Assembly (NCBI GenBank): GCA_003279705.1
Contig: QCGZ01000002.1
Location: 91,266 to 155,265 of the forward strand
DNA from: OCS116 cluster bacterium AG-390-I16
Lineage (GTDB): Bacteria > Pseudomonadota > Alphaproteobacteria > MED-G09
Reading direction: 5' to 3'
DNA: 64,000 nucleotides
In this document: in pieces, positions 1-64,000 of the stretch
Layout of the letters: every line of letters starts with the position of its first letter
Position numbering within the stretch: position 1 is the stretch's first letter
Made by a program: the position numbers and the translations under genes
The notes under the pieces: model-generated
Told to the model about the DNA's origin: nothing
The model's input: the letters and a program-made list of their open reading frames with translations, nothing else
Database searches by the model: none

Positions 1-117
1 ATGAAAAAATATTAATGCATTACAAAATCAAAAAATAAAGAGTTTATTTATTTTTTTTTCTTAAGATTAAAAAATTTGTATTTATAGATAAAGAAACGAA
101 TCTGATAATAATTTTAA

Positions 118-1077
118 ATGTCTAATTTTTTTAAAAATTTCTTAAAGCCTGAATCAGGTTTAGCTAAATTTCTTTTAATTATTTTTGTAGTTTTTTTCTT
201 TTCGTTGGAGTTTTTACCTTTTCTTGAACCCATTAAACGATTTTTAAATGCTGATGAACTTTCAATAAGTATTGGGGAGACTAAATTTTCTGCTTATCTG
301 ATAATTCAGGGAACCTTAATCATAGCTGCTCTTTTGTGGTTAACAGGGGTACTATCCGATATTGCTGCAAAATTTGTTAAAAAAATTCCTGGAATTAATT
401 CAAATAACAGAAACCTTATAACCAAAGCATTACAAATTTTAATTTATTTTATAGCATTTCAAATTGGAATGAATTTTCTTGGTATAGACCTTACTGCTTT
501 AGCGGTATTTAGTGGTGCCTTGGGTATTGGTATAGGTTTTGGTCTTCAAAAAATTACATCTAATTTCATTAGTGGAATAATTATTTTATTTGAAAAAACT
601 GTACAAAATGACGATTTAATTGAGTTAAACGATGGAACATTGGGTTTTATTAGAAATACCGGATCAAGAGCATCCCTTATCGAAACATATGATGGAAAAG
701 AGGTTATGGTTCCCAATGAAGACCTAATTACAAATAGAGTTATAAATTATACTCACAGTAATAAAAAAGCCAGAATTACAATAAATATTGGTGTTTCTTA
801 TGACTGTGATATTAAAAAAGCACAGGAATTGATATTAGAATCTGCTAATGAACACCCTAAAACAGCCAAACACCCTAAACCTTTATGTTTTTTAAGAGAA
901 TTTGCTGATAGTTCAGTAAATTTTCTTTTATTGTTTTGGATAAATGATGTGATAGACGGTCGTTATGGTCCACAAAGTGATGTTTTATTTTCAATTTGGG
1001 AAAAATTTAAAGAAAACAATATTGAAATACCATATCCACAAAGAGATATTCACATCAAAGAGAGTAAAAATAAATAA
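118..1077 (+). CDS. MscS-family small-conductance mechanosensitive channel
   Basis: 319-aa ORF with N-terminal TM helices followed by the MscS core: GIGIGFGLQKITSNFISGIIILFEK ... GKEVMVPNEDLITNRVINYT. Confidence 0.85.
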   Translation: MSNFFKNFLKPESGLAKFLLIIFVVFFFSLEFLPFLEPIKRFLNADELSISIGETKFSAYLIIQGTLIIAALLWLTGVLSDIAAKFVKKIPGINSNNRNLITKALQILIYFIAFQIGMNFLGIDLTALAVFSGALGIGIGFGLQKITSNFISGIIILFEKTVQNDDLIELNDGTLGFIRNTGSRASLIETYDGKEVMVPNEDLITNRVINYTHSNKKARITINIGVSYDCDIKKAQELILESANEHPKTAKHPKPLCFLREFADSSVNFLLLFWINDVIDGRYGPQSDVLFSIWEKFKENNIEIPYPQRDIHIKESKNK

Positions 1078-1820
1078 TGTTAAATATCAAAAATATAATC
1101 TTTTTGTGTTTTTCATTAATTTTTTCAAACAATATTTTATTCGCGCAAATAGTAAATATGGAATCTGCAAGAAAAGAAAACTTATCAGGATTTCACTTTC
1201 AGGCAAATTTAGGGCTTAACGGCTCCAGCGGTACAGTTGATAGAACTAATTATTCAGTTGAGACTAGACTAGATTTTAACTCTGATAAATGGCAGAGATT
1301 TATAGTTTTTTCATACAAAAGAGAGGAAAAAGATGACTCAATTACTTCCAATAATACCTTTTTTCATTTAAGAGCAGTTAGAAAAGTTAATAGCCTTTTT
1401 TCCTGGGAAATATTTACTCAACTTAGCGAAAAACCTCTGCAAAAAATTAAAAGAAGAGAACTTTTTGGTGCAGGTGTAAGACTAAGTCCATTTAAATCCC
1501 TAAGAATAGGACTTGGTTTATTCGATGAAAATGAAGAGAGAATATTGTCAGAAACAAGAAAAACAACTCGTTTAAATACTTATATCACTAATAATTTTAA
1601 AATATCTGATACAGCAACATTTGAATCAACCCTATATATTCAACCTGATATTGATGACTTTTCAGAGGTCAGGTCATTTTTTGTTGCTGGATTGAGATTA
1701 AAAATAAATGAAAAATTTTCTTCAATCATTTCTTATGAAAATACATATGACTCATCTCCTCCTCCAAATACAGATGAGTCAAATTCATTTTATGGAATAA
1801 AATTTAGTTTTGAATATTAA
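1077..1820 (+). CDS. Putative outer-membrane beta-barrel protein (DUF481/YdiY-like)
   Basis: Start overlaps the mscS stop (TAATG). Hydrophobic N-terminus, alternating beta-strand pattern and aromatic C-terminal end (IKFSFEY). Family assignment is from memory only. Confidence 0.4.
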   Translation: MLNIKNIIFLCFSLIFSNNILFAQIVNMESARKENLSGFHFQANLGLNGSSGTVDRTNYSVETRLDFNSDKWQRFIVFSYKREEKDDSITSNNTFFHLRAVRKVNSLFSWEIFTQLSEKPLQKIKRRELFGAGVRLSPFKSLRIGLGLFDENEERILSETRKTTRLNTYITNNFKISDTATFESTLYIQPDIDDFSEVRSFFVAGLRLKINEKFSSIISYENTYDSSPPPNTDESNSFYGIKFSFEY

Positions 1821-2036
1821 ATAATCATTAATTTTCAATATAATATGATAATAAATTAAAGTATTCTAAAATTAAATTTTTAAATTCTGGCGTTATATAA
1901 AAAGTTACAAAAACACCTAAAATAAAACCAATTAAAAATTTAATCACAAATTTTTTCCTTTTTTCTATTATAAATCTTTTTATTTTTTACAACTCTTTGA
2001 TAAGTTGCTTGTTTTTGTCTGATAACTCTTGGTTTT

Positions 2037-2621
2037 TTAGGAGTTTTCTCTTTCATTGCTTGTATTCCAAAGACCAGCTTCTTTTAACTTTCTTCTTTTA
2101 TTCTCAAAATAGTCAATTAAGGAAGGATTTAAGGTAACAGCTTTTTTATAAAAACTAACAGCTTCATCAATATTTCCAAGGTATTCATGAGCCATTCCTT
2201 TGTTAAAATAAATAGCAGAAATATCATCTAAGTTGTTCTCATAAGACGCCTGATATTTTTCTAGGGCACCTTTATAATTTTTTAATAGTAATAAACTATT
2301 TCCTTGATTTAAAAGCACCTCAGCTTTCATACTTTCATTTTTAAATGCAATTTCAAATTGCTCTAGAGCCAATCTTGGTTTTGATTTGTTATTATATATT
2401 ATACCAAGATTAATTCTTGTAGCATCAAGATCTTTTTTTGAAATTGTTTTATCAGATATTGCCTTTAAACAGGTAAAAATAGATGATTGAGTGGTGTATC
2501 CGTATTTAGCGTGTTTATAACAAATTAGTGCATCGCTGCTACCAACTACAGTTACGGCAGCATTTAAATTACTTGAACCTAAAAAAATTAGAAAAGAAAA
2601 AATTATTAATTTATTTAACAT
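2037..2621 (-). CDS. Secreted TPR-repeat protein
   Basis: Signal peptide (LIIFSFLIFLGSSNLNAA). Repeated A/Y/G-spaced TPR-like helices, e.g. YFNKGMAHEYLGNIDEAVSFYKKAVTLNP. Confidence 0.55.
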   Translation of the reverse strand: MLNKLIIFSFLIFLGSSNLNAAVTVVGSSDALICYKHAKYGYTTQSSIFTCLKAISDKTISKKDLDATRINLGIIYNNKSKPRLALEQFEIAFKNESMKAEVLLNQGNSLLLLKNYKGALEKYQASYENNLDDISAIYFNKGMAHEYLGNIDEAVSFYKKAVTLNPSLIDYFENKRRKLKEAGLWNTSNERENS

Positions 2622-2630
2622 TATATATCC

Positions 2631-3140
2631 TTAAAAATCTGTTGAAAATCCATCTGAAACATGGCGTTCAGGCCAGAAAAATTCCAAATTCATATTTTTA
2701 ATTTTCCATTCGCCATTAACTTTGACATATTCCTCATCGTAAAGAGCAAGCCAAAGAAAATTACTAGACCCGGGCTCAATGTCTGATCCATCCATATTTT
2801 TAGTTATACCGTCAAGTAAATAAACCCTCCCCTTCGCTGAATCAGGTCCGGTAATTTTTATCAGATGATTTGTATTTACATGCATACTTACAAATGGAGT
2901 ATTCAATGTATCCTTAAAAGTTTCTTTATAATTATTGTAAATTACTTCTTTTCCAACCCAGTCGCCGTAAGGTCCATAACCACAAATTGCACCTTCAGCA
3001 AAAACATCCATTAATTTATCAAGATCTCTTGAATCCATATGATAAGAATACCTAAACCTTAATTCTTTAATTTTTTCAATATCAAGCAAACTCCTTAAAG
3101 ATTTAATTTCCTCTAATGTTAAATTTTCTTCATTACTCAT
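2631..3140 (-). CDS. NTF2/SnoaL-like fold protein (cytoplasmic)
   Basis: 169 aa. Pattern IEKIKELRFRYSYHMDSRDLDKLMDVFAE ... GEWKIKNMNL is typical of SnoaL_4/NTF2-like proteins. Confidence 0.55.
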   Translation of the reverse strand: MSNEENLTLEEIKSLRSLLDIEKIKELRFRYSYHMDSRDLDKLMDVFAEGAICGYGPYGDWVGKEVIYNNYKETFKDTLNTPFVSMHVNTNHLIKITGPDSAKGRVYLLDGITKNMDGSDIEPGSSNFLWLALYDEEYVKVNGEWKIKNMNLEFFWPERHVSDGFSTDF

Positions 3141-3369
3141 CGCTTTCTCCTTCCGAATATTGTTGATACTTAGCCTTACCTACTGAAGATACTTTAACTG
3201 GCGGATGAATAAAATCCTTATGAGTATTTTGTACAGGAGGTAAAAAAGATATAGAACCAAATGAAGTTTCTACAACACCTGGATTTTTAATTATTGACTT
3301 CCAATCATTACTTATATTTTTCATAGAATTATAATAAAATAATTTTCTTAATATTTCAAAGAATATCAT
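3133..3369 (-). CDS. Hypothetical protein
   Basis: 78-aa ORF overlapping the next gene by 8 nt. No recognisable motif. With the first ATG it leaves only 18 nt to the divergent gene, so the true start may be internal (MKNISNDW). Confidence 0.25.
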   Translation of the reverse strand: MIFFEILRKLFYYNSMKNISNDWKSIIKNPGVVETSFGSISFLPPVQNTHKDFIHPPVKVSSVGKAKYQQYSEGESDE

Positions 3370-3387
3370 TTTCTGATAGTTTAAGAT

Positions 3388-3804
3388 ATGGGTATAAAAA
3401 AAGATCTAGAAAAGTTTGAACAATGGTATGAAACAGAACCATTTGAAGATTTTGTTGGTCCCTTCTTTTATAAAAAAAATAAAAATAATTATATTTCTGC
3501 TTTTGAATGTAAAGATCATCATCTTAACGCCATGGGAACTCTTCACGGTGGTATGATTATGTCTTTTATAGATTATACAATGTTTGTAGTTTGTCTTGAG
3601 GCCATAAAAGAACAATCATTTGTGACTGTGTCGTGCTCAACTGAATTTTTAAACCCTTCCGTAAATGATGAAATAATTTATGGTGATGGTGAAATTACTC
3701 AAGAAACTAAGTCTATGATTTTTGTAAAGGGCAAAATTTTTAATAATCAAAATAAAAAAATCTCTACTTTTAGCGGTATTCTTAAAAAAATAAGATCTAA
3801 ATAA
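3388..3804 (+). CDS. PaaI-family hotdog-fold thioesterase
   Basis: 138 aa. NAMGTLHGGMIMSFIDYTM motif, plus the C-terminal beta-sheet pattern of PaaI/YigI thioesterases. Confidence 0.7.
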   Translation: MGIKKDLEKFEQWYETEPFEDFVGPFFYKKNKNNYISAFECKDHHLNAMGTLHGGMIMSFIDYTMFVVCLEAIKEQSFVTVSCSTEFLNPSVNDEIIYGDGEITQETKSMIFVKGKIFNNQNKKISTFSGILKKIRSK

Positions 3805-4225
3805 TTACAGGGATAATTAAACATATTACAACAAGAGTTGTTATAAGTGTCCTAGAATAGATATACTTCAGTTGAGTAATATTTTGTCGATAAATATAAA
3901 AATCAATCAATAATAGAATGACTAAAATTAATATTTGTAATAAAAAAAAATAATTTATTTTTAAAAATAAAATTCCAAAAAAACTTGAGATTGTAAGAAA
4001 GTTACTTAAAAAAAATAAATTAATTTTTAGAGTATTATTCGTTAAAAATAATCCCCAATGACTTCCACAAATAAAAGATATAATCGATAAGCTGTATATT
4101 GATAAAATATAATTAATATCTAAGTAAAAAAACTCTTCAAGAGATATTATTCTTAAAAATGAAAAAAAAACAAAAGGAATGCTTCCTATGAAAATCAATA
4201 TATAAGGTAAATTTTTTTTATTCAT
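3797..4225 (-). CDS. Integral membrane protein (DUF3429-like)
   Basis: 142 aa, 4-5 TM helices. GSIPFVFF and CGSHWGL motifs resemble DUF3429. Family assignment from memory. Confidence 0.4.
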   Translation of the reverse strand: MNKKNLPYILIFIGSIPFVFFSFLRIISLEEFFYLDINYILSIYSLSIISFICGSHWGLFLTNNTLKINLFFLSNFLTISSFFGILFLKINYFFLLQILILVILLLIDFYIYRQNITQLKYIYSRTLITTLVVICLIIPVII

Positions 4226-4367
4226 TTAATTTTTATTTCTTCTACATCTCTCTGAGCAATATAAGACTTGATCCCAACATGATTTCCATTTCTTTCTCCA
4301 AGAAAAATCTTTTTTGCATACTTTGCATATTTTTGTTGGTAAATTTTTTTTATTCATCTTTTGATAA

Positions 4368-6182
4368 CTATGCTTTACTCATTTTTTTTCTTTCATTTGG
4401 ATCTAAATACTTTTTCCTAAGCCTTAAATTATTTGGCGTGACTTCCAATAGCTCATCATTTTCAATATAGGCCATCATTTGTTCAAGTGACATTTTTTGA
4501 TGGGGTACAAGTATTACCGCTTCATCTGCTCCAGATGATCTAACATTAGAATGCTTCTTTCCTTTTAAAACATTAATACCTAAATCATTATCTCGATTAT
4601 GTTCTCCAACTATCATTCCCTCATAAACCTCTGTTTGAGGACCTAAAAACATTATACCACGATCTTGAAGGTTAAAGAGCGCATAAGCAACAGCTGAACC
4701 AGTCTCAGTAGAGATTAAAACGCCATTTCTTCTTCCTTCTATATCACCCTTATAAGGACCATACTCGTGAAAAACTCTATTAATTACACCTGTTCCCTTA
4801 GTAAGCGTTAAAAATCTATTCTGAAAGCCAATCAAAGCCCTAGAAGGTGCATGAAAAATAATTCTAGTTTTCCCTTCGCCTGATGACCGCATATCTACCA
4901 TATCGCCCTTTCTTCTATTCATATTATCAAGAACAGGACTAGAATATTCTTCATCGACATCAATTGTTACTTCTTCAATAGGCTCTAGCTTTTCATTTTT
5001 ACCGCCTATCTTGTATAAAACTTTTGGTCTCGAAACAGTAAGTTCAAAACCCTCTCTTCTCATCGTTTCAATTAAAACACCCAATTGAAGCTCGCCCCTT
5101 CCACCAATTTCAAAAGATTCTTTTCCTCCAGCCTCAGAAAAAGTAATTGCAACATTTGTTTCAGATTCAGCAATTAGTCTTTCTCTAATGACAGTTGAAG
5201 TGACTTTTTTTCCATCCCTTCCAGCAAAAGGAGAGTCATTGACAGTAATAGTTACAGACATTGTTGGAGGATCTATTGGTGTAGATTTTAAAGGGGTTGT
5301 AACATTGTTATTGCAGATTGTGTCTGCAACAGAAGCTTTTGTTAAACCGGCTATGCAAATGATATCACCACAAAAAACTTCATCAACTGGAACTTTCTTT
5401 GTTCCCTCAAATTTAAAAAGTTTTGTTAAACGTCCATTCTCAATTAAATTTGAATTTAAATCAATTGCCTTTACTGAATCATTAATTTTTGCATTTCCTG
5501 AAATTACCTTACCAGTTAAACACCTCCCTAAATAAGAGTCATAATCAAGCAAAGTAGCAAGCATTGCAAAATCGTTTTCTTCATCAACCTTTGGCTCTGG
5601 AACGTGGTCAACTATTAAACTCATCAAAGGTTTAAGATCACTAGATTTATCGTTCAAATCGGTTACACACCATCCTGATCTTCCAGATGCATATAAAATC
5701 GGAAAGTCAAGTTGTTCATCATTTGCATCCAATGAAACAAATAAATCAAATATTTCATTCACAACCTCATCAGGCCTTTTGTCTTGTCTATCAATCTTAT
5801 TAACAATAACCATGGGTCTTAAACCAAGTTTAAGAGCTTTTCCTAAAACAAACTTTGTTTGAGGCATCGGACCTTCTGCTGAGTCAACAAGCAAAATAAC
5901 TCCATCCGCCATACCCAGTACTCTCTCTACCTCCCCACCAAAATCAGCATGACCTGGTGTATCAATAATATTGATCCTAATATCATTCCAAGTTATGGAG
6001 GTTGGTTTTGCTAAAATTGTGATACCGCGTTCTTTTTCAAGATCACCAGAATCCATTAATCTTTCGTCAACTTGTTGATTATCTCTAAATAAGCCGCTTT
6101 GTTTCATCATAGAGTCTATCAATGTAGTCTTTCCATGATCAACATGTGCAATAATAGCAATATTTCTAATTTTTTGGTTCAT
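4368..6182 (-). CDS. typA: Translational GTPase TypA/BipA
   Basis: 604 aa. G1 AHVDHGKTT, DTPGHADFGGEVER, NKIDR. Full-length BipA-like architecture. Confidence 0.95.
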   Translation of the reverse strand: MNQKIRNIAIIAHVDHGKTTLIDSMMKQSGLFRDNQQVDERLMDSGDLEKERGITILAKPTSITWNDIRINIIDTPGHADFGGEVERVLGMADGVILLVDSAEGPMPQTKFVLGKALKLGLRPMVIVNKIDRQDKRPDEVVNEIFDLFVSLDANDEQLDFPILYASGRSGWCVTDLNDKSSDLKPLMSLIVDHVPEPKVDEENDFAMLATLLDYDSYLGRCLTGKVISGNAKINDSVKAIDLNSNLIENGRLTKLFKFEGTKKVPVDEVFCGDIICIAGLTKASVADTICNNNVTTPLKSTPIDPPTMSVTITVNDSPFAGRDGKKVTSTVIRERLIAESETNVAITFSEAGGKESFEIGGRGELQLGVLIETMRREGFELTVSRPKVLYKIGGKNEKLEPIEEVTIDVDEEYSSPVLDNMNRRKGDMVDMRSSGEGKTRIIFHAPSRALIGFQNRFLTLTKGTGVINRVFHEYGPYKGDIEGRRNGVLISTETGSAVAYALFNLQDRGIMFLGPQTEVYEGMIVGEHNRDNDLGINVLKGKKHSNVRSSGADEAVILVPHQKMSLEQMMAYIENDELLEVTPNNLRLRKKYLDPNERKKMSKA

Positions 6183-6406
6183 AATGCCTTGATTTAATTT
6201 TTGAAAGGTTTTTATATCTTTATTTTAATAATAGATAGTTTTTTTATAAAAAGCATTTTAAGTACCATAATAACAATAGCACTGTAATCACTGGAAATAT
6301 AAATAAAGATATAATTCTAAACATTGTTACTTAATCGAAGAAATAATATATTAATGCAAGTAAAATATTTATGAATTAAAAGGTTTTTATAGAAAGAGAA
6401 ATTTTA

Positions 6407-6565
6407 ATGATTGATTCACCCTGTATTGGTATTTGCGCACTTCATAAAATTAACAATCAAACACTTTGCGCAGGCTGCAAAAGAAACCCAAATGAGATTA
6501 GAAACTGGATGAAATTTTCTAATAAGAAAAAAAAAGAAGTCATAAAAAGATTAAAAGTAAGATAG
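6407..6565 (+). CDS. DUF1289-family small Cys-rich protein
   Basis: 52-aa ORF below the track cut-off: MIDSPCIGICALHKINNQTLCAGCKRNPNEIRNWMKFSNKKKKEVIKRLKVR. It matches the PCIGxC...CxGCxR..xEIxxW pattern of DUF1289. Confidence 0.6.
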   Translation: MIDSPCIGICALHKINNQTLCAGCKRNPNEIRNWMKFSNKKKKEVIKRLKVR

Positions 6566-6566
6566 T

Positions 6567-6716
6567 CTAATAAATAAATGGTAAGGATGAACCACACTCA
6601 ATACATAAATTTCTTTTTAGACTTTTAATTGGATTCATATACTGGCAATTGTAACAAGTAATATGACCATTCATTTCAATTAGTTTTTTACTCCTCTTTT
6701 TTCTCTCTGTTTTCAT
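6567..6716 (-). CDS. Possible small zinc-ribbon protein
   Basis: 49-aa ORF below the track cut-off: MKTERKKRSKKLIEMNGHITCYNCQYMNPIKSLKRNLCIECGSSLPFIY (CxxC-N13-CxxC). Convergent with the DUF1289 ORF, stops 1 nt apart. Confidence 0.3.
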   Translation of the reverse strand: MKTERKKRSKKLIEMNGHITCYNCQYMNPIKSLKRNLCIECGSSLPFIY

Positions 6717-6722
6717 CTAAAA

Positions 6723-7178
6723 TTAAATCCAGCGTCGAACCTTTGAACAATAGTCCAAATATTCATCATTAAATAAACCTTTCATAGTCTCTTCTTCAGG
6801 AATAATTTGAAAGACCGTTATGTAAAGAATAAAAAGAGGAACATAAACTATAATTCCAAGCAGTGAACTAAAATAAAAACATGAAGCCAAAAGAATACTC
6901 GTTAGACCAACGTACATCGGATTTCGCGTATACTTAAAAATACCCGAAGTAACCAAGCTAGTTGATGTTTCTGGTTTCATTGGATTTACTGTTGTTTCAG
7001 ATTTTTTAAACTCTTTTGTTGCTGAGAAAATTATCACAAAACCAATAATTAAAAATAGAATTGATAGCGTATTCTGAAGATGCGGATGTAAATAAAGAAT
7101 TAAAATATAATCTTTAGATAAAAAAATCAGTAATATACCAATTAAAGCAACTATAGGGGGTGGTATTCTTAAATGCAT
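6723..7178 (-). CDS. ICMT/phospholipid-methyltransferase-family membrane methyltransferase
   Basis: 151 aa, polytopic. YTRNPMYVG motif characteristic of isoprenylcysteine carboxyl methyltransferase-like proteins. Confidence 0.6.
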   Translation of the reverse strand: MHLRIPPPIVALIGILLIFLSKDYILILYLHPHLQNTLSILFLIIGFVIIFSATKEFKKSETTVNPMKPETSTSLVTSGIFKYTRNPMYVGLTSILLASCFYFSSLLGIIVYVPLFILYITVFQIIPEEETMKGLFNDEYLDYCSKVRRWI

Positions 7179-7280
7179 AATAACCTCGAAAAATTTATAT
7201 AATTAAAATCCAAATGAAATAACTTATCAACAACCAGGCAATTGATCCTAAAAATAGCTTTAAAAAAAACATAATACTAT

Positions 7281-8021
7281 CTAAAAGTCCTGAGCAGTTG
7301 GCCTAAGCACAATCTCATTTGCAGCAACACCTGGTTTCTGTTCTAAAGCATATAAAATTGCATCAGCAATTATTTCCGCTGGCTGTGCTAAATTTACATA
7401 TTGTGCTTGGGTGGATAAATATTCGAGCATTGACTCATCTTTTATAGATGCTCCCAGCTCGGTTTCAAAAGCTCCAGGGAAAATGCATGTAATTTGAAGT
7501 TTTCCAGCACTTTCTATTCTTAATCCTTCCGAAATTGCACCAACGGCAAATTTTGTCCCAGAGTAAACAGAGCTTCCTGGTATAAGTCTCTTTCCTGCCA
7601 CAGATGAAATGTTTATAATTTTACCACTTCCTCTCTCCATCATATGTGTATAAACAGAGTCTATAGCATATAAGACGCCCTTAATATTAACATCAATCAT
7701 ACTATCCCATTCATCAGTTCTTCCTTGTTCAATAAAAGATAGGGGCATAATTCCAGCATTATTTACTAATGAGTCTATTTGGCCAAATGTATCAATTCCG
7801 TATTTTGTTAAATCGTTAACATTTTGCTTATTTGTAACATCCGTAACTTTAAAAATTGCATTTTCATTACCTAATGAATTGCATAACTCAGCTAATCTAT
7901 CCTCTCTTCTAGCACCAAGAACAACTTTTGCACCATGCTCAACGCATTTCTTGGCTGTGACCATTCCAAAACCAGAACTTGCTCCAGTAATCAAGATAAC
8001 TTTTCCTTCAATACAGCTCAT
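7281..8021 (-). CDS. Short-chain dehydrogenase/reductase (SDR)
   Basis: TGASSGFG cofactor motif, NNAG, catalytic YSGTKFA. Confidence 0.85.
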   Translation of the reverse strand: MSCIEGKVILITGASSGFGMVTAKKCVEHGAKVVLGARREDRLAELCNSLGNENAIFKVTDVTNKQNVNDLTKYGIDTFGQIDSLVNNAGIMPLSFIEQGRTDEWDSMIDVNIKGVLYAIDSVYTHMMERGSGKIINISSVAGKRLIPGSSVYSGTKFAVGAISEGLRIESAGKLQITCIFPGAFETELGASIKDESMLEYLSTQAQYVNLAQPAEIIADAILYALEQKPGVAANEIVLRPTAQDF

Positions 8022-8103
8022 AATAACTCCTTAAAAAATAAAATTAGTTAATAATGGTTATTAAAAACATACAAGTATTAATTTTATAAATTTAGAAATT
8101 TGA

Positions 8104-8180
8104 TGGTGATCCCGAGAGGATTCGAACCTCTGACCTACGGATTAGAAATCCGTTGCTCTATCCAGCTGAGCTACGGGACC
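8104..8180 (-). tRNA. tRNA-Arg (anticodon UCU)
   Basis: Hand fold of the reverse complement: GGTCCCG TA GCTC AGCTGGATA GAGC A ACGGA TTTCTAA TCCGT AGGTC AGAGG TTCGAAT CCTCT CGGGATC A CCA. The 7-bp acceptor stem has one G-U pair. CCA is encoded. Confidence 0.9.
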
Positions 8181-8222
8181 ACTTAAATACATTTAATCCA
8201 ATTTTCTTATAATATAAATGTT

Positions 8223-8987
8223 TTAATAGTCTAGAGAATAAGTTGATATCTCAATCTCATCCTCTGCTTTTGAATATTCAAGATAGGTTTTTATATTTGT
8301 ATTAGTATAATTTTTATTTTTTCTTACATAGTTCAGGTAATCATTTGAGTCTCCTCTTGATCCGACTAAAGCTGAAATTAATCTTCCAACATTATCCGCA
8401 AAAATAACTGAACCACTTTTTAAGAGCCCTCTTTTTTCTATTAAAATAAGGTCTCTTTTATATAAATTCTTCCAGTGATCTAATAAAACAAAATCAAACC
8501 TATATCTAAGGGTTCCAATTAATTTCTCAGATGATCCCTCAATAATTATAATTTTATCTTTTAAACCTGCGTATTTGATTATTTCTAATGCATTTTTTGC
8601 ATACGTCTTATTAATCTCCAAAGAAACAACTTTACCTAATTCATTTAAATTTTTAGCCATTAAAATTGCTGAATAACCGCAAAAACACCCTAGCTCAAGT
8701 ATTGAAATATCATTACCAAGCTTTTTAAGTTCATTTGTTAACAACAGACCTTTTTCGTTACCAATATTCATTAAAAATCTGTTATTTTTTGCAAAATTAT
8801 CCATAGCCTTTAAAATACTATCTGGATTATTTTGTTCTGCATGTTTAAAAACATAATTCTTAACAGAAGAAGAAATCTCTGATCTTTTAAATATTTTATC
8901 AAAAATATTTTCTATAAAAATTCTTAAAATAAATTTTAGATTATTAGGTTTTAGAAAAATTAATTTCATATCGATTATTTTATTCAT
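8223..8987 (-). CDS. Catechol O-methyltransferase-like SAM-dependent O-methyltransferase
   Basis: The sequence follows my recollection of animal COMT closely: HAEQNNPDSILKAMDNF..MNIGNEKG, ELGCFCGYSA (SAM site), LLDHWK (Mg Asp + catalytic Lys), FADNV (Mg Asp/Asn). Confidence 0.75.
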   Translation of the reverse strand: MNKIIDMKLIFLKPNNLKFILRIFIENIFDKIFKRSEISSSVKNYVFKHAEQNNPDSILKAMDNFAKNNRFLMNIGNEKGLLLTNELKKLGNDISILELGCFCGYSAILMAKNLNELGKVVSLEINKTYAKNALEIIKYAGLKDKIIIIEGSSEKLIGTLRYRFDFVLLDHWKNLYKRDLILIEKRGLLKSGSVIFADNVGRLISALVGSRGDSNDYLNYVRKNKNYTNTNIKTYLEYSKAEDEIEISTYSLDY

Positions 8988-9076
8988 ATTTTTATATTAT
9001 TTAATCTACAAAATTTTACAAATGTAATATTATCACGTTATCACATTATCAATTAAATAGATTTTAAAGGAATTAA

Positions 9077-9658
9077 ATGGAAGAAGAGCTATCAGAGTAT
9101 TTAGTTGATCAAGAATTTCTTCAATTTATTAAGGCTATGAAAGTCTATTATTGGACACAGGACCTTTACGATCTTCATGTTTTGAAAAAAAAATGTAGTG
9201 ATAAATTAAAAACTAAATTAAAGTTGAATAAAACTACAAATGAAATACTTGAAGAATATTATCGTTTTTTTGAAGACTCGATTTCAACTGATTTAAAAAA
9301 GAAAAACCCAAGAAGTTATCTTGAAACTGTTGATAGTTTGGTATTACTCTCTCAAAAACATGATAAAATGATACATGATTTTGGGAAAGATAGTATTGAG
9401 GCCAATCAAATATTGAATGAATATTTAGACTGTAGATTAAAATTAAAAATCGATATTGAAGAAAATATGAATGAAATTAAAGATGAGGAAATTGAAGAAA
9501 AAATAAATTCCTATCAGCAGGTAATGTGGTCATTTTTTAATAAAATTAAAATTATATACTTAGAGCATCACAATGAAGCATTAATAATTTGGAATGATGA
9601 TGAGGATAGGTCAATTTTTCTTCCTTCTGACAAACCAACAAATATAGATATTAATTAA
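9077..9658 (+). CDS. Hypothetical acidic cytoplasmic protein
   Basis: 193-aa ORF with normal codon periodicity and no recognisable motif. Confidence 0.4.
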   Translation: MEEELSEYLVDQEFLQFIKAMKVYYWTQDLYDLHVLKKKCSDKLKTKLKLNKTTNEILEEYYRFFEDSISTDLKKKNPRSYLETVDSLVLLSQKHDKMIHDFGKDSIEANQILNEYLDCRLKLKIDIEENMNEIKDEEIEEKINSYQQVMWSFFNKIKIIYLEHHNEALIIWNDDEDRSIFLPSDKPTNIDIN

Positions 9659-10184
9659 TTTGTTTCCAAGTATGAACCAGGCATTTCCAAGAGCCATCTT
9701 CTTGGCGCTTAAGTAAATCAAAATACATACTGTCTGATACAGTATCTTGTAGTGCACCCTCCGAAGGAACACTTTTTGCATCACCTAAAAAAGTAATATA
9801 AACAACATAATTATATTCTACAGTAGCTAAATCTCCATAAAATTTAATATTTTTTGGCGTTTTTTGGTCAATTTCATAAGTAGCAACGTCAAAAACTGGC
9901 CCTAAAAAAGTTCTATAATTTTCTCTGCCAGTGATGACGGAGCCTCCAGGAGGAATAAGAACAATATTATCATCTAAAGAATCTACATAGCCCTGAATGT
10001 CACTTGTTTCGACAGCAACATACCAGTCATCGTAAAGCTTGTTAATTTTCATTCTATCTAGCTCTATCTCATGATGCATACCATAAGTATTTAATGGAAT
10101 AAAAAGAGCTATCAATAATAACATTATAGAAGAATATTTTTTTGTATAAGAGAAATCTAACATAGGTACCTCCGTTAAGACCAT
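9651..10184 (-). CDS. Secreted NTF2-like (DUF4440/SnoaL-like) protein
   Basis: Signal peptide (SSIMLLLIALFIPLNTYG). KINKLYDDWYVAVETSDIQGYVDSLDDNIVLIPPGG ... DGSWKCLVHTW is typical of the DUF4440 fold. The start may be the internal MLDFSY. Confidence 0.5.
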   Translation of the reverse strand: MVLTEVPMLDFSYTKKYSSIMLLLIALFIPLNTYGMHHEIELDRMKINKLYDDWYVAVETSDIQGYVDSLDDNIVLIPPGGSVITGRENYRTFLGPVFDVATYEIDQKTPKNIKFYGDLATVEYNYVVYITFLGDAKSVPSEGALQDTVSDSMYFDLLKRQEDGSWKCLVHTWKQIN

Positions 10185-10732
10185 TTATACACAAATTCAT
10201 TTATATTGGAAATTTCTGGTACTTCTAATTTTTTATCTGTTGAGCCTATATATAAATATCCAATAACAATATCATTTTTATCTAAGTCAAAAGATAGGGA
10301 GACTTCTTTATTAAAAGCAAGAAATCCAGTCCTCCAAATTGCGGAATATCCGAGGGAGTGACTTGCAATTAGAATATTTTGGGCAGCTGCTCCAGCGGAT
10401 AATATTTGTTCAATTTCAGGAATGATGGAATCTTCCTTTACTGAAGCAACTACAATTATTATGAGTGGAGCTCTAAAAGGAGCATTTAGAATTTTTTCTT
10501 TATTTTTTTTAGCACTTTCAGGGTCTGATATTTCAATAGCTTTCAATGAAGCTTTAGCCAATTTCTTTCTGCCATCGCCTGAAACATTTATAAATTTCCA
10601 AGGCTTTAAAGCGCCGTGGTCAGGTGCTCTTAATGCTGCTTTATAAATTAACTCTAATTCTTTCTCACTAGGAGCAGGATCCTGAAGTCTTGGAGATGAT
10701 TTTCTTGATAATATTGCTTCGATTGCGTTCAT
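10175..10732 (-). CDS. Nitroreductase-family protein (YdjA-like)
   Basis: 185 aa. ILSRKSSPRL, APDHGALKPWKF, and the C-terminal GYLYIG pattern. Confidence 0.8.
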   Translation of the reverse strand: MNAIEAILSRKSSPRLQDPAPSEKELELIYKAALRAPDHGALKPWKFINVSGDGRKKLAKASLKAIEISDPESAKKNKEKILNAPFRAPLIIIVVASVKEDSIIPEIEQILSAGAAAQNILIASHSLGYSAIWRTGFLAFNKEVSLSFDLDKNDIVIGYLYIGSTDKKLEVPEISNINEFVYKWS

Positions 10733-10750
10733 AATCTTATTCTGAGAAAT

Positions 10751-11056
10751 CTAATGAGTCCAAGGAGTTTTTTTATCATATGAAAAATTATCAGAATATG
10801 ATTTTGGTTTAATTTTTATTTTCTTTGTCTCTCTGATTGTATAATCAATTGAATTTTTTTCAGCAAAAGCAACAGCTAATTTCTTAGAAGCAAATTTAAT
10901 TTTTACTTGATGTTGTGTATCGCCTGAGGAAGTCCAATTCATTACAGGGTCAATAGAGGTTTTCGAAGATCTGGCAAATTCCAAAATCCAAATAGAACTT
11001 TTAGCACTACCAGATTGAGTTACAGATTTGGATGGTTGATAAATTTTTGCCTTCAT
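10751..11056 (-). CDS. ETC complex I subunit conserved-region protein (NDUFS4-like)
   Basis: 101 aa. AKIYQPSKSVTQSG ... W.LEF ... DPVMNWTSSGD pattern of the alphaproteobacterial NDUFS4-like family. Confidence 0.7.
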   Translation of the reverse strand: MKAKIYQPSKSVTQSGSAKSSIWILEFARSSKTSIDPVMNWTSSGDTQHQVKIKFASKKLAVAFAEKNSIDYTIRETKKIKIKPKSYSDNFSYDKKTPWTH

Positions 11057-11059
11057 AAA

Positions 11060-12490
11060 TTAGTTCGACAGCCAGCTGCCATGCGCTCCAAAAGGTACTC
11101 TTTGAGGCAATATAACCTCACATACTGGTTTTTTATCAAAATTTTCTACATCTACAATAATTAATTTTGATTTATTTATATTTTTATCAAAAACAATTGC
11201 CATTATCCAGCCCTCATCTTCACTAGAATCATTGCTTTTAGGAACAAAGACTGGTTCCCCCCCAAAAACATTTTCACCAAGATCGTGATCTATTCTTTCG
11301 TTTTTTTCCAAATTAAATTTATATAAAAATTGTCCGAATGTTAATGTTTTGGCATTCTCATCTATTGCCATTGCATATCCATTTTTTGCTTTTAAACCTA
11401 CCAATCTATCATCAACTCTTGCAAAGTCACATGCCTTATTATCAACTTGTTCTTCTTCACAGGTTTCTTTATCAAGATCAATTGTCCATTTCCAAAGTTT
11501 ACCAGTGGTATCTTTTCCACCATATATTTCATTCATTCCACCAACCATAGCTTTATTTTGTCTACATACATGAAGAATAATTTTATTGTCCTCTTCATAG
11601 GCATTCATAGGGTGAAAAACAAAACATGGATTTATATCTATCCATTTAATATCTTTATTAGATCCATCTCTAGGCATCACACCTAACCGTGCGCCACATT
11701 CAGGCCTAAAACCAAATGGATCAGCACCGCTAACGGCCTGATCTAAATCAAAAACCAAAGGAAGATCCATAAAAATTACATAATTCTTTGTGATGTTCCA
11801 GTCATGCATCATAACTGGTCTTGGTATATCTATCTCCTCAGATTGCACAAGTTCACCTTCTGAAGATACTCTATGATAAGTTAAATATGGTTTTTTCATC
11901 ATTTGATAACCAAAGAATAATAATTCATTTGTCTCAGGACAAACTCTTGGGTGTGCTGTCATTGGTCCATTAAGTTTGCCATTAAAGTCATGGGATCCCA
12001 TAGTTTCCAAATCATCATCAACAACCCAAGGAAAATGGGCTTCCTCTAAAGTCAAAATTTTATCCGCATGTCTAATTACATGAGTATTTGCAGGAGAGGC
12101 TTTTAAATCAAATGATCCTTCCATCATACCCATATCCTTCTCATAATAAGGAGTCTTTACATATTTATTTTTGTAAGATGCTTTTCCATCCTTGATTTCA
12201 ACACTATGAAGCATTCCGTTACCAAAAAACCAATGATCGCTATAACCAGAAACAGGATTCATCCCATTTCTAATATATTTTCCATTGATTTCTTTTGGGA
12301 TTTCTCCAATAGTTTCTAGGTTTTGTATTTCAATTTCTTCTTCAACTGGCGCCCAATTACCTTTTAAGTGCCATGGTTTTTCGGAATTTTTAATGTCTTT
12401 ATTACTTTTTGGCATAGATTTCATTAGCTTATTTAAAATAGGCTGCGGTAATTTTAAAAGTAGCTTTGTAGCAACAGTTTGAATATTCAT
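11060..12490 (-). CDS. Carotenoid/apocarotenoid cleavage oxygenase (RPE65/CCD family)
   Basis: 476 aa. All four iron-ligand His contexts are present (TAHPRV, MHDWNIT, VFHPMNAYEE, FGAHGSW), with a propeller-like repeat pattern. Confidence 0.85.
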   Translation of the reverse strand: MNIQTVATKLLLKLPQPILNKLMKSMPKSNKDIKNSEKPWHLKGNWAPVEEEIEIQNLETIGEIPKEINGKYIRNGMNPVSGYSDHWFFGNGMLHSVEIKDGKASYKNKYVKTPYYEKDMGMMEGSFDLKASPANTHVIRHADKILTLEEAHFPWVVDDDLETMGSHDFNGKLNGPMTAHPRVCPETNELLFFGYQMMKKPYLTYHRVSSEGELVQSEEIDIPRPVMMHDWNITKNYVIFMDLPLVFDLDQAVSGADPFGFRPECGARLGVMPRDGSNKDIKWIDINPCFVFHPMNAYEEDNKIILHVCRQNKAMVGGMNEIYGGKDTTGKLWKWTIDLDKETCEEEQVDNKACDFARVDDRLVGLKAKNGYAMAIDENAKTLTFGQFLYKFNLEKNERIDHDLGENVFGGEPVFVPKSNDSSEDEGWIMAIVFDKNINKSKLIIVDVENFDKKPVCEVILPQRVPFGAHGSWLSN

Positions 12491-12573
12491 TTTGACCTCT
12501 ATTATTTTTATTGTTGTGATATTAATAATATAGTTACATATTATACATCAAAATAAAAACTTGGGAGATTTAA

Positions 12574-13062
12574 ATGAAAAGAATTTTATTTTTCTTGATA
12601 GCAGTTCTTTTTGTTTCAAATTTAAGCGCTGAAATTATTAAAAAGCCTATTATAACTCTTAATGTTGCCAAAAAAATGGCAGAATCCTGCCTAAATTTAG
12701 CAAAAGAAGATAATAAAAAAATTAATATTGCGATTTATGAGTCTCCTGGTTCACTTAAGTATTATGCATCAATGGATGGAACTTACCCAGCCTCAGAAGA
12801 AATTTCACGACTTAAAGGTAAAACTACAGCAGGATTACCATACTCAACCGACGAATTAAGAGATATGGCATTTTCAGGTGATAATCCTAATCAAGGACTA
12901 CTGACACTTCCCACTGTTGTTTTATTAAAAGGCGGTGTTCCAATTATATTGAAAGATGGAACACATGTTGGTGGGGTTGGAGTTTCTGGTGCAAGCGGTG
13001 GGTTTGATAAGAAATGTGCTGAAGAAGCTGTCAAGATAGCCAAGAATATTATGGTAGAATAA
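12574..13062 (+). CDS. GlcG/HbpS-like (DUF336) heme-binding protein, secreted
   Basis: Signal peptide, plus GGVPI...GGVGVSGASGGFDKKCAE, the signature of the GlcG/DUF336 family. Confidence 0.65.
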   Translation: MKRILFFLIAVLFVSNLSAEIIKKPIITLNVAKKMAESCLNLAKEDNKKINIAIYESPGSLKYYASMDGTYPASEEISRLKGKTTAGLPYSTDELRDMAFSGDNPNQGLLTLPTVVLLKGGVPIILKDGTHVGGVGVSGASGGFDKKCAEEAVKIAKNIMVE

Positions 13063-13065
13063 TTT

Positions 13066-13512
13066 ATGTATAAAAGTTTATTATCCTTATTAGTTATTAT
13101 TTTATTTTCTTTCGAAAATGTATATTCCGAAACATTAATTATTAATATTGAAAGCAAATATGATGATGGTTATGCAATGCTTGGTGTATATGACAAAAAA
13201 GATAATTTTGGTAAGGCTAAAGTTAATGAAAAACCCAATTCGGATATAGTTTTAATGGGCGCTGTAGTCAAAATTACCAACAAAAAAGCAACAGCAATTA
13301 TCGATGTACCTTTTGGTGAATATGCAATAGCTGGATTTCAAGATCTTGATGGTAATGGTGTTCTTTCCGGTAATTTTCTAGGAATACCAAAAGAGCCTGT
13401 CGGTTTTTCAGGAGATGCTAAAGTTAGGTTTGGACCGCCTAAATGGAATGATGCAGTGTTTCAATTTAAAACAGTTAATCAAGAAGTATTAATTTATTTA
13501 GACAAAATATAA
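13066..13512 (+). CDS. DUF2141-family secreted protein
   Basis: Signal peptide. GEYAIAGFQDLDGNGVLSGNFLGIPKEPVGFSGDA..FGPPKWNDAVF matches the DUF2141 pattern. Confidence 0.6.
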   Translation: MYKSLLSLLVIILFSFENVYSETLIINIESKYDDGYAMLGVYDKKDNFGKAKVNEKPNSDIVLMGAVVKITNKKATAIIDVPFGEYAIAGFQDLDGNGVLSGNFLGIPKEPVGFSGDAKVRFGPPKWNDAVFQFKTVNQEVLIYLDKI

Positions 13513-13556
13513 CACTTTCAATAGTTTAATTATTTATATTAATGTAGGGGATAATT

Positions 13557-14132
13557 TTGGAAAAAGTAAAATGTTTTTTTAATTTCAGAAGTCCATATGC
13601 ATATTTAGGTGTAAAAAAAGCAATTGAAGAAAATATAAATATGGAATTTTTTCCTCTTTGCTACATGCCTAAAGAAATAGTTGAATTTTTTGTAAAAGCA
13701 TCTGGAAATGAATATAAAAGATCCTACCTTTATTTAGATTGCGACAGATTATTTAAAGAAATCGGAATTGAAAATGTTGGAGATATCTTATCAAAAGAAG
13801 CAAATTGGCCAAAAGTACACGCTGCTTGGCTTTCAGCTAGTGATAATGGGTTAGGGAATGAGTTTATGATGGAGGCATTTAATCAAAGATGGCACCAAAA
13901 AAATGATTTGGGTAATATCGAAATAATTTCTAATATTTGTGAAAAAATTGGTTTTAATAAAGATACTGCATTATTGGCCATGGATGATAGCGATTTTGAT
14001 GATAGGCTGAAGTCATATACTAAAATAATGAGAGAATATAAAGTTTTCGGTGTCCCAACATTTGTATATAAAGGTGAGATATTTTGGGGGCAAGATAGAA
14101 TTTATGCCCTTAAAAATAAAATAAATGAGTAA
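13557..14132 (+). CDS. DsbA-fold 2-hydroxychromene-2-carboxylate isomerase-family protein
   Basis: FFNFRSPYAYLG N-terminus and C-terminal VFGVPTFVYKGEIFWGQDR, typical of HCCA isomerase/DsbA-like proteins. Confidence 0.65.
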   Translation: MEKVKCFFNFRSPYAYLGVKKAIEENINMEFFPLCYMPKEIVEFFVKASGNEYKRSYLYLDCDRLFKEIGIENVGDILSKEANWPKVHAAWLSASDNGLGNEFMMEAFNQRWHQKNDLGNIEIISNICEKIGFNKDTALLAMDDSDFDDRLKSYTKIMREYKVFGVPTFVYKGEIFWGQDRIYALKNKINE

Positions 14133-14138
14133 AGTCTC

Positions 14139-14678
14139 TTAATTATCCCATTTAGTTTTTCTTTCAAGTTTATAGGTGTCACCAACTTTAAATTTTTCAT
14201 GAGCCCTCCTCCATCTTGAGAATTCACCTAATATGTGATTTGGGTCTCCATGAATTTCTGTGAAAACACCATTTACAGACCTTGTATCAATATAAGCAGC
14301 ATCAACCCCATCAGCCCAAAGTCTGCAAGCTAAGTCAAAACCCATATCTAAAAATCTATTTAACTCTTCTTCAAAGTCAGATACTAAAATACCTATATGA
14401 TGAAAGCCTTCCTGACCTTTTTCAAACATATCTCTATATATGGAGGGTGTTTCATCATGTTGTTCTATAAACTGAATCATTGTATCTCCAAGGTAACCAA
14501 AGGCATATGAAACATCTGCTTCATCTGATGTATTCCTATATTCAAATTTATCAGTTTTATGATGATGAGTGAAAACAAATGGACCTGCCCCATATAAATC
14601 ACTCCATTTCTTTGCGGACTCATCGATACTATTAACAAAATAAGCTTGTTGAAAAATAGGATTTTTTTCTATTATCAT
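14139..14678 (-). CDS. VOC (glyoxalase/dioxygenase) superfamily protein
   Basis: 179 aa. GFHHIGILVSDFEEELNRFLDMGF is a typical VOC beta-alpha-beta-beta-beta module. Sits 3 nt downstream of the amidohydrolase gene. Confidence 0.55.
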   Translation of the reverse strand: MIIEKNPIFQQAYFVNSIDESAKKWSDLYGAGPFVFTHHHKTDKFEYRNTSDEADVSYAFGYLGDTMIQFIEQHDETPSIYRDMFEKGQEGFHHIGILVSDFEEELNRFLDMGFDLACRLWADGVDAAYIDTRSVNGVFTEIHGDPNHILGEFSRWRRAHEKFKVGDTYKLERKTKWDN

Positions 14679-14681
14679 TAA

Positions 14682-16394
14682 CTAACTCCTTATTAATTTT
14701 CCTGGAAGCTCTCCGGTTGAAACACCGTCCTTATAAGTAACCTTACCTGATACAATTGTATATTTATAACCATCAACCCTTTGAATAAGTCTTTTACCAC
14801 CTGCTGGAAGGTCATATCGAATTTCAGGTGAATAAAGAGTTAGATTATCAAAATCGATAATATTTATATCTGCTTTCATACCTTCTTTAATTAAGCCTCT
14901 ATCATCAAGACCAATTGCTAGAGCATTATCTCTTGAATAGGATTTAATAATCCATGGTAAATCTAATTTTTTACCTCTAACCCTATCTCTTCCCCAAAAA
15001 GTAAGCATATGAGTTGTAAAGCTAGCATCACAAATAGTTGCGCAATGCGCACCTCCATCACCTAAGCCTAATAATGAATGATCACTGCTTATCATTTCTA
15101 GGCTTGCCTCAAGGGAATAATCTAAATAATTTCCTATGGGATAATATAAAAGGCTATTACCATCATCTTCCAACAAAACATCATAGATATAATCATTAAT
15201 TTCTCTATTAAGTTTTTTTGCTTTTGAACCTAAACTGGTTTCTTTATGGGGCTCATAATCTGGAATTTTATCAAGAACGTAAATATTATCAATATTTCTA
15301 ATTATTGATTTAACCAATCCATTACTTGAAGAACCCTCTTCACTAAGTATTTTTTTCTTGAAATCTTCATTTCTCATTATTGAAACCCTCTCCTCAAGAG
15401 GAAGGTCAGATATTTCTATATATGATGGATGCCCAGAAAAAGGATTTAATGTTAGATTTAATCCAAGCATAAGACCTATTGGTCTTCCGCATGCTTGAGC
15501 CCTTACAGGAAGTCCTCTATTTGCAGCATCTTCTATCCAACCAAGTAAATCTTTATAGTCATATTTAGTTCCGTCTGTTTGAGCAAGCGTTATAGAAATT
15601 GGACAACCAGAAGCTTCTACCATTTTTTCAAGCATCTTAAATTCTTCATACCCACCTAAAAAGTCAGAAACTAACTGCAAAACACCTTTACCTGTTTTAC
15701 CAATTTCTCTAGCTATTTGAATTAATTCATTTCCAGCAGCATCAAAGCTTGGAACCAATTCACCTTTCGATGTTTTATGGAAAACTGTTCTAGATGTTGT
15801 GAAACCTATAGCTCCACACTCTATGGCCTCAGCACTAAGTTCTGCCATTTTTTTAATATCATCTTCAGTAGCAGGTTCTCTATCAGCGCCTCTCTGACCC
15901 ATAACATATAGGCGAAGCGCGCCATGAGGAATTTGAGCTCCAATATCCATATCAAAGCCCTTATTATCAAGAATATTAAGATAGTCAGAAAAGGAATTCC
16001 AATTCCACTCTAAACCTTCAGTTAAAACAACGTCAGGAATATCCTCGACACCCTCCATTAAACTAATAAGTCTATCATGATCATGATCGTGCACTGGAGC
16101 AAAGCCAACACCACAGTTACCCATTAAAGCTGTTGTTACACCATGCCATGAAGATGGAGATAAATAATTATCCCATGTAGCTTGTCCATCATAATGAGTA
16201 TGAATATCTACAAAACCAGGGGTTACAATAAAACCATTTGCATCAATCTCTTTCTTTGCTTTAATTAATGGATTGAGTTTTCCTATTTTTTCAATTTTTC
16301 CATCTTTTATCAATATATCAGATAAAATTTCTGGACCACCTGATCCATCAATAATTTTACCGTTTCGAATTATTAAATCTGAAATTTCTACCAT
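14682..16394 (-). CDS. N-acyl-D-amino-acid deacylase (D-aminoacylase) family amidohydrolase
   Basis: 570 aa. GFVDIHTHYD metal motif, N-terminal beta-sandwich (IIRNGKIIDGSG), and a C-terminal return to the sandwich (ADINIIDF). Confidence 0.8.
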   Translation of the reverse strand: MVEISDLIIRNGKIIDGSGGPEILSDILIKDGKIEKIGKLNPLIKAKKEIDANGFIVTPGFVDIHTHYDGQATWDNYLSPSSWHGVTTALMGNCGVGFAPVHDHDHDRLISLMEGVEDIPDVVLTEGLEWNWNSFSDYLNILDNKGFDMDIGAQIPHGALRLYVMGQRGADREPATEDDIKKMAELSAEAIECGAIGFTTSRTVFHKTSKGELVPSFDAAGNELIQIAREIGKTGKGVLQLVSDFLGGYEEFKMLEKMVEASGCPISITLAQTDGTKYDYKDLLGWIEDAANRGLPVRAQACGRPIGLMLGLNLTLNPFSGHPSYIEISDLPLEERVSIMRNEDFKKKILSEEGSSSNGLVKSIIRNIDNIYVLDKIPDYEPHKETSLGSKAKKLNREINDYIYDVLLEDDGNSLLYYPIGNYLDYSLEASLEMISSDHSLLGLGDGGAHCATICDASFTTHMLTFWGRDRVRGKKLDLPWIIKSYSRDNALAIGLDDRGLIKEGMKADINIIDFDNLTLYSPEIRYDLPAGGKRLIQRVDGYKYTIVSGKVTYKDGVSTGELPGKLIRS

Positions 16395-16423
16395 AAGACA
16401 AAACCCCCTTTTTTTTAGAAATT

Positions 16424-16702
16424 TTAATCGTCAAAATGATCGATTTCATATCTTATGGAAAGCTCAATAAGGAATCTCCATAAGTATTCCATAGAATTTG
16501 GATCTAACCCTAATTCCTCAGACTGTGCTCTAATTCCTGAAATAACCTCTTCAATTCTTTCATAATCTCTAATTTCATTTGTATTTTTTTTTATGATTGA
16601 AGCCTCATGAATCAAGTTAAAACGATCTTTAAATAAAGATAAAAGAGATGAGTCAATTTTGTTAAGCTCAAGCCTTAAATCAGCCATATTATCGTACTTC
16701 AT
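16424..16702 (-). CDS. AroQ-class (type II) chorismate mutase, monofunctional
   Basis: 92 aa, all-helical. LRLELNKIDSSLLSLFKDRFNLIHEASIIKK matches the LR.eID..D..ll.Ll..R pattern. Confidence 0.65.
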   Translation of the reverse strand: MKYDNMADLRLELNKIDSSLLSLFKDRFNLIHEASIIKKNTNEIRDYERIEEVISGIRAQSEELGLDPNSMEYLWRFLIELSIRYEIDHFDD

Positions 16703-16717
16703 TTTTATCTCCTAAAA

Positions 16718-16794
<77 letters not shown>

Positions 16795-16819
16795 ATGCAT
16801 TTTATTATTATATAAACCT

Positions 16820-17263
16820 TTAACGTTTTTTTGTAATTATTTTTTTTAAGGACTCAGTTTTTCTTAATTTAAAAATTGATGTAACACTTAAAACATTTCG
16901 TGTCGATACTTTAAGCATTGTATCACAGTAAACATAATCTCCTTTTACATGAGAAACATTTCCATACCCCTCAAGCCACTCTCCCTCTCTTGCAGCAGAT
17001 AAAAACTCAGAATTAAATTTTATAGTAACACCTGCTTTTTTTGTTGCATAATAAACTGTATGACCTAAAACACCATCAGCAAAAGCCATTAACATTCCAC
17101 CATGAGCTATATTTGCAGCATTACAGTGTCTATCTAAAATAAATGCTCCATGAATCCATTTATTTTTTTCCTCTTTTATGTAAAAAGGGCCATTATGATT
17201 TGTGTATGGCCCCCTTCTTTCGTTAACAGTAAAACCTTCGGGAATAATTTTATTTTCAGACAT
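16820..17263 (-). CDS. PaaI-family hotdog-fold thioesterase (second copy)
   Basis: 147 aa. NIAHGGMLMAFADGVLG motif. Confidence 0.7.
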   Translation of the reverse strand: MSENKIIPEGFTVNERRGPYTNHNGPFYIKEEKNKWIHGAFILDRHCNAANIAHGGMLMAFADGVLGHTVYYATKKAGVTIKFNSEFLSAAREGEWLEGYGNVSHVKGDYVYCDTMLKVSTRNVLSVTSIFKLRKTESLKKIITKKR

Positions 17264-17383
17264 ATGGATTTCTCAAAAAAAGTTTAAACATTTTATAAAG
17301 TTTATAATTTTCTCTTTCCTTATTAAACCGATAAATTGTATAACACCATAAGTTATTATTCATTTAATTAAGGAGTATTTCCT

Positions 17384-17956
17384 ATGGAAATGAAAGGTGA
17401 AAAAATTATTTTTACTTCTAAGCAAAAAGTTTGGGAAGCTTTAAATGATCCCGACCAACTTCTTAAGGCCATACCTGGTGCTCAAAGTGTTGAAAAAATA
17501 GACAACGAAAATCTTACAGCTACTGTAAAAACAAAAATTGGGCCAATTAGCGCCAAATTTAATGGCAAGATTAAATTATCAGATATCGATCCTCCTAATA
17601 GTTATAAATTAACTGGTGAGGGTACTGGAGGAGCAGCTGGTTTTGCAAAAGGTCAAGCTGAAGTTCAGTTAAGTGATCATGAGGATGGAACAAAACTATC
17701 ATATTCTGTAAATGCTAGTGTTGGAGGTAAATTAGCTCAAATTGGTCAGAGACTAATAGATACAGCGGCAAATAAACTTGCCGATGAATTTTTTGGTAAG
17801 TTTAATGAGATTTTATCAGAAAATAATAATACCGAAATATCAGAGAAAATTAATGATGATAATGGCATTGGAATAAATCCTTCAAAATGGATTACCTCAG
17901 TAATTATTCTTGTGATTTTAAGTATTGTTTTCTGGTACTTTTTAGGTCAAATATAA
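17384..17956 (+). CDS. coxG: CoxG-family SRPBCC protein with C-terminal membrane anchor
   Basis: MEMKGEKIIFTSKQKVWEALNDPDQLLKAIPG start, and LADEFFGKF. C-terminal TM WITSVIILVILSIVFWYFLG. Confidence 0.8.
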   Translation: MEMKGEKIIFTSKQKVWEALNDPDQLLKAIPGAQSVEKIDNENLTATVKTKIGPISAKFNGKIKLSDIDPPNSYKLTGEGTGGAAGFAKGQAEVQLSDHEDGTKLSYSVNASVGGKLAQIGQRLIDTAANKLADEFFGKFNEILSENNNTEISEKINDDNGIGINPSKWITSVIILVILSIVFWYFLGQI

Positions 17957-17983
17957 TAATATTATTATTTTAATGAGGAAAAG

Positions 17984-18445
17984 ATGTCTTTAGTAGAATT
18001 AGAAATAAATGGAAATAAAGTTTCACAAGATGTGGAAGATCGCCAATTACTAGTTCATTTCATAAGAGATGATTTAAATCTTACAGGAACGCATGTTGGA
18101 TGTGATACTAGTCAGTGTGGTGCTTGCGTAGTTCATGTTGATGGAAAAGCTGTCAAAAGTTGTTCAATGCTAGCTTTACAAGCTAATAATTCAAAAATAA
18201 CTACAATTGAGGGTCTTGCAGATGGTGAAAATCTTCACCCTGTTCAAGAAGCTTTTAGAGAAAATCACGGTTTACAATGTGGTTTTTGTACACCAGGAAT
18301 GATAATGGCAGCTGTTGATATAATTAATAGAAACTCTATTTTGGACGAAAAAACCGTAAGAGAAGAACTTGAAGGTAATTTATGCAGGTGTACTGGATAT
18401 CAAAATATTGTTAAATCTATTATAGCTGCTTCAGAAAAAATGTAG
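17984..18445 (+). CDS. coxS: (2Fe-2S)-binding small subunit of a molybdenum hydroxylase (CoxS-like)
   Basis: [12 protein letters not shown] (plant-type cluster) and [10 protein letters not shown]...CRCTGY (second cluster). Confidence 0.9.
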
Positions 18446-18451
18446 GTAGAT

Positions 18452-19252
18452 ATGTATCAATTCAATTATAAAAAAGTAGAAACTGTTCAAGAAGCTGTAA
18501 ATGAATTATCCGCAAATCCTGAGTCTAAAATACTAGCAGGAGGGATGACCATAATCCCTACAATGAAACAAAGGTTAGCATCGCCTGAACAATTAATAGA
18601 TATTAGAAATATTGAAGAGCTTAATTTCATTAGAGAAGAGTCAAATAATATCATTATTGGCTCAACTACAAATCACTTTACGGTTTCTTCATCAGATCTT
18701 ATAAAAGAAAAAATTCCATCTTTATCGATGCTGGCAGAAGGTATAGGCGATCCTCATGTTAGAAACATGGGAACAATTGGTGGAGCAATATCAAATAATG
18801 ATCCAACAGCAGACTATCCTGCAGCATGTTTAGGCCTTGGAGCAAAAATAAAAACTAGTAAAAGAGATTTAACTGCAGAAGAATTTTTTGTAAGTCTTTT
18901 TGAGACTGCTTTAGAAGAAGATGAAATCGTAATATCAATTTCTTTTCCTATAATTAAGAACTCATTTTATATGAAGTTTCCTAACCCTGCTTCGAGGTAT
19001 GCAATGGCTGGAGTTTTTATATCAAAAAATGAATCTGATGTAAGAGTGGCTGTAACTGGAGCCAGTGAAAATGGTGTTTTTAGGTGGAATGAGATGGAAG
19101 AATCTCTTTCAAATGATTGGTCAAAGTCTAGTGTAGAAAATGTTAAACTTTCACCTGAAGGCATAATGTCAGATATTCATGGTAGTTCAGAATACAGAGC
19201 AAACCTTGCAAACATTATGGCTATTAGAGCTTTTGAAGGTATTAATGAGTAA
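18452..19252 (+). CDS. coxM: FAD-binding medium subunit of a molybdenum hydroxylase (CoxM-like)
   Basis: 266 aa. ILAGGMTIIPTMKQRL, GTIGGAISNNDP, and the C-terminal SSEYRANLA pattern. Confidence 0.85.
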   Translation: MYQFNYKKVETVQEAVNELSANPESKILAGGMTIIPTMKQRLASPEQLIDIRNIEELNFIREESNNIIIGSTTNHFTVSSSDLIKEKIPSLSMLAEGIGDPHVRNMGTIGGAISNNDPTADYPAACLGLGAKIKTSKRDLTAEEFFVSLFETALEEDEIVISISFPIIKNSFYMKFPNPASRYAMAGVFISKNESDVRVAVTGASENGVFRWNEMEESLSNDWSKSSVENVKLSPEGIMSDIHGSSEYRANLANIMAIRAFEGINE

Positions 19253-19571
19253 CGATCCTATTGAAAATGCACTGGAGTGGCTAAAAAAAGGTCATAATGT
19301 TGCTATTGCTACAGTTGTTAAAACTTGGGGTTCAGCTCCAAGAAAAGCTGGTTCACAATTAGCTATTAGAGAAGATGGGCTGATGGTTGGATCAGTATCC
19401 GGCGGTTGTGTAGAGGGTGATGTGGTTGAAAATGCTCTTGAAATAATCAATACTCCCTCCTCCGTAAAACTTTTACAGTATGGCATCACAAATGATACTG
19501 CTTGGGAGGTTGGCCTTGCTTGTGGAGGTGATATAAAAATTAGAATCGATACAATGAAAAGTAATGGATAA
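19245..19571 (+). CDS. XdhC/CoxI-family maturation factor, N-terminal domain only
   Basis: ATVVKTWGSAPRKAGSQLAIREDGLMVGSVSGGCVEG is the XdhC_CoxI domain. I place the start at ATG 19245, overlapping the coxM stop (ATGAGTAA), rather than the track start 19179. Confidence 0.75.
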   Translation: MSNDPIENALEWLKKGHNVAIATVVKTWGSAPRKAGSQLAIREDGLMVGSVSGGCVEGDVVENALEIINTPSSVKLLQYGITNDTAWEVGLACGGDIKIRIDTMKSNG

Positions 19572-20283
19572 AGCTCTTCTAGAAAAAATTATAGAGAATA
19601 AAAATAAAAAAAAATCATTTTGTTTAGTTTCGCAGGCTGATGTTAATGAAACAATCTTAGTGAAAAATAAAGATATTGATAAACATCATTTTTCTGAATT
19701 TATTAGAAAAGCAATTAATGAAGATAAGCTAATTTTAGAGGAAATTAATGGTAAAGAATGGATTTTTAATCCATTTAATCCTCCAGCAAAATTGATAATA
19801 GTTGGCGCAGTCCATGTAGCTCAATCATTATCAATAATTGCAGAAAACTCTGACTTTGAGGTAATAATTATTGATCCAAGAGAGGCATTTGCTGCACAAG
19901 AGAGATTTCCTAATAATAAAGTAATATGCGCGTGGCCAGAAGATGCATTTAAGGAAATTAATTTGGATGAGAGAACAGCAGTAGTAACATTAACTCACGA
20001 ACCAAATTTAGATGATATTGCCCTAAAAAATAGTTTAAATAGTAAATGTTTTTATATTGGTGCACTTGGAAGTAAAAAAACACATAAAAAAAGAATTGAT
20101 AGATTTGTTAAGGATGGTTTTAATATTGAGACACTTAAAAGGATAAATGGGCCAATAGGCCTTCCTATAAATGCCCAAACACCCCAAGAAATAGCTATTT
20201 CAATCATGGCGGAGATTATTTCTTCATTAAGGTATCAAAAAGAAAGTATCGAAGAGCTTAGAGAAAATTGGAAAAATCGATAA
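19564..20283 (+). CDS. XdhC-family maturation factor, C-terminal Rossmann domain only
   Basis: LIIVGAVHVAQSL...TAVVTLTHEPNLDDIAL...YIGALGSKKTH...INGPIGLPINAQTPQEIAISIMAEI. Overlaps the preceding ORF by 8 nt. Confidence 0.8.
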   Translation: MDKALLEKIIENKNKKKSFCLVSQADVNETILVKNKDIDKHHFSEFIRKAINEDKLILEEINGKEWIFNPFNPPAKLIIVGAVHVAQSLSIIAENSDFEVIIIDPREAFAAQERFPNNKVICAWPEDAFKEINLDERTAVVTLTHEPNLDDIALKNSLNSKCFYIGALGSKKTHKKRIDRFVKDGFNIETLKRINGPIGLPINAQTPQEIAISIMAEIISSLRYQKESIEELRENWKNR

Positions 20284-20870
20284 ATAGAATTGATTGCTTT
20301 ATTCTTGCGGCTGGAATGTCGAAGCGAATGGGAAGCGAAAATAAATTATTAAAAAAAATTAATAATAATATCATTTTAAATCAAACACTTATTAATCACA
20401 CTGAAAGTAAAATTAATAATATAAATTTAATCTTAGGCTATCAAAAAGATATTATTTTAAAATATATAGATCAAAAAAAAATTTCTATAATTGAAAATAA
20501 TAATTTTAAAAGCGGAATGTTATCTTCAATACTTAAAATAAACGAAAATATCAGTAATAAAACTAAAGGAATACTTATATCCCTTGCTGATATGCCATTT
20601 GTGACTTCGGAAGATATAAATAAACTAATAAAAATTTTTAATGAAAATAATCAAAAGATAATATGTATACCTGAAAATAAAGGAAAGTTAGGTAATCCGC
20701 TTTTATTGCCAAAAGAAATTTATAAAGATTTAATTAAAGATATAAGCAAACTATCAAATGACAAAGGATTAAAAAAGCTAATTTTGGATAAAAAATATAA
20801 TTATATTAGAGTTAGTCTCTCCGATGGAGTGACAAAAGATTTTGATACAATTGAAGACTTTAATTTATAA
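20268..20870 (+). CDS. MobA/MocA-like molybdenum-cofactor nucleotidyltransferase
   Basis: CFILAAGMSKRMGSENKLL N-terminal NTP-transferase motif and LADMPFV. 16-nt overlap with the xdhC C-domain ORF. Confidence 0.65.
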   Translation: MEKSINRIDCFILAAGMSKRMGSENKLLKKINNNIILNQTLINHTESKINNINLILGYQKDIILKYIDQKKISIIENNNFKSGMLSSILKINENISNKTKGILISLADMPFVTSEDINKLIKIFNENNQKIICIPENKGKLGNPLLLPKEIYKDLIKDISKLSNDKGLKKLILDKKYNYIRVSLSDGVTKDFDTIEDFNL

Positions 20871-21606
20871 AATTAATATTTTCTGACAGAAAACCACCTA
20901 TCTCCTCATTAATAATCAAATCAGCATAACCATCTAAACCAGTTTTTTCTCTATTTAAGATTATTAATTTTGCACCATTCTTTTTCGCTAGTATAGGAAA
21001 ACCTGCCGCTGGATAGACCTGCAATGATGAACCAATAGCAATAAACAAATCGCAAGAAAGTGATGATTCTTGTGAGAGTATCATTTCTTTTTCTGGCATT
21101 GCTTGTCCAAAAGATATTGTAGCCGCCTTTACAATACCAGAACACATATCGCAATATGGAGGTTTATTGGTTTTTTCAAAATTTTTCATAATCACTGCTA
21201 AATCATATCTTTTTCCACAATCTAAACATTTGGCATAAGTTGTATTTCCATGAAGCTCAATTACCAAATCATTAGGGACACCAGATTCTTGATGTAAGTT
21301 ATCAATATTTTGTGTAATTATTTTTTTTACCTTTCCATCATTCACTAACTTAGCAATGGCAAGGTGGCCAATATTTGGTTCTGCCATTGAAATATTCTTG
21401 TCGATTTCAAATTTTCTTCTCCAAGCCTCTGCTCTAACATCTTCAGAAGATAAAAAATCATTAAATTCAATTGGCTGATATTTTTTCCAAATACCAGTTG
21501 GACTTCTAAAATCTGGAATCCCAGATTCAGTTGATATACCTGCCCCAGTAAAAACAACTATATTAGAGCTATCTTCAATAAGCTTTCTAAAACTATCATC
21601 GATCAT
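20860..21606 (-). CDS. cobB: NAD-dependent protein deacylase (Sir2/CobB family)
   Basis: GAGISTESGIPDFRS, QNIDNLH, and Zn ribbon CLDCGKRY...CDMCSG. Confidence 0.9.
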   Translation of the reverse strand: MIDDSFRKLIEDSSNIVVFTGAGISTESGIPDFRSPTGIWKKYQPIEFNDFLSSEDVRAEAWRRKFEIDKNISMAEPNIGHLAIAKLVNDGKVKKIITQNIDNLHQESGVPNDLVIELHGNTTYAKCLDCGKRYDLAVIMKNFEKTNKPPYCDMCSGIVKAATISFGQAMPEKEMILSQESSLSCDLFIAIGSSLQVYPAAGFPILAKKNGAKLIILNREKTGLDGYADLIINEEIGGFLSENINFIN

Positions 21607-21629
21607 ATTTGAATATTAGGGTATTAAAA

Positions 21630-22079
21630 TTAGTTTGAGAAATCTTTAAGCATTTTTTTCAATTCAAGGCTATGTTGCTCTTCTTGACCAATCATACCCC
21701 TTGTATACTCCTCAAGGTAAACTGACGCATCTTCAACACAAGCAAGTAATTTTTTATAGAGATTTAGTGCATGAACTTCATGCTCTAAGCTTTCATTTAA
21801 TATATCTTGAATAGAATGCCTATTGCTCTCTTTAATTTTCGCTATTTTTTGACTTGGATGACCGTCTAAGCCAGTAATTAGTTCACCTGCCTGTTGGGCA
21901 TGTAAAAGAGATTCGTTTGCTTGGGCTTGAAGAAATTCAACAATTGGAATTCTATTAGGACCTGAAACCATAAGAGAAGAGTGAGTATATCTAACTACAC
22001 CTGCTAGCTCATATTCCATAATTTCATTTAGTATTTCACATACTTCATTTTCATTTAAGTCTTTCATAATGTTCTCCAA
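21630..22079 (-). CDS. Bacterioferritin-like di-iron protein
   Basis: Four-helix ferritin pattern with ferroxidase ligand contexts EYELAG, ANESLLHA, LEHEVHA, GQEEQHSLE. By eye, the residue at the Bfr heme-Met position is Leu. Confidence 0.65.
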   Translation of the reverse strand: MENIMKDLNENEVCEILNEIMEYELAGVVRYTHSSLMVSGPNRIPIVEFLQAQANESLLHAQQAGELITGLDGHPSQKIAKIKESNRHSIQDILNESLEHEVHALNLYKKLLACVEDASVYLEEYTRGMIGQEEQHSLELKKMLKDFSN

Positions 22080-22355
22080 TAATAACTTAGGAACTTATAG
22101 CAAAAAAAAATAAGCCTGTGTGCTAATGCAATTTATTTGCACATTTTTTTTTAAAAATTTTAATATGAAATTTGCAAACATCATTTACTCAAGTAATCTA
22201 ATTAAAAAAGGAGAAAATAATGGAAGCATCTTTAATTGATAATATATTCGCTTGGTGTCTAATAGTTGCCGTTATATTATTAAGCTGGTTGATTATAAGG
22301 TTGTCTTTACTTTTAGATAGTCACCAAGATCGATTAGAGGAAACTTTAAATAAAA

Positions 22356-22811
22356 TTGAAAAATCGCTTAATCAATAAAGTTACCTTTCGTAGTCCTTTA
22401 GGTGATAAAGAGTTTGAGGAATATGATCTTTTTAGATGGAAAGTTCTTCGAAAGCCTATTGGCAAGACTATAGAAACCCTAAAAGATAAATTTGATAAGG
22501 ATAGTTTTCATCTTATAGGCCTTTATAATAATGTTATTATTGCTTCTGGCAGAGTTCATTTTAATAATGATGATGAAGCCCAAATTAGATATATGGCAGT
22601 TGATAATGCTTTTAGAATACAGGGTATAGGTAAAGAAGTTCTAAAAATACTTGAAGAATATATAAAAAAAAATAATGCAAAAAGAATTATTTTAAATGCT
22701 CGGAATGATGTTATTGGGTTTTATAAAAATTCAAATTATATAACAGCTGAAGAGTATTTAGGATCTGATACTGGAATTCCTCACACAAAAATGGAAAAAA
22801 TAATAATTTAA
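22356..22811 (+). CDS. GNAT-family N-acetyltransferase
   Basis: IRYMAVDNAFRIQGIGKEVLKILEEY (acetyl-CoA Q/RxxGxG/A motif). The track start is a TTG, so the exact start is uncertain. Confidence 0.75.
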   Translation: MKNRLINKVTFRSPLGDKEFEEYDLFRWKVLRKPIGKTIETLKDKFDKDSFHLIGLYNNVIIASGRVHFNNDDEAQIRYMAVDNAFRIQGIGKEVLKILEEYIKKNNAKRIILNARNDVIGFYKNSNYITAEEYLGSDTGIPHTKMEKIII

Positions 22812-22914
22812 AAAATGAAAAAGATATTATTATATTTAATCATCACAACCATTTTACTCTCTTTTTTATTGAAAAGAATTATCTAACCCATGATTTAATA
22901 TTTCCTAATTTTAT

Positions 22915-24216
22915 CTAAAGCTCTATTTTGTCAGCTGTGGGCATAACATCACTTCCCAATTCACTATTTTTCTTTTGTTTGAAAGCATTCAGATCTCCAA
23001 TCGATGCTTGCCAAGTATAGAAATAATCCCGCCCCTCTATAGGAACAGGAAAACAACCAAAACCTATTGGTAACACTGCAAATTCTCCTTCGAACTCACC
23101 AACTAAATATCTATCAAGAAAATCAACATAAATATCTTTTTTTTCTATGGGCACTATATCAAAAAAAGGTATCGCATCTCGTTTATTATTGATTTGAGAT
23201 AAAATTTCAGCTGGAAATAGCCCACCAGTCCATCGAGCATTTATTTCGGTAACTGATATCTCTCCATTTTTACCAATAAAAAAATCTATTCCACAATTAC
23301 TCCCCTCAGGGCTAAAATAACCATGATAACGAGCATACTCTCCAACTTTAATTAATATTTCTCGATGCTCAGGGGATACTTTAACTGACTCTGATATAAG
23401 GTTACCCACCCAAAGGCCATCTGCAAAAAGAATTTTTCTTGTATTTGCAATTCTTATATTTTCTTCATTTATACAAAGATCAACCGTCATCTCGGTAAAA
23501 TTTGTCAAATCAAGTTTCTCTTGAAGCAAGATTATCATTGTATCATCATACTCATCTACATATAGGCTTGCCTCCTTAATACTGCTTATAGCAGCCACAT
23601 TTCTTGATCCCGCTAAACCTAAAAGCTTTATAATTATTTGATTACTATGTTTTAAAAAGAAATCAGTGACTTTTTGACTTTCAAGTTCTGACTTTTTGAC
23701 AATTATCGTATCTGGAGTTGGAATTCCAAAGCTTGGAGCATTCTCAGCAAAATGTTTTTTTGAATTTACATTTCTATTTATCTCCAAGAGTTTTTCATTT
23801 TTATGAATCACCGCATTTGAACCACTTGTCATATATAAATTCACAACATCTACAAAGCCTTCATTTTGATTTGCGTATTTAGCAACAGACTCATAGAAAT
23901 TAGACTTAGGGTGATAACTATAGTTTTCCAAAGGTATTACCTCGTCTACAAGACGTTTATAAAAATCGTGATAACGAATAAGGATTTTATTCCACTCAGG
24001 ACTTTTATATGCGTTATAAACTGCTAAATGATCATGCGAACTACCAACACATGTCAATGCTATTTGTAACATTGAGGTAAGTTCGACATTTGAAAGATGG
24101 TCTGCTTTTTGCTTTTCAGTTAGGTTTTCAAGATCAAAAAAAAGCGAACAATCATCTCCCGCCATTGCGAAGAGTGAAGAGTATTTTAAACTTGGAAAAA
24201 AAGAACCTGCTTTCAT
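22915..24216 (-). CDS. ATP-grasp-fold enzyme of unknown specificity
   Basis: 433 aa. The C-terminal half has the ATP-grasp core pattern (IIIKLLGLAGSRNV..., LLQEKLDL, CGIDFFIGKNGEISVTEINARWTGG). The N-terminal roughly 150 aa is unrecognised. Confidence 0.5.
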   Translation of the reverse strand: MKAGSFFPSLKYSSLFAMAGDDCSLFFDLENLTEKQKADHLSNVELTSMLQIALTCVGSSHDHLAVYNAYKSPEWNKILIRYHDFYKRLVDEVIPLENYSYHPKSNFYESVAKYANQNEGFVDVVNLYMTSGSNAVIHKNEKLLEINRNVNSKKHFAENAPSFGIPTPDTIIVKKSELESQKVTDFFLKHSNQIIIKLLGLAGSRNVAAISSIKEASLYVDEYDDTMIILLQEKLDLTNFTEMTVDLCINEENIRIANTRKILFADGLWVGNLISESVKVSPEHREILIKVGEYARYHGYFSPEGSNCGIDFFIGKNGEISVTEINARWTGGLFPAEILSQINNKRDAIPFFDIVPIEKKDIYVDFLDRYLVGEFEGEFAVLPIGFGCFPVPIEGRDYFYTWQASIGDLNAFKQKKNSELGSDVMPTADKIEL

Positions 24217-24331
24217 ATTTTACTCATTTAATCGTCATTATTGAATCAAATATTAACTCTTTATAAAAAATTTTTGAATGCATTTAGTACAATAAAAAAA
24301 ACCTAATTAAATGATATATGATTTAAAAAAT

Positions 24332-25003
24332 TTAAAAACCCTTAAAGTTAACCACTTCTGAAACTGGTCTTCTTTTTGAAATAACTTTATTTGCAGGAAA
24401 GGAAAAGTCAGGATAACCGATAGCTACACAAATCATTATGATCTCGTCATCAGGAATTTTTGCATATTTTCTTACAACTGGAGACTGCATTATTCCTTGG
24501 CTATTAATGACAGCACCTAATCCCCTTGACCAGGCAGCATTAACAAGACCGTTAACAGCAGCACCACAATCAAACTTTGATATATCATCCTCTTTTAAAG
24601 AAATATCAAATGTAACTATTATAGCTACGGGTGCATCAAATTGCCTAAAACCTCTTAATACCCAGTCTTGCCTTCCCTCCTTATCCTCACGTTCTATTCC
24701 CATTTCCTTAAATAATTGAATTGCAATTTCTATTTGTCTTTCCCTATGAGGACCTTCATAGCCTAAAGGGGATTTAATTTCCCTCGATGGTGGAATTCCA
24801 GCAATATTTTTTTTAGTATTCTCCTTCCTTATGTTATCAAGAATATCCCCTGTTATTACATGGAAATGCCATGGTTGAGTATTCATTGATGATGGAGCTC
24901 TCAAGGCTAGTTCAAATACCTCTTCAAGAACTTCACGAGAAACTGGCTTAGGTTTATAACCTCTTATACTTTTTCTTCCCTTAATAACTTCATCAAAATC
25001 CAT
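24332..25003 (-). CDS. Nitroreductase-family oxidoreductase (second copy)
   Basis: 223 aa. IKGRKSIRGY, APSSMNTQPWHF, and the C-terminal IGYP pattern. Confidence 0.8.
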   Translation of the reverse strand: MDFDEVIKGRKSIRGYKPKPVSREVLEEVFELALRAPSSMNTQPWHFHVITGDILDNIRKENTKKNIAGIPPSREIKSPLGYEGPHRERQIEIAIQLFKEMGIEREDKEGRQDWVLRGFRQFDAPVAIIVTFDISLKEDDISKFDCGAAVNGLVNAAWSRGLGAVINSQGIMQSPVVRKYAKIPDDEIIMICVAIGYPDFSFPANKVISKRRPVSEVVNFKGF

Positions 25004-25095
25004 TTAAGTCTCCATTTAAATTTTTTTATAATAAACATTTTAATATCTTGATTGAAAGATGGTTTAATAAAAGTAATATATGGCTAGGGGAAATT

Positions 25096-25494
25096 ATGGA
25101 AAAAATTTTAAAACTTCCAAGAGGAATTAAAGAAAAAATCACTTTAATAGGTTTGTCAGTTTTTTTTATTTATTTTGGCATCGATCATTTTGTAAATCCT
25201 AATTTTTACCTTTCTATAATGCCACCATCATTTCCTCTTCACGAGGAGGCAGTTTATATCAGTGGATTTTTTGAAATTACAGGTGGTCTTGGTTTATTGA
25301 TACATCGCTTTCGTAAAATTGCTGGATGGGGATTGTTTGCTCTTTTAATAGCTGTTTACCCTGCAAATATTTATATGGCAATTACCCCAGATGCATTTCC
25401 TGAAATTCCTATTTTTATGCTTTATTTTAGGCTTGTACTTCAGTTTATCTTTTTTTACTGGGCATATACAGTAACAAAAGAGAGTTATAATTAA
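25096..25494 (+). CDS. DoxX-like small membrane protein
   Basis: 4 TM. GIDHFVNPNFYLSIMPPSFP...ISGFFEITGGLGLL...AVYPANIYMA pattern. I prefer the ATG at 25096 to the TTG at 25048. Confidence 0.5.
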   Translation: MEKILKLPRGIKEKITLIGLSVFFIYFGIDHFVNPNFYLSIMPPSFPLHEEAVYISGFFEITGGLGLLIHRFRKIAGWGLFALLIAVYPANIYMAITPDAFPEIPIFMLYFRLVLQFIFFYWAYTVTKESYN

Positions 25495-25503
25495 AATAAA
25501 AAA

Positions 25504-25529
25504 ATGCCCAGGGTTTTAAGCCTGGGCAT
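25504..25529. terminator. Bidirectional stem-loop between convergent genes
   Basis: ATGCCCAGG-gttttaag-CCTGGGCAT is a perfect 9-bp GC-rich stem. An A-run lies upstream (25495-25504). It sits between the DoxX-like (+) and TonB-dependent receptor (-) stops. Confidence 0.5.
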
Positions 25530-25558
25530 CAATCTTAAATATAAAATTCAATATTTAA

Positions 25559-27988
25559 TTAAAACTTATAGTTTAACTTCAAACCAAAATTTCTACCTGG
25601 AAGCGGAACTTCATTCTTAACGAAAGAAGAATGATTTCTCGCAACCTCATCAAGAAGATTTCTGCCAAGCAATGATAAGCTTATTTCATTTAGGTTGTTA
25701 AGAACAAAAGTTTTTCTTAAAGAAAAATCAAGCATCTCATAGGCTTCAGTCATTGTTTCCCCTTCACCTATATCATTTTGCTTCTCAACATCTTTATAAG
25801 TGAGTTTCGCTGAGAGGTTATCTTCAGAATAAGAAAGAGAAAGAATATTCCTCGCAGGTACAATTCTTGGAATATTCATACCATTTTTAAATTCACCCGT
25901 TACGGAATCTCTTCCAAGAGATAAAGTAAAATTTCCTCTATCAAAGTTGAAAACTTGACTTACTTCAATCTCATAGCCTTCTAATTCAGCATCTTTTTGA
26001 AGAAAGTTTGCTAGAATTAAACCACCATGATCATCATGATCACCATGTTCTTCATGTTCTTCATGTTCTTCTTCGGTTTCATCTTGAAGATAGATATAAT
26101 TATCAATGTTATTTTTGAAAATATTACCTCTAAAAGAGAAGTTGCTATTTTGATAATATATATTCAAATCAATATTATTAGCTTTTTCAGACTCTAGATT
26201 AGTATTGCCAACCTCAAATCGACCAGTAACAAGATGTGCTCCGTTCATAAATAATTCAACTGGAGCAGGTGCTCTTTCAACCATAGAAAGGCCTAAACTT
26301 AATGTTAAGCCATCTGTAACATCGCGAGATAAATTAACAGCAAAACTTGTTTCACTAAAATCTCTGTTGAAATACTCTATCTCTTCCTCATGTTCGTCTT
26401 CGTCATGATGTTCGTCTTCGTCATGATGTTCGTCTTCGTCATGGTGCTCTTCTTCGTCATGATGTTCGTCTTCGTCATGATGCTCTTCTTCATGAGCAAT
26501 TGAACCTTTTCTTGAAATATCATCATATCTAATACCAAAATCAAGATGGAACAAATCAAATTCTTTTGATAGATAATAACCTACAGACATTTCTTCATTA
26601 TCTGTTGGTCTCATAAATGCTTCAGCGCCTATTATTGATATTTCCTCTTCAACATAATTGATAGAAAGTTTTTGATCTGCAAAAGTATTTGAAATATCAA
26701 AGATAAATCCAAATTCTTTTGATTTATTCTCAAAATTTGTTGGCCCCTCTGCATGACCATGCTCATCATGTTCGTCTTCGTCATGATGTTCTTCTTCGTC
26801 ATGATGTTCTTCTTCGTCATGATGTTCTTCTTCAGCATGCTGTTCAGTATGAAGATAATCTGAAGATCTGAAAAAATAATTAATCTTTTTCAAAAATGAG
26901 TTATTGACCAAATATGAACCTTCAACATCAAAGATATCAGACTCTGTATTAGAAAAAATTCTTTCACCCTCATGCTCGTCTTTAGCATGATGTTCTTCTT
27001 CGTCATGATGTTCATCTTCTTCATGATGTGCTTCTTCATCATGATGCTCGTCTTCGTCATGCATACCATGATCTTCGTGACCTTCACCATGGAAAGGAAC
27101 TCCAAAAAGACTTTCAGAGTTTCTATATGAAAGGCCAAAATGCCCCCATTCTCCTGTCTTAGAAATTCCAAATCTTTGGGTGGTTGACTCAAAGTCAGAA
27201 TTCTCTAAGTACCCAAGATTTTCTTCGTCATGATGCTCGTCTTCGTCATGATGCTCGTCTTCGTCATGATGTTCCTCTTCATCATGATGTTCTTCTTCGT
27301 CATGATGTTCATCTTCCATATGAATTATTGCACCATTAGGAATATCATAATTATCGAACTGAGAGTCTTTATATGCTAAACTTACATTAAAACCACCAAA
27401 ATTGTTTTGATATGAAATACTTCCAGACTCTCCATCATTAACAGACTGGCCTTCTAGTCCAATATTCAGTTTTGCATCTTTAAAATCTTCTCTAGCAATT
27501 GTATTATCAATAATGTTAACAATACCTCCAATAGTTCCACTAGAATACAATAAAGATGATGGTCCTCTAACTATTTCAACTTGTTGAATATTATTTAAAT
27601 CTACCTCATTCATGTGATCATCGCCAATGGTTGAAACATCTCGTAAGGTTCTCCCATTGTTCATAATTCTCACTCTATTGCCTGATAAACCTCTAATGAT
27701 AGGATGACCAACGGCGGAACCAAAATCTGATGACTGGACACCAAGAAGGTTATCTAGTGACTCACCCAAGCTAAGTGTTGTATCAAAAATTGTATCATTA
27801 CCATCAACAATATGAATTGGATCATCAAGATCTGAAAGATTTGTATCTATATATGATGAAGTAACTACTATCTCATCCGTTCCACTTGAAACATCAACGG
27901 TTTCATCAGCATATAAAAATTTACTGTGTATTGTTAAAGCACCCACAAGTAAAAGTACTGTAATTAAATTTTTCAATTTAAACTCCAT
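25559..27988 (-). CDS. TonB-dependent outer-membrane receptor with five His/Asp/Glu-rich repeat inserts
   Basis: 809 aa. Signal peptide, plug domain (HPIIRGLSGNRVRIMNNG, VEIVRGPSSLLYSSGTIGGIVNII), C-terminal barrel strand GRNFGLKLNYKF. Five inserts of HHDE[DE]E repeats (listed as separate repeat features). Confidence 0.85.
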   Translation of the reverse strand: MEFKLKNLITVLLLVGALTIHSKFLYADETVDVSSGTDEIVVTSSYIDTNLSDLDDPIHIVDGNDTIFDTTLSLGESLDNLLGVQSSDFGSAVGHPIIRGLSGNRVRIMNNGRTLRDVSTIGDDHMNEVDLNNIQQVEIVRGPSSLLYSSGTIGGIVNIIDNTIAREDFKDAKLNIGLEGQSVNDGESGSISYQNNFGGFNVSLAYKDSQFDNYDIPNGAIIHMEDEHHDEEEHHDEEEHHDEDEHHDEDEHHDEENLGYLENSDFESTTQRFGISKTGEWGHFGLSYRNSESLFGVPFHGEGHEDHGMHDEDEHHDEEAHHEEDEHHDEEEHHAKDEHEGERIFSNTESDIFDVEGSYLVNNSFLKKINYFFRSSDYLHTEQHAEEEHHDEEEHHDEEEHHDEDEHDEHGHAEGPTNFENKSKEFGFIFDISNTFADQKLSINYVEEEISIIGAEAFMRPTDNEEMSVGYYLSKEFDLFHLDFGIRYDDISRKGSIAHEEEHHDEDEHHDEEEHHDEDEHHDEDEHHDEDEHEEEIEYFNRDFSETSFAVNLSRDVTDGLTLSLGLSMVERAPAPVELFMNGAHLVTGRFEVGNTNLESEKANNIDLNIYYQNSNFSFRGNIFKNNIDNYIYLQDETEEEHEEHEEHGDHDDHGGLILANFLQKDAELEGYEIEVSQVFNFDRGNFTLSLGRDSVTGEFKNGMNIPRIVPARNILSLSYSEDNLSAKLTYKDVEKQNDIGEGETMTEAYEMLDFSLRKTFVLNNLNEISLSLLGRNLLDEVARNHSSFVKNEVPLPGRNFGLKLNYKF
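26021..26083 (-). repeat. HDE-rich coding repeat block 5 (DETEEEHEEHEEHGDHDDHGG)
   Basis: Read directly by reverse-complementing 26021-26083. 21 codons, 5 His. Confidence 0.9.
26381..26497 (-). repeat. HDE-rich coding repeat block 4 (AHEEEHHDEDEHHDEEEHHDEDEHHDEDEHHDEDEHEEE)
   Basis: 39 codons, 12 His. 18-nt period (catcatgacgaagacgaa). Confidence 0.9.
26747..26851 (-). repeat. HDE-rich coding repeat block 3 (HTEQHAEEEHHDEEEHHDEEEHHDEDEHDEHGHAE)
   Basis: 35 codons, 11 His. 18-nt period. Confidence 0.9.
26963..27091 (-). repeat. HDE-rich coding repeat block 2 (HGEGHEDHGMHDEDEHHDEEAHHEEDEHHDEEEHHAKDEHEGE)
   Basis: 43 codons, 13 His. Confidence 0.9.
27221..27322 (-). repeat. HDE-rich coding repeat block 1 (HMEDEHHDEEEHHDEEEHHDEDEHHDEDEHHDEE)
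   Basis: 34 codons, 11 His. Five consecutive HHDExE hexapeptides. Confidence 0.9.
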
Positions 27989-28011
27989 ATTAAAAGTTAA
28001 TAAAAAAGAAT

Positions 28012-28293
28012 TTAAATTTTAGGGGGAGCTCGTGAATGAAAGGTTGTATAAAATTGGGGAGTAAAATTATCTAGATTTTTAAAATTACTTAAATCAGATA
28101 AAAATAACGTCTTCGAAGGAATATCAATAATGTCTTCAAATAAATCATTGATACAAAAATGACACTCTTCTTCAGAATGATTAGTATCATATTCTTCATG
28201 GTAGTGAGTTTCTATAGAAGAAATAGATAGAAAGAAAATTCCTATTAGAATTACTAAATATTTTTTATTAAATAGATTGATAAATTTATTCAT
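28012..28293 (-). CDS. Small exported/anchored His- and Cys-rich protein
   Basis: 93 aa. N-terminal hydrophobic segment (YLVILIGIFFLSISS), then THYHEEYDTNHSEEECHFC. The start overlaps the upstream MerC-like stop by 8 nt, and the ORF ends 23 nt before the receptor start. Confidence 0.5.
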   Translation of the reverse strand: MNKFINLFNKKYLVILIGIFFLSISSIETHYHEEYDTNHSEEECHFCINDLFEDIIDIPSKTLFLSDLSNFKNLDNFTPQFYTTFHSRAPPKI

Positions 28294-28696
28294 GACAATC
28301 GCATTCTAAATGATTACAAAGTTTGTAATTTTTATAATGAGAAAATGTTATTAAAAAAGACCCTACAATTGTTAATAAAATCTCTCCAGAAATGATTTTT
28401 ATTGGTAATTCTATTAATAATGCAGAAACTAAAATTGCTAGCCCAAGTAATCCAACAAAAAATATAAAAGAATTTTTATGATTATTTAAACCAACTATTA
28501 AGGCAAAAGAACTTATAGGAACCACTAAAAATAGAAGCATGTAATGAATTAATTCACTATTTAATGTTATAGATATGAAACTAGATAGTGCGACCATAAG
28601 GGAGGGAAATAAAAGACAGTGAAATAAACAAAGCACTGAAATACCTACTGAAACTTTATCAGAAACCTTTTGTGCATCTATTAATTGTGCAAACAT
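28286..28696 (-). CDS. MerC-like inner-membrane metal-transport protein
   Basis: 136 aa, 4 TM. The first TM carries LCLFHCLLFP (C-x2-H-C), analogous to the MerC TM1 Cys pair. Cytoplasmic tail CNHLECDCHE. Family assignment from memory. Confidence 0.55.
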   Translation of the reverse strand: MFAQLIDAQKVSDKVSVGISVLCLFHCLLFPSLMVALSSFISITLNSELIHYMLLFLVVPISSFALIVGLNNHKNSFIFFVGLLGLAILVSALLIELPIKIISGEILLTIVGSFLITFSHYKNYKLCNHLECDCHE

Positions 28697-28858
28697 ATCC
28701 CACTCAGCTTTATAAAATAATATAAAATAATATTTTTAAAGTAATTTTAAGTTATTTAATATTATTTATGCTCATTTTGCCCATAACACAAGTATATAAT
28801 TGTGATTAAAACTAAACATTTAAACCTTATCATCAAAATGGTTTTTCTGTGGAAGGAA

Positions 28859-28933
28859 TGGTAGTCCCTAGGGGAATCGAACCCCTCTTTCCAGGTTGAA
28901 AACCTGGCGTCCTAACCGATAGACGAAGGGACC
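28859..28933 (-). tRNA. tRNA-Glu (anticodon UUC)
   Basis: Hand fold: GGTCCCT TC GTC TATCGGTTAGGAC GCCAGG TTTTCAA CCTGG AAAG AGGGG TTCGATT CCCCT AGGGACT A CCA. G1-U72 wobble. Close to my recollection of E. coli tRNA-Glu. Confidence 0.9.
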
Positions 28934-28965
28934 AAAGTTTATAAAACTTATATAAGTGTAAATTC

Positions 28966-30750
28966 CTAAGCTGTAAAGAGGTCTCTAATATGAAATTGTA
29001 CGGCTTTATTACCCTGCCAATCATTTTTTTTAATAACACCGGCAAAGTGTAACAATGATCCAGAATGATTCATTATAATATCACCCAAAGGAGTACCTTT
29101 TGAGCTAAAGGCAATTGCATCAATATTCCCATAATTTGCATTAGAAATTTTAATTTTAAGGTGACCATTTCCTACCTCAGACCAATAATCAATTTTTGCA
29201 TTTTTAATGATAAATTGCGGCTCAGGATTGCCTTGACCATAAGGAGAAGCTACTTCAACTAAATTATATAAGTTTCTGTTAATATTAGAAGAATCTATTA
29301 TATCATCATAATAATTTATCTTATTTAATGTAGTGTTATTTGATTGCAAATATACTTCTTCCTCACAAAATTCCTTAAAATCATCAAAAGTATCGTTATT
29401 AAGTGAAAAACCAGCAGCCATTTTGTGACCACCACCTGATATAAGTAAATTTTTATTAACAGCCTTTATTATGAGCTTACCAATATCTATTCCAGAGATA
29501 GATCTTGCAGATCCAGTAAGTCTTCCTTCAGAAAAACTTATAACAAAAGATGGTCTGTAATATTTATCCTTAAGTCTACTAGCAACAATACCTAAAACTC
29601 CCAAATGCCAATTTTTACCTGAAACAATTAGTGAATTAGGAATAATATTTAATTTTTTATTTATAATATTAGCTTCAACATCATTAATAGCTTCAAAAAG
29701 TACTGTTTCTTCAATATTTTGCCTTTGTTTATTTAAATTATTTAATCTTTCAGAAATAGCTAAAACCTCGTCTTCATTTCTTGATGTGAGCAATCTAAAA
29801 CCTAGATCTGAAGATCCAGTCCTTCCTGCCGCGTTTATTCTTGGACCAATTCTGTAACCAAGCTCAGTAATACCTATATCTTTAGATCCTGAAACAGATC
29901 TTAATCCTTCGATACCAAGGCGAGGGTTTCTTGAAATTACATCAATACCCTCTTTTACAAAGGCTCTATTAAGGCCTTTTAACTGAACAACATCACAAAC
30001 AGTTCCCAAAGCAACCAAATCTAAGTATTGTTTTAATGATGGCTCTTGTGTGTCTGGAAAAATATTCTTATCCCTTATGGCTCTTCTTAATCCGACGACA
30101 AAGATGAAAGTAAGACCAACAGCAGCCAAATCATTTAAACCGGAATTATCTTCATTTCTTGAGGGATTAATATGTGCATAAGACTCAGGAAGTTGGTTAT
30201 CAACTTTATGATGATCTATTATTATTGAGTTCATGCCTTTTGAGACTGCATAAATCATTGGTTCAATAGAGGTTGCGCCACAATCAACAGTAATAAAAGT
30301 ATTAATTCCGTTATCATAAAAAAAATCAATTGCAGATTTATTGGGCCCATAGCCCTCTTTTAAACGATCAGGTATGTATATTTCGGTTTTCACACCATAA
30401 TGATCAAAAAATAATTTTAATATTGAAGATGATGTTGCTCCATCTACATCATAGTCACCCAAAATACCAATTTTTTCTTTTTTTGATATACATTCAGCAA
30501 TAAAATCAACACCTTTATCAAGGTCAAATAACTTACTTGGATCCAAAATTAACTTATTCACTTCAGGATTTAAAAAAGAGTCAACATCAGAGGAATGAAT
30601 TTCTCTTCCAGCAAGAATTTTGGCTAGTAATTTAGGGATTTTATTTTCATTTTCAATACTAGATATTTTTTCTAAATCCGATACTCTTTCTTTCCAAAGA
30701 GATCCCTTAGCAGAAAATTTATTTTCTAAAAAAGATCCGTTATTTGTCAT
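28966..30750 (-). CDS. recJ: Single-stranded-DNA-specific exonuclease RecJ
   Basis: 594 aa. DHH motifs GDYDVDGATSS, TVDCG, IIIDHHK, and DHHA1 GGGHKMAAG. Confidence 0.9.
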   Translation of the reverse strand: MTNNGSFLENKFSAKGSLWKERVSDLEKISSIENENKIPKLLAKILAGREIHSSDVDSFLNPEVNKLILDPSKLFDLDKGVDFIAECISKKEKIGILGDYDVDGATSSSILKLFFDHYGVKTEIYIPDRLKEGYGPNKSAIDFFYDNGINTFITVDCGATSIEPMIYAVSKGMNSIIIDHHKVDNQLPESYAHINPSRNEDNSGLNDLAAVGLTFIFVVGLRRAIRDKNIFPDTQEPSLKQYLDLVALGTVCDVVQLKGLNRAFVKEGIDVISRNPRLGIEGLRSVSGSKDIGITELGYRIGPRINAAGRTGSSDLGFRLLTSRNEDEVLAISERLNNLNKQRQNIEETVLFEAINDVEANIINKKLNIIPNSLIVSGKNWHLGVLGIVASRLKDKYYRPSFVISFSEGRLTGSARSISGIDIGKLIIKAVNKNLLISGGGHKMAAGFSLNNDTFDDFKEFCEEEVYLQSNNTTLNKINYYDDIIDSSNINRNLYNLVEVASPYGQGNPEPQFIIKNAKIDYWSEVGNGHLKIKISNANYGNIDAIAFSSKGTPLGDIIMNHSGSLLHFAGVIKKNDWQGNKAVQFHIRDLFTA

Positions 30751-30755
30751 TACTT

Positions 30756-31721
30756 TTACAAATTAAACTTTTCTTTATTTGTATGATGAGATTTTATCCA
30801 ACGAACAGTTCCGCTTGACGACCTCATAACAACTGTATTTGTCCATAAACCGTTATTATTCTCAATTCCAGTCAACATTGAGCCATTTGTGACCCCAGTT
30901 GCGGCAAATAAAGCATCACCACTAACTAATTCATTTAATGAATAAATTTTATTGTAATCAGAAATACCCATTTTAGAAGCTCTGTCCTTCTTTTCCTGAT
31001 CCTCAAGAACAAGTTTGGCTTGCATTTGTCCACCCGTACATCTAAGTGCTGCTGCAGCTAAAACACCTTCAGGGGCACCGCCAACACCCATATACATATC
31101 AATACCAGTTTGAGGGTCGGTTGTATGAATAACTCCAGCAATATCCCCATCAGGAATAAGCTTAACTCTTGCGCCTGAAGAACGAATAGACTCAATAATA
31201 TCTGCATGTCTGGGTCTATCAAGGACACAAACTGTTACAAATTCAATTGGTTTTTTAGTTGCTTTACTATAAGCCTTAACATTAACATCAGGGTCTTCAT
31301 CTAAATGAACAAGATCATTAGGACAACCTGGTCCAATAGCAATTTTATCCATGTAAACATCTGCTGCATTTAATAAAGATCCTTTCTCAGCCATTGCAAT
31401 AGTCGTAAGAGCATCAGCTTGACCTTTTGCAGTCAAGGTTGTCCCTTCTAATGGGTCTAGAGCAATATCAACTTTTGGACCATTACCTGTTCCAACTTTC
31501 TCACCAATGAATAACATTGGAGCTTCATCTCTTTCACCCTCCCCGATAACGACTTCACCTTGAATATCAAGTTTGTTAAGCTCTTTTCTCATCGCATCAA
31601 CTGCGGCTTGGTCAGCCTCTTTTTCATTACCTCTTCCAACTAATAAAGAGGATGCAACTGCAGCCCTCTCAGTAACTCTAACTAATTCAAGAGTCAGTAT
31701 TCTATCAATAGTATTACTCAT
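30756..31721 (-). CDS. glpX: Class II fructose-1,6-bisphosphatase
   Basis: 321 aa. GRGNEKEADQAAVDAMR, DPLEGT and GVGGAPEGVLAAAALRC are typical GlpX motifs. Confidence 0.9.
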   Translation of the reverse strand: MSNTIDRILTLELVRVTERAAVASSLLVGRGNEKEADQAAVDAMRKELNKLDIQGEVVIGEGERDEAPMLFIGEKVGTGNGPKVDIALDPLEGTTLTAKGQADALTTIAMAEKGSLLNAADVYMDKIAIGPGCPNDLVHLDEDPDVNVKAYSKATKKPIEFVTVCVLDRPRHADIIESIRSSGARVKLIPDGDIAGVIHTTDPQTGIDMYMGVGGAPEGVLAAAALRCTGGQMQAKLVLEDQEKKDRASKMGISDYNKIYSLNELVSGDALFAATGVTNGSMLTGIENNNGLWTNTVVMRSSSGTVRWIKSHHTNKEKFNL

Positions 31722-31733
31722 TTAAACACCTCA

Positions 31734-33038
31734 TTAATTGTCCTTTAGGACAGGTAAAAAAATTGGATTCAATGAAATTAAATCCGTATTTATTAATTCT
31801 AAAAAAGCAGAATTAATTGAATCTGTATCAACAGGATGTGTAAGCATAATAACAGGGGTAGAATTTTTTTCATCCTTTAAATGCACATCTCCTCTTTGAA
31901 TAACTTGATCAATAGAAATACCATTTTTTTCTAAAATTGATGTGAATTTTGCCATTGAACCTTTTTGATCAACTAAAAATGTCCTTAAATAATAACACCT
32001 ATTTGAAATTTCAATATTGTTAACTGAGTTAGTTAAATCATCAAAAGATTTACCAAAAAGATGACTTTTTGTACCTTGAGAAAAATCTATAATGTCAGAT
32101 AAAACAGAGGCAGATGTAGGTCCTTCACCTGCACCCTCGCCTTCTAAAATAAGAGTTCCATTATAATCAGTATTAATACAAACTACATTACTTACACCTT
32201 CCACTGTTCCAAGAGAACTATCTTCATCAACGAGCATAGGGGATATTTCTTTTGATATTTTTCCATTAATTAAAGATGATTTACCAACTAATTTAATTTT
32301 ATATCCAAGTTCTTTAGCGTATTTATGATCAATAGTTTGAATCTTCTCAATACCTGTTACATTGGTATTTTCTAATGATGGAAACTCACCAAAACTTAAC
32401 GCACTTATAATAGATAATTTATGAGCAGCATCCATACCATTAATATCAAATGAAGGATTTGCCTCTGCATAACCTAATTCTTGAGCTTCAATCAAAGCTT
32501 CATCGAAATTTTTATTTGCTGAATTCATCCTAGATAAAATAAAATTTGAAGTGCCATTTAAAATACCAAAAATATCATTTATTTTATCAAGAAAAAGTCC
32601 ACTCTTAAGTGTTTTAATAATTGGTATTCCGCCTGCTACTGCGGCTTCATAACCAAAGAAAACATTATTTTTACTAGAAATTTCTGATAAAATTTTGCCA
32701 TTGGTTGATATGAGTGCTTTATTAGCAGTAATGAAACCTTTTTTATTTTTAATAGTTTCAATTGCTAAATCAAAAGCTATACCTTTTTCTCCACCAATAA
32801 GTTCAATAATAAGATCAATGTCTTTATTTTTAGCAAGATCCAATGGGTTATCATACCAGCTAAACCCTTCAATACTAACTGACCTTTTTTTTGTCTTATT
32901 TGACGCAGAGACACCAAGAATATTATATTCAAGATCATATTTTTCTTTAAGATTTTCTTTATTTCTTGAGAGATTACTTATAACACCACACCCAACTGTA
33001 CCTAAACCTGCGATGCCAATGTTAATTGTTTTACTCAT
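31734..33038 (-). CDS. hom: Homoserine dehydrogenase (with C-terminal ACT domain)
   Basis: GLGTVG NAD motif, GILNGTSNFIL, EADPSFDINGMDAAHKL-type motif. C-terminal ACT-like domain. Confidence 0.9.
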   Translation of the reverse strand: MSKTINIGIAGLGTVGCGVISNLSRNKENLKEKYDLEYNILGVSASNKTKKRSVSIEGFSWYDNPLDLAKNKDIDLIIELIGGEKGIAFDLAIETIKNKKGFITANKALISTNGKILSEISSKNNVFFGYEAAVAGGIPIIKTLKSGLFLDKINDIFGILNGTSNFILSRMNSANKNFDEALIEAQELGYAEANPSFDINGMDAAHKLSIISALSFGEFPSLENTNVTGIEKIQTIDHKYAKELGYKIKLVGKSSLINGKISKEISPMLVDEDSSLGTVEGVSNVVCINTDYNGTLILEGEGAGEGPTSASVLSDIIDFSQGTKSHLFGKSFDDLTNSVNNIEISNRCYYLRTFLVDQKGSMAKFTSILEKNGISIDQVIQRGDVHLKDEKNSTPVIMLTHPVDTDSINSAFLELINTDLISLNPIFLPVLKDN

Positions 33039-34206
33039 CCATCAGCCTTTTTAAATTTCTTGCAGCTTGTCTAATTCTTTGTTCATTTTCTACCATTGAA
33101 AGTCTAACATATCCCTCACCATACTCACCAAAACCGTCGCCAGGTGAAACTGCAATGTCAGCCTTTTCAATTAACATTTTTGAAAACTCAAGAGAGGATA
33201 GATGTTTAAATTTTTCTGGAAGCGAAGACCATGCAAACATTGTTGCCTTTGGTGATGGAATGTTCCACCCAGACCTAGAGAATGATTCGACCAAAACATC
33301 CCTTCTTTGTCTATACACATCTCTAATTTCTTCAATTACAGAATCATCACTATTTAAAGCTGCAGCTGAAGCTACTTGTATCGGAGTAAATGCTCCATAA
33401 TCCAAATAAGATTTAATTCTTGTGAGGGCTGATATTAAGTATTCATTTCCTACTGCGAATCCCATTCTCCACCCCGGCATAGAAAAGCTTTTTGATAAAG
33501 ATGTAAATTCAACTGCGATTTCTTTAGCTCCCTCAACTTCTAAAATAGATGGTGGTCTATCATTTTGATCAAAATAAATTTCAGCATAAGCAAGGTCAGA
33601 TAATAAAATTATGTCATGTTTTTTTGCATATGGAACAATTTCCTTATAAAAATCTAATGAACAAATTTCTGCTGTAGGATTAGAAGGAAAATTTAGAATC
33701 ATTGCCTTTATATCTTTCTTCGAATTTTCAACTTTTTCAGAAATTTCAGTCATTAAATCTATTTCAGAATTAATATTGTAATGTATCAGATTGGCATCAT
33801 TTATTATAAATCCAAAGGCATGAATTGGATAAGCAGGATTAGGTACCAAAATTGTATCCCCAGGCGAGGCAAGTACCTGAGCCATATTTGCAAGACCCTC
33901 TTTAGAACCAATAGTTGCAATAATTTCTTTGTCATAATCCAGCTTTACATTAAATCTTCTTTCGTAATATTTAGCATTTGCTTTTCTAAGACCGGTAATG
34001 CCCCTTGAAGCAGAATATCGATGCATTTTTGTATCTTGACTAGTCTCAACCAACTTATCCACTATATGCTTAGGTGTAGGAATATCAGGATTTCCCATAC
34101 CAAAATCAATTATGTCACTTCCTTTAGCTCGAGCAGTATCTTTAATTCTGTTTACCTCTGTAAAAACATAAGGTGGTAATCTTTTAAGTTTTTCTAATTC
34201 TCTCAT
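33031..34206 (-). CDS. Class I/II PLP-dependent aminotransferase (aspartate/LL-DAP/AlaC-like)
   Basis: 391 aa. PLP Lys context SLSKSFSMPGWRMGF, and NPSNPT-like FPSNPT. Confidence 0.85.
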   Translation of the reverse strand: MRELEKLKRLPPYVFTEVNRIKDTARAKGSDIIDFGMGNPDIPTPKHIVDKLVETSQDTKMHRYSASRGITGLRKANAKYYERRFNVKLDYDKEIIATIGSKEGLANMAQVLASPGDTILVPNPAYPIHAFGFIINDANLIHYNINSEIDLMTEISEKVENSKKDIKAMILNFPSNPTAEICSLDFYKEIVPYAKKHDIILLSDLAYAEIYFDQNDRPPSILEVEGAKEIAVEFTSLSKSFSMPGWRMGFAVGNEYLISALTRIKSYLDYGAFTPIQVASAAALNSDDSVIEEIRDVYRQRRDVLVESFSRSGWNIPSPKATMFAWSSLPEKFKHLSSLEFSKMLIEKADIAVSPGDGFGEYGEGYVRLSMVENEQRIRQAARNLKRLMDE

Positions 34207-34231
34207 TATTCAACTATATTTTTAAAAAGAA

Positions 34232-34453
34232 CTAACCTGAGACTTCAGTAATATCATTTTTAATATCATCGCTACAATCTGGTGCGTTAATATTTAAAGG
34301 CCATTTAGCTTCTTTGTCTAATTTATAATATTCCTCATCAGTTAATACTTCTTTTACTTTATTGCTATAAAGATATCTGTTTTTAATACTCTCTCTTGTT
34401 CCACAACCGGTAATCAAAAAAAGTGCAATTGAAAAAGAGAAAATTAGCTTCAT
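34232..34453 (-). CDS. Small lipoprotein, function unknown
   Basis: 73 aa. Lipobox LITGC after a signal peptide. Confidence 0.4.
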   Translation of the reverse strand: MKLIFSFSIALFLITGCGTRESIKNRYLYSNKVKEVLTDEEYYKLDKEAKWPLNINAPDCSDDIKNDITEVSG

Positions 34454-34468
34454 AATTCATTAATAGAG

Positions 34469-35419
34469 TTAATTAAATGTATCTTCAAGAGATAATGACT
34501 CTTCAAATCCAAAAGTAACATTTAAGTTTTGAATACACTGTGAAGCAGCGCCTTTTAATAAATTATCTATAACACAACAAGTAACAAGATCATGACCATC
34601 ATCGCTTATAGAATAACCTCCAATTATTGCATAATTTGTATTAATTACATCTTTTATTAGGGGCGGATCTTTCTGAATTTTGACTAACTTATTGTTAGTA
34701 TAAAAATCATCATAAATTTTTATAATTTCCTCTACATTAAGTTTTTCAGAAAGGGAAAAGTGAGACGTCACAAGTATTCCTCTGAAAAAATCTGCCACAT
34801 GCGGGCTAAAAGAAACTTTGCTATAACAATGTTTTTTAATTTCTTTTTCATGAGTATGATTTGAGAGTGAATAAGGAAAAATACTCTCATTAATTATTTT
34901 AGGATTATTTTTATCATTAGGTGTGGCGCCCGCCCCGCTATAGCCTGAAATACCAACACAAGAAACCTTTAAATTTATAATATCTTTTATGGGAGCAATT
35001 GAAAGCTGAGATGCCGTTGCATAACAACCTGGGTTACTTATTCTTTTTATACCAGAAGAAATATTATTAATCTCAGGTATGCTATAAAACCAATTTTTAT
35101 CAAATCTATAATCAGAACCAATATCAATTATTACAATCGAGTTATCTATTTTTTCAATTTTATCAACAAATTTCGATGATTCTCCATTTGGCAATGCACA
35201 TATAACAATATCAACACCATCTAATTGTAAATTTTTATTTAAATCTGAGTATTTCAATTCAGGATTTTTATGATAAGAATTAATTTTTTCGCCGGCTTTT
35301 GAGCTTGAATAAATTGAAGATAAATCAAAAAAATTGTGTTTATCAATTATCTTTATAATTTCTTGACCTACAAATCCTCTACCGCCCAAAAGAGCTATAT
35401 TATATTTAATTTTACTCAT
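34469..35419 (-). CDS. argC: N-acetyl-gamma-glutamyl-phosphate reductase (short, type 2)
   Basis: 316 aa. GGRGFVG NAD motif, catalytic Cys context SNPGCYATA. Confidence 0.85.
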   Translation of the reverse strand: MSKIKYNIALLGGRGFVGQEIIKIIDKHNFFDLSSIYSSSKAGEKINSYHKNPELKYSDLNKNLQLDGVDIVICALPNGESSKFVDKIEKIDNSIVIIDIGSDYRFDKNWFYSIPEINNISSGIKRISNPGCYATASQLSIAPIKDIINLKVSCVGISGYSGAGATPNDKNNPKIINESIFPYSLSNHTHEKEIKKHCYSKVSFSPHVADFFRGILVTSHFSLSEKLNVEEIIKIYDDFYTNNKLVKIQKDPPLIKDVINTNYAIIGGYSISDDGHDLVTCCVIDNLLKGAASQCIQNLNVTFGFEESLSLEDTFN

Positions 35420-35447
35420 TATTTTACTCTACTACTAAACTGAAGAC

Positions 35448-35474
35448 AAAAAAAGAGCGCTTTGAAAGCGCTCT
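35448..35474 (-). terminator. Rho-independent terminator of rplM-rpsI
   Basis: On the minus strand, AGAGCGCTT-tca-AAGCGCTCT is followed by a T7 run, 22 nt downstream of the rpsI stop. Confidence 0.55.
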
Positions 35475-35496
35475 ATTAAATTTATATTAAATTTTT

Positions 35497-35973
35497 TTAA
35501 CGCTTCGAGAATTGGAAACTTCTTCTCGCTTTGGCTCTACCATATTTTTTACGCTCAACAACTCTTGAGTCTCTGGTTAAAAAGCCTCCAGGTTTAAGAG
35601 CTTTTTTTACTTCTGGCTCAAAGTTAACTAAACATTTGGAAATACCGTGGCGAATTGCTCCTGCTTGCCCTGATAAACCACCACCTGTAACGGAACATGT
35701 AACATCAAATTGATCAACTCTCTCCGCCGCAACTAAAGGCTGATTAATAAGCATTCTTAAAACAGGTCTGGCAAAATAATCATCGCTCACTTTACCATTA
35801 ATTTTGATAATTCCTGATCCAGGTTTTAACCATACACGTGCAACAGCATTCTTTCTTTTACCAGTTGCATAAGCTCGACCATAATCATCAACCTTTTTTT
35901 CTGGTAAAGGGGCGCTTTCAAGAGCAGTATCGCTATTCTTTAAATCTTCAATATTTTCTATATCTATATCCAT
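35497..35973 (-). CDS. rpsI: 30S ribosomal protein S9
   Basis: C-terminal [19 protein letters not shown] ... [25 protein letters not shown]. Acidic N-terminal extension. Confidence 0.95.
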
Positions 35974-36449
35974 TATCTTTTCACATTCTTGTTGTTAAGA
36001 GCCGACACATCAATAACCTCAGGCTTTTGTGCTTCGTGAGGATGCTCAGATCCTGCATATACCTTTAAGTTACCAAATTGTGCGTTTGAAAGAGGTCCTG
36101 TAGGCATCATTCTTCTAATGGCTTTCTGAAGAACTCTCTCAGGAAATTTACCACCCAGAATTTTTTCAGGGGTAGTAGATTTAATACCTCCTGGATAGCC
36201 TGTATGTTTATAATAAATTTTATCTGAAAGTTTACTTCCGGTGAAGTGAACTTTATCAGCATTAATAATTATAACATTATCGCCATCATCTACATGAGGA
36301 GTATATGAGGGCAAATGCTTTCCACGAAGTCTATTAGCAACAAATGCGGCTAACCTTCCAACAACAAGGTTAGAAGCATCAATTAGTATCCACTTTTTAT
36401 TTACTTCAGATTGTTTTGTAGAAATAGTAGTTTTCATATCTTTAATCAT
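35973..36449 (-). CDS. rplM: 50S ribosomal protein L13
   Basis: [27 protein letters not shown] ... [10 protein letters not shown]. The stop overlaps the rpsI start (ATGA type junction). Confidence 0.95.
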
Positions 36450-36471
36450 TGAATTTATTAATAATGCGATC

Positions 36472-36500
36472 TTTCTATATATTTATATAATTTGTGTCAA
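36472..36500 (-). promoter_or_regulatory. Candidate sigma-70 promoter of rplM-rpsI
   Basis: On the minus strand, TTGACA (36500-36495), a 17-nt spacer, then TAGAAA (36477-36472), about 23 nt upstream of the rplM ATG. AT-rich context makes chance matches common. Confidence 0.3.
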
Positions 36501-36545
36501 CTTATTAAAAAAAGCATTTTAAAACAATAGTTTATAAATAGGTAA

Positions 36546-37565
36546 TTATTTACCGAACCTCGAAAGATACAATGAAAAAGTAATAGAGGAGAAAACTAAT
36601 AATGAGAAAAACTGATGTAAGAGAGCTGTCTCCCATGGCACCATTAATATTATTGTAAAAATGCCAAGCGCAATTTGAACAAATATTAATAAAAGTGTTA
36701 ATAGTGAAACCTTTAGCATAAAATGGTTATTTCTTGATAAAAAGACATTAAGCAAACCTAAAATAAGTATAAAATAACCTAGTGTCCTATGGTTAAATTG
36801 AACGTTAGATCTATTTTCAAAAAGATTATAAATTTCTATTTGAGGAATCCAATAATCTGAGGGAATAATATTTAACCCCATCAATGGCCATGTTGGATAA
36901 ACTAATCCAGCATCAAGGCCAGACATCAACCCGCCAGAAAAAATTTGTAAAAAAACAATAATTGAAAAAAAACTAAACCAAAGAGGTCTTGTTTCATTGG
37001 TATTACTTAATTTAATGTTAGCAACCTCAAACAAAAGCATAAGAGTGTTGTAGATTATCACAAATGCCATCAATAAATGAATGGATAACCTATATTGGCT
37101 AACATCAACTCTTTGAGTTAAGCCACTTTGCACCATATACCAGCCGATATATCCTTGAATTCCAATTAAAATTGTAATTAAAACTGATCTTCTGATAACT
37201 GACTTAGACAACTTTTTCATAAAATAAAAAACTATAAGCGGTACTACGCATACAAGGCCAACTAATCGAGCCAATAATCTATGACCCCACTCCCAAAGAT
37301 AAATAACTTTAAATTCAGTCAAAGTCATAGAACTGTTAATTAAAATATATTCAGGTATTTTTTTATATTTTTCAAATTCAATTATCCATGAAGATTCAGA
37401 TAAAGGTGGAAAAATTCCTATTAGAACCTCCCATTCGGTAATTGATAGGCCAGAGTCGGTAATTCTGGTTGCGCCACCAACCAAAACTAATATAAAAAGT
37501 AATATTAGAAGACAGGATGCCCATATTATTAAAGGAAGATTTGTATTTTTTTCTGTATTTATCAA
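36546..37565 (-). CDS. ctaA: Heme A synthase (COX15/CtaA)
   Basis: 339 aa, about 8 TM. GGATRITDSGLSITEW and HR-containing helices (EWGHRLLAR, QFNHRTLGY), typical of the alphaproteobacterial COX15 type. Confidence 0.8.
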   Translation of the reverse strand: MINTEKNTNLPLIIWASCLLILLFILVLVGGATRITDSGLSITEWEVLIGIFPPLSESSWIIEFEKYKKIPEYILINSSMTLTEFKVIYLWEWGHRLLARLVGLVCVVPLIVFYFMKKLSKSVIRRSVLITILIGIQGYIGWYMVQSGLTQRVDVSQYRLSIHLLMAFVIIYNTLMLLFEVANIKLSNTNETRPLWFSFFSIIVFLQIFSGGLMSGLDAGLVYPTWPLMGLNIIPSDYWIPQIEIYNLFENRSNVQFNHRTLGYFILILGLLNVFLSRNNHFMLKVSLLTLLLIFVQIALGIFTIILMVPWETALLHQFFSLLVFSSITFSLYLSRFGK

Positions 37566-37609
37566 TGCACTACTCTATAAAAATATAAATATAAAAAAAC
37601 GGTAAAAAA

Positions 37610-37825
37610 TTGTTAAAACTAAAACAAAAAACTAAAAAACTAATTGGTACAATTATAATACCTATTTGGTTACTTTTTTTTCTATCAATTATAAGCTCCT
37701 TGGGAGAAATAATAATTCCAAGGTTAAATAACTTTGAAACATTTGTTTTTTATTTCATAGGTGGAATAATTTGGATCTTTCCAATAATGCCTCTAATTAG
37801 CTGGATGCAAAAAGAGAAAAGTTAA
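37610..37825 (+). CDS. DUF2842-family small membrane protein
   Basis: 71 aa, 2 TM, ending GGIIWIFPIMPLISWM. Divergent from ctaA, as I recall is common in Alphaproteobacteria. TTG start. Confidence 0.5.
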   Translation: MLKLKQKTKKLIGTIIIPIWLLFFLSIISSLGEIIIPRLNNFETFVFYFIGGIIWIFPIMPLISWMQKEKS

Positions 37826-38019
37826 TCAAACCTTCCATAAGTTATTTTATTAAGAAGGAATATTGCTCCTAAAAAAATGAAAATTACTAGAACTGCTGTC
37901 ATAAAAAATAACCTCATAGTTATAATTTGTTTTATAGTATGATTTCAAAAAAAATATAAGTCACTTATTGACGCATCTCAAAAAATTCTTTTTACTAACC
38001 ATAGAGAGGGGTATGAGTC

Positions 38020-40056
38020 ATGATTAAAAAAACAAATACTCATATTGTGTATTATCTTTTTATTTTTATATCTTTTTTAACAATTACGATTAAAGCAGAG
38101 TGTCAAGAGTCTCTAGGTGAGACACTTTATGACAATCACTGCTCTGATTGTCATTCATTAAATTTAAGAGGTAGTGCTCATGGTTCCTCTCTATTAGGCA
38201 AGGATTTCATAGCAAAATGGAATAAAGATAAGTTTAATAGTCTTTTTGAATTCACAAAAGAAAATATGCCACCTGGAAAAGTTGGTTCATTAGATAATAC
38301 AGAACTTTTAGAAATTCATAATTATATTTTAACATCAAACGATATGTCTAATAATGACGGTTTCGTATCTTTTAGCGATCCTAGTACAATTGATCAGCCT
38401 GAAGATAGAGTCTCAAACTTTAAAAATAAAAATTTAAATAATTTTAAAAATATTACCCTTCAAAACATTAACTACCCTCCCGATTCTGACTGGCTTTCTT
38501 GGAGAAGAACTACCGATGGAAAAGGATTCAGCCCATTAAAAATTATAAATACTGAAAATATAAAGAATATAAAATTATCATGGTCATTAACTATGAACGA
38601 AGGTAGTAATCAAATTACTCCCATTGTAAGCCAAGGCATTATGTTTTTAACAAGTCCAGGAAATATAATTCAAGCGCTAGATGCTGGAAATGGTGAATTA
38701 ATATGGGAATATAGATACCCATTTCCAAAAGCCTCAAAGACATTAGGTGGTCCAACTAGAAACATAGCTGTTTATGAAGATAAGATTTTTTTAGCAACAT
38801 ATGATGCGCATTTAATTGCATTAAATATAAGAACTGGAAAATTAATATGGAAAACAAAAAAAGCAAATTATGAAGATGGGTATACCCATACAAGTGGTCC
38901 AATTATAGCAAACGGAGTTGTTATTAGCGGAATAAATGGTTGCGAGAGATATATTAAAGAAGGTTGTTTTATTACTGGTCATGATCCAGATACTGGTCAA
39001 GAAATATGGAGAACATCTACAATTGCACAACCTGATGATAAATATGGATATACATGGGGAGAAACACCATCAGTTTTTAGGGCTGGAGGTGATACATGGA
39101 TACCCGGAAGCTATGATCCAAAACTTAATCTTTTCTTTATTGGAACATCACAAGCAAAACCTTGGGTAGCTGCAAGTAGAGGTATGACTCCAAAAAACCC
39201 AGCTCTTTATACAAATTCTACACTTGCCCTAAATCCCAATAATGGCAAATTAGAATGGTTTTTTCAGCATATACCTGGAGAAACTATAGATATGGAAGTT
39301 GGATTTGAAAGAGTTTTAATAGAACGTAAAAATAAAAATTACCTGTTTACTGTTGGTAAAGACGGAATTTTATGGAAAATTGACAGTAAAACAGGCAATT
39401 TTATTCAACTTTTAGAAACAGTTAATCAAAATATTTACGATAAAATTGACTATAAAACAGGAAAACTTTCATACAGAGATGATATTTTAAACTCCAAAGT
39501 AGATAAGGCTTTTTCAGTTTGTCCAGGGATATATGGAGGACATAATTGGCAAGCAATTTCATACGATGAAACAACATCATCATTAATTATACCACTGCAT
39601 CAATTATGCGCAGATATGATTGGAAGAAAAGTAGAAAGAGTTGAAGGATATGGTGGATTTGGGGCAGATTCTAAATCTTACCCGCTTCCTGATGCTAATG
39701 GTAAAATAGGTAAATTAATTTCTGTCAATATTGATAAAATGAAAGTCAACTGGATACATGAACAAGAAGCTATGTTTTTAACTTCATCATTATCAACTGG
39801 TGGTGGTTTAACTTTCATAGGAGATCTTGATAGATATTTTAAGGCTTTTAATTCTAAAACAGGAGAAGTGTTATGGAAAACAAGACTTGGATCAGCTCTT
39901 CATGGGTTTCCAATTACTTATTCAATCGGAAAAAAACAATATGTTGCAATTACTTCTGGAATGGGAGTTTTTAGAGCCTTAACTGCGACTATAAGCCCTG
40001 ATATTTATCAACCTGAAAATGGTAATGCTATTTATGTTTTTGAATTAGAGAGATAA
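38020..40056 (+). CDS. PQQ-dependent dehydrogenase (8-bladed propeller) with N-terminal class I cytochrome c domain
   Basis: 678 aa. Signal peptide, heme motif CSDCH with a distal Met context ENMPPG in the first ~110 aa. Then a PQQ propeller (DWLSWRRTTDGKGFSPL, repeated A.D..tGe.iW motifs: ALDAGNGELIWEY, ALNIRTGKLIWKT, GHDPDTGQEIWRT, AFNSKTGEVLWKT). Confidence 0.8.
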   Translation: MIKKTNTHIVYYLFIFISFLTITIKAECQESLGETLYDNHCSDCHSLNLRGSAHGSSLLGKDFIAKWNKDKFNSLFEFTKENMPPGKVGSLDNTELLEIHNYILTSNDMSNNDGFVSFSDPSTIDQPEDRVSNFKNKNLNNFKNITLQNINYPPDSDWLSWRRTTDGKGFSPLKIINTENIKNIKLSWSLTMNEGSNQITPIVSQGIMFLTSPGNIIQALDAGNGELIWEYRYPFPKASKTLGGPTRNIAVYEDKIFLATYDAHLIALNIRTGKLIWKTKKANYEDGYTHTSGPIIANGVVISGINGCERYIKEGCFITGHDPDTGQEIWRTSTIAQPDDKYGYTWGETPSVFRAGGDTWIPGSYDPKLNLFFIGTSQAKPWVAASRGMTPKNPALYTNSTLALNPNNGKLEWFFQHIPGETIDMEVGFERVLIERKNKNYLFTVGKDGILWKIDSKTGNFIQLLETVNQNIYDKIDYKTGKLSYRDDILNSKVDKAFSVCPGIYGGHNWQAISYDETTSSLIIPLHQLCADMIGRKVERVEGYGGFGADSKSYPLPDANGKIGKLISVNIDKMKVNWIHEQEAMFLTSSLSTGGGLTFIGDLDRYFKAFNSKTGEVLWKTRLGSALHGFPITYSIGKKQYVAITSGMGVFRALTATISPDIYQPENGNAIYVFELER

Positions 40057-40428
40057 ATGTCTGAAAAAAAGCAACTTAATATTAAAAATATGCCAATAGA
40101 GCCCTGCTCATTTGAGCCTCTTACAGGTTTTTACAGAAATGGATGTTGTGATACTGGCGATAATGATAGAGGAATTCATACTGTTTGCGTGATACTAACA
40201 GAGGAATTCTTGGAGTTTTCCAAAAATGTTGGAAATGACTTATCTACTCCAATACCAGAGTATGACTTTCCAGGTTTATTGCCAGGTCAAAAATGGTGTT
40301 TATGTGCTAATAGATGGCTTGAGGCCTATAATTCAGGTATAGCTCCTCCAATAATTGCTGAGTCCACTAATATAAAAACTTTAGAAATAATCGATATTAA
40401 TATCATTACTCAGTTCATAATTAATTAA
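40057..40428 (+). CDS. DUF2237-family Cys-rich protein
   Basis: 123 aa. PCSFEPLTGFYRNGCCDTG..D.GIHTVC...FLEFSK..GNDLSTP...FPGL.PGQKWCLCA.RW matches DUF2237. The ATG directly abuts the upstream TAA. Confidence 0.75.
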   Translation: MSEKKQLNIKNMPIEPCSFEPLTGFYRNGCCDTGDNDRGIHTVCVILTEEFLEFSKNVGNDLSTPIPEYDFPGLLPGQKWCLCANRWLEAYNSGIAPPIIAESTNIKTLEIIDINIITQFIIN

Positions 40429-40797
40429 AATTTTCAAAAAAATAAAAAATTAATAATAGAAAAAAAATTAAAATAATTAAAGGTATTAAAGAATAAAAAA
40501 TGTTTTTAATCATATAGTTATGTATAAATCCTAATTTAAAAAAGCTTTAATCACAAAATCATAAATAACAACCTTAAAAATCACAAAAGTAAGTGATAAA
40601 ATAAAAATAGTTAAAAGAATTTTTTCTATTAATTTTAGCATTATATAAAATCCTTAATATTATTTCTTATTAATATATTTAATTAATCAACTTAAAACAA
40701 ATAAATCAAAAAAATGATATGTATTTTTTTGCATTTTTTCCTTGTAATTTAATATTAAATTTATAAGGTTTTAATAAACAAAGAGGGAGATACAAAT

Positions 40798-41490
40798 ATG
40801 TATACAGTTTTAGAGTCTACCGATTATGTCGGTATTTCCTTTTGGCTCGTTTCAGCAGCTATGTTAGCTGCAACAGCTTTTTTCTTTTTGGAAAGAAGTT
40901 CTGTTAACGGTAAATGGAAAACATCACTAACTGTTGCTGGTTTAGTAACAGGTATAGCATTCTGGCATTATTTATATATGAGGGGAATGTGGATGGAAAC
41001 AGGAACATCACCAACAGTTTATAGATATGTTGATTGGTTATTAACTGTTCCACTTCAAGTTGTTGAGTTTTATCTTATTCTTGCTGCAGTAACTGCAGTT
41101 AGAGGTGGGGTATTTTTCAAATTATTAATTAGCTCTTTAGTAATGTTAATTGCTGGTTACCTTGGTGAAGCTGGTCTTGCGCCTGTTCTTCCGGCCTTTG
41201 TAATTGGTTGTGCTGCTTGGCTATATATAATTTATGAAATATTTGCAGGTGAAACATCAAAAATTAATGCTGGTAGTGGCAATGTTGCCTCACAAACAGC
41301 ATTTTCTGCAATGAAATGGATTTTAACAGTTGGTTGGTTAATTTATCCTGTTGGATACTATCTAGGTTATTTAGGCGGCGGAGTTGACGCAAACAGCCTA
41401 AACCTTGTTTATAATTTAGCTGATTTTGTTAATAAAATATTATTCGGTCTTGTAATTTTTGTTGCTGCATCGAGAGATTCAAACGCATAA
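40798..41490 (+). CDS. Proteorhodopsin (DTE-motif proton pump, blue-tuned Q105)
   Basis: 230 aa, 7 TM. RYVDWLLTVPLQVVEFY carries D97/T101/Q105/E108 equivalents. WHY gives the His75 equivalent. NLADFVNKILFG carries the Schiff-base Lys. Strong SD AGAGGGAGA lies 7 nt upstream. Confidence 0.95.
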   Translation: MYTVLESTDYVGISFWLVSAAMLAATAFFFLERSSVNGKWKTSLTVAGLVTGIAFWHYLYMRGMWMETGTSPTVYRYVDWLLTVPLQVVEFYLILAAVTAVRGGVFFKLLISSLVMLIAGYLGEAGLAPVLPAFVIGCAAWLYIIYEIFAGETSKINAGSGNVASQTAFSAMKWILTVGWLIYPVGYYLGYLGGGVDANSLNLVYNLADFVNKILFGLVIFVAASRDSNA

Positions 41491-41511
41491 TTATAATTCT
41501 TTATAATGATG

Positions 41512-41545
41512 AAAAGGGCTTAATTAATTTTAAGCCCTTTTTTTT
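41512..41545 (+). terminator. Rho-independent terminator of the proteorhodopsin gene
   Basis: AAAGGGCTTAA-ttaatt-TTAAGCCCTTT followed by a T-run, 22 nt after the stop. Confidence 0.6.
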
Positions 41546-41549
41546 ATGT

Positions 41550-41819
41550 CTACTTAATTTTTATTTCTTTTTGTGAATACTTAAAGCAAATAATCATTTC
41601 GTTGTAATCTGTGAGCATATAAAAATCGCCTTCGAAAAGGTAAGCTGTTCTCTCTAATGATTTAGATGTTTTTAAACTAACTTCTATACCCTTCTCAATT
41701 GCTAGTTGGCATTTTTTTGTGTCAGTTTCTTCATTCTTTGACCAAACAGCCTGGCTTTCGTTTGAAAAGGCGTATGAAGGAGAAAGCAAAATCATTATTG
41801 AGATTAAAAAATATTTCAT
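41550..41819 (-). CDS. Small secreted hypothetical protein
   Basis: 89 aa with a signal peptide (ILLSPSYAFS). No recognisable motif. Confidence 0.35.
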   Translation of the reverse strand: MKYFLISIMILLSPSYAFSNESQAVWSKNEETDTKKCQLAIEKGIEVSLKTSKSLERTAYLFEGDFYMLTDYNEMIICFKYSQKEIKIK

Positions 41820-41828
41820 TTTATTAAC

Positions 41829-42209
41829 TTATACTGAATGTTTAAAAATTCTTATTGCCATATCTAATAAACAAATGACAGAGAGAAACCAAACAATAGT
41901 TCTCAAGTAAGAAACACCCATGTAATATAAAATACAATATACGACTCTTAAAACTAGCCATACAGTCGCAGCCAAAACAATATCAACATCACTAATAATG
42001 CTTAATAGAGATAAAGGTATAAAAATAAATAAACTTTCCTTTAAATTTTTTAAAGCCCTAATTCCTCTCTCAGAAATCAAAGGTCGGTTCACCTCCTCAT
42101 CTCTACTTGATAAGTGATAAGATAAAGAAACATCCTTTAAACCTAGTATCATAGGAAGTGGTAACTGAATAAAATAAAATAATAATGTAAGTAAAATAAT
42201 ATCAATCAT
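41829..42209 (-). CDS. MAPEG-family membrane protein
   Basis: 126 aa, 3-4 TM. R..RALKNLKESL ... RVVYCILYY...YLRTIVW pattern resembles MAPEG. Confidence 0.5.
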   Translation of the reverse strand: MIDIILLTLLFYFIQLPLPMILGLKDVSLSYHLSSRDEEVNRPLISERGIRALKNLKESLFIFIPLSLLSIISDVDIVLAATVWLVLRVVYCILYYMGVSYLRTIVWFLSVICLLDMAIRIFKHSV

Positions 42210-42723
42210 ATTTTTTCTCCTTTAAATTATTAAATAAATATAATTTAGAAGTAATACGAGTCGTAGAAGAGTTATAATGGATTTTTAAAATACGTTTTTC
42301 AACAAAAATAAAAGAATTAAACTTTAAAGATGTCAAAAAATATAATTAATTTTCTATTATTTAATTTTTCATTTTTTTTCTTTTAATTCGAAGTCTGTGC
42401 AACTTTGAATAAATATTGTTTATTCTTGTATTTACAATATCTCTAACTCTTGATCTTCTAAGTCTTGCAGCTTCTGATTTTTCAAATCTTTCAGATCTAT
42501 CCATAAAAAAATTCTACAAAAAAATAAAAATTTTTCAAGAAATGATTTTAATAAGACTGCATAAAGCCAAACCATTTATAAACAGCATTTAACATTGCAA
42601 ATGCCGAGCTAAATAAAAGAAATAGTAAAATACCCCTTAATAACATCAAAAACCCTCCCCTAATTATTCTATTAATATTGATAATAATGTTCTAAAAAAA
42701 TATTTCAAATTTAAATTTATAAT

Positions 42724-44079
42724 ATGATAAAAAAATTAATGAAAAAATTTATTAAAGAATCAAATCATTTTTTTAAGATAGGAATTCCAATTTTTGGATC
42801 CCAGCTTTCTTATATGATAATGCATACTACAGATACAATTGTATCTGGAAGATATAGTTCTGAAGAATTGGCTGGGCTTGTTCTAGCAGGTGCATTTACG
42901 TTTCCACTTTATATGCTATTTCAGGGTATTATGTTTGCTATTACCCCTATTGTGGCTCAATTGTATGGATCTAAAGAATTTACCAAAATAGGTCAAAAAA
43001 TGAGACAAATTTTTTGGATTGCAATACTGATTGCCTTTTCAATTTTCTTTATATTTTTGTTTTTAAGTAAAATTCTTTTATTTTTTCCACTAGATAAAAA
43101 TATTCTTTCAATTTCAGCTGAATATTTAAAAGCAGTATCAGTTGGAATGTTCTTTTATGTAATGTTTAGATATTTAAGTTCTTATAGTGAAGGAATGACA
43201 TTAACACTTCCTGTATTTTTTGTTGTTCTTATTGGTGCTCTAATAAACATTCCCTTAGATATTATATTTGCCTTTGGTTATTTTGGAATTCCTGAAATGG
43301 GAAGTGAGGGATGTGGTTACGCAACATCTATAGTCTCTATGATTATGTTTTTTTCAATGCTTAGGATTATTTTATCCTCAGAAAAATATAAAAAAACAGA
43401 ATTACTTAGAGAGTTTAACAGTCCATCTTTAAAGGTTAGTAAAGAAATTCTAAAACTTGGTGTTCCAATTGGTGTAGGGATATTTGCTGAAATGACTATG
43501 TTTTCAGGCGCTGCAATTATAATTGGTCAGCTTGGGGATAAAATTTTATCAGGCCACGCAGTGGCATTAAATATAGCAAGTATTCTCTTTATGCTTCCAT
43601 TAGCAATAGGTTTGGCTGGTTCAACTAGAGTTGGAAACCTTTTGGGGGAAAAAAGATTTTTAGATGCAAAATATTCTTCTTATGTAGGAGTTTCGCTATG
43701 CTTTATTGGAGCGTTATTTAATATGATAATATTATTAATTTTCAGGGAGAACTTTTCCTCAATATATTCAAAAGATATTGAGGTAATTAATGTTGCGATT
43801 TCTCTATTGTTTTATGCATCAATATTTCAAATACCTGATGGAATACAAATGGGTTCATTAGGCGCATTAAGAGGATATAAAGATACTTTTGCACCAATGG
43901 TATTTCTGCTTATATCTTATTGGATTTTTGCTATACCACTTGGTTACTTTTTAACAAATTATGGATTTGCAAAACCTTTAGGCGCAGAGGGTATGTGGAT
44001 TAGTATGATAATGGGTCTAATATTATTTTCTGTATTTATCTTTAATCGATTACGATTAGTCTCTTCAAAGTATATATAG
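42724..44079 (+). CDS. MATE-family multidrug/sodium efflux transporter (NorM-like)
   Basis: 451 aa, 12 TM. Two-fold MatE repeat pattern (IGIPIFGSQLSYMIMHTTDTIVSGRYS; LKLGVPIGVGIFAEMTMFSGAAIIIGQLG). Confidence 0.85.
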   Translation: MIKKLMKKFIKESNHFFKIGIPIFGSQLSYMIMHTTDTIVSGRYSSEELAGLVLAGAFTFPLYMLFQGIMFAITPIVAQLYGSKEFTKIGQKMRQIFWIAILIAFSIFFIFLFLSKILLFFPLDKNILSISAEYLKAVSVGMFFYVMFRYLSSYSEGMTLTLPVFFVVLIGALINIPLDIIFAFGYFGIPEMGSEGCGYATSIVSMIMFFSMLRIILSSEKYKKTELLREFNSPSLKVSKEILKLGVPIGVGIFAEMTMFSGAAIIIGQLGDKILSGHAVALNIASILFMLPLAIGLAGSTRVGNLLGEKRFLDAKYSSYVGVSLCFIGALFNMIILLIFRENFSSIYSKDIEVINVAISLLFYASIFQIPDGIQMGSLGALRGYKDTFAPMVFLLISYWIFAIPLGYFLTNYGFAKPLGAEGMWISMIMGLILFSVFIFNRLRLVSSKYI

Positions 44080-44121
44080 AAAAATGTAAACTAAAAAAAT
44101 AAAAATTCTAAGGTACAAATT

Positions 44122-45249
44122 ATGAAGAAATTAAATGAAAAAATTATATTTCCGTGCGGTATTTCTATGAAAAATCCTTTCATGCTGGCTCCCTTAACTA
44201 ATACACAAAGTTTTGAGGATGGTTGTTTATCGGATGATGAATTCAACTGGCTTGTTATGAGATCCAAAGGTGACTTTGGTATGACTATGTCTTGTGCATC
44301 ACATGTGCAAGAAATTGGAAAGGGTTTTCCAGGACAACTTGGAATTTTTGATGATGTTCATATTGAAGGTTTAAAAAGACTTACTGAAAAAATTAAATCT
44401 CATAACAGTCTAGCGGTAGCGCAACTTCATCACGCTGGAATGAGATCACCAGAAGATATAATTGGGGAGAAACCAGTCTGCCCCTCTGCCGATGATGAAA
44501 CAAATTCAAGAGCGTTAAGTTTAGATGAAGTAAAAAAACTTAGAGATGATTTTATATCCGCTGCAGTTAGAGCAAAAAAATCTGGTTATGATGGTGTAGA
44601 AATCCATGGAGCTCATGGTTATATCTTATGTCAATTTTTAAGTTCATCAATAAATAAAAGAGACGATGAATATGGAGGATCATTAGTAAACAGATCGAGA
44701 ATAATTTTTGAAATTATTAATGGTATTAGAGCTGAATGTGGAAAAAACTTCCTTTTAGGTGTTAGGCTTTCACCAGAAAGATTCGGCATGGATCTTGAGG
44801 AAATTAAGATAATTTGCGAACAATTAATTAATACTCAAAAAATTGATTTTATTGATATGTCTTTATGGGATTGTTTTAAATATCCAGCAAATTTTCGAAA
44901 AGATGATCCTGATCTAGAAAAAATAATGAATCCAGAAAAAGATAAAGAAAAATTAGAAAAAACACTTTTAGAACATTTCACAGAGTTAGATTTTAAAGAT
45001 GTTATGCTTACAGTTGCTGGAAATATTCGTACAGGCCAAGATGTTCAAAAAGTTATTAACTCTGGCGTAAATTTTGTTGCAATTGGTAGAGCCGCAATTG
45101 TTAATCATGACTTTCCAAAACTAGTAATAAATAATCCTGAATTTGAGCCCATAAACCTACCCGTCTCAAAGGATCACTTAAGAAAAGAAGGTGTTAGTGA
45201 AAAATTTATTGATTATCTAGGGTTTTTTAAAGGTTTTGTAAAAGATTAA
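44122..45249 (+). CDS. Old-Yellow-Enzyme-family NADH:flavin oxidoreductase
   Basis: 375 aa. AQLHHAG and GYDGVEIHGAHGYILCQFLSSSINKRDDEYGGSLVNR. Confidence 0.8.
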   Translation: MKKLNEKIIFPCGISMKNPFMLAPLTNTQSFEDGCLSDDEFNWLVMRSKGDFGMTMSCASHVQEIGKGFPGQLGIFDDVHIEGLKRLTEKIKSHNSLAVAQLHHAGMRSPEDIIGEKPVCPSADDETNSRALSLDEVKKLRDDFISAAVRAKKSGYDGVEIHGAHGYILCQFLSSSINKRDDEYGGSLVNRSRIIFEIINGIRAECGKNFLLGVRLSPERFGMDLEEIKIICEQLINTQKIDFIDMSLWDCFKYPANFRKDDPDLEKIMNPEKDKEKLEKTLLEHFTELDFKDVMLTVAGNIRTGQDVQKVINSGVNFVAIGRAAIVNHDFPKLVINNPEFEPINLPVSKDHLRKEGVSEKFIDYLGFFKGFVKD

Positions 45250-45257
45250 TTCATAAT

Positions 45258-45749
45258 TTAATTGGTACCCATACCTGTTAATGTGTGTTTAATAATCTTC
45301 CAATCTTTTTGTTTAATCATATGAGTTTCATAATAACCCCAAAATGTCGTAGATACTTCTGGTTTATCTGCATAATAATGAATTGCTCGTAAATCAGTTC
45401 TGACAATAGCCACTTTTCCATCAAAAGAAATCATTGGATTTCCAAGCATATGTTGAGTGTTCCTAAAAATGCTTATCTCTTTATCAACATATTTAACCCA
45501 ATTATTTGCTCCTTTTATATATACATTATTATCAGTTCCAAAATTTGGTGTATAAATTATATTAACTTCTACATTTTCAGAAAAAATTGACCTGAAAAGA
45601 GAGAAATCTTTAGTATCAATTCCGATAGCATATTTATTCATTACATCTATTATTTCAAATCTTGTCTCAGCATCAATATTTTTTGAATATACGCTAAAAT
45701 TTATGACTATAAATAATAAAAAGGTAAAAGCTAAAAAGTAATTTTTCAT
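45258..45749 (-). CDS. Secreted NTF2/SnoaL-like protein (paralogue A)
   Basis: Signal peptide. FEIIDVMNKYAIGIDTKDFSLFRSIFSENVEVNIIY ... WKIIKHTLT. Clear paralogue of 47324-47824. Confidence 0.55.
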   Translation of the reverse strand: MKNYFLAFTFLLFIVINFSVYSKNIDAETRFEIIDVMNKYAIGIDTKDFSLFRSIFSENVEVNIIYTPNFGTDNNVYIKGANNWVKYVDKEISIFRNTQHMLGNPMISFDGKVAIVRTDLRAIHYYADKPEVSTTFWGYYETHMIKQKDWKIIKHTLTGMGTN

Positions 45750-45842
45750 ATAAAACTCCTATTTAAATAATTTATCCATAAGTCCAAAGAAAGTCCAAAG
45801 AATTGGATAACTTTAATAAAAGAAAGATATAAGTTTTTTAGA

Positions 45843-45919
<77 letters not shown>

Positions 45920-45970
45920 ACAAATAATTTATACATTAAAAATTTAATATGAAAAATATGTTCTTTTTAA

Positions 45971-46228
45971 TTACTGAATACTTTCTTCAATAACCTCTTT
46001 TTTATTTTTATAATATCCCCTTAAACCAATAACAGTATGAATAATATTAACTAATACAAAGGCGTACAAATCTAAAAAGATAAATAAAATTGCACCAGAT
46101 AAACGCCCAAGAGCTGTAACAATATATCCGCTTAAACGAGTATTATGTTTGGTTGAGCTTACAAGAGCAACTCCTAGAAGACTTATAACAACCACCACCC
46201 ATTGACCATACAAAACAAAATCATTCAT
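45971..46228 (-). CDS. Small membrane protein, function unknown
   Basis: 85 aa, 2-3 TM. Good SD (AAGGTGA) 4-5 nt upstream of the ATG. Confidence 0.4.
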   Translation of the reverse strand: MNDFVLYGQWVVVVISLLGVALVSSTKHNTRLSGYIVTALGRLSGAILFIFLDLYAFVLVNIIHTVIGLRGYYKNKKEVIEESIQ

Positions 46229-46512
46229 ATTCTCACCTTTTAAAAATTAAAAAAATACCAGTTAAATAATGATAAAATACACCAAATAAAAAAAATAAAG
46301 AAAATAACAATTATTATGAAATTTGCGATTCCATCTGCAATAAACCTTATACAATTCCATACAAACTGAGAGATTTTTTTAATAAAATTTAACATAAATG
46401 AATATTTCAATTTATTGATTATTTAAACAAGAGAAATAAAAAATTTGTTCTTTTGCGAATACACTTATAATCTTCATATAAATTCTTAATAAAAATAATA
46501 ATGGAGAATTAA

Positions 46513-46602
46513 ATGCAAAACGATCTCAAATGGATTTTAGGAATACTCTTTTTTCTTTTTGGTCCAGCTATCGGAATAGTAATGCTATATGTGAATTTCT
46601 AA
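46513..46602 (+). CDS. Possible 29-aa hydrophobic peptide
   Basis: MQNDLKWILGILFFLFGPAIGIVMLYVNF, preceded by GGAGA 5 nt upstream. Below the track cut-off. Confidence 0.3.
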   Translation: MQNDLKWILGILFFLFGPAIGIVMLYVNF

Positions 46603-46646
46603 ATTAGTTTATTTGATATTTCAATCATATGAGTTAATTTATTCAA

Positions 46647-46850
46647 ATGAGAGAATACCCTAAGAGACCGAACCCTAAGACGGGTAAAAATTTTAAAAGG
46701 GGTGACTGGAATATTGCAAAAACAAAACGTTTTTTATTTTATGAAGTAAAAAAATTAGGAAGAGATAAGAAACATGCTCTCGAAAAATGGGCAATACCAA
46801 AAATATATTACAAATATTTAAAAAATACTGAAAAACGTAAATCAGTTTAA
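46647..46850 (+). CDS. Small basic hypothetical protein
   Basis: 67-aa Lys/Arg-rich ORF with no recognisable motif. Confidence 0.25.
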   Translation: MREYPKRPNPKTGKNFKRGDWNIAKTKRFLFYEVKKLGRDKKHALEKWAIPKIYYKYLKNTEKRKSV

Positions 46851-47302
46851 GAAAAATTTTTTAGTGAAAAATCTTCATCAGGTATTAATTGTTTACTATC
46901 ACCCCACAAAGAACTATTTGCTAATGAGCTATCAAAAGCCTCAATTAAACGAATAATTTTTCCTTCTTCTATTGTCATAATATGTAAGTATATCTGATTA
47001 TAAGGTTTACCGTTTAGGGCAATTCCATCGTTTTGTGCCATAGAAATTATTGTATTATTAAAAGAATTTATAATTTTAAAATTTTTACAAAAAACTATTT
47101 CTTCGGGATTTACGCAGGAAAAAACAAGGGGAAGAACCTCCTCCATAAATCTTTTTTTTCCTTTATAATGACCAGATAATACACCATTTTCCATAGGGAC
47201 AATTAATTCAAACTCACTACTTAGTAAACTTTCAATTACCTCAATCTCTCCATTGGAAATACTAGTATAAAATTTTTCTGCAATGTCTTTGATTTGCTTC
47301 AT
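46847..47302 (-). CDS. SnoaL/ketosteroid-isomerase-like NTF2-fold protein (cytoplasmic)
   Basis: 151 aa. IAEKFYTSISNGEIEVIESLLSSEFELIVP ... EEGKIIRLIEAFD pattern. Confidence 0.5.
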   Translation of the reverse strand: MKQIKDIAEKFYTSISNGEIEVIESLLSSEFELIVPMENGVLSGHYKGKKRFMEEVLPLVFSCVNPEEIVFCKNFKIINSFNNTIISMAQNDGIALNGKPYNQIYLHIMTIEEGKIIRLIEAFDSSLANSSLWGDSKQLIPDEDFSLKNFS

Positions 47303-47323
47303 ATGAATTAATTTATTAAAAGT

Positions 47324-47824
47324 TTAATTTGAGCCAATACTTGTCAAAGTATGTTTGATAATTTTCCATGAACCATCTTTATTAACCATATGAGTATCGT
47401 AGTACCCCCATAGAGTAGTTTTTTCATTATTTTTATCTTTATAGTAATGCGTAGCCTGAAGGTCTGTTCTTGCCTTTGCAACACCGTTTTTAAATTTGAT
47501 TAATGGATTTCCGAGCATGTGTTGTGTACTTTTATATTCGCTAATCGCCTTTTCAACATATTGAACCCAAGAATCTATTCCATCAAAAGAAACTGGCTCG
47601 CCAGATCTAAAGCTTGGATCATAAATAATATTAACTTCTACGTTGTCATCAAAAATTGATCTAAAAAGATCATAGTTTTTGGTATCTATTCCTTTTGCAT
47701 AGTTATTCATTACATCGATAATTTCAAATTTATCATTTGCAGATAGATCGCCTGCCATCGTATTCCCCATTGTTTGAGTTAAAAAAACTAATGTTAATAA
47801 TATTTTTTTTAAAGTTAAAGCCAT
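47324..47824 (-). CDS. Secreted NTF2/SnoaL-like protein (paralogue B)
   Basis: Signal peptide. FEIIDVMNNYAKGIDTKNYDLFRSIFDDNVEVNIIY ... STQHMLGNPLI ... WKIIKHTLT. Aligns end to end with 45258-45749. Confidence 0.55.
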   Translation of the reverse strand: MALTLKKILLTLVFLTQTMGNTMAGDLSANDKFEIIDVMNNYAKGIDTKNYDLFRSIFDDNVEVNIIYDPSFRSGEPVSFDGIDSWVQYVEKAISEYKSTQHMLGNPLIKFKNGVAKARTDLQATHYYKDKNNEKTTLWGYYDTHMVNKDGSWKIIKHTLTSIGSN

Positions 47825-47864
47825 GAAAACACCCTTTTAGATATATTTTTAAATATATTTTAAA

Positions 47865-48323
47865 TTAAAAAAGACTACCATTATTATTAAACCAATCAAG
47901 AATATATTCATTTACATCCCTTATATCTTTTTCATTAATTGAGAAGTTTTTTACCGACATACCTCTTTCATGAATTGTATTTTTATCTCCAGATACTAAA
48001 TGGTGCCAATCAGGTAAGTCATCATTATTTAACACAAGTTTGTATGAACATGTATTGGGCAACCAATTGATTTTGTCAATTGTTTCTGGGGTTAGCTTAA
48101 TACAGTCTTTTACATTTTTATGACGGTGTTTGTAGTCCATACATCCGCAAGTTTTAAGGTCTAGATACATACAGCTAACATTTGAAACTGAAATCTCTCC
48201 AGTATCAATATCCTCCAATTTATGAAGACAGCACTTTCCACAGCCGTCACATAATGACTCCCATTCATCATTTGTCATTTGTTTTAAAGTTTTGGACTTC
48301 CAAAAATTTTCTTTTTCTATCAT
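47865..48323 (-). CDS. YcgN-family (UPF0260) Cys-cluster protein
   Basis: FWKSKTLKQMTNDEWESLCDGCGKCCLHKLEDIDTGE...C..LD..TC.C.DY matches the YcgN family. Confidence 0.8.
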   Translation of the reverse strand: MIEKENFWKSKTLKQMTNDEWESLCDGCGKCCLHKLEDIDTGEISVSNVSCMYLDLKTCGCMDYKHRHKNVKDCIKLTPETIDKINWLPNTCSYKLVLNNDDLPDWHHLVSGDKNTIHERGMSVKNFSINEKDIRDVNEYILDWFNNNGSLF

Positions 48324-48403
48324 TCTTTAATAATATACAAACTAGGACTAAAAGAAAATAACTCTTAATAGACAACTAAAATCTTATTATTTAAAACTAA
48401 ATT

Positions 48404-48814
48404 ATGAAAAAATTTATGCTATTCATTGCTATTTCTGCCTTAATATTCTCCAGTAAAATAGCTAATGCTGAATGGTCAATGTATGGAGAAACCGAATCTG
48501 GGTATCATTTTATTGATCTAAATAACACAAGTTCAGATGATAGGTATGTCTATTATTGGATACTTACTGATTATAAAGAACCACAAAAAAATAATGTTAT
48601 TGATGATAGTTTTTTATCAAAAAAAGTATACAAACAAACAGATTGTAAGAGGTTCAGAACTAGTGCATCTGAAATCATTATTTACAGTAAAAAAATGTCT
48701 GAAGGAAAAATTATTGTAAAAGAAAAATACAATGAAAGCAGTTTTTCAACGCCTAATTTTGACTCAATAGGTTTTGAAGAGCTTGAAGTAATTTGCAATT
48801 ATATTAATAACTAG
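48404..48814 (+). CDS. Secreted hypothetical protein
   Basis: 136 aa with a signal peptide (ALIFSSKIANA). EW....E.....FIDL......D.YVYYW pattern is vaguely adhesin-E-like. Not assignable. Confidence 0.4.
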   Translation: MKKFMLFIAISALIFSSKIANAEWSMYGETESGYHFIDLNNTSSDDRYVYYWILTDYKEPQKNNVIDDSFLSKKVYKQTDCKRFRTSASEIIIYSKKMSEGKIIVKEKYNESSFSTPNFDSIGFEELEVICNYINN

Positions 48815-48815
48815 A

Positions 48816-49043
48816 TTATTTTTTTTCTTGATCAGAATTTAAAACATGGTCAACGGAAAATTCTGCACCAAAACTTTCATCTCCGTATGAGTCATTTTCC
48901 ATATTATTATCCCCTAAAAAACCCTCAACAAAATGCCATCCAGCCTCTAAAATTTTATTCACATTCCCCTCTTTGTTTTTATTATCTTTAAACGTTACCC
49001 GAGTCTTAAAAAATTCCAAATAAAATATTATCTCATGAAACAA
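48816..49043 (-). CDS. Hypothetical protein
   Basis: 75-aa ORF with no motif. Confidence 0.25.
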   Translation of the reverse strand: MFHEIIFYLEFFKTRVTFKDNKNKEGNVNKILEAGWHFVEGFLGDNNMENDSYGDESFGAEFSVDHVLNSDQEKK

Positions 49044-49061
49044 AGTTGTCTAGATAAATTT

Positions 49062-49427
49062 TTATTTTGATAAGATTTCCAAAATATTATTAAGCCTTTC
49101 TAGAACCTCATCTTTATTTTTAAAGGTAGGTTTTTCCTCAGGTACTGGGGTTGTATATTCATTATCACTAGACTTAATATTATCAATTTTTGAATTAAGC
49201 TTTTCATTTACTTGCTTAATACTTAATCCGTCATTTTTTAAGAAATTTTTAATTTTTAATAAAAGTTTAATATCTTCAGGTTTGTAAAATCTTCTACCAC
49301 CTGGTCGTTTGATAAGCTTAACTTGTTTAAATTTTGTTTCCCAAAAACGTAAAACATATGTTGGAACTCCTATTTCACTAGAAGCCTCACCTATTGTTCT
49401 ATATGCCTCAGGACTTTTTTTTATCAT
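49062..49427 (-). CDS. MerR-family transcriptional regulator
   Basis: YRTIGEASSEIGVPTYVLRFWETKF is the MerR HTH. Lies downstream of ihfA, as commonly seen in Alphaproteobacteria. Confidence 0.8.
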   Translation of the reverse strand: MIKKSPEAYRTIGEASSEIGVPTYVLRFWETKFKQVKLIKRPGGRRFYKPEDIKLLLKIKNFLKNDGLSIKQVNEKLNSKIDNIKSSDNEYTTPVPEEKPTFKNKDEVLERLNNILEILSK

Positions 49428-49441
49428 TTACTATTTTTTTT

Positions 49442-49732
49442 CTAATCATTAATGACCTTGTTTTTAAGTTCTTTACTAGCTCTAAAAACCACAACTCGTC
49501 TTGCATTAATTACCGCTTCCTCTTTTGTTTTAGGGTTACGACCAATTCTTTGCTTCTTATCCCTGACCATAAAGCTTCCAAAAGAAGATAATTTAACACT
49601 TTTACCATCAATTAATTCTAAGATTATCTCTTCAAAAATTTGATCTACAATATCTGATGATTCAACTTTAGAAATTCCTACTTTTGAATATATTGCCTCT
49701 GCTAAATCTGCCCTGGTTAAAGTTTTGTTCAT
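49442..49732 (-). CDS. ihfA: Integration host factor subunit alpha
   Basis: LTRADLAEAIYSKVGISKVESSDIVDQIFEEI...VKLSSFGSFMVRDKKQRIGRNPKTKEE. Confidence 0.9.
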   Translation of the reverse strand: MNKTLTRADLAEAIYSKVGISKVESSDIVDQIFEEIILELIDGKSVKLSSFGSFMVRDKKQRIGRNPKTKEEAVINARRVVVFRASKELKNKVIND

Positions 49733-49788
49733 TTTCTAAATTCCCTATATTGTATAAAACTCTTTTTAAATAAAAAAATCAAGGACTT

Positions 49789-50766
49789 CTACCACCTAAT
49801 TAATGTAGATCCCCAGCTAAATCCACCACCCATGGCCTCTAATAGAACTAAGTCGCCCTTTTTAATCTTACCCTCTTGAACTGCATCAAATAAAGCTAGA
49901 GGAATAGAGGCAGCAGATGTATTTGCATGCTTTTGAACTGTAATTATTATTTTATCTTCACTAAGTCCAACTTTTTTTGCAACAGAATCAAGAATTCTTA
50001 TATTTGCTTGATGAGGTACAAACCAATCAATATCATCAACCTTTAAATCGTTATAATCTAAAGCCTCTTCTATTACAGATGATATGTTTTTAACCGCATG
50101 TTTAAAAACACCCTGACCATCCATTCTTAAATAACCAACATTGGTTGATGTCGATGGACCACCGTCCACATATAATAAATCACCATACCTACCATCAGAA
50201 TGTAAATGATTACTTAAGATTCCTCTTTCAGATCCTTCAGACGAAGACAAAACGACAGCACCCGCACCATCACCGAATAAAACACATGTTCCCCTATCAT
50301 CCCAATCTAAAATTCTACTGAAAGTCTCAGAACCTATAACAAGAGCATTTTTAACATTACCAGCCTTGATTGCATTATCAGCCGCCTCTAAAGCAAAAAC
50401 AAACCCTGAGCATACTGCCTGCATATCATAAGCATAGCACTTATCTATGCCCAATGATGATTGAATAACAGTTGCTGATGCAGGAAAAGTATTATCTGGT
50501 GTAGCCGTCGCTAAAATAATTAAGTCGATATCTTTATTTTTAAGGTTTGCATTTTGTAAAGCAATTTTTGCTGCCTCAGTTCCCAGGGATGATGTAGTTT
50601 CATTGTCTGATGCAATTCTTCTTTCTTGAATTCCTGTCCTTTCAACTATCCACTCTTCGGTAGTATCCACTATTTTGGTAAGATCTTTATTTGTAACGAT
50701 TTTTTTTGGAAGCGAAGCACCAATTCCTGTAACAACTGATTGATATAATTTAATCTCTTGATTCAT
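49789..50766 (-). CDS. fabH: 3-oxoacyl-ACP synthase III
   Basis: 325 aa. Active-site Cys context [30 protein letters not shown]. Confidence 0.95.
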
Positions 50767-51775
50767 AATCTTTTTTCTTTGCTATAAGTTTTTTAGTTTC
50801 ACTTGAAATATTAGATTGAGATAGCTTTGTACTAAATTCAATTGCTTTTGAAAACCCAAGAATATCTGAGCCTCCATGACTTTTAACTACTAGGCCATTT
50901 AGACCTAAAAAAACGCCTCCGTTTAATTCTCTTGGGTCCATTTTATCTTTAAGGGCTCTGAAGGCATTTTTGCCTATTAAATAACCTAATTTACCCCTTA
51001 TAGAACTAGCAAAAACATCAGCTATAAAATGGCCAATTAATCTAGCGGTTCCTTCAGCGGTTTTTAAAGCAATGTTTCCAGTAAAACCATCAGTTATAAC
51101 TACATCGGATTTACCTAGAGATAGATTATCACCTTCTACATAACCAATGTAATCTTTTGGGAAAAGATCTTTCATTTTTAAAGATGCCTCTTGAATTATT
51201 TCTGTTCCTTTCATTTCTTCGTGACCAATATTTAATAAACCTATCGTCGGATTATCTTTATCAAATACACTTTTTGCGTAGGAATATCCAAGGATACCAA
51301 ATTGGACTAATTGATCAGATGTTACTTCTATATTTGCACCTAAATCTAAAACTACAGAATAATTAGATTTATTTGGCCATAAACTTGATATTGCAGCTCT
51401 TTCAATGCCATCAATGGTTCTTAATATTATTGTTGACAACCCCATTAAAGCACCAGTATTTCCTGAAGATATCGCAACATCTGCCTTACCTTCAGAAACG
51501 GCATTGACACAGCCCCACATAGAGGACTCCTTGCCAACCCTTCTTATCGCATCTATTGGCTTAGTATCCATTTCAACAACTTTATTGCAGTGAATAACCT
51601 CTACTTTATCAATTGGATAATTTCTATTTTTGAGTTTCTCTTTAATTAAACTCTCATCACCAAAAAGAATTACAGATAATTCTTTTTGATTTTTAAGCGC
51701 CAAACAAGCACCATCAATGGTTACATCGAGGCCATGATCTCCACCCATTGCATCTATTGAAACTATTTTACCCAA
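50750..51775 (-). CDS. plsX: Phosphate acyltransferase PlsX
   Basis: 341 aa. [18 protein letters not shown] and [13 protein letters not shown] motifs. Confidence 0.95.
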
Positions 51776-51793
51776 ACCAAGACCTCAAAATAA

Positions 51794-52357
51794 CTAAAAA
51801 CCATCAACAGAAAGTTCTAAAATTTCACCTATTGATTTATTACTGTATTTGTTAACTTTTTGAATAACAAAATCATATAACTCACTAGCAAAAATTTCTT
51901 TAGGAGCATCTTCAGGCCAAATATTACGAACAAGACAGTTTATAAATTCATTTTTATTATCAAAATTCAAATCATACATTTTTGTTCTTCCATAAAAAGA
52001 CTCTATGACAACTTTCATTTTTTTGCTAAATGATTGATCACTAATTCCCATTTCTCTGTATGATGATTCTACTTCAAGCATAAATATATCAAATAATTTT
52101 TGTGTAAAATTTTTATTCTCCTCACTTGAATTTTTAAAAATTTTTATGATTATAAAAATATGAAGAATTATTAAATCAAACCTTCCATCAAGTGTATCTG
52201 GAACCATTATTTTTTCATAAAAACGCCTTTCATATGATGAATTAAGGATTCTTTTGTATAAAACACCATGAGGTGATGAATAATCAGGGTTAGGACTATA
52301 AAAATTTTTTATATATGAAATTATTTTTTTAAACATTTTAATCACTAAGATTGACAA
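51794..52357 (-). CDS. Ubiquinol-cytochrome c chaperone (Cbp3-like) family protein
   Basis: FYEKIMVPDTLDGRFDLIILHIFIIIKIF matches the Ubiq_cyt_C_chap pattern. Confidence 0.65.
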   Translation of the reverse strand: MSILVIKMFKKIISYIKNFYSPNPDYSSPHGVLYKRILNSSYERRFYEKIMVPDTLDGRFDLIILHIFIIIKIFKNSSEENKNFTQKLFDIFMLEVESSYREMGISDQSFSKKMKVVIESFYGRTKMYDLNFDNKNEFINCLVRNIWPEDAPKEIFASELYDFVIQKVNKYSNKSIGEILELSVDGF

Positions 52358-52414
52358 ATATAATAGAAAATATCATTTCTATAATTTAATATAATTAAAT
52401 GGTAACTTTATTTA

Positions 52415-52864
52415 ATGAAATATGTAATTAAAAAATATTTATTTATTGCTCTAGTTTTTCTATCAGCATCGTGTTCACCTATTGTAGAAAATAGGGGCTA
52501 TGTTTTTGATGAAAAACTTTTAGACCAAATAAAAGTTAACGAGACAATTTCAAACGATGTCATGGATATTTTAGGATCACCATCAACTACTTCAGCAATT
52601 GATGCTTCGACCTGGTATTATATATATAGTAAGGCTGAAACAGTTGCATTTTATCATCCCACGGTAACAAACAGAAGAGTTTTGGCAGTATCCTTTGGTG
52701 ATGATAATAAAGTAAATAATTTAAAATATTATGGATTAGAAGAAGGAAAAATTATATCATATGTGGATAGAACGACACCTACCAGAGGAAGAGAGCTTAC
52801 AGTACTTCAGCAGCTCTTTGGGAATCTTGGTCGTTTAGGAGCAGGTAGTTTACCTGGAAATTAA
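52415..52864 (+). CDS. bamE: Outer-membrane assembly lipoprotein BamE (SmpA/OmlA)
   Basis: Lipobox LSASC. RGYVFDEKLLDQIKVNETISNDVMDILGSPSTTS....WYYIYSK. Confidence 0.7.
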   Translation: MKYVIKKYLFIALVFLSASCSPIVENRGYVFDEKLLDQIKVNETISNDVMDILGSPSTTSAIDASTWYYIYSKAETVAFYHPTVTNRRVLAVSFGDDNKVNNLKYYGLEEGKIISYVDRTTPTRGRELTVLQQLFGNLGRLGAGSLPGN

Positions 52865-53199
52865 TGACACAAACAAATAACATATCAATAAGCAAAAAAG
52901 CTGCTGATAAAATTAATAATATTATTATTTCTGAAAAAAAAGATTTAATGCTTAAAATTTCTGTACTTGGTGGAGGTTGTGCTGGCTTTTCTTATAAGTT
53001 CGATCTTGTTAATAATTCTGAGCAAGGTGATATTATTATTGAGGAACATGGAGCAAAAGTAATAATTGATGAGGTTTCAATTCCTTATGTTCAAGGATCT
53101 GTAATTGATTATAAAAATGATTTAATTGGTCAATCTTTTGAAATAAAAAATCCTAACGCAACATCTGAATGTGGTTGCGGTACATCTTTTTCATTGTAA
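52864..53199 (+). CDS. erpA: A-type Fe-S cluster insertion/carrier protein (ErpA/IscA family)
   Basis: 111 aa. GGGCAGFSYKFDL ... C-terminal CGCGTSF. Confidence 0.85.
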   Translation: MTQTNNISISKKAADKINNIIISEKKDLMLKISVLGGGCAGFSYKFDLVNNSEQGDIIIEEHGAKVIIDEVSIPYVQGSVIDYKNDLIGQSFEIKNPNATSECGCGTSFSL

Positions 53200-53204
53200 A
53201 TATC

Positions 53205-53981
53205 GTGAAAATTGCAAGCTGGAATGTAAACTCTGTAAGAACAAGAATTAGCAATATTCTTGATTGGCTTAAGTCAGAAAAACCAGATATTCTGTGTTTA
53301 CAAGAAACGAAAGTAATTGATAAAGACTTTCCATTAAGTCCGTTTGAAGAAATTGGCTATAATGTCAAAATTCATGGTCAAAAGAGCTATAACGGTGTTG
53401 CTACATTATCGAAATATTTAGTGGAAGAAACTTTTCAAGGTATACCTAATTATAATGATGAGCAAGCAAGGTATATAGAAACAGTCCATTCCACAGACAT
53501 AGGGATGATAAGAGTATCAAATATTTATTTACCAAACGGTAATCCTACCCCAGGACCAAAATATGACTACAAATTAGATTGGATGAATAAGCTTAAAAAT
53601 CATTTACATGATACGCTTCTTAACGAAGAAATCTTTATTGTTCTTGGAGATTTTAATGTAATCCCTGAAGATATTGATACATATAACCCCGAAGAGTGGA
53701 AAGATGACGCTCTTTTTAAAATGGAAACAAGAAAAGCGTATAGAGAAATTTTATCATTAGGCTTCATAGATTCTTTTCGACAATTTAATCAAGATGCTGA
53801 AAACTATACTTTCTGGGATTATCAGAGAGGGGCTTGGCAAAGAAATAAAGGAATTAGAATTGATCATATTTTAACATCGCCTCAAGCAAGTGATAAAACA
53901 AATAATGTCTATATTGATAAGTCAGTGAGAGAAAAAGAAAAGCCTTCTGATCATGTGCCAATAATTATAGATTTATCATAG
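53205..53981 (+). CDS. xthA: Exodeoxyribonuclease III
   Basis: VKIASWNVNSVRTR (GTG start preferred over the track start 53169), LCLQETK, GDFNV, SDHVP. Confidence 0.9.
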   Translation: MKIASWNVNSVRTRISNILDWLKSEKPDILCLQETKVIDKDFPLSPFEEIGYNVKIHGQKSYNGVATLSKYLVEETFQGIPNYNDEQARYIETVHSTDIGMIRVSNIYLPNGNPTPGPKYDYKLDWMNKLKNHLHDTLLNEEIFIVLGDFNVIPEDIDTYNPEEWKDDALFKMETRKAYREILSLGFIDSFRQFNQDAENYTFWDYQRGAWQRNKGIRIDHILTSPQASDKTNNVYIDKSVREKEKPSDHVPIIIDLS

Positions 53982-53982
53982 T

Positions 53983-55707
53983 TTAAATGTCAGCATAAAT
54001 ATGGGTTTCTTCTTCGGCCCCGGGGTGAGTTATTGCACCATTTTGAGCAGAACCTACAGTTTGAGAGTATTTCCACAATGTTCCACTATTGTAATCAGTA
54101 CCTCTGGGTTTCCAACTTTTTCTTCTTTCTTCCATTTCCTCGTCAGATAAATGAACACTAAGAATACCTTTTTCACCATCAATTGTAATTTTATCGCCAT
54201 CTTTGATTAAAGCAATTGGACCACCAGTTGCAGCTTCAGGTCCAACATGACCAACACATAGTCCTCTTGTTCCTCCACTAAATCTTCCATCGGTGATTAA
54301 AGCAACTTTTCCTCCAACGCCTTGGCCGGATAGCGCTGCTGTAGTTGATAGCATTTCTCTCATTCCTGGCCCTCCCTTAGGACCTTCATAACGAATAACT
54401 ATTACCTCTCCTGTTTTGTAATCCTCATTGGAAACACATTCAAATGCATCTTCTTCACAATCGAAACACCTTGCATATCCTTCAAAGAAAGTATTTTCCA
54501 ATCCAGCAACTTTTACTATAGCTCCATCTGGAGCAAGATTACCTTTTAAACCAACAACACCACCTGTTGGGCTTAAAGGGTTATTATAAGGTCGAATAAC
54601 TTTTTGATTTTCATTAAACTCAACTTTTTCAAGATTTTCTTCAAGAGTTTTTCCAGTGACTGTCATACAATCACCATGAATAAAACCTCCTTCAAAAAGA
54701 GTTTTGATAATAATAGGAACACCACCTGCCTCATAAACATCTTTAGCAACATATTGTCCACCTGGTTTTAAATCGGCTATATAAGGTGTTCTTTTGAAAA
54801 TTTCTACAACATCGTCCAAAGAAAACTTAATGCCGCATTCGTGAGCAATTGCTGGTAAATGTAACCCTGCATTGGTTGAACCACCAGTAGCAGCAACAAT
54901 AGTAGCTGCATTTTCAAGAGATTTCCTCGTAACTATATCTCTTGGCCTAATATTCTTTTCAATTAAATTCATAACCTGCTTACCAGACTCGTAAGCATAT
55001 TTATCACGATCTTCATAAGGTGCTGGAGCTCCAGAAGAGTATGGAAGGGCTAAGCCCATTACTTCAGAAACACACGCCATAGTATTAGCAGTAAATTGCC
55101 CTCCACAAGCCCCTGCACTTGGGCATGCAACCTGCTCAAGATCTTTTAAGTCATCTTCTGTAGATGCACCTGCAGCATACTTACCAACTGCCTCAAATAC
55201 ATCAACAACAGTAACATCGTTGCCTTTATATCTTCCAGGTAATATTGAGCCACCGTACATAAATACACTTGGAACATTAAGTCTGCACATTGCCATCATT
55301 AAGCCAGGTAAGGATTTATCACACCCAGCTAAACCAACTAGTGCATCATAAGAGTGTCCGCGAACAGTAAGCTCAGTTGAGTCAGCTATAACTTCTCGAG
55401 AGACTAGAGATGATTTCATACCCTGATGCCCCATAGCTATACCATCGGTAACTGTAATAGTACAAAACTCTCTAGGCGTTCCGTCTGCATCCTTAACACC
55501 CTTTTTTACTGATTGAGCTTGTCGCATTAAAGCAATATTGCATGGAGCGGCTTCGTTCCATGTAGAAACAACCCCTACAAAAGGTTTTTTAATATCATCT
55601 TCTGTCATTCCCATCGCATAATAATAAGATCTATGAGGGGCTCTTTCAGGTCCAACACTTACATGCCTACTTGGTAATTTATTTTTATCAAACTTTTTTT
55701 CTGACAT
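53983..55707 (-). CDS. ilvD: Dihydroxy-acid dehydratase
   Basis: 574 aa. [29 protein letters not shown]. Confidence 0.95.
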
Positions 55708-55724
55708 AATTAAGCCTCATAATA

Positions 55725-56513
55725 TCAAATTGGTCTTACCACCATCCACATATTATCGCTTGTTGGAAGATAGTCTAAAAAATTAAACTTTATAACCTCA
55801 TAATTTGCATCCTTTACCATCTTGAGTAAAGTTTTTGGGGTAAAATGATTTACATGGTCTGGAAAATGAAAACCACACCATTTTTCCTTTCTTATTTTTC
55901 TATTAATGCTATCGTAATTTGGTACCTTAATAATCACACATGCATTATTTTTTAAAGTAAATTTTAAATTCTTTAAAACTTCAAAAGGCTCATGTTCATG
56001 TTCTAAATAAGATCTTAAGATTGCACCAGAGAATTTATTTTCACCAAACTCCTCTAAAACTTTTGTAGAAGGGGCACAAATAGCTTTTCCACCTCTTTTT
56101 TTAAATGATATATTAGCTTTATTCGCTGATTCCTCAGAAATATCTATTCCATAAGGAGTATAAATCTTTGAAATATTTTCGAATTTAGCACCAGAACCAC
56201 AACCAATATCTAAAACATCCCCTTTCTCACAATAACGATTTAGAAGAAATTTTAACTTATCTCTCTTAATTAACGTTTTTACTTTTCTTCGAATCTTTTT
56301 TTTAAGACTTACTTTTTTTTCTTTTTCAAAATTTCTTTCCCAAGAAAATTCATTCTTCATTCTTTCGTATATAGGAACCTCTGGCATATAAACAAAGGAA
56401 CACTGGCACTGAACAAGCTTCCAAGGTTCAGAATTATAAAATAGTTCATTACTATATTTAGGTTCTTTACATAAAGGACATAATCTTTTTTTTATTTCAA
56501 TATTATTTTCCAT
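55725..56513 (-). CDS. Class I SAM-dependent methyltransferase with N-terminal Cys-rich segment
   Basis: VLDIGCGSG motif. N-terminal CPLCK...CQC. Overlaps the valS stop by 11 nt. Confidence 0.7.
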   Translation of the reverse strand: MENNIEIKKRLCPLCKEPKYSNELFYNSEPWKLVQCQCSFVYMPEVPIYERMKNEFSWERNFEKEKKVSLKKKIRRKVKTLIKRDKLKFLLNRYCEKGDVLDIGCGSGAKFENISKIYTPYGIDISEESANKANISFKKRGGKAICAPSTKVLEEFGENKFSGAILRSYLEHEHEPFEVLKNLKFTLKNNACVIIKVPNYDSINRKIRKEKWCGFHFPDHVNHFTPKTLLKMVKDANYEVIKFNFLDYLPTSDNMWMVVRPI

Positions 56514-59160
56514 GAGAAATAAGTTTACTAATAAATAATTTAGACTCCTCTAGCTTTTTCTGATCCGATATAAGATCCTCTAATCTATCATTGCTCTCTT
56601 TTACGATATTTTTAGGTGCTTTTTTAACAAAACTATCATTACTTAACTTTTTATTAAGTAACTCAATATCATTAATAATTTTAATTTCTTCTTTTTCAAT
56701 TCTTTTTATTTCTGATGATAGGTCTATGTCATCATCAATAATAAGAGCAAAGTCAATATTTGATACTGAAAAAGACGCTGCGCGGTCTGAAAAATCAGCC
56801 ACTTTGTCAATATTTCTTATTTTTATTAATTTTTTTAATAATAAATCAATATTTTTAATTTCATCTATTTCTCTTGAGTCTTTTTTATATACTTGCAACA
56901 AAAGTTCTTTTTTAGTCGGGATATTCAACTCTGATCTAATCGATCTAACGCTAGTAATAATTTCAATAATCATTTCAGTACTTTTTACAAAAGAAACGTC
57001 ATTTAAGGATGGTAACGATACATTCCAACTACTTGAAATTAATTCCTTTTCACTGTTGCTTACTTTTTTCCATAAATCCTCAGTAATAAAGGGCATAAAT
57101 GGGTGTAATTTAATTAGGATAAAATTTAATGACATAGAAGTAATGTATCTTAACTCATCTAACTCATCATAATTAGGATCATTAAAATATGGCTTAATAA
57201 GCTCCAAATACCAATCACAAAAAATATGCCAAACAAAGTGATAGATTTCGTTTGCCGCTTCATTAAATTTATATTCGTTAAGAAATTTATCAATATTTTT
57301 TTCAGTCTTAATCATTTCTGATATAAGCCAACTAGTTACTGGATTTGAGATTTCTTTTATATTTTCATTGTTTACTTTAATACAATCATTTAATTCACAA
57401 AATATTGCAGCATTCCATAACTTTGTTCCAAAATTTCTATAACCTTCAACTCTTGATTCAGATAACTTTATATCTCTTCCATAAGATGCCATTGATGCAA
57501 GTGTAAATCTAAGAGAGTCTGCTCCAAAATTATCTATTAACTTTAATGGATCAACTACATTACCTTTTGACTTAGACATTTTTTGTCCATTCTCATCTCT
57601 TACCAATGCATGAATATAGATTTCTGAAAAGGGAATGTTCTTCTGAAAGTATAGGCCCATCATCATCATTCTTGCGACCCAGAAAAAAATTATATCGAAA
57701 CCAGTAATTAAAAGATTTGTAGGGTAAAATTTGGAAAGATCATTTTTTTCATTTGGCCACCCTAAGGTTGTAAACGGCCACAGTGAAGACGAAAACCATG
57801 TATCAAGAACATCTTCATCCTGAGATATTGTTTCAGTTTTATATTTCTCTTTAGCAATTTTTAAAGCTTCATTCTCTGAAGAAGCAACAATTATTTCACC
57901 ATTGCTTGTATACCATGCAGGAATTCTATGACCCCACCAAAGCTGTCTTGAAATACACCATGGTTGAATATTATTCATCCACTCATAATATGTTTTTGAC
58001 CAATTGCTAGGAATAAACTTTGTTTTACCCTCTTTAACATTCTTAATAGCGGCTATCGATAGTTTCTTTGCATCCACATACCATTGATCAGTTAAAAAAG
58101 GCTCAATAACTTCATATGATCTATCGCCATAAGGAACAACATGAGTATAATCTTCGACTTTAACTAAAAAATTCTTAATTTGGAGCTGATCTACTAGTCT
58201 TTTTCTGGCTTCAAATCTGTTTAAACCCCTCCATTCATCAGGGGTGTTTTCATTTAAATTTCCATCTGTGTCAAATATTGAAATCATTTCAAGATTATTT
58301 CTTTTGCCAACTTCAAAATCATTAAAATCATGAGCAGGGGTAATTTTTACAGCCCCACTTCCCTGCTCTGGATCAGCATATTCGTCTTCAACAATAGAAA
58401 TTTGTCTATTAACAATAGGAATTAAAACTTTTTGACCTAATAAATCTTTATACCTTTCATCTTTAGGGTGAACAGCAATAGCTGTATCACCAAACATTGT
58501 TTCAGGTCGTGTGGTTGCAATCGTTATATATTTAGTTTCATCACTTTGAAGGGGGTAGTTGATATACCATAAACTTCCTTTAGTTTCCCTTTGTTCAACT
58601 TCTAAATCAGATATAGCTGTTTTAAGCTTTGGATCCCAATTAACAAGTCTTTTATCCTTATATATTAAACCATCATTATAGAGCTCAACGAAAACCTTAA
58701 TTACCGCTTCAGACAAACCATCATCCATGGTAAATCTCTCTCTACTCCAATCGCATGAAGCCCCCAACCTTCTTAATTGTTCAGTAATTGTACCGCCAGA
58801 CTTTTCTTTCCATTTCCATATTTCATCGACAAAATTTTCTCTTCCTAAATCACTCCTTGAAACATTTCTTTCTGATTTAAGATTTCTCTCAACAACCATT
58901 TGGGTTGCAATACCAGCATGATCAGTTCCAGGTTGCCATAAAACATTTTTTCCCTTCATCCTCTGATATCTGACAATAATGTCTTGTAGTGTTGTATTTA
59001 ACGCATGTCCCATATGTAGGCTTCCAGTTACATTTGGTGGCGGCATTACTATAGAAAAGTTTTCACTATCAGAGACTGTTGGTTTAAAAAGCCCTTTAGA
59101 CTCCCACATGTCATAAATTCGCCTCTCAGCTTCAGAGGGGTCATATTTTTTTTCAATCAT
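56503..59160 (-). CDS. valS: Valine--tRNA ligase
   Basis: 885 aa. HIGH-type PPPNVTGSLHMGHA, KMSKS, C-terminal coiled coil. Confidence 0.95.
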   Translation of the reverse strand: MIEKKYDPSEAERRIYDMWESKGLFKPTVSDSENFSIVMPPPNVTGSLHMGHALNTTLQDIIVRYQRMKGKNVLWQPGTDHAGIATQMVVERNLKSERNVSRSDLGRENFVDEIWKWKEKSGGTITEQLRRLGASCDWSRERFTMDDGLSEAVIKVFVELYNDGLIYKDKRLVNWDPKLKTAISDLEVEQRETKGSLWYINYPLQSDETKYITIATTRPETMFGDTAIAVHPKDERYKDLLGQKVLIPIVNRQISIVEDEYADPEQGSGAVKITPAHDFNDFEVGKRNNLEMISIFDTDGNLNENTPDEWRGLNRFEARKRLVDQLQIKNFLVKVEDYTHVVPYGDRSYEVIEPFLTDQWYVDAKKLSIAAIKNVKEGKTKFIPSNWSKTYYEWMNNIQPWCISRQLWWGHRIPAWYTSNGEIIVASSENEALKIAKEKYKTETISQDEDVLDTWFSSSLWPFTTLGWPNEKNDLSKFYPTNLLITGFDIIFFWVARMMMMGLYFQKNIPFSEIYIHALVRDENGQKMSKSKGNVVDPLKLIDNFGADSLRFTLASMASYGRDIKLSESRVEGYRNFGTKLWNAAIFCELNDCIKVNNENIKEISNPVTSWLISEMIKTEKNIDKFLNEYKFNEAANEIYHFVWHIFCDWYLELIKPYFNDPNYDELDELRYITSMSLNFILIKLHPFMPFITEDLWKKVSNSEKELISSSWNVSLPSLNDVSFVKSTEMIIEIITSVRSIRSELNIPTKKELLLQVYKKDSREIDEIKNIDLLLKKLIKIRNIDKVADFSDRAASFSVSNIDFALIIDDDIDLSSEIKRIEKEEIKIINDIELLNKKLSNDSFVKKAPKNIVKESNDRLEDLISDQKKLEESKLFISKLISHGK

Positions 59161-59161
59161 C

Positions 59162-59560
59162 TTAATTACGTTTTTTAAATAATTTTGCTACTTCTTCTTT
59201 AACAGATTCTTCTACAATCGTTTTTAAATTTTTAGCAAACCAATCATTGAGAGTTTCTTTAATTGTTTCTCTTACAATATCATCGATGGATAAATCAGAA
59301 ATAAAATTAGAATTATCAAAATTTAAACTATTATCTTTTTTTTCATTTTCAGCTGGATCATTGGATAACGAGTCATTGTTAAGGTCAGCTACATCCTCAA
59401 GAAGAATTGACACCTCTTCATCATCAACTACATCAGTTAACTCAATAAACTCGTTATCATCAGACGACTTAACTAGGTCCTGCTCACTAGAGATAACTTC
59501 CTTAATTGATGAGAGAATATCATTAACAGACATTTCTTCATTATTTTCATTTGAAACCAT
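59162..59560 (-). CDS. DUF2497 (PopZ-family) acidic protein
   Basis: 132 aa. N-terminal MSVNDILSSIKEVISSE, a very acidic low-complexity middle, and a C-terminal amphipathic segment IVRETIKETLNDWFAKNLKTIVEESVKEEVAKLF. Confidence 0.6.
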   Translation of the reverse strand: MVSNENNEEMSVNDILSSIKEVISSEQDLVKSSDDNEFIELTDVVDDEEVSILLEDVADLNNDSLSNDPAENEKKDNSLNFDNSNFISDLSIDDIVRETIKETLNDWFAKNLKTIVEESVKEEVAKLFKKRN

Positions 59561-59593
59561 GACAAAAACACCTTACAACATCGGTATTATAGA

Positions 59594-60946
59594 TCAATCA
59601 AGATTTTTAATATCTTTAAATCTTTTCCATCCAAGTTTAATATTTTTTACTTTGTTATAATTTAAATTAGGGTCATATTTTGAAACGGGAAGGGATAAGA
59701 CATCTGGATTTAAAGAACCTACGCTTAAAAGCAAATAAAACATTGATAATTGTAAATTATTTTCGGAGCTTATCATTGATACCTGTGAATCTAAAAATTC
59801 CTGCTCTGCATCCAATACATCTAAATTAGTTCTTGTACCAAGCTCAAACTCTTCTTTTACTCCTTCAAGGGCAATTTTATTTGCTTCAAATTGTTTTTTT
59901 GTAGAATTTACCTTAATCAATGATGAATTATATTGAGAAAAAGAGGACTTTACCTCTTGTGCAACAAACCTTCTAGCTTCAACTAACTGAAATTTATCTC
60001 TAATATTTATTTCCTGAGCTTTTCTGATATTTGACCAATTTAAGCCACCAGAAAAAATTGGTATACTTAAGACACCCATTAATTGATACGCATCTCCATC
60101 CATATTAAACAACATCTCTTCTGAATTTGAGAACTCACCTACTAGACTTATGGATGGTAATAATTTTGATTTCGCTGATTTTATACCGTATCTTGATGAC
60201 AGCTCTGATTTCTCTGCAAATTTAATATACGGGCTTTTAGCATTAGCAATAGAAAGTGCTTCTTCAATTGTTGCTGGCAAATTGAGAGTAATAAAGTCAT
60301 TTGACAAATTTACAGGATTCTTACCAATAATAGATTTATAAATTGCTTTACTTTTCTCAAGATTAGATCTTGCTTCAGCTAAATTTGCTTGTGATAATGA
60401 CAACCTAGCTTCAGATTGTGCAACATCTGTCAAAGTAAGCTCACCTACTTCAAATTGTATTTTTGCAACTTCAAGTCTTTCATTTAGTACATCAAGATTT
60501 ACTTCTCTTAGTTCAACAATTTTTTGGTTTGTTAAAACATTAAAAAAAGCTTCAGCAGCAGAAAATAAAATCTCTTGTTCTAAAATATTTAAATCAGCTC
60601 GACTTGCAGCTACAAAATTTAAAGATTGAGATCTATTATTAATTATACGGCCACCGGAAAAAATTATTTGTTCGGCCTCAACCTTCGCCACACTCGGTTT
60701 TAATTTTATTTCATCAGTATCATTGTAATTTGTAACAGTTTCTCCATAGGAGCCAATAATTCTAATTTTTGGATAAAATTCTGATGATGACAAGGATACA
60801 AGTTCATCATTAGATCTTAAATCAGCTCTTTTAGCCTGAATTGAAGGATTTTTTTTATACGCAAGAGAAAGTGCTTCCTCCAAGGTATTTGAGAGCAACT
60901 GAGTGTTTAAAAATAAACAAAAAATTAAAATTATATATTTTTTCAT
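59594..60946 (-). CDS. tolC: TolC-family outer-membrane efflux channel
   Basis: 450 aa. Signal peptide, two-fold OEP repeat (LEEALSLAYKKNPSIQA...; IEEALSIANAKSPYIKF...). Confidence 0.85.
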   Translation of the reverse strand: MKKYIILIFCLFLNTQLLSNTLEEALSLAYKKNPSIQAKRADLRSNDELVSLSSSEFYPKIRIIGSYGETVTNYNDTDEIKLKPSVAKVEAEQIIFSGGRIINNRSQSLNFVAASRADLNILEQEILFSAAEAFFNVLTNQKIVELREVNLDVLNERLEVAKIQFEVGELTLTDVAQSEARLSLSQANLAEARSNLEKSKAIYKSIIGKNPVNLSNDFITLNLPATIEEALSIANAKSPYIKFAEKSELSSRYGIKSAKSKLLPSISLVGEFSNSEEMLFNMDGDAYQLMGVLSIPIFSGGLNWSNIRKAQEINIRDKFQLVEARRFVAQEVKSSFSQYNSSLIKVNSTKKQFEANKIALEGVKEEFELGTRTNLDVLDAEQEFLDSQVSMISSENNLQLSMFYLLLSVGSLNPDVLSLPVSKYDPNLNYNKVKNIKLGWKRFKDIKNLD

Positions 60947-60963
60947 TATTATCCTAATTTTAT

Positions 60964-60987
60964 AAAAATGACGTTCGCGTCATTTTT
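60964..60987. promoter_or_regulatory. Perfect 10-bp inverted repeat / UUCG-type hairpin in the tolC - tRNA-Cys intergenic region
   Basis: AAAAATGACG-ttcg-CGTCATTTTT, 18-41 nt upstream of the tolC ATG (minus strand) and 113 nt upstream of tRNA-Cys (plus strand). Confidence 0.4.
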
Positions 60988-61099
60988 TTATAGATAGTAC
61001 ATGTTTATCTTTTTTACAAGGTGAATGTAATTAAAGTAAAAAATAAAGATTATCTAGACAAATATGATATAAATCTAATAAGAAAGAGACTGTTATTTT

Positions 61100-61173
61100 G
61101 GCCACTTGGCGGAGTGGTTACGCAGCGGCCTGCAAAGCCGTGGACGCCAGTTCGAATCTGGCAGTGGCCTCCA
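61100..61173 (+). tRNA. tRNA-Cys (anticodon GCA)
   Basis: Hand fold: GGCCACT TG GCGG AGTGGTTA CGC A GCGGC CTGCAAA GCCGT GGAC GCCAG TTCGAAT CTGGC AGTGGCC T CCA. Confidence 0.9.
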
Positions 61174-61290
61174 TATTTATATATGGATAACACGCTTTTT
61201 TAACATCAATAATAATAATAAAAATAATTGCATATTGTTTAGAATGATTTTAAATAACAAAAATAGTTATTTTTAACTTTTGGTATAAAA

Positions 61291-64000
61291 ATGAATGACA
61301 AAATAAAAATGAAATCAATTATAAATACTTCAGAGGGAAGTGCTCCATATATTGAAGCACTCTATGAGTCATTCTTAAAAAATCCTAACTCAGTATCTGA
61401 GGACTGGAAAATTTACTTTGAAACACTTCCAAAAAACCCAGATAATGAAGAAGACGTATCTCATAAAGATATTATAAAAAGATTTAAAAATCAAAGAAGA
61501 AGACGCAACTACTCCAGTAAATCTATAATTGATAAATCTATCGATGAAAAACAAATTAGAGTTATTCAGTTAATACAGTCATACAGAAATAGAGGCCATC
61601 AAAGAGCAAACTTAGATCCTCTTGGTATAAGAAAAAATAGTGTATGTGAGGATTTAGAAATTGAATTTCATGGATTGCAAGAGAGTGATTTAGGGAAAAA
61701 ATTTAATACTGATACTCTAAACATTAATCAGGATGAAGTAAGTTTAGAAGAAATAATAAATTCACTTAAAAAAATATACTGCGGTACCCTTGGTATTGAA
61801 TACAACTATATAACTAATACAAAAGAAAGATTATGGTTCCAAGATAGGCTTGAACCTAATTTAGGAAAAGTTTATTTCAAAAAAGAAGAAAAAATAAACT
61901 TACTAAAGCGTTTAAATGCAACCGAAGGGTTAGCTAAATTTTTGTCAACTAGATATCCAGGTATGAAGAGGTTTGGTTCTGAGGGAGCAGAATCATTAAT
62001 ACCACTTGTTGATAGTTTAATACAAAATTGCAGTATCTTTGGGGCAGAACAAGTTTGTTTAGGAATGTCCCATAGAGGAAGACTTAATCTACTAGTAAAC
62101 GTCTTAGGAAAATCTCCTAAAGAACTTTTTTCAGAGTTTGAAGAAGATTATGAATTAGAAGGTGCAAGTACTGGTGATGTAAAATATCACCAAGGTTTTT
62201 CATCAAATATACTTACACCAAATGGAGAAGTTCATGTATCGTTAAATAGTAACCCTTCCCATCTAGAGATTGTTAATCCTGTGATTGAAGGCTCTGTAAG
62301 AGCTCGGCAGGAAAGATTAGGTGATAAAGAAAAAAATTTTGTAATTCCTATTTTAATTCATGGTGACGCTGCTTTTTCTGGTCAAGGCGTTGTTATGGAA
62401 ACTTTACAAATGTCTCAAACAAGAGGTTATGGAGTTGGTGGGACAATTCATGTAATTGTAAATAATCAAATTGGTTTCACAACTTCTCACTCTAGAGATG
62501 CAAGGTCGACACTTTACTCAACAGATGTAGCCAAAATGATCGAATGTCCAATACTTCATGTGAATGGCGATGATCCTGAAATGGTTGTATTCGCAGCAAA
62601 GCTTGCATGTGAATATAGGTATACTTTTAAGAAAGATATCATAATTGATATGTTTTGCTTCAGGAGGCGTGGTCATAATGAAGCTGATGAACCATCTGCA
62701 ACTCAACCTTTAATGTATAAAAAAATAAAAACTCATAAATCAGTTAGAGATCAATACCAAGATAAATTAATTATTGAAGGTATTATTTCAAAGGATGAAA
62801 CCTTGAATTTCCAAAAAAATTATAGAAACGCTCTTGAAAAAGGTGAACTAGTAACTGAAAATCTTGGTTCTACAAATGAAGAAAAATGGTTTGATTGGAC
62901 TCCCTATTTGAAGAGAAAATGGGATGAAGAAACTGATACAACATTTGATCAGAAAAAATTTAATAAATTGGGAGATTTAATAAGCTCTGCCCCAAATGAA
63001 TTTGATGTACAAAAACAGGTATCAAAAATACTTGATGATAGAAAAAAGATGAACTCTGGTGATTTACCCATAAACTGGGGATTTGCTGAAAATATGGCCT
63101 ATGCAACCTTATTAAGTGAAGGTTATCCAATTAGATTCTCCGGCCAAGATGTTAGAAGAGGAACATTTGCACATAGACATTCTGCAATTCACGATCAAAA
63201 AAGTGACCTCGAATATATACCTTTAGTAAAAATTGCTGAAAAGAATAATACAATAATTGATATCTATGATTCACTTCTGTCTGAAGAGGCAGTTTTAGGT
63301 TTTGAGTATGGCTATTCCACAGCCTGGCCAAGCGGTCTGGTAATATGGGAAGCTCAATTTGGTGATTTTGCAAATGGCGCGCAAGTAGTTATTGATCAAT
63401 TTATAGTTTCTGCAGAACATAAATGGGAAAGGCTTTCTGGCCTAGTAATGCTTTTACCTCATGGCTATGAAGGACAAGGTCCAGAGCATAGCAGTGCAAG
63501 GTTAGAGAGATATCTGCAATTATGCGCCCACGATAATATTCAGGTATGCGTCCCTACAACACCGGCTCAAATCTATCATTTACTTAGACTTCAGACGATT
63601 AGAAAAATGAGAAGGCCTCTAATAGTTATTTCACCAAAAAGTCTTTTAAGGAATCCTTTGGCAACATCGAGTCTAGGAGAGTTGATTAATGGTTCATTTA
63701 TGCCAGTAATTGATGAAAAAATTAAAAATAAAGATGAAGTAAAAAAAGTAATTCTTTGTTCAGGTAAAGTTTTTTATGATCTAAATGAAAAGAAAAAAGA
63801 ACTAAATTCTAAAGAAACAGTAATAATTAGAATCGAGCAACTTTATTCATTTCCTTATGATGAACTAGAGTTTATTTTGAAACAATATTGTAATTCAAAT
63901 GAATTCATATGGTGTCAAGAAGAGCCAGCGAACCAAGGAGCATGGTTTAGTCATAGGCACAGAATTCAAAGAGTTTTAGATCGTTTTTCTGAAAAACAAA
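61291..64000 (+). CDS. sucA: 2-oxoglutarate dehydrogenase E1 component (3'-truncated by the window edge)
   Basis: Not in the ORF track because it has no stop in the window. I translated the frame from ATG 61291 and checked it at intervals to 64000, finding no stop in the segments read. GAPYIEALYESFLKNPNSVSEDW, GMSHRGRLNLLVN, GDVKYHQG, HGDAAFSGQGVV, HVNGDDPE, RRRGHNEADEP, GDFANGAQ, LLPHGYEGQGPEHSS. Confidence 0.9.
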   Translation, partial: MNDKIKMKSIINTSEGSAPYIEALYESFLKNPNSVSEDWKIYFETLPKNPDNEEDVSHKDIIKRFKNQRRRRNYSSKSIIDKSIDEKQIRVIQLIQSYRNRGHQRANLDPLGIRKNSVCEDLEIEFHGLQESDLGKKFNTDTLNINQDEVSLEEIINSLKKIYCGTLGIEYNYITNTKERLWFQDRLEPNLGKVYFKKEEKINLLKRLNATEGLAKFLSTRYPGMKRFGSEGAESLIPLVDSLIQNCSIFGAEQVCLGMSHRGRLNLLVNVLGKSPKELFSEFEEDYELEGASTGDVKYHQGFSSNILTPNGEVHVSLNSNPSHLEIVNPVIEGSVRARQERLGDKEKNFVIPILIHGDAAFSGQGVVMETLQMSQTRGYGVGGTIHVIVNNQIGFTTSHSRDARSTLYSTDVAKMIECPILHVNGDDPEMVVFAAKLACEYRYTFKKDIIIDMFCFRRRGHNEADEPSATQPLMYKKIKTHKSVRDQYQDKLIIEGIISKDETLNFQKNYRNALEKGELVTENLGSTNEEKWFDWTPYLKRKWDEETDTTFDQKKFNKLGDLISSAPNEFDVQKQVSKILDDRKKMNSGDLPINWGFAENMAYATLLSEGYPIRFSGQDVRRGTFAHRHSAIHDQKSDLEYIPLVKIAEKNNTIIDIYDSLLSEEAVLGFEYGYSTAWPSGLVIWEAQFGDFANGAQVVIDQFIVSAEHKWERLSGLVMLLPHGYEGQGPEHSSARLERYLQLCAHDNIQVCVPTTPAQIYHLLRLQTIRKMRRPLIVISPKSLLRNPLATSSLGELINGSFMPVIDEKIKNKDEVKKVILCSGKVFYDLNEKKKELNSKETVIIRIEQLYSFPYDELEFILKQYCNSNEFIWCQEEPANQGAWFSHRHRIQRVLDRFSEKQ

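Follow-up and report, generated by a model that had tools for sequence, protein, structure and literature searches.

Why would a TonB-dependent receptor carry five long loops made almost only of His, Asp, and Glu, and what would it take up with them? This question is raised by a locus of a marine alphaproteobacterium from the PS1 clade, located in the window (the whole 64,000-nucleotide stretch of DNA that was analyzed), for which a preliminary description had proposed a metal-scavenging antenna. Following a computational analysis of the receptor, its neighbors, and its relatives, we favor, with a probability of roughly 60%, a three-gene envelope metal-uptake operon combining a ZnuD-family receptor, a MerC-like carrier, and control by a leader peptide. 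Its direct basis is gene order, domains, loop topology in a structural model, conservation, co-occurrence, and RNA complementarity; metal binding, the metal involved, the direction in which the switch works, and what the MerC-like protein does are what we infer. All features described lie on the reverse strand, and coordinates are window positions.

Receptor gene and structural model

The receptor gene (25559–27988) encodes 809 residues when read from the ATG at 27988. However, the start codon is probably the TTG at 27976, giving a protein of 805 residues: a GGAG Shine-Dalgarno (SD) sequence at 27983–27986 precedes this TTG, a start at the TTG is common to all close relatives of the PS1 clade, and the window ATG is replaced by ACG in a 92%-identical relative (L005). 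The assignment to TonB-dependent receptors made in the preliminary description was upheld by two Pfam domains above their cut-offs, namely Plug (PF07715; residues 69–156, 27521–27784; 63 bits vs. a cut-off of 23.9, E = 4e-17) and the barrel domain TonB_dep_Rec_b-barrel (PF00593; 94.5 bits vs. 27). The normal landmarks it had listed were likewise seen, the translation showing a hydrophobic leader at the N-terminus and an aromatic last residue in the C-terminal NYKF. Beyond the signal peptide (residues 1–27), on its 3' side, the translation contains a TonB-box-like DEIVVTSS (residues 38–45, 27854–27877), judged by eye against the consensus, of which DTLVVTA of BtuB is an example. The receptor was modeled using AlphaFold2 on a shallow alignment of 29 sequences, yielding a predicted barrel of 22 strands with turns of 2–7 residues and pLDDT scores of 70–87, together with a plug with a pLDDT below 50.

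Five His/Asp/Glu-rich loops

The inserts were delimited by a sliding-window count of H, D, and E. Insert 1 (34 residues, 223–256; 27221–27322) lies in loop L2 between strands 3 and 4 and is encoded by 5.3 copies of an 18-nt tandem repeat. It is followed by insert 2 (41 residues, 302–342; 26963–27085) in loop L3, insert 3 (35 residues, 380–414; 26747–26851) in loop L4 between strands 7 and 8, and insert 4 (40 residues, 499–538; 26375–26494) in loop L6 between strands 11 and 12, all of them tandem repeats, and by insert 5 (19 residues, 636–654; 26027–26083) in loop L8 between strands 15 and 16, with a 9/18-nt repeat. In inserts 1–4, the 18-nt repeats reach 4.2–5.7 copies with 84–92% matches, and one unit is common to the four loops; this repeat structure is far beyond chance. 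The five inserts together comprise 169 residues, with 51 His, 102 Asp/Glu, and almost no Met (90.5% H+D+E), whereas the 640 residues outside them contain 9 His and 15.6% H+D+E; the whole receptor has 60 His and no Cys. The lengths given earlier (34, 43, 35, 39, and 21; 172 of 809 residues, with about 52 His by hand count) differ from ours through boundary placement only. For the HHDExE hexapeptide named there as the main unit, the exact motif HHDE[DE]E was counted 13 times. All five inserts fall in extracellular loops, the odd-to-even strand connections of the predicted 22-strand barrel. Their pLDDT scores below 50 are as expected for disordered loops.

The survey of homologs changes how this architecture is to be seen. 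Rather than an oddity of one genome, the five-loop barrel is the usual architecture in a large family. The same five His-rich loops occur in 63 of 82 relatives, whose genomes belong to PS1/OCS116, SAR86, SAR92/Porticoccaceae, and Woeseiaceae, and in all of the best 40 database matches inspected. In a wider circle of relatives, the number of His-rich loops varies continuously from zero to five, two being common, and the more distant ones have zero to four. Among close relatives, insert lengths differ by multiples of 6 residues. Across alpha- and gammaproteobacteria, the H/D/E composition is conserved at the five loop positions while repeat unit and length vary by lineage, which points to selection on chemistry rather than mere variability. 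The hosts (PS1, SAR86, SAR92) are open-ocean oligotrophs, and in the open ocean Zn and Cu are in short supply rather than at toxic levels. Our literature search found no paper describing a five-loop receptor family. In databases, homologs of the receptor are labeled "iron complex outermembrane receptor protein."

Relationship to ZnuD and a putative buried metal site

By sequence and by predicted fold, ZnuD is the nearest characterized relative of the receptor. The NCBIfam model of ZnuD (NF038289) is its best match (7e-59); the score of 200 bits is far under the cut-off of 950, so the receptor is a distant relative of ZnuD and not an orthologue. A PDB sequence search likewise ranked ZnuD first (4rdr; 1.7e-40 with the single sequence, 5.5e-59 with a profile), as did a Foldseek search with the receptor model (2.2e-29, TM-score up to 0.75 on the target), in which OprC was second-best. 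In ZnuD, the buried zinc ion is held by Asp99, His100, Glu340, and His499 (PMC4557270). Asp99, His100, and His499 align with D124, H125, and H585 of the receptor, all three invariant in 29 family members, while Glu340 falls in a stretch left unaligned by HMMER. D124-H125 (27614–27619) belongs to the Plug domain, and His585 (26234–26236) is located in the loop after strand 13, within the motif NGAHLVTG.

The resemblance to the Neisseria meningitidis protein (4RDR/4RDT/4RVW; Calmettes et al. 2015, PMC4557270) extends from the TonB-dependent 22-strand barrel with its plug to three of the four zinc ligands. It also includes a flexible, His/Asp/Glu-rich extracellular loop 3 at the position of insert 2, which begins where the HSHEYDD cluster of ZnuD aligns and is disordered in the model. 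ZnuD loop 3 binds Cd/Zn and has been modeled as a capture net, or "fishing net" (PMC4557270), and the antenna idea of the preliminary description agrees with this published model. ZnuD has two short clusters of 11 residues each in one loop, the first containing Cys, whereas the receptor has five tracts of 19–41 residues in five loops, built of tandem repeats and without Cys; ZnuD belongs to host-restricted pathogens and the receptor to free-living marine bacteria. Furthermore, ZnuD is repressed by Zur, whereas the receptor loci have a leader peptide, and our pattern search did not find a Zur box: a Zur-like palindrome occurred in 3 of 66 regions upstream of the operons vs. 0–2 in controls, with a simple pattern that may not fit the Zur motif of the host lineages. 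The lack of Zur-box enrichment weakens the case for zinc. A Fur box occurred in 0 of the 66 upstream regions.

Operon and MerC-like gene

The gene order agrees with the operon proposed in the preliminary description. Upstream of the receptor, a small open reading frame (uORF; 28012–28293) overlaps by 8 nt a gene for a MerC-family inner-membrane protein of 136 residues (28286–28696), and the gap between uORF and receptor is 23–35 nt. A strong intrinsic-terminator-like hairpin (25503–25530; 10-bp stem with 6 GC pairs, followed by a T-run) lies 29 nt past the receptor stop. The MerC-like protein matches Pfam MerC (PF03203) over profile positions 1–108 of 108 (E = 6e-23; 81.9 bits vs. a cut-off of 27.6) and conserves C-x-x-H-C-x-x-x-P in TM1 as well as a C-terminal C-x4-C-x-C-H tail. 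Its gene adjoins the receptor in only 12–13 of the 84 fetched loci, from PS1, SAR86, Woeseiaceae, and Cellvibrionales, in differing arrangements.

A candidate regulatory leader peptide

Two metal-ligand-rich envelope proteins had been placed beside the receptor. Both products are indeed Cys/His-rich; however, the smaller one, with its CXXC and RAPP motifs, is most likely a CruR/CutF-type leader peptide with a regulatory role and not a structural envelope protein, judging from its sequence and from analogy. The uORF encodes 93 residues: a basic N-terminus and a hydrophobic, putative export segment of about 18 residues, also present across the family alignment, are followed by H30, H32, and H39, by CHFC (residues 44–47, 28153–28164), by a 40-residue spacer, and by RAPP (residues 88–91, 28021–28032) just before K-I-stop. 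A homologous uORF precedes the receptor on the same strand in about 79 of 82 loci. Its first Cys is invariant, the motif being CXXC in 49 of 68 and C-x-x-S in 19 of 68, and a His column is conserved in more than 90%; the uORFs that have lost the second Cys combine C-x-x-S with three His. The spacer from CXXC to RAPP is tightly fixed at 40–43 residues, and the family C-terminus reads RAPP, RGPP, or QAPP (the last in some SAR86 uORFs) with tails of 1–8 residues. DUF2946 (PF11162) did not match the window uORF even at E ≤ 10; it matched 9 of 45 family members, with a best E of 9e-4 and all scores below the gathering score. A profile search found no Pfam-labeled relatives.

CruR and CutF leader peptides are precedents for the arrest logic proposed here (PMC9426467, PMC9973294), and in CruR the arrested ribosome has been shown to have Pro-Pro at its P and A sites (PMC12992588). 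CruR (Bp2923, DUF2946), the copper-responsive uORF of CrtA/BfrG in Bordetella pertussis (Roy et al. 2022, PMC9426467), is a small exported peptide. Like the window uORF, it is encoded directly before a TonB-dependent receptor and combines a CXXC sensor motif with a spacer of fixed length and a RAPP close to the stop codon; it acts in cis by ribosome arrest, as we propose for the window uORF. Nevertheless, CruR is longer (145 vs. 93 residues) and its spacer measures 45 ± 2 residues, compared with 40 in the window and 40–43 in the family. The window family has an extra conserved His outside the DUF2946 signature, and this domain goes undetected in the window uORF. CruR is separated from its target by 162 nt with Rho-dependent termination, whereas the gap is 23–35 nt in the window and 33–91 nt in the family. 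In the window locus, the putative arrest codons pair with the downstream SD, the uORF is preceded by merC and is not the first gene, and it stands before a receptor of a ZnuD-like subfamily, whereas CruR controls CrtA.

The pairing of the arrest codons with the SD takes the form of a predicted RNA hairpin (27974–28032). In the minimum-free-energy fold, GAGCUCC of the Arg-Ala-Pro codons forms a stem with GGAGUUU, a segment that includes the SD GGAG at 27983–27986, upstream of the TTG start at 27974–27976. Across the family, pairing between the SD and the RAPP codons occurs in 31 of 61 loci vs. 7 of 61 controls, and in 43 of 47 loci (p = 1.4e-9) the native duplex of arrest site and SD region is better than that with the median unrelated partner. 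Since Pro-Pro codons force part of the CCN-CCN/GGAG pairing, the evidence for the hairpin rests mainly on locus-specific extension of the stem. In the class with 68–91-nt intergenic regions, the SD pairs with tail codons and not with RAPP codons. Pairing of the Ala-Pro-Pro codons with the receptor SD suggests that translation may be controlled by stalling. CutF of the Rhodobacter capsulatus cutFOG operon (Ozturk et al. 2023, PMC9973294) offers a parallel: an exported leader that contains a Cys motif and is rich in Pro at its C-terminus, after which a stem-loop shields the SD of the next gene until a paused ribosome opens it. However, the Cys motif of CutF is CxxxC, its Pro-rich motif is weaker, and its anti-SD is in an intergenic stem-loop, whereas in the window locus the arrest codons themselves would be the anti-SD. 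In addition, copper turns on a detoxifying multicopper oxidase in cutFOG; the downstream gene in the window encodes an uptake receptor, so the opposite polarity of the switch is expected.

Proposed mechanism and alternative explanations

We propose that the receptor would import a divalent transition-metal ion, either free or in a loosely bound state. Amplification of an 18-nt repeat may have expanded L2, L3, L4, L6, and L8 into disordered, strongly acidic poly-His tracts, which would act as a low-selectivity, high-capacity net concentrating metal at the barrel mouth. From the net, the metal would pass to a buried, ZnuD-like site made up of Asp124-His125 in the plug and His585 in a loop. Movement of the plug, driven by TonB, would then let the ion into the periplasm, and the MerC-like protein is the likely carrier over the inner membrane. 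The 93-residue leader peptide would control receptor expression in cis. A ribosome arrested on RAPP, with one Pro codon in the P site and the other in the A site, would keep the SD-sequestering hairpin apart, allowing the receptor to be translated. Metal binding by the His/CXXC sensor, the exported part of the growing peptide, would relieve the arrest and let the ribosome terminate, whereupon the hairpin could re-form and receptor translation would stop. The five-loop receptor probably catches scarce zinc or copper ions; its own homology favors Zn, whereas the characterized relatives of the leader all respond to Cu. We regard Zn(II) as a candidate at slightly below even odds, copper as a tentative one, and Ni/Co or a broad specificity as unlikely.

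In the copper version of this scheme, which we hold to be possible at clearly less than even odds, the receptor would supply haem-copper oxidases by importing Cu(II)/Cu(I), the leader would be an actual CruR orthologue and turn the operon off at copper sufficiency, and the MerC-like protein would carry Cu(I) across the inner membrane. All experimentally studied relatives of the leader (CruR, CutF, CopL), with their Cys motif and Pro-rich or RAPP tail, sense Cu; cruR homologs precede copper receptors, for example OprC and CrtA; CXXC is a classical Cu site; and OprC follows ZnuD in the fold search. MerC-family proteins handle soft metals, Cu(I) is thiophilic, and by the Irving-Williams series the affinity of poly-His is higher for Cu(II) than for Zn(II). 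However, with no Cys in the receptor and nearly no Met in the inserts, there is no site of the OprC CxxxM-HxM type, and the 25 best NCBIfam matches listed for the receptor include no model of the OprC type. In sequence, the receptor is also much nearer to ZnuD (1.7e-40) than to chain 9rvq_A, which we take to be the CrtA structure; this TonB-dependent receptor chain matched in the plug region only (4e-6). The conserved His of the uORF sensor outside the DUF2946 signature, and the uORFs that pair C-x-x-S with three His, argue against a purely copper-type sensor, and CutF-like proteins are not all Cu-specific (PMC9973294). OprC/NosA and CrtA do resemble the receptor in TonB-dependent transition-metal uptake and in often being preceded by cruR-type uORFs (PMC8610252; PMC12914433). 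Nevertheless, OprC binds Cu via Cys/Met/His, CrtA, which takes up copper in chelated form by way of a different conserved site, falls in a sequence cluster of its own, and going by the descriptions of OprC and CrtA, poly-His loops are not among their features.

Two further explanations were weighed. The loops could serve as a surface buffer that sequesters excess metal outside the cell, with CutF polarity, such that metal would strengthen the arrest and induce the receptor. CutF has the same kind of SD-shielding hairpin, with metal binding turning the downstream gene on, and 51 His and 102 Asp/Glu in the loops could conceivably hold many ions per molecule. We consider such detoxification very unlikely, given that the receptor keeps importer features (complete TonB box, plug, and buried ZnuD-like ligands), that its hosts live where Zn and Cu are scarce, and that its linkage is with a MerC-type importer rather than with efflux genes. 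Slightly more improbable still is that the loops are fast-evolving, low-complexity surface variation, for example for escape from phages or grazers, on a receptor for haem or an iron complex. The 18-nt repeats are prone to slippage and their copy number differs among close relatives, TonB-dependent receptors are common phage receptors, and both the database label and the resemblance of ZnuD to haem receptors would suit such a substrate. Nonetheless, H/D/E composition is kept at five positions in alpha- and gammaproteobacteria under differing repeat units, the regulator with its Cys/His sensor is conserved, none of the 66 upstream regions contains a Fur box, and the equivalent site in ZnuD excludes haem (PMC4557270).

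The metal-uptake operon that we favor could be part of something broader, an undescribed ocean-wide metal-acquisition module. It would consist of a metallophore-free poly-His receptor, a MerC carrier, and a new branch of arrest peptides with RAPP codons as anti-SD and a His+Cys sensor perhaps reading zinc. This extension is rather doubtful. If it were true, the module would belong to the dominant oligotrophic heterotrophs PS1, SAR86, and SAR92, free or weakly bound Zn/Cu would be stripped from seawater, and in the sensor the Cu-type CXXC would have given way to a ligand set of His plus Cys. Flexible His/Asp/Glu-rich segments also occur on the metal-handling proteins ZnuA, ZinT, and RcnA, with a lineage-specific expansion of RcnA in cable bacteria; these segments are periplasmic or cytoplasmic and number one per protein, in contrast to the multiple surface loops of the outer-membrane barrel described here.

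Receptor sequence, predicted topology and metal site

The TonB-dependent receptor encoded on the reverse strand at 25559..27988 (809 aa counted from the window ATG) comprises Plug and TonB-dependent barrel domains in Pfam, and its sequence is interrupted by five segments built largely of His, Asp and Glu. A sliding-window count placed these segments at residues 223–256, 302–342, 380–414, 499–538 and 636–654, in agreement, save for boundary details, with the preliminary description. Together they amount to 169 residues, including 51 His, with a combined His, Asp and Glu content of 90.5%; the 640 residues outside them contain 9 His, at 15.6%. The receptor contains 13 copies of the hexapeptide HHDE[DE]E and no cysteine. 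At the DNA level, inserts 1–4 are 18-nt tandem repeats (4.2–5.7 copies, 84–92% matches) with one unit common to all four, and insert 5 is a 9/18-nt repeat. Ten of 13 terminator-like matches fell within the receptor gene on the opposite strand (26401-27307, +) and were rejected as artefacts of the 18-nt repeats. The true start of the receptor is probably the TTG at 27976, because close relatives all start at a TTG preceded by GGAG or AGGAG, while the window ATG overlaps GGAG and corresponds to ACG in a 92% identical relative from the PS1 clade (L005).

An AlphaFold2 model based on 29 family members contained 22 strands, with pLDDT of 70–87 in the barrel and below 50 in the plug and inserts. In TonB-dependent receptors, the plug enters from the periplasmic side, which is also where the C-terminus ends; owing to this topology, the connections 1–2, 3–4 and so on to 21–22, with strands counted from either end of the model, face outward. 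The inserts occupy connections 3–4, 5–6, 7–8, 11–12 and 15–16, which are loops L2, L3, L4, L6 and L8, and the periplasmic turns measure 2–7 residues. Thus, in the model all five inserts lie in extracellular loops, as had been proposed, and none lies in a turn or the plug. Insert 2 begins exactly where the loop-3 cluster HSHEYDD of ZnuD aligns.

ZnuD was the closest subfamily by every route taken, including the profile search suggested in the preliminary description. It was the top NCBIfam model (7e-59, 200 bits, far under the model cut-off of 950), and ZnuD of Neisseria meningitidis was the top solved structure by sequence (1.7e-40 for the single sequence, 5.5e-59 for the family profile), followed by Cir and BtuB through the plug only. 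A Foldseek search with the receptor model likewise returned ZnuD structures first (2e-29) and the copper receptor OprC next. Membership of the OprC and CrtA groups was rejected: the receptor lacks cysteine, and the match to chain 9rvq_A, which we take to be CrtA, was confined to the plug (4e-6).

The buried zinc site of ZnuD consists of Asp99, His100, Glu340 and His499 (PMC4557270). After the offset between chain and paper numbering was fixed through the HSHEYDD cluster, Asp99-His100 aligned with D124-H125 of the receptor and His499 with H585, in the motif NGAHLVTG; ZnuD residues ~264–473, including Glu340, fall outside the HMMER alignment, so that the comparison covers the other three ligands. 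D124, H125 and H585 are invariant across the 29-member alignment. As a single-ion site is conserved, the substrate would be an ion rather than a large chelate.

Distribution and evolution of the five-loop architecture

The five-loop barrel, which had been presented as if singular, is not peculiar to this PS1-clade/OCS116 genome. More than 4,500 database proteins match the receptor, and all of the 40 best matches inspected carry five His-rich segments in the same places. In a set of 82 complete genes taken from named genomes, five segments occur in 63, four in 10 and fewer in the remaining 9; the hosts include PS1/OCS116, SAR92/Porticoccaceae (among them the cultured HTCC2207, locus L015), SAR86, Woeseiaceae and Luminiphilus, and metagenomic homologues number in the thousands. 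A search of 1.84 billion cluster representatives yielded 1,421 relatives at E <= 1e-30. Five segments were found only in the three closest clusters of that search, with 0–4 in farther relatives, among which the combination of loops L2 and L3 is common. In the 868-aa relative P0266, from the same superfamily, one loop has undergone extreme expansion: a single uninterrupted His/Asp/Glu tract of 164 residues occupies the loop-3 position.

Insert composition is maintained, with His every 3–6 residues in an acidic matrix, even though the repeat unit varies by lineage (HHDEEE, HEGEE, HDDEE and others) and lengths differ among close PS1 relatives by multiples of six residues. Such a pattern, with conserved chemistry, differing units and six-residue steps, fits selection on chemistry combined with length changes through repeat slippage. 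A further receptor copy, on a contig of 2155 nt (L073), was binned in a Poseidoniales archaeon MAG; given so short a contig, this assignment is almost certainly a binning error.

A putative leader peptide and a predicted RNA switch

Directly upstream of the receptor, a small ORF (uORF) at 28012-28293 (-) encodes a 93-aa peptide with a basic and hydrophobic N-terminus, His30, His32 and His39, CHFC at residues 44–47, a 40-residue spacer and the ending RAPP, K-I-stop. Of the 82 loci having upstream sequence, about 79 have a comparable ORF immediately ahead of the receptor gene. Forty-nine uORFs carry CXXC and a spacer of 40–43 residues, and 19, from Porticoccaceae, carry C-x-x-S with three His ahead of the Cys; the tails read RAPP, RGPP or, in SAR86, QAPP. 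Eight SAR86 loci (L054, L056, L059, L060, L072, L077, L079 and L084) and L016 end in S/A-Q-A-P-P instead of R-A-P-P. The peptides are otherwise highly divergent (mean column identity 20%), and the only conserved columns are one His (>90%), the invariant first Cys and R-A-P-P. At L017, the receptor (L017:3983-6085) retains a single His-rich segment and its uORF (L017:3603-3938) ends in RASP rather than RAPP; the receptor loops may have degenerated in concert with the arrest motif.

This arrangement recalls CruR of Bordetella pertussis, a DUF2946 peptide that senses copper through its CXXC and stalls the ribosome by means of its RAPP motif, thereby controlling a downstream TonB-dependent receptor (PMC9426467). 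The uORF peptide bears the hallmarks of CruR, which CutF (PMC9973294) of Rhodobacter capsulatus displays as well. In a 2025 survey, RAPP/RGPP uORFs encoding signal sequences were identified ahead of TonB-dependent receptors across Gram-negative bacteria, and the same study located the CruR arrest at Pro-Pro, with the two residues in the ribosomal P and A sites (PMC12992588). A single-sequence Pfam scan found no DUF2946 in the window peptide; scanned member by member, 9 of 45 uORFs matched DUF2946, all below threshold, and it was the sole family matched repeatedly. A profile search of a 5.8-billion-protein set gave 66 matches to the uORF, none carrying a Pfam label. Since the sequence similarity is not significant, the link to DUF2946 rests on shared features, and the uORF, which by analogy would work like CruR and CutF, belongs to that family, if at all, as a divergent branch.

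The spacing between uORF and receptor bears on the mechanism. The gap is 23–35 nt in the window and 33–91 nt in the family, compared with 162 nt in Bordetella, and for this reason the mechanism here is unlikely to be termination by Rho within a long spacer. Folding pointed instead to a hairpin: in the window, the Arg-Ala-Pro codons (GAGCUCC) pair with GGAGUUU, which contains the receptor Shine-Dalgarno (SD) sequence. The SD was predicted to be paired in 57 of 61 loci; in 31 of 61 its partner was the RAPP codons themselves, compared with 7 of 61 when another uORF stretch was swapped in. Because codons for Pro-Pro will always be complementary to GGAGG, complementarity was tested locus by locus. 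Among the 47 short-gap loci, the native duplex between arrest site and SD-proximal region exceeded the median unrelated partner in 43 (binomial p = 1.4e-9) and at least 90% of unrelated partners in 23. Loci with long gaps pair the SD with the tail codons immediately past RAPP, which likewise lie under a ribosome arrested at Pro-Pro.

A hairpin switch of this kind would keep the SD free, and the receptor made, while a ribosome is arrested on the uORF. Binding of metal by the exported sensor part of the peptide would release the arrest, whereupon the hairpin would form and receptor translation would stop. We infer this polarity from the uptake role and from CruR, and the RNA logic would follow that of CutF.

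A possible MerC-like partner and searches for upstream regulatory sequences

Upstream of the uORF, the gene at 28286-28696 (-) encodes a MerC-family membrane protein (Pfam E = 6e-23, above cut-off) with a conserved C-x-x-H-C-x-x-x-P in its first helix and a conserved C-x4-C-x-C-H as its C-terminal tail. A MerC-like gene adjoins the receptor in 12–13 fetched loci from PS1, SAR86, Woeseiaceae and Cellvibrionales, lying upstream, downstream or on the other strand. The linkage outlasts changes in arrangement, which suggests that the MerC-like protein is a functional partner, in the simplest case for the inner-membrane step. In neighbourhood clustering, no gene for an ABC transporter, PepSY protein, Zur or chaperone recurred from lineage to lineage, and the remaining recurrent neighbours, besides the uORF and MerC-like gene, mostly reflect lineage-specific synteny. 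Within 200 nt upstream of 66 uORFs, Zur-like boxes were found in 3, with nothing consistent, and Fur-like boxes in none. The sole convincing Zur-box-like palindrome among these 66 loci, GTTATATTATAAC, is perfect and lies 17–18 nt upstream of the uORF start in L067 (Woeseiaceae); it could be a chance occurrence in AT-rich DNA.

Candidate metals and significance

Zinc is our leading candidate for the transported metal, with a probability of about 45%. It is favored by the relationship to ZnuD, the nearest relative of the receptor, and by the conserved ZnuD-like site, as well as by the His/Asp/Glu chemistry typical of zinc-handling loops; the sensor His is also conserved, and some uORFs offer three His plus one Cys. 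Copper is a less probable but substantial possibility, for which several points speak: every tested leader peptide of the CruR/CutF type senses copper, CXXC and the MerC-type Cys motifs favor soft metals, and poly-His binds Cu(II) strongly. The authors of the CutF study noted that not all CutF-like peptides need be copper-specific (PMC9973294). Transport of nickel or cobalt, or a broad specificity, appears unlikely.

The loop-3 capture net of ZnuD and the CruR/CutF leader peptides are already known. In the searchable literature, we found no description of multi-loop His-rich marine TonB receptors, of the repeat expansion of five loops and its dominance among the main lineages of marine bacterioplankton, of the almost universal association with a distinct His+Cys RAPP peptide of short spacer, or of the arrest-codon/SD hairpin; no MerC link was found there either, the term "MerC" being swamped by "mercury" and "Merck". 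The system is less singular than the preliminary description supposed, but mechanistically richer.

Free zinc and copper are picomolar in the surface ocean, and to our knowledge the route by which the most abundant heterotrophic ocean bacteria obtain them is poorly known. If our reading is correct, the ZnuD "fishing net" mechanism would reach beyond pathogens into ocean biogeochemistry, and the genes would offer metatranscriptomes a marker of zinc or copper stress. The leader would represent a compact, sequence-readable metal-sensing arrest peptide whose stalling codons double as an anti-SD, and the family a natural series of 0–5 poly-His loops for studying loop expansion against capture. The hypothesis is directly testable in the laboratory, as the cultured host HTCC2207 carries the receptor.

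Other neighboring features

Convergent with the receptor, a DoxX/MauE-like membrane protein is encoded at 25048-25494 (+), with Pfam matches of 4.5e-5 and 1.6e-4, both below cut-offs. Homologues with 70–83% identity lie near the receptor in PS1 (L005, L010, L012) and in the gammaproteobacterial loci L063 (Woeseia sp.) and L067 (Woeseiaceae). As this identity is unusually high between alpha- and gammaproteobacteria, the gene may belong to a shared or transferred cassette. A ferritin-like protein (21630-22079, -; PF00210, 1.6e-17) is encoded ~3.5 kb from the operon, and the syntenic locus L001 also contains a ferritin gene. For the 433-aa ORF at 22915-24216 (-), Pfam gave no match at E <= 0.001. 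The operon is directly preceded by tRNA-Glu(UUC) (28859-28933, -); the 70-aa ORF called at 28833-29045 (-) overlaps it and is most likely not a real gene. A second TonB-dependent receptor, unrelated to the His-rich one and up to 1104 aa long (in L002, 10351-13665), is encoded a median of ~110 nt downstream of it in L002 and 17 more SAR86/SAR92 loci.

What the first reader, a model, noticed from the sequence alone, without database searches (positions are those of the whole stretch)
28012..28696. MerC-like permease and a translationally coupled small His/Cys-rich exported protein directly upstream of the His-rich receptor
The 136-aa four-TM protein has LCLFHCLLFP in its first helix and ends in CNHLECDCHE. 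Its stop overlaps by 8 nt the start of a 93-aa protein. That protein has an N-terminal hydrophobic segment followed by THYHEEYDTNHSEEECHFC. It ends 23 nt before the receptor start. All three proteins carry soft or borderline metal ligands. Their predicted locations (inner membrane, periplasm or anchored, outer membrane) would together span the envelope. That would form a metal import route with no ABC transporter. MerC is an established Hg(II) uptake protein, but no mer genes (merR, merA, merP, merT) are present. A non-mercury role is therefore more likely.
Basis: partly seen in the sequence, partly recalled or inferred. Interest (0 to 1): 0.65.

Follow-up and report, generated by a model that had tools for sequence, protein, structure and literature searches.

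The report
Metal-sensing leader peptide plus MerC-like permease
In a small-genome marine bacterium, the small His/Cys-rich protein is most likely not a metal carrier but a ribosome-stalling sensor peptide that controls an outer-membrane zinc-type receptor. The MerC-like membrane protein joined to it is a candidate trace-metal importer in a lineage that lacks the usual zinc importers.

Summary
Both ORFs exist as described. The 136-aa protein is a Pfam MerC member (81.9 bits). The 93-aa ORF overlaps its stop by 8 nt.

The interpretation changes for the small protein. It has an export signal, an invariant His/CxxC site, a fixed 40-42-residue spacer and an invariant C-terminal R(A/G)PP-x-x-stop. 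That is the architecture of the CruR/CutF nascent-chain metal sensors, built on the RAPP ribosome-arrest motif. Every homologue whose downstream DNA I read (window, L001, 11 PS1 genomes, 4 distant metagenome contexts) is followed by a ZnuD-like TonB-dependent receptor. The RAPP codons and stop region are predicted to pair with the receptor's Shine-Dalgarno sequence. The family is not recognised by Pfam DUF2946.

The MerC-like gene is an accessory. It is fused to the module only in part of one PS1-clade genus. It also lies downstream of a similar leader and receptor in one OM43 genome. This MerC subfamily (TM1 CxxHC, C-terminal CxHxDCDCH) was found only in PS1, OM43 and SAR86 genomes. None of the genomes tested has ZnuA. 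The PS1 genomes tested also lack ZIP and Zur.

Best reading: a Zur-independent, translationally gated trace-metal (probably zinc) uptake operon. It is a new variant of known kinds. The metal and the MerC-like transport role are inferred, not shown.

The parts
28859..28933 (-). tRNA-Glu(UUC) immediately upstream, probable co-transcription partner
   Evidence: ARAGORN. In relatives L053, L055 and L056 its 3' end lies only about 27 nt before the MerC-like ATG. No terminator-like or promoter-like site lies between it and the operon on this strand.
28697..28858 (-). AT-rich spacer between tRNA-Glu and the MerC-like gene, with a 10-bp tandem repeat
   Evidence: Sequence. The spacer is absent or much shorter in three of the four relatives aligned (L053, L055, L056) and of similar length but different sequence in L054. 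It is therefore not a conserved operator region.
28286..28696 (-). MerC-family four-helix inner-membrane protein, type 1: TM1 C23-x2-H26-C27...P31; E48/H51; H73; E105; H120; cytoplasmic tail C127-x-H-x2-C132-x-C134-H135
   Evidence: Pfam PF03203 scores 81.9 bits. Conservation is shown in alignments A6 and A8. The AF2 model has helices 3-37, 47-73, 76-94 and 104-129.
28286..28293 (-). 8-nt overlap ATGAATAA: the leader start lies inside the MerC-like stop region, with no SD of its own (translational coupling)
   Evidence: The overlap is conserved in L006, L008, L009 and L010.
28012..28293 (-). 93-aa leader/sensor ORF (CruR/CutF-like architecture)
28216..28260 (-). Hydrophobic export signal (res 12-26, after K10 K11)
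   Evidence: Read directly from the sequence. Conserved in all 25 aligned homologues. No signal-peptide predictor was available.
28153..28206 (-). Metal-ligand segment H30-x-H32...H39...C44-H-F-C47
   Evidence: H32, C44 and C47 are invariant across the whole family. H30 and H39 are invariant among close relatives only.
28021..28032 (-). R88-A-P-P91 ribosome-arrest core, followed by K-I-stop
   Evidence: R, P and P are invariant, and the second residue is A or G only. It is the only RAPP/RGPP in this genome. The motif's function is described in PMC10951233 and PMC12992588.
27974..28035 (-). Predicted hairpin: CUCC of the Ala-Pro codons plus AAAAUUUAAAUU (K-I-stop) pair with the region up to and including the receptor SD GGAG (27983-27986); TTG start at 27974-27976
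   Evidence: Folds. P(SD unpaired) is 0.00-0.14 in 12 loci. RNAalifold found no consensus structure.
25559..27976 (-). ZnuD-like TonB-dependent receptor with five HHDEEE-type loop inserts
   Evidence: Plug and barrel domains. Best NCBIfam hit is ZnuD at 200 bits against a cut-off of 950. Best PDB hit is ZnuD 4RDR at E=1e-40, with the plug D-H and the NGxH His conserved.
25503..25530 (-). Intrinsic terminator closing the transcription unit
   Evidence: 10-bp stem with 6 GC pairs followed by a T-run, 29 nt after the receptor stop.

Best explanation
The locus is a trace-metal (most likely Zn2+) uptake operon: (tRNA-Glu)-merC-like-leader-receptor-terminator. Its receptor appears to be gated by a nascent-peptide sensor during translation, not by a Zur-type repressor.

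Proposed mechanism, all steps inferred unless marked:
1. The 93-aa ORF is translated by coupling to the MerC-like gene.
2. Its N-terminal signal takes the chain into the Sec channel. Its His/CxxC segment lies 40-42 residues before the arrest site. It therefore sits at the periplasmic face when the ribosome reaches R-A-P (P site) and Pro (A site), where RAPP/RGPP sequences arrest peptide-bond formation. The arrest chemistry is shown for other RAPP peptides, not for this one.
3. While the ribosome is arrested, it covers the 5' arm of a hairpin (Ala-Pro-Pro-Lys-Ile-stop codons). That arm otherwise pairs with the receptor's Shine-Dalgarno sequence, so the receptor is translated.
4. When the metal is plentiful, binding to the exposed His/Cys site helps release the arrest, as reported for CruR with copper. 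The ribosome terminates, the hairpin re-forms, and receptor synthesis drops.

The MerC-like protein is a four-helix inner-membrane protein. Conserved ligands sit at the periplasmic mouth (E48, H51, E105), inside TM1 (C23, H26, C27) and on the cytoplasmic side (H73, H120, C127, C132, C134, H135). I propose it carries the metal from periplasm to cytoplasm, as MerC does for Hg(II). It would serve a lineage in which I found no ZnuA-type ABC binding protein, ZIP importer or Zur.
For: Leader identity:
- The family has only 29 representatives in 1.8 billion clusters. All have an export signal, xH, ECxFC, a 40-42-aa spacer and SR(A/G)PP-x-x-stop.
- Variation at position 2 is limited to A or G. These are the two cores reported as the most robust arrest sequences, typically near the C-terminus of small secreted proteins (PMC12992588). 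Arrest geometry is described in PMC10951233.
- It is the only RAPP/RGPP in this genome.
- The same architecture and logic are described for CruR (CXXC + RAPP before the TonB-dependent transporter BfrG; PMC9426467). They are also described for CutF (a stem-loop shielding the downstream RBS; TonB-like proteins are the second most frequent neighbour; His/Cys site variants; PMC9973294).

Linkage to the receptor:
- Every homologue whose downstream DNA I read is followed by an orthologous receptor: the window, L001, 11 PS1 genomes, and P0136, P0133, P0124 and P0118 in unrelated contexts. The three complete receptors in those unrelated contexts are 26-45% identical to the window's; the P0124 contig holds only a 208-aa fragment.

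RNA:
- The SD is predicted to be paired in all 12 PS1 loci, with P(unpaired) of 0.00-0.14. That is below 95% or more of upstream-shuffled controls in 8 of 12 loci.
- The same CUCC-GGAG closure appears in the distant locus L051.

Regulatory context:
- PS1 genomes hold only Fur/Mur and Irr, with no Zur.
- No promoter-like site lies before the operon. In relatives tRNA-Glu lies about 27 nt upstream. A clean terminator follows the receptor.

Metal:
- The receptor's best structural relative is ZnuD, and three of ZnuD's four Zn ligands are conserved.

MerC-like:
- Pfam MerC. Cys/His/Glu residues are invariant across PS1, OM43 and SAR86 at 38-87% identity.
- The stop/start overlap with the leader is conserved.
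- One OM43 genome has leader-receptor-MerC-like on one strand.
- Presence is associated with the leader within the family: 8 genomes have both, 6 the leader only, 1 MerC only, 10 neither. Fisher p=0.033, uncorrected for phylogeny.
- ZnuA is absent from all 13 PS1, OM43 and SAR86 genomes tested. ZIP is absent from the 6 tested.
Against: - No experiment or expression data.
- The leader family is not detected by Pfam DUF2946. Profile-profile comparison with 14 genuine DUF2946 proteins gives only 15% probability, over the CxxC alone. Homology to CruR is therefore unproven and the similarity could be convergent.
- Spacing is 40-42 residues, against 44-48 in DUF2946.
- The hairpin has no covariation support. 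RNAalifold finds no consensus because the register differs between RAPP and RGPP loci. In an AT-rich mRNA, GGAG will tend to pair with any Pro-Pro codons. With the stalled-ribosome footprint masked, the SD becomes clearly freer in only 7 of 12 loci. In the window it goes only from 0.00 to 0.07.
- The direction of the metal response (release or enhancement of arrest) differs between CruR and CutF and cannot be read from sequence.
- The metal is not established. CxxC sensors described so far respond to copper, and His-rich motifs also suit Ni or Co.
- MerC-like is dispensable for the module. G003 (96% complete) has leader and receptor but no MerC-like gene. In genus g2, SAR86 and other lineages the MerC-like gene sits in unrelated contexts.
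- Three PS1 genomes that lack the type-1 MerC-like gene also lack ZnuA, so another importer must exist.
- Several genomes are incomplete single-cell or MAG assemblies.
Confidence: 0.6

Rival explanations
1. One reading: the 93-aa protein is a stable periplasmic or membrane-anchored metallochaperone. It passes the metal from the outer-membrane receptor to the MerC-like permease, and the three proteins form an envelope-spanning relay.
For: The protein has an export signal and an invariant His/CxxC site. It is always adjacent to the receptor. A released leader could in principle also bind metal in the periplasm, so the two roles are not exclusive.
Against: The most conserved element is the C-terminal SR(A/G)PP-x-x-stop with fixed spacing to CxxC. 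A chaperone does not need this, and a ribosome-arrest sensor does (PMC12992588). The region between CxxC and RAPP is poorly conserved. In most genomes with the small protein no MerC-like gene is adjacent, and G003 has none at all. The product of the characterised analogue bp2923 was not detected although the two downstream proteins were (PMC9426467).
Confidence: 0.15
2. The module is a copper system, as for CruR/BfrG and CutF/CutO. The CxxC leader would sense Cu(I)/Cu(II), the receptor would import copper, and the MerC-like protein would move copper across the inner membrane.
For: All characterised CxxC + RAPP-type leaders respond to copper (PMC9426467, PMC9973294). MerC-type Cys ligands favour soft metals. 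No HMA-motif copper chaperone or P1B-ATPase signature was seen in the 77%-complete assembly.
Against: The receptor is ZnuD-like, with the ZnuD plug D-H and loop His conserved. It has no Cys and no OprC-type Cys/Met site. The leader and the receptor loops are rich in His/Asp/Glu, which are borderline or hard ligands. No copper genes (copC, PCuAC, sco, multicopper oxidase) are adjacent. Ozturk et al. note that CutF-like proteins are not all copper-specific.
Confidence: 0.2
3. The MerC-like gene is functionally unrelated to the leader-receptor module. It would be a detoxification importer, or a thiol/redox membrane protein, that landed next to the module in one genus.
For: It is adjacent only in five genus-g1 genomes. 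Elsewhere it lies beside GFA/glmS, GMC oxidoreductase or SMR genes. A second MerC-like type lies beside gloB-like hydrolases. The locus abuts a tRNA gene, a common insertion point.
Against: The 8-nt stop/start overlap is conserved at 57-87% protein identity, and the leader has no SD of its own. An independent leader-receptor-MerC-like arrangement exists in an OM43 betaproteobacterium. Co-presence within the family gives p=0.033, uncorrected for phylogeny.
Confidence: 0.25

Closest known systems
CruR (Bp2923, Pfam DUF2946) of Bordetella pertussis, upstream ORF of the bp2923-bfrG-bp2921 operon (Roy et al. 2022, PMC9426467)
   Same: A small exported protein with a CXXC metal site and a C-terminal RAPP 2-3 residues before the stop. 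The motifs have fixed spacing. It lies directly upstream of a TonB-dependent transporter. The logic is an uptake system shut off when the metal is plentiful.
   Different: There is no detectable sequence homology (Pfam HMM and hhalign both negative). Spacing is 40-42 residues, not about 45. The intergenic gap is 35 nt, not 162 nt, so SD masking is more likely than Rho-dependent termination. There is an extra His cluster. In the window it is not the first gene but is coupled to a MerC-like gene. No PepSY partner is present. The receptor is ZnuD-like, which points to zinc.
CutF of Rhodobacter capsulatus and the rule-defined 'CutF-like' proteins (Ozturk et al. 2023, PMC9973294)
   Same: Under 150 aa, with a Sec signal, a Cys/His metal motif and a C-terminal Pro-rich stalling motif. 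The intergenic region is short, with a stem-loop shielding the downstream ribosome-binding site. TonB-type proteins are frequent neighbours. Not all members are copper-specific.
   Different: CutF switches a detoxifying oxidase on with copper. Here an uptake receptor should be switched off by its metal, so the sign of the response must be opposite, as in CruR. I could not determine whether this family is in their list of 5,334 proteins.
RAPP/RGPP arrest peptides ApdA, ApdP, ApcA and SecM (PMC7897499, PMC10951233, PMC12992588)
   Same: The same four-residue arrest core near the C-terminus of a small secreted protein, with only the RAPP and RGPP variants present.
   Different: Those peptides monitor the Sec/YidC machinery. 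Here a conserved metal-ligand segment and a metal receptor gene suggest that a metal is monitored.
MerC of Tn21-type mer operons (Pfam PF03203)
   Same: A Pfam family member with four transmembrane helices, a Cys pair in helix 1 followed by Pro, and a Cys pair in the cytoplasmic tail. It is an importer-type membrane protein for thiophilic metals.
   Different: No merR/T/P/A genes are present. Helix 1 carries C-x2-H-C, not C-x2-C. Additional His/Glu residues are invariant. The tail is CxHxDCDCH. Distribution is restricted to streamlined marine plankton. The context is an uptake receptor, not a reductase.
ZnuD of Neisseria meningitidis (PDB 4RDR; Calmettes et al. 2015, PMC4557270)
   Same: It is the best sequence relative of the downstream receptor. 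The plug Asp-His and the loop His of the buried Zn site are conserved. Surface loops are His/Asp/Glu-rich.
   Different: The score is only 200 bits against the NCBIfam equivalog cut-off of 950. There are five expanded His-rich loops. ZnuD is Zur-regulated and works with ZnuABC, and neither was found here.

Membership tests
MerC (Pfam PF03203) | Profile HMM score above the gathering threshold over the full domain | tested here: met
   81.9 bits against 27.6, covering profile positions 1-108 of 108.
MerC (Pfam PF03203) | Four transmembrane helices | tested here: met
   AF2 model with pLDDT 79.9 and helices 3-37, 47-73, 76-94 and 104-129.
MerC (Pfam PF03203) | Cys pair in helix 1 (C-x-x-C-F-P in Tn21 MerC, recalled from memory) | tested here: inconclusive
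   The window protein has C23-L-F-H26-C27-L-L-F-P31, a C-x3-C with an invariant His. I did not align the canonical sequence here.
MerC (Pfam PF03203) | mer operon context (merR, merT/P, merA) | tested here: not met
   The neighbours are tRNA-Glu, recJ, the leader and the receptor. The assembly has no HMA motif or MerA-like reductase.
MerC (Pfam PF03203) | Hg(II) import activity | not testable with these tools
   Needs an uptake assay.
CruR / DUF2946 (Pfam PF11162) | Profile HMM match | tested here: not met
   No hit at E<=10 for 25 family members. No hit in the six-frame search of G000 and G002, while 33 of 151 genomes of the class have hits. hhalign against 14 genuine members gives 15% probability.
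CruR / DUF2946 (Pfam PF11162) | N-terminal export signal | tested here: met
   K10-K11 followed by a 15-residue hydrophobic stretch, present in all homologues. Judged by inspection only.
CruR / DUF2946 (Pfam PF11162) | Conserved CXXC | tested here: met
   C44 and C47 are invariant in 25 sequences down to 22% identity.
CruR / DUF2946 (Pfam PF11162) | C-terminal RAPP a few residues before the stop | tested here: met
   R88, P90 and P91 are invariant and the second residue is A or G. Twenty-two of the 25 aligned members have two residues after the motif; the other three have one or four.
CruR / DUF2946 (Pfam PF11162) | CXXC-RAPP spacing of about 45 residues, within one or two | tested here: not met
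   40-42 residues here, tightly conserved. By the same count, 14 DUF2946 proteins have 44-48.
CruR / DUF2946 (Pfam PF11162) | First gene of an operon, followed by a TonB-dependent transporter after a long intergenic region (Rho-dependent control) | tested here: inconclusive
   The ORF is always followed by a receptor. It is first in genus g2, where a promoter-like TTGACT-17-TACTTA precedes it. In the window it is second. The gap is 35-38 nt, except 91 nt with a terminator-like hairpin in L046.
CutF-like (rules of Ozturk et al. 2023) | [quoted passage not shown] | tested here: met
   93 aa, PP at residues 90-91 of 93, hydrophobic N-terminus, receptor 35 nt downstream.
CutF-like (rules of Ozturk et al. 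2023) | Stem-loop shielding the downstream RBS | tested here: inconclusive
   Predicted in each of 12 loci and in L051. There is no consensus structure or covariation.
ZnuD-type zinc receptor (NCBIfam NF038289) | Score above the equivalog cut-off | tested here: not met
   200 bits against 950. ZnuD is nevertheless the best PDB relative, at E=1e-40.
ZnuD-type zinc receptor (NCBIfam NF038289) | Buried Zn site Asp99, His100, Glu340, His499 | tested here: inconclusive
   The plug D-H and the loop His align (GDDH; NGAH). Glu340 falls in an unaligned stretch.

The most novel reading that the evidence does not exclude
A distinct MerC subfamily (TM1 CxxHC, cytoplasmic CxHxDCDCH tail) may be the missing inner-membrane importer of zinc, or of another scarce trace metal, in abundant streamlined marine bacteria (PS1, OM43, SAR86) that have no ZnuABC or ZIP. 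In PS1 it would be wired by translational coupling to a Zur-independent ribosome-arrest sensor that meters the outer-membrane receptor. Trace-metal homeostasis would then run without a dedicated transcription factor.
Probability: 0.3. Interest if true: 0.7.

Novelty: new variant of a known kind. Interest (0 to 1): 0.55.

Why it matters
CruR/CutF-type nascent-chain metal sensors were described only in 2022-2023, and only for copper. This locus points to a Pfam-invisible subfamily that probably gates a zinc-type receptor by masking its ribosome-binding site. It occurs in genomes that have no Zur. That would be one way for genome-streamlined ocean bacteria to regulate trace-metal uptake with a 93-codon cis element in place of a repressor.

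The MerC-like partner gives a concrete, easily tested candidate for how PS1, OM43 and SAR86 cells move zinc or similar metals across the inner membrane without ZnuABC or ZIP. It would also be the first nutritional role for a family known only from mercury resistance. Both claims can be tested with standard reporter and complementation assays in laboratory strains.

Tried and rejected
- Pfam and NCBIfam scans of the 93-aa protein and of 24 homologues gave no family.
- Profile-profile comparison with DUF2946 gave 15% probability. I therefore did not file the protein as a DUF2946 member.
- RNAalifold on 13 junctions gave no consensus structure. The hairpin rests on single-sequence folds only.
- The stalled-ribosome masking simulation gave a mixed result: the SD was freed in 7 of 12 loci and barely at all in the window.
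- Foldseek of the MerC-like model against the PDB returned only generic helical bundles at E>0.7.
- A literature search for a zinc or nutritional role of MerC-like proteins found nothing relevant.
- I looked for a conserved operator upstream of the MerC-like gene. The window's 162-nt spacer sequence, with its 10-bp repeat, is not shared by the four relatives aligned, so I rejected it as a regulatory site.
- Nickel hypothesis: Ni-SOD genes lie near the unlinked MerC-like gene in two g2 genomes (L040, L041) but not in a third (L039). No sodN was found in this assembly. I left this as a minor possibility.
- I considered testing MerC against ZnuA anticorrelation across the class. Only 6 of 151 genomes have MerC above the cut-off, so I tested chosen genomes instead.
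- The first search for related loci attempt, with a broad alignment, failed for lack of a conserved block.
Full report
**1. Observation**

On the minus strand, a 136-aa ORF (28286..28696) and a 93-aa ORF (28012..28293) overlap by 8 nt (ATGAATAA). They precede an 809-aa ORF (25559..27988). The quoted peptide strings are all present.

- The 136-aa protein matches Pfam MerC over the whole profile, at 81.9 bits against a cut-off of 27.6. It is the only MerC hit in the 1.12-Mb, 77%-complete assembly.
- The 809-aa protein has Plug and barrel domains. Its best NCBIfam match is ZnuD at 200 bits, far below the 950-bit equivalog cut-off.
- The 93-aa protein matches no Pfam or NCBIfam model.
- A tRNA-Glu lies directly upstream at 28859-28933. 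Beyond it is the alphaproteobacterial recJ-glpX-hom string. Related contigs are labelled PS1 clade.

One correction. Eleven orthologous junctions show the receptor starting at MKNL..., with GGAG 6-7 nt upstream. In the window the likely start is therefore TTG at 27976, with the SD at 27983-27986. The gap to the small ORF is 35 nt, not 23.

**2. The small protein is a leader-type sensor, not obviously a carrier**

Close homologues (63-94% identity) keep H30, H32, H39, C44, H45, C47 and the C-terminal RAPP. A profile search of 1.8 billion cluster representatives found only 29 relatives. Six-frame searches of related genomes added more, down to 30% identity.

Across all of them the conserved parts are:
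- a basic-then-hydrophobic N-terminus
- a His (H32)
- E-C-x-F-C
- a poorly conserved 40-42-residue spacer
- S-R-(A/G)-P-P followed by two residues and the stop (in 22 of the 25 aligned members; three have one or four residues)

Invariant columns are H32, C44, C47, R88, P90 and P91. H30 and H39 are invariant only among close relatives.

This is the architecture of CruR (Bp2923) of Bordetella pertussis. CruR is an exported upstream ORF whose CXXC senses copper and whose C-terminal RAPP arrests the ribosome. It controls the downstream TonB-dependent transporter BfrG (PMC9426467). It is also the architecture of CutF of Rhodobacter capsulatus. There, stalling opens a stem-loop that shields the next gene's ribosome-binding site. 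For CutF-like proteins, TonB-type neighbours are frequent and His- or Cys-based sites suggest different metals (PMC9973294).

[quoted passage not shown] RAPP and RGPP are reported as the two most robust cores. They are depleted from proteomes and enriched at the C-termini of small secreted proteins (PMC12992588). These two variants are exactly the ones found in this family. The leader's RAPP is the only RAPP/RGPP in the 1105 ORFs of this genome.

**3. Membership versus resemblance**

The Pfam DUF2946 model does not detect the protein, any of 24 homologues, or the six-frame translation of G000 or G002. It does detect 33 of 151 genomes of the class. hhalign against 14 genuine DUF2946 proteins gives 15% probability, aligned over the CxxC alone. 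Spacing is 40-42 residues, against 44-48 in DUF2946. I therefore describe the protein as working like CruR/CutF. It meets the rule-based CutF-like criteria but is not a demonstrated DUF2946 member. An OM43 leader, described below, has weak similarity to typical ...ARAPP proteins of other Methylophilaceae.

**4. What is conserved with what**

Leader plus receptor is the unit.
- Leader and receptor are adjacent in the window, in the close Tara contig L001 and in 11 related PS1 genomes whose junction I read. Gaps are 35-38 nt. A twelfth locus, L011, ends at its contig edge.
- In four distant metagenome homologues in unrelated neighbourhoods, a Plug/barrel receptor follows at 39-91 nt.
- The three complete receptors in those distant contexts are 26-45% identical to the window's.

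The MerC-like gene is directly upstream, always with the 8-nt overlap, only in five genomes of genus g1.
- In G003 (same genus, 96% complete) and in genus g2 the leader and receptor stand without it.
- In g2 a promoter-like TTGACT-17-TACTTA ends 6 nt before the leader ATG, which suggests a leaderless transcript.
- G003 has no MerC-like gene at all. Several g2 genomes carry a 40-44% identical copy elsewhere, next to a GFA-family gene.

A motif scan of species-representative genomes found the type-1 MerC-like protein only in PS1, OM43/Methylophilaceae and SAR86. In SAR86 its neighbours are unrelated. In one OM43 genome (L058) the order is different. A 103-aa exported His-rich CEEC protein is followed after 49 nt by a ZnuD-like receptor. 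About 540 nt further on the same strand lies the MerC-like gene. A second OM43 MAG (L071) has a degraded version of the same arrangement.

Within the PS1 family, 8 genomes have both leader and type-1 MerC-like, 6 the leader only, 1 MerC only and 10 neither. Fisher p=0.033, not corrected for phylogeny. The link between MerC-like and the module is therefore real but facultative.

**5. RNA**

In single-sequence folds the receptor's GGAG pairs with CUCC, which is formed by the Ala-Pro or Pro-Pro codons of R(A/G)PP. An inner AU stem forms between AAAAUUUAAAUU (Lys-Ile-stop) and the segment just 5' of the SD. For the window, MFE is -10.7 kcal/mol and z=-2.06.

- P(SD unpaired) is 0.00-0.14 in 12 loci. 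It is lower than in 95% or more of upstream-shuffled controls in 8 of them.
- The distant L051 junction closes the same way.
- L046 instead has a 91-nt gap with a terminator-like hairpin.
- A ribosome arrested with Pro90 in the P site would cover the 5' arm.

Caveats:
- There is no covariation.
- Masking the ribosome footprint frees the SD clearly in only 7 of 12 loci.
- Pro-Pro codons are the natural partner for GGAG in AT-rich RNA.

**6. Transcription and regulators**

There is no promoter-like site between tRNA-Glu and the MerC-like gene, and no terminator after the tRNA. A clean terminator at 25503-25530 follows the receptor.

In three of the four relatives aligned, the tRNA 3' end is about 27 nt from the MerC-like ATG. 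The window's 162-nt spacer sequence, with its repeat, is not shared by any of the four. Read-through from the tRNA promoter is plausible.

PS1 genomes have two Fur-family genes. Their neighbours (rimI/miaB and fabA) mark them as Fur/Mur and Irr. No Zur-like paralogue was seen. Control at the level of translation would fit this.

**7. Which metal, and the role of MerC-like**

ZnuD is the receptor's best solved relative, at E=1e-40. ZnuD's buried Zn site is Asp99, His100, Glu340 and His499 (PMC4557270). The plug D-H (GDDH) and the loop His (NGAH) align, while Glu340 lies in an unaligned stretch. The receptor has no Cys.

- ZnuA is absent from seven PS1 genomes, two OM43 genomes and four SAR86 genomes.
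- ZIP is absent from the six genomes tested.
- Each PS1 genome carries 18-24 receptors.

The MerC-like protein models as four helices with pLDDT 79.9. From the positive-inside pattern I infer that both termini are cytoplasmic. On that topology E48, H51 and E105 sit at the periplasmic mouth and C23, H26 and C27 in helix 1. H73, H120 and the Cys/His tail would be cytoplasmic. This suggests a ligand relay for a borderline or soft cation.

I favour zinc. Copper (the metal of the known CxxC leaders), nickel and cobalt are not excluded. Three PS1 genomes that lack the type-1 MerC-like gene also lack ZnuA, so this protein cannot be the only route.

**8. Verdict**

- The 'exported His/Cys protein' is best read as a new, Pfam-invisible subfamily of CruR/CutF-like arrest-peptide sensors gating a ZnuD-like receptor.
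- The MerC-like protein is a distinct marine subfamily and a candidate nutritional metal importer, physically coupled to the module in this genus.

An earlier agent working on the receptor reached the same leader-peptide reading. I re-derived it independently but do not count it as evidence.

Noticed in passing
G000 contig C3:28696-31137 (outside the window); L057:181-552; L071:4740-4937: A 126-aa membrane protein with no Pfam family and a His-rich tail (...HVVIGDHEDIEKDLKSHHHKD) lies 21 nt downstream of another receptor in this genome. It is 66% identical to an OM43 protein encoded just upstream of the OM43 MerC-like gene. It may be another small inner-membrane partner of metal receptors shared across classes.
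   Followed up: partly
L042:4962-5321, L043:5013-5369, L044:4901-5272, L045:4951-5307: A second MerC-like type (118-123 aa) keeps the TM1 CxxHC but lacks the C-terminal Cys cluster. In PS1 genera g2 and g3 it sits next to gloB-like metallo-beta-lactamase-fold hydrolases.
   Followed up: partly
L040:7301-9920, L041:478-3097: In two PS1 g2 genomes a Ni-superoxide dismutase pair (sodN with HCDIPC, plus the sodX peptidase) lies next to a TonB-dependent barrel gene, a few genes from the unlinked type-1 MerC-like gene. This hints at a nickel requirement. No sodN was found in this window's assembly.
   Followed up: partly
window 28697-28933; L006:4785-5384: Many database entries call the MerC-like protein at 199 or 172 aa. 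The extra N-terminus is a translation through the tRNA-Glu gene (..RTPGFQPGKRGS..) and is a gene-calling artefact.
   Followed up: yes
L014-L018, 40 nt before the leader ATG: In genus g2 a conserved TTGACT-17 nt-TACTTA ends 6 nt before the leader start codon, with no SD. This suggests a leaderless mRNA for the sensor ORF.
   Followed up: no
L046:6300-6392: A distant leader homologue (P0136) has a 91-nt gap with a strong hairpin followed by a U-rich tract before its receptor. It may be a transcription-attenuation variant of the same switch.
   Followed up: no
L001:10851-11786; L006:990-1943; L007:1073-2008: In close relatives a secreted metallo-beta-lactamase-fold protein (311-317 aa) follows the receptor. 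It is absent from the window, where a DoxX/MauE-like gene follows on the other strand.
   Followed up: no
whole assembly G000: No GMxCxxC heavy-metal-associated motif occurs anywhere in the 77%-complete genome, so no CopZ, CopA or MerP-type domain was seen. PS1 genomes carry 18-24 TonB-dependent receptors in 1.3-1.4 Mb.
   Followed up: partly
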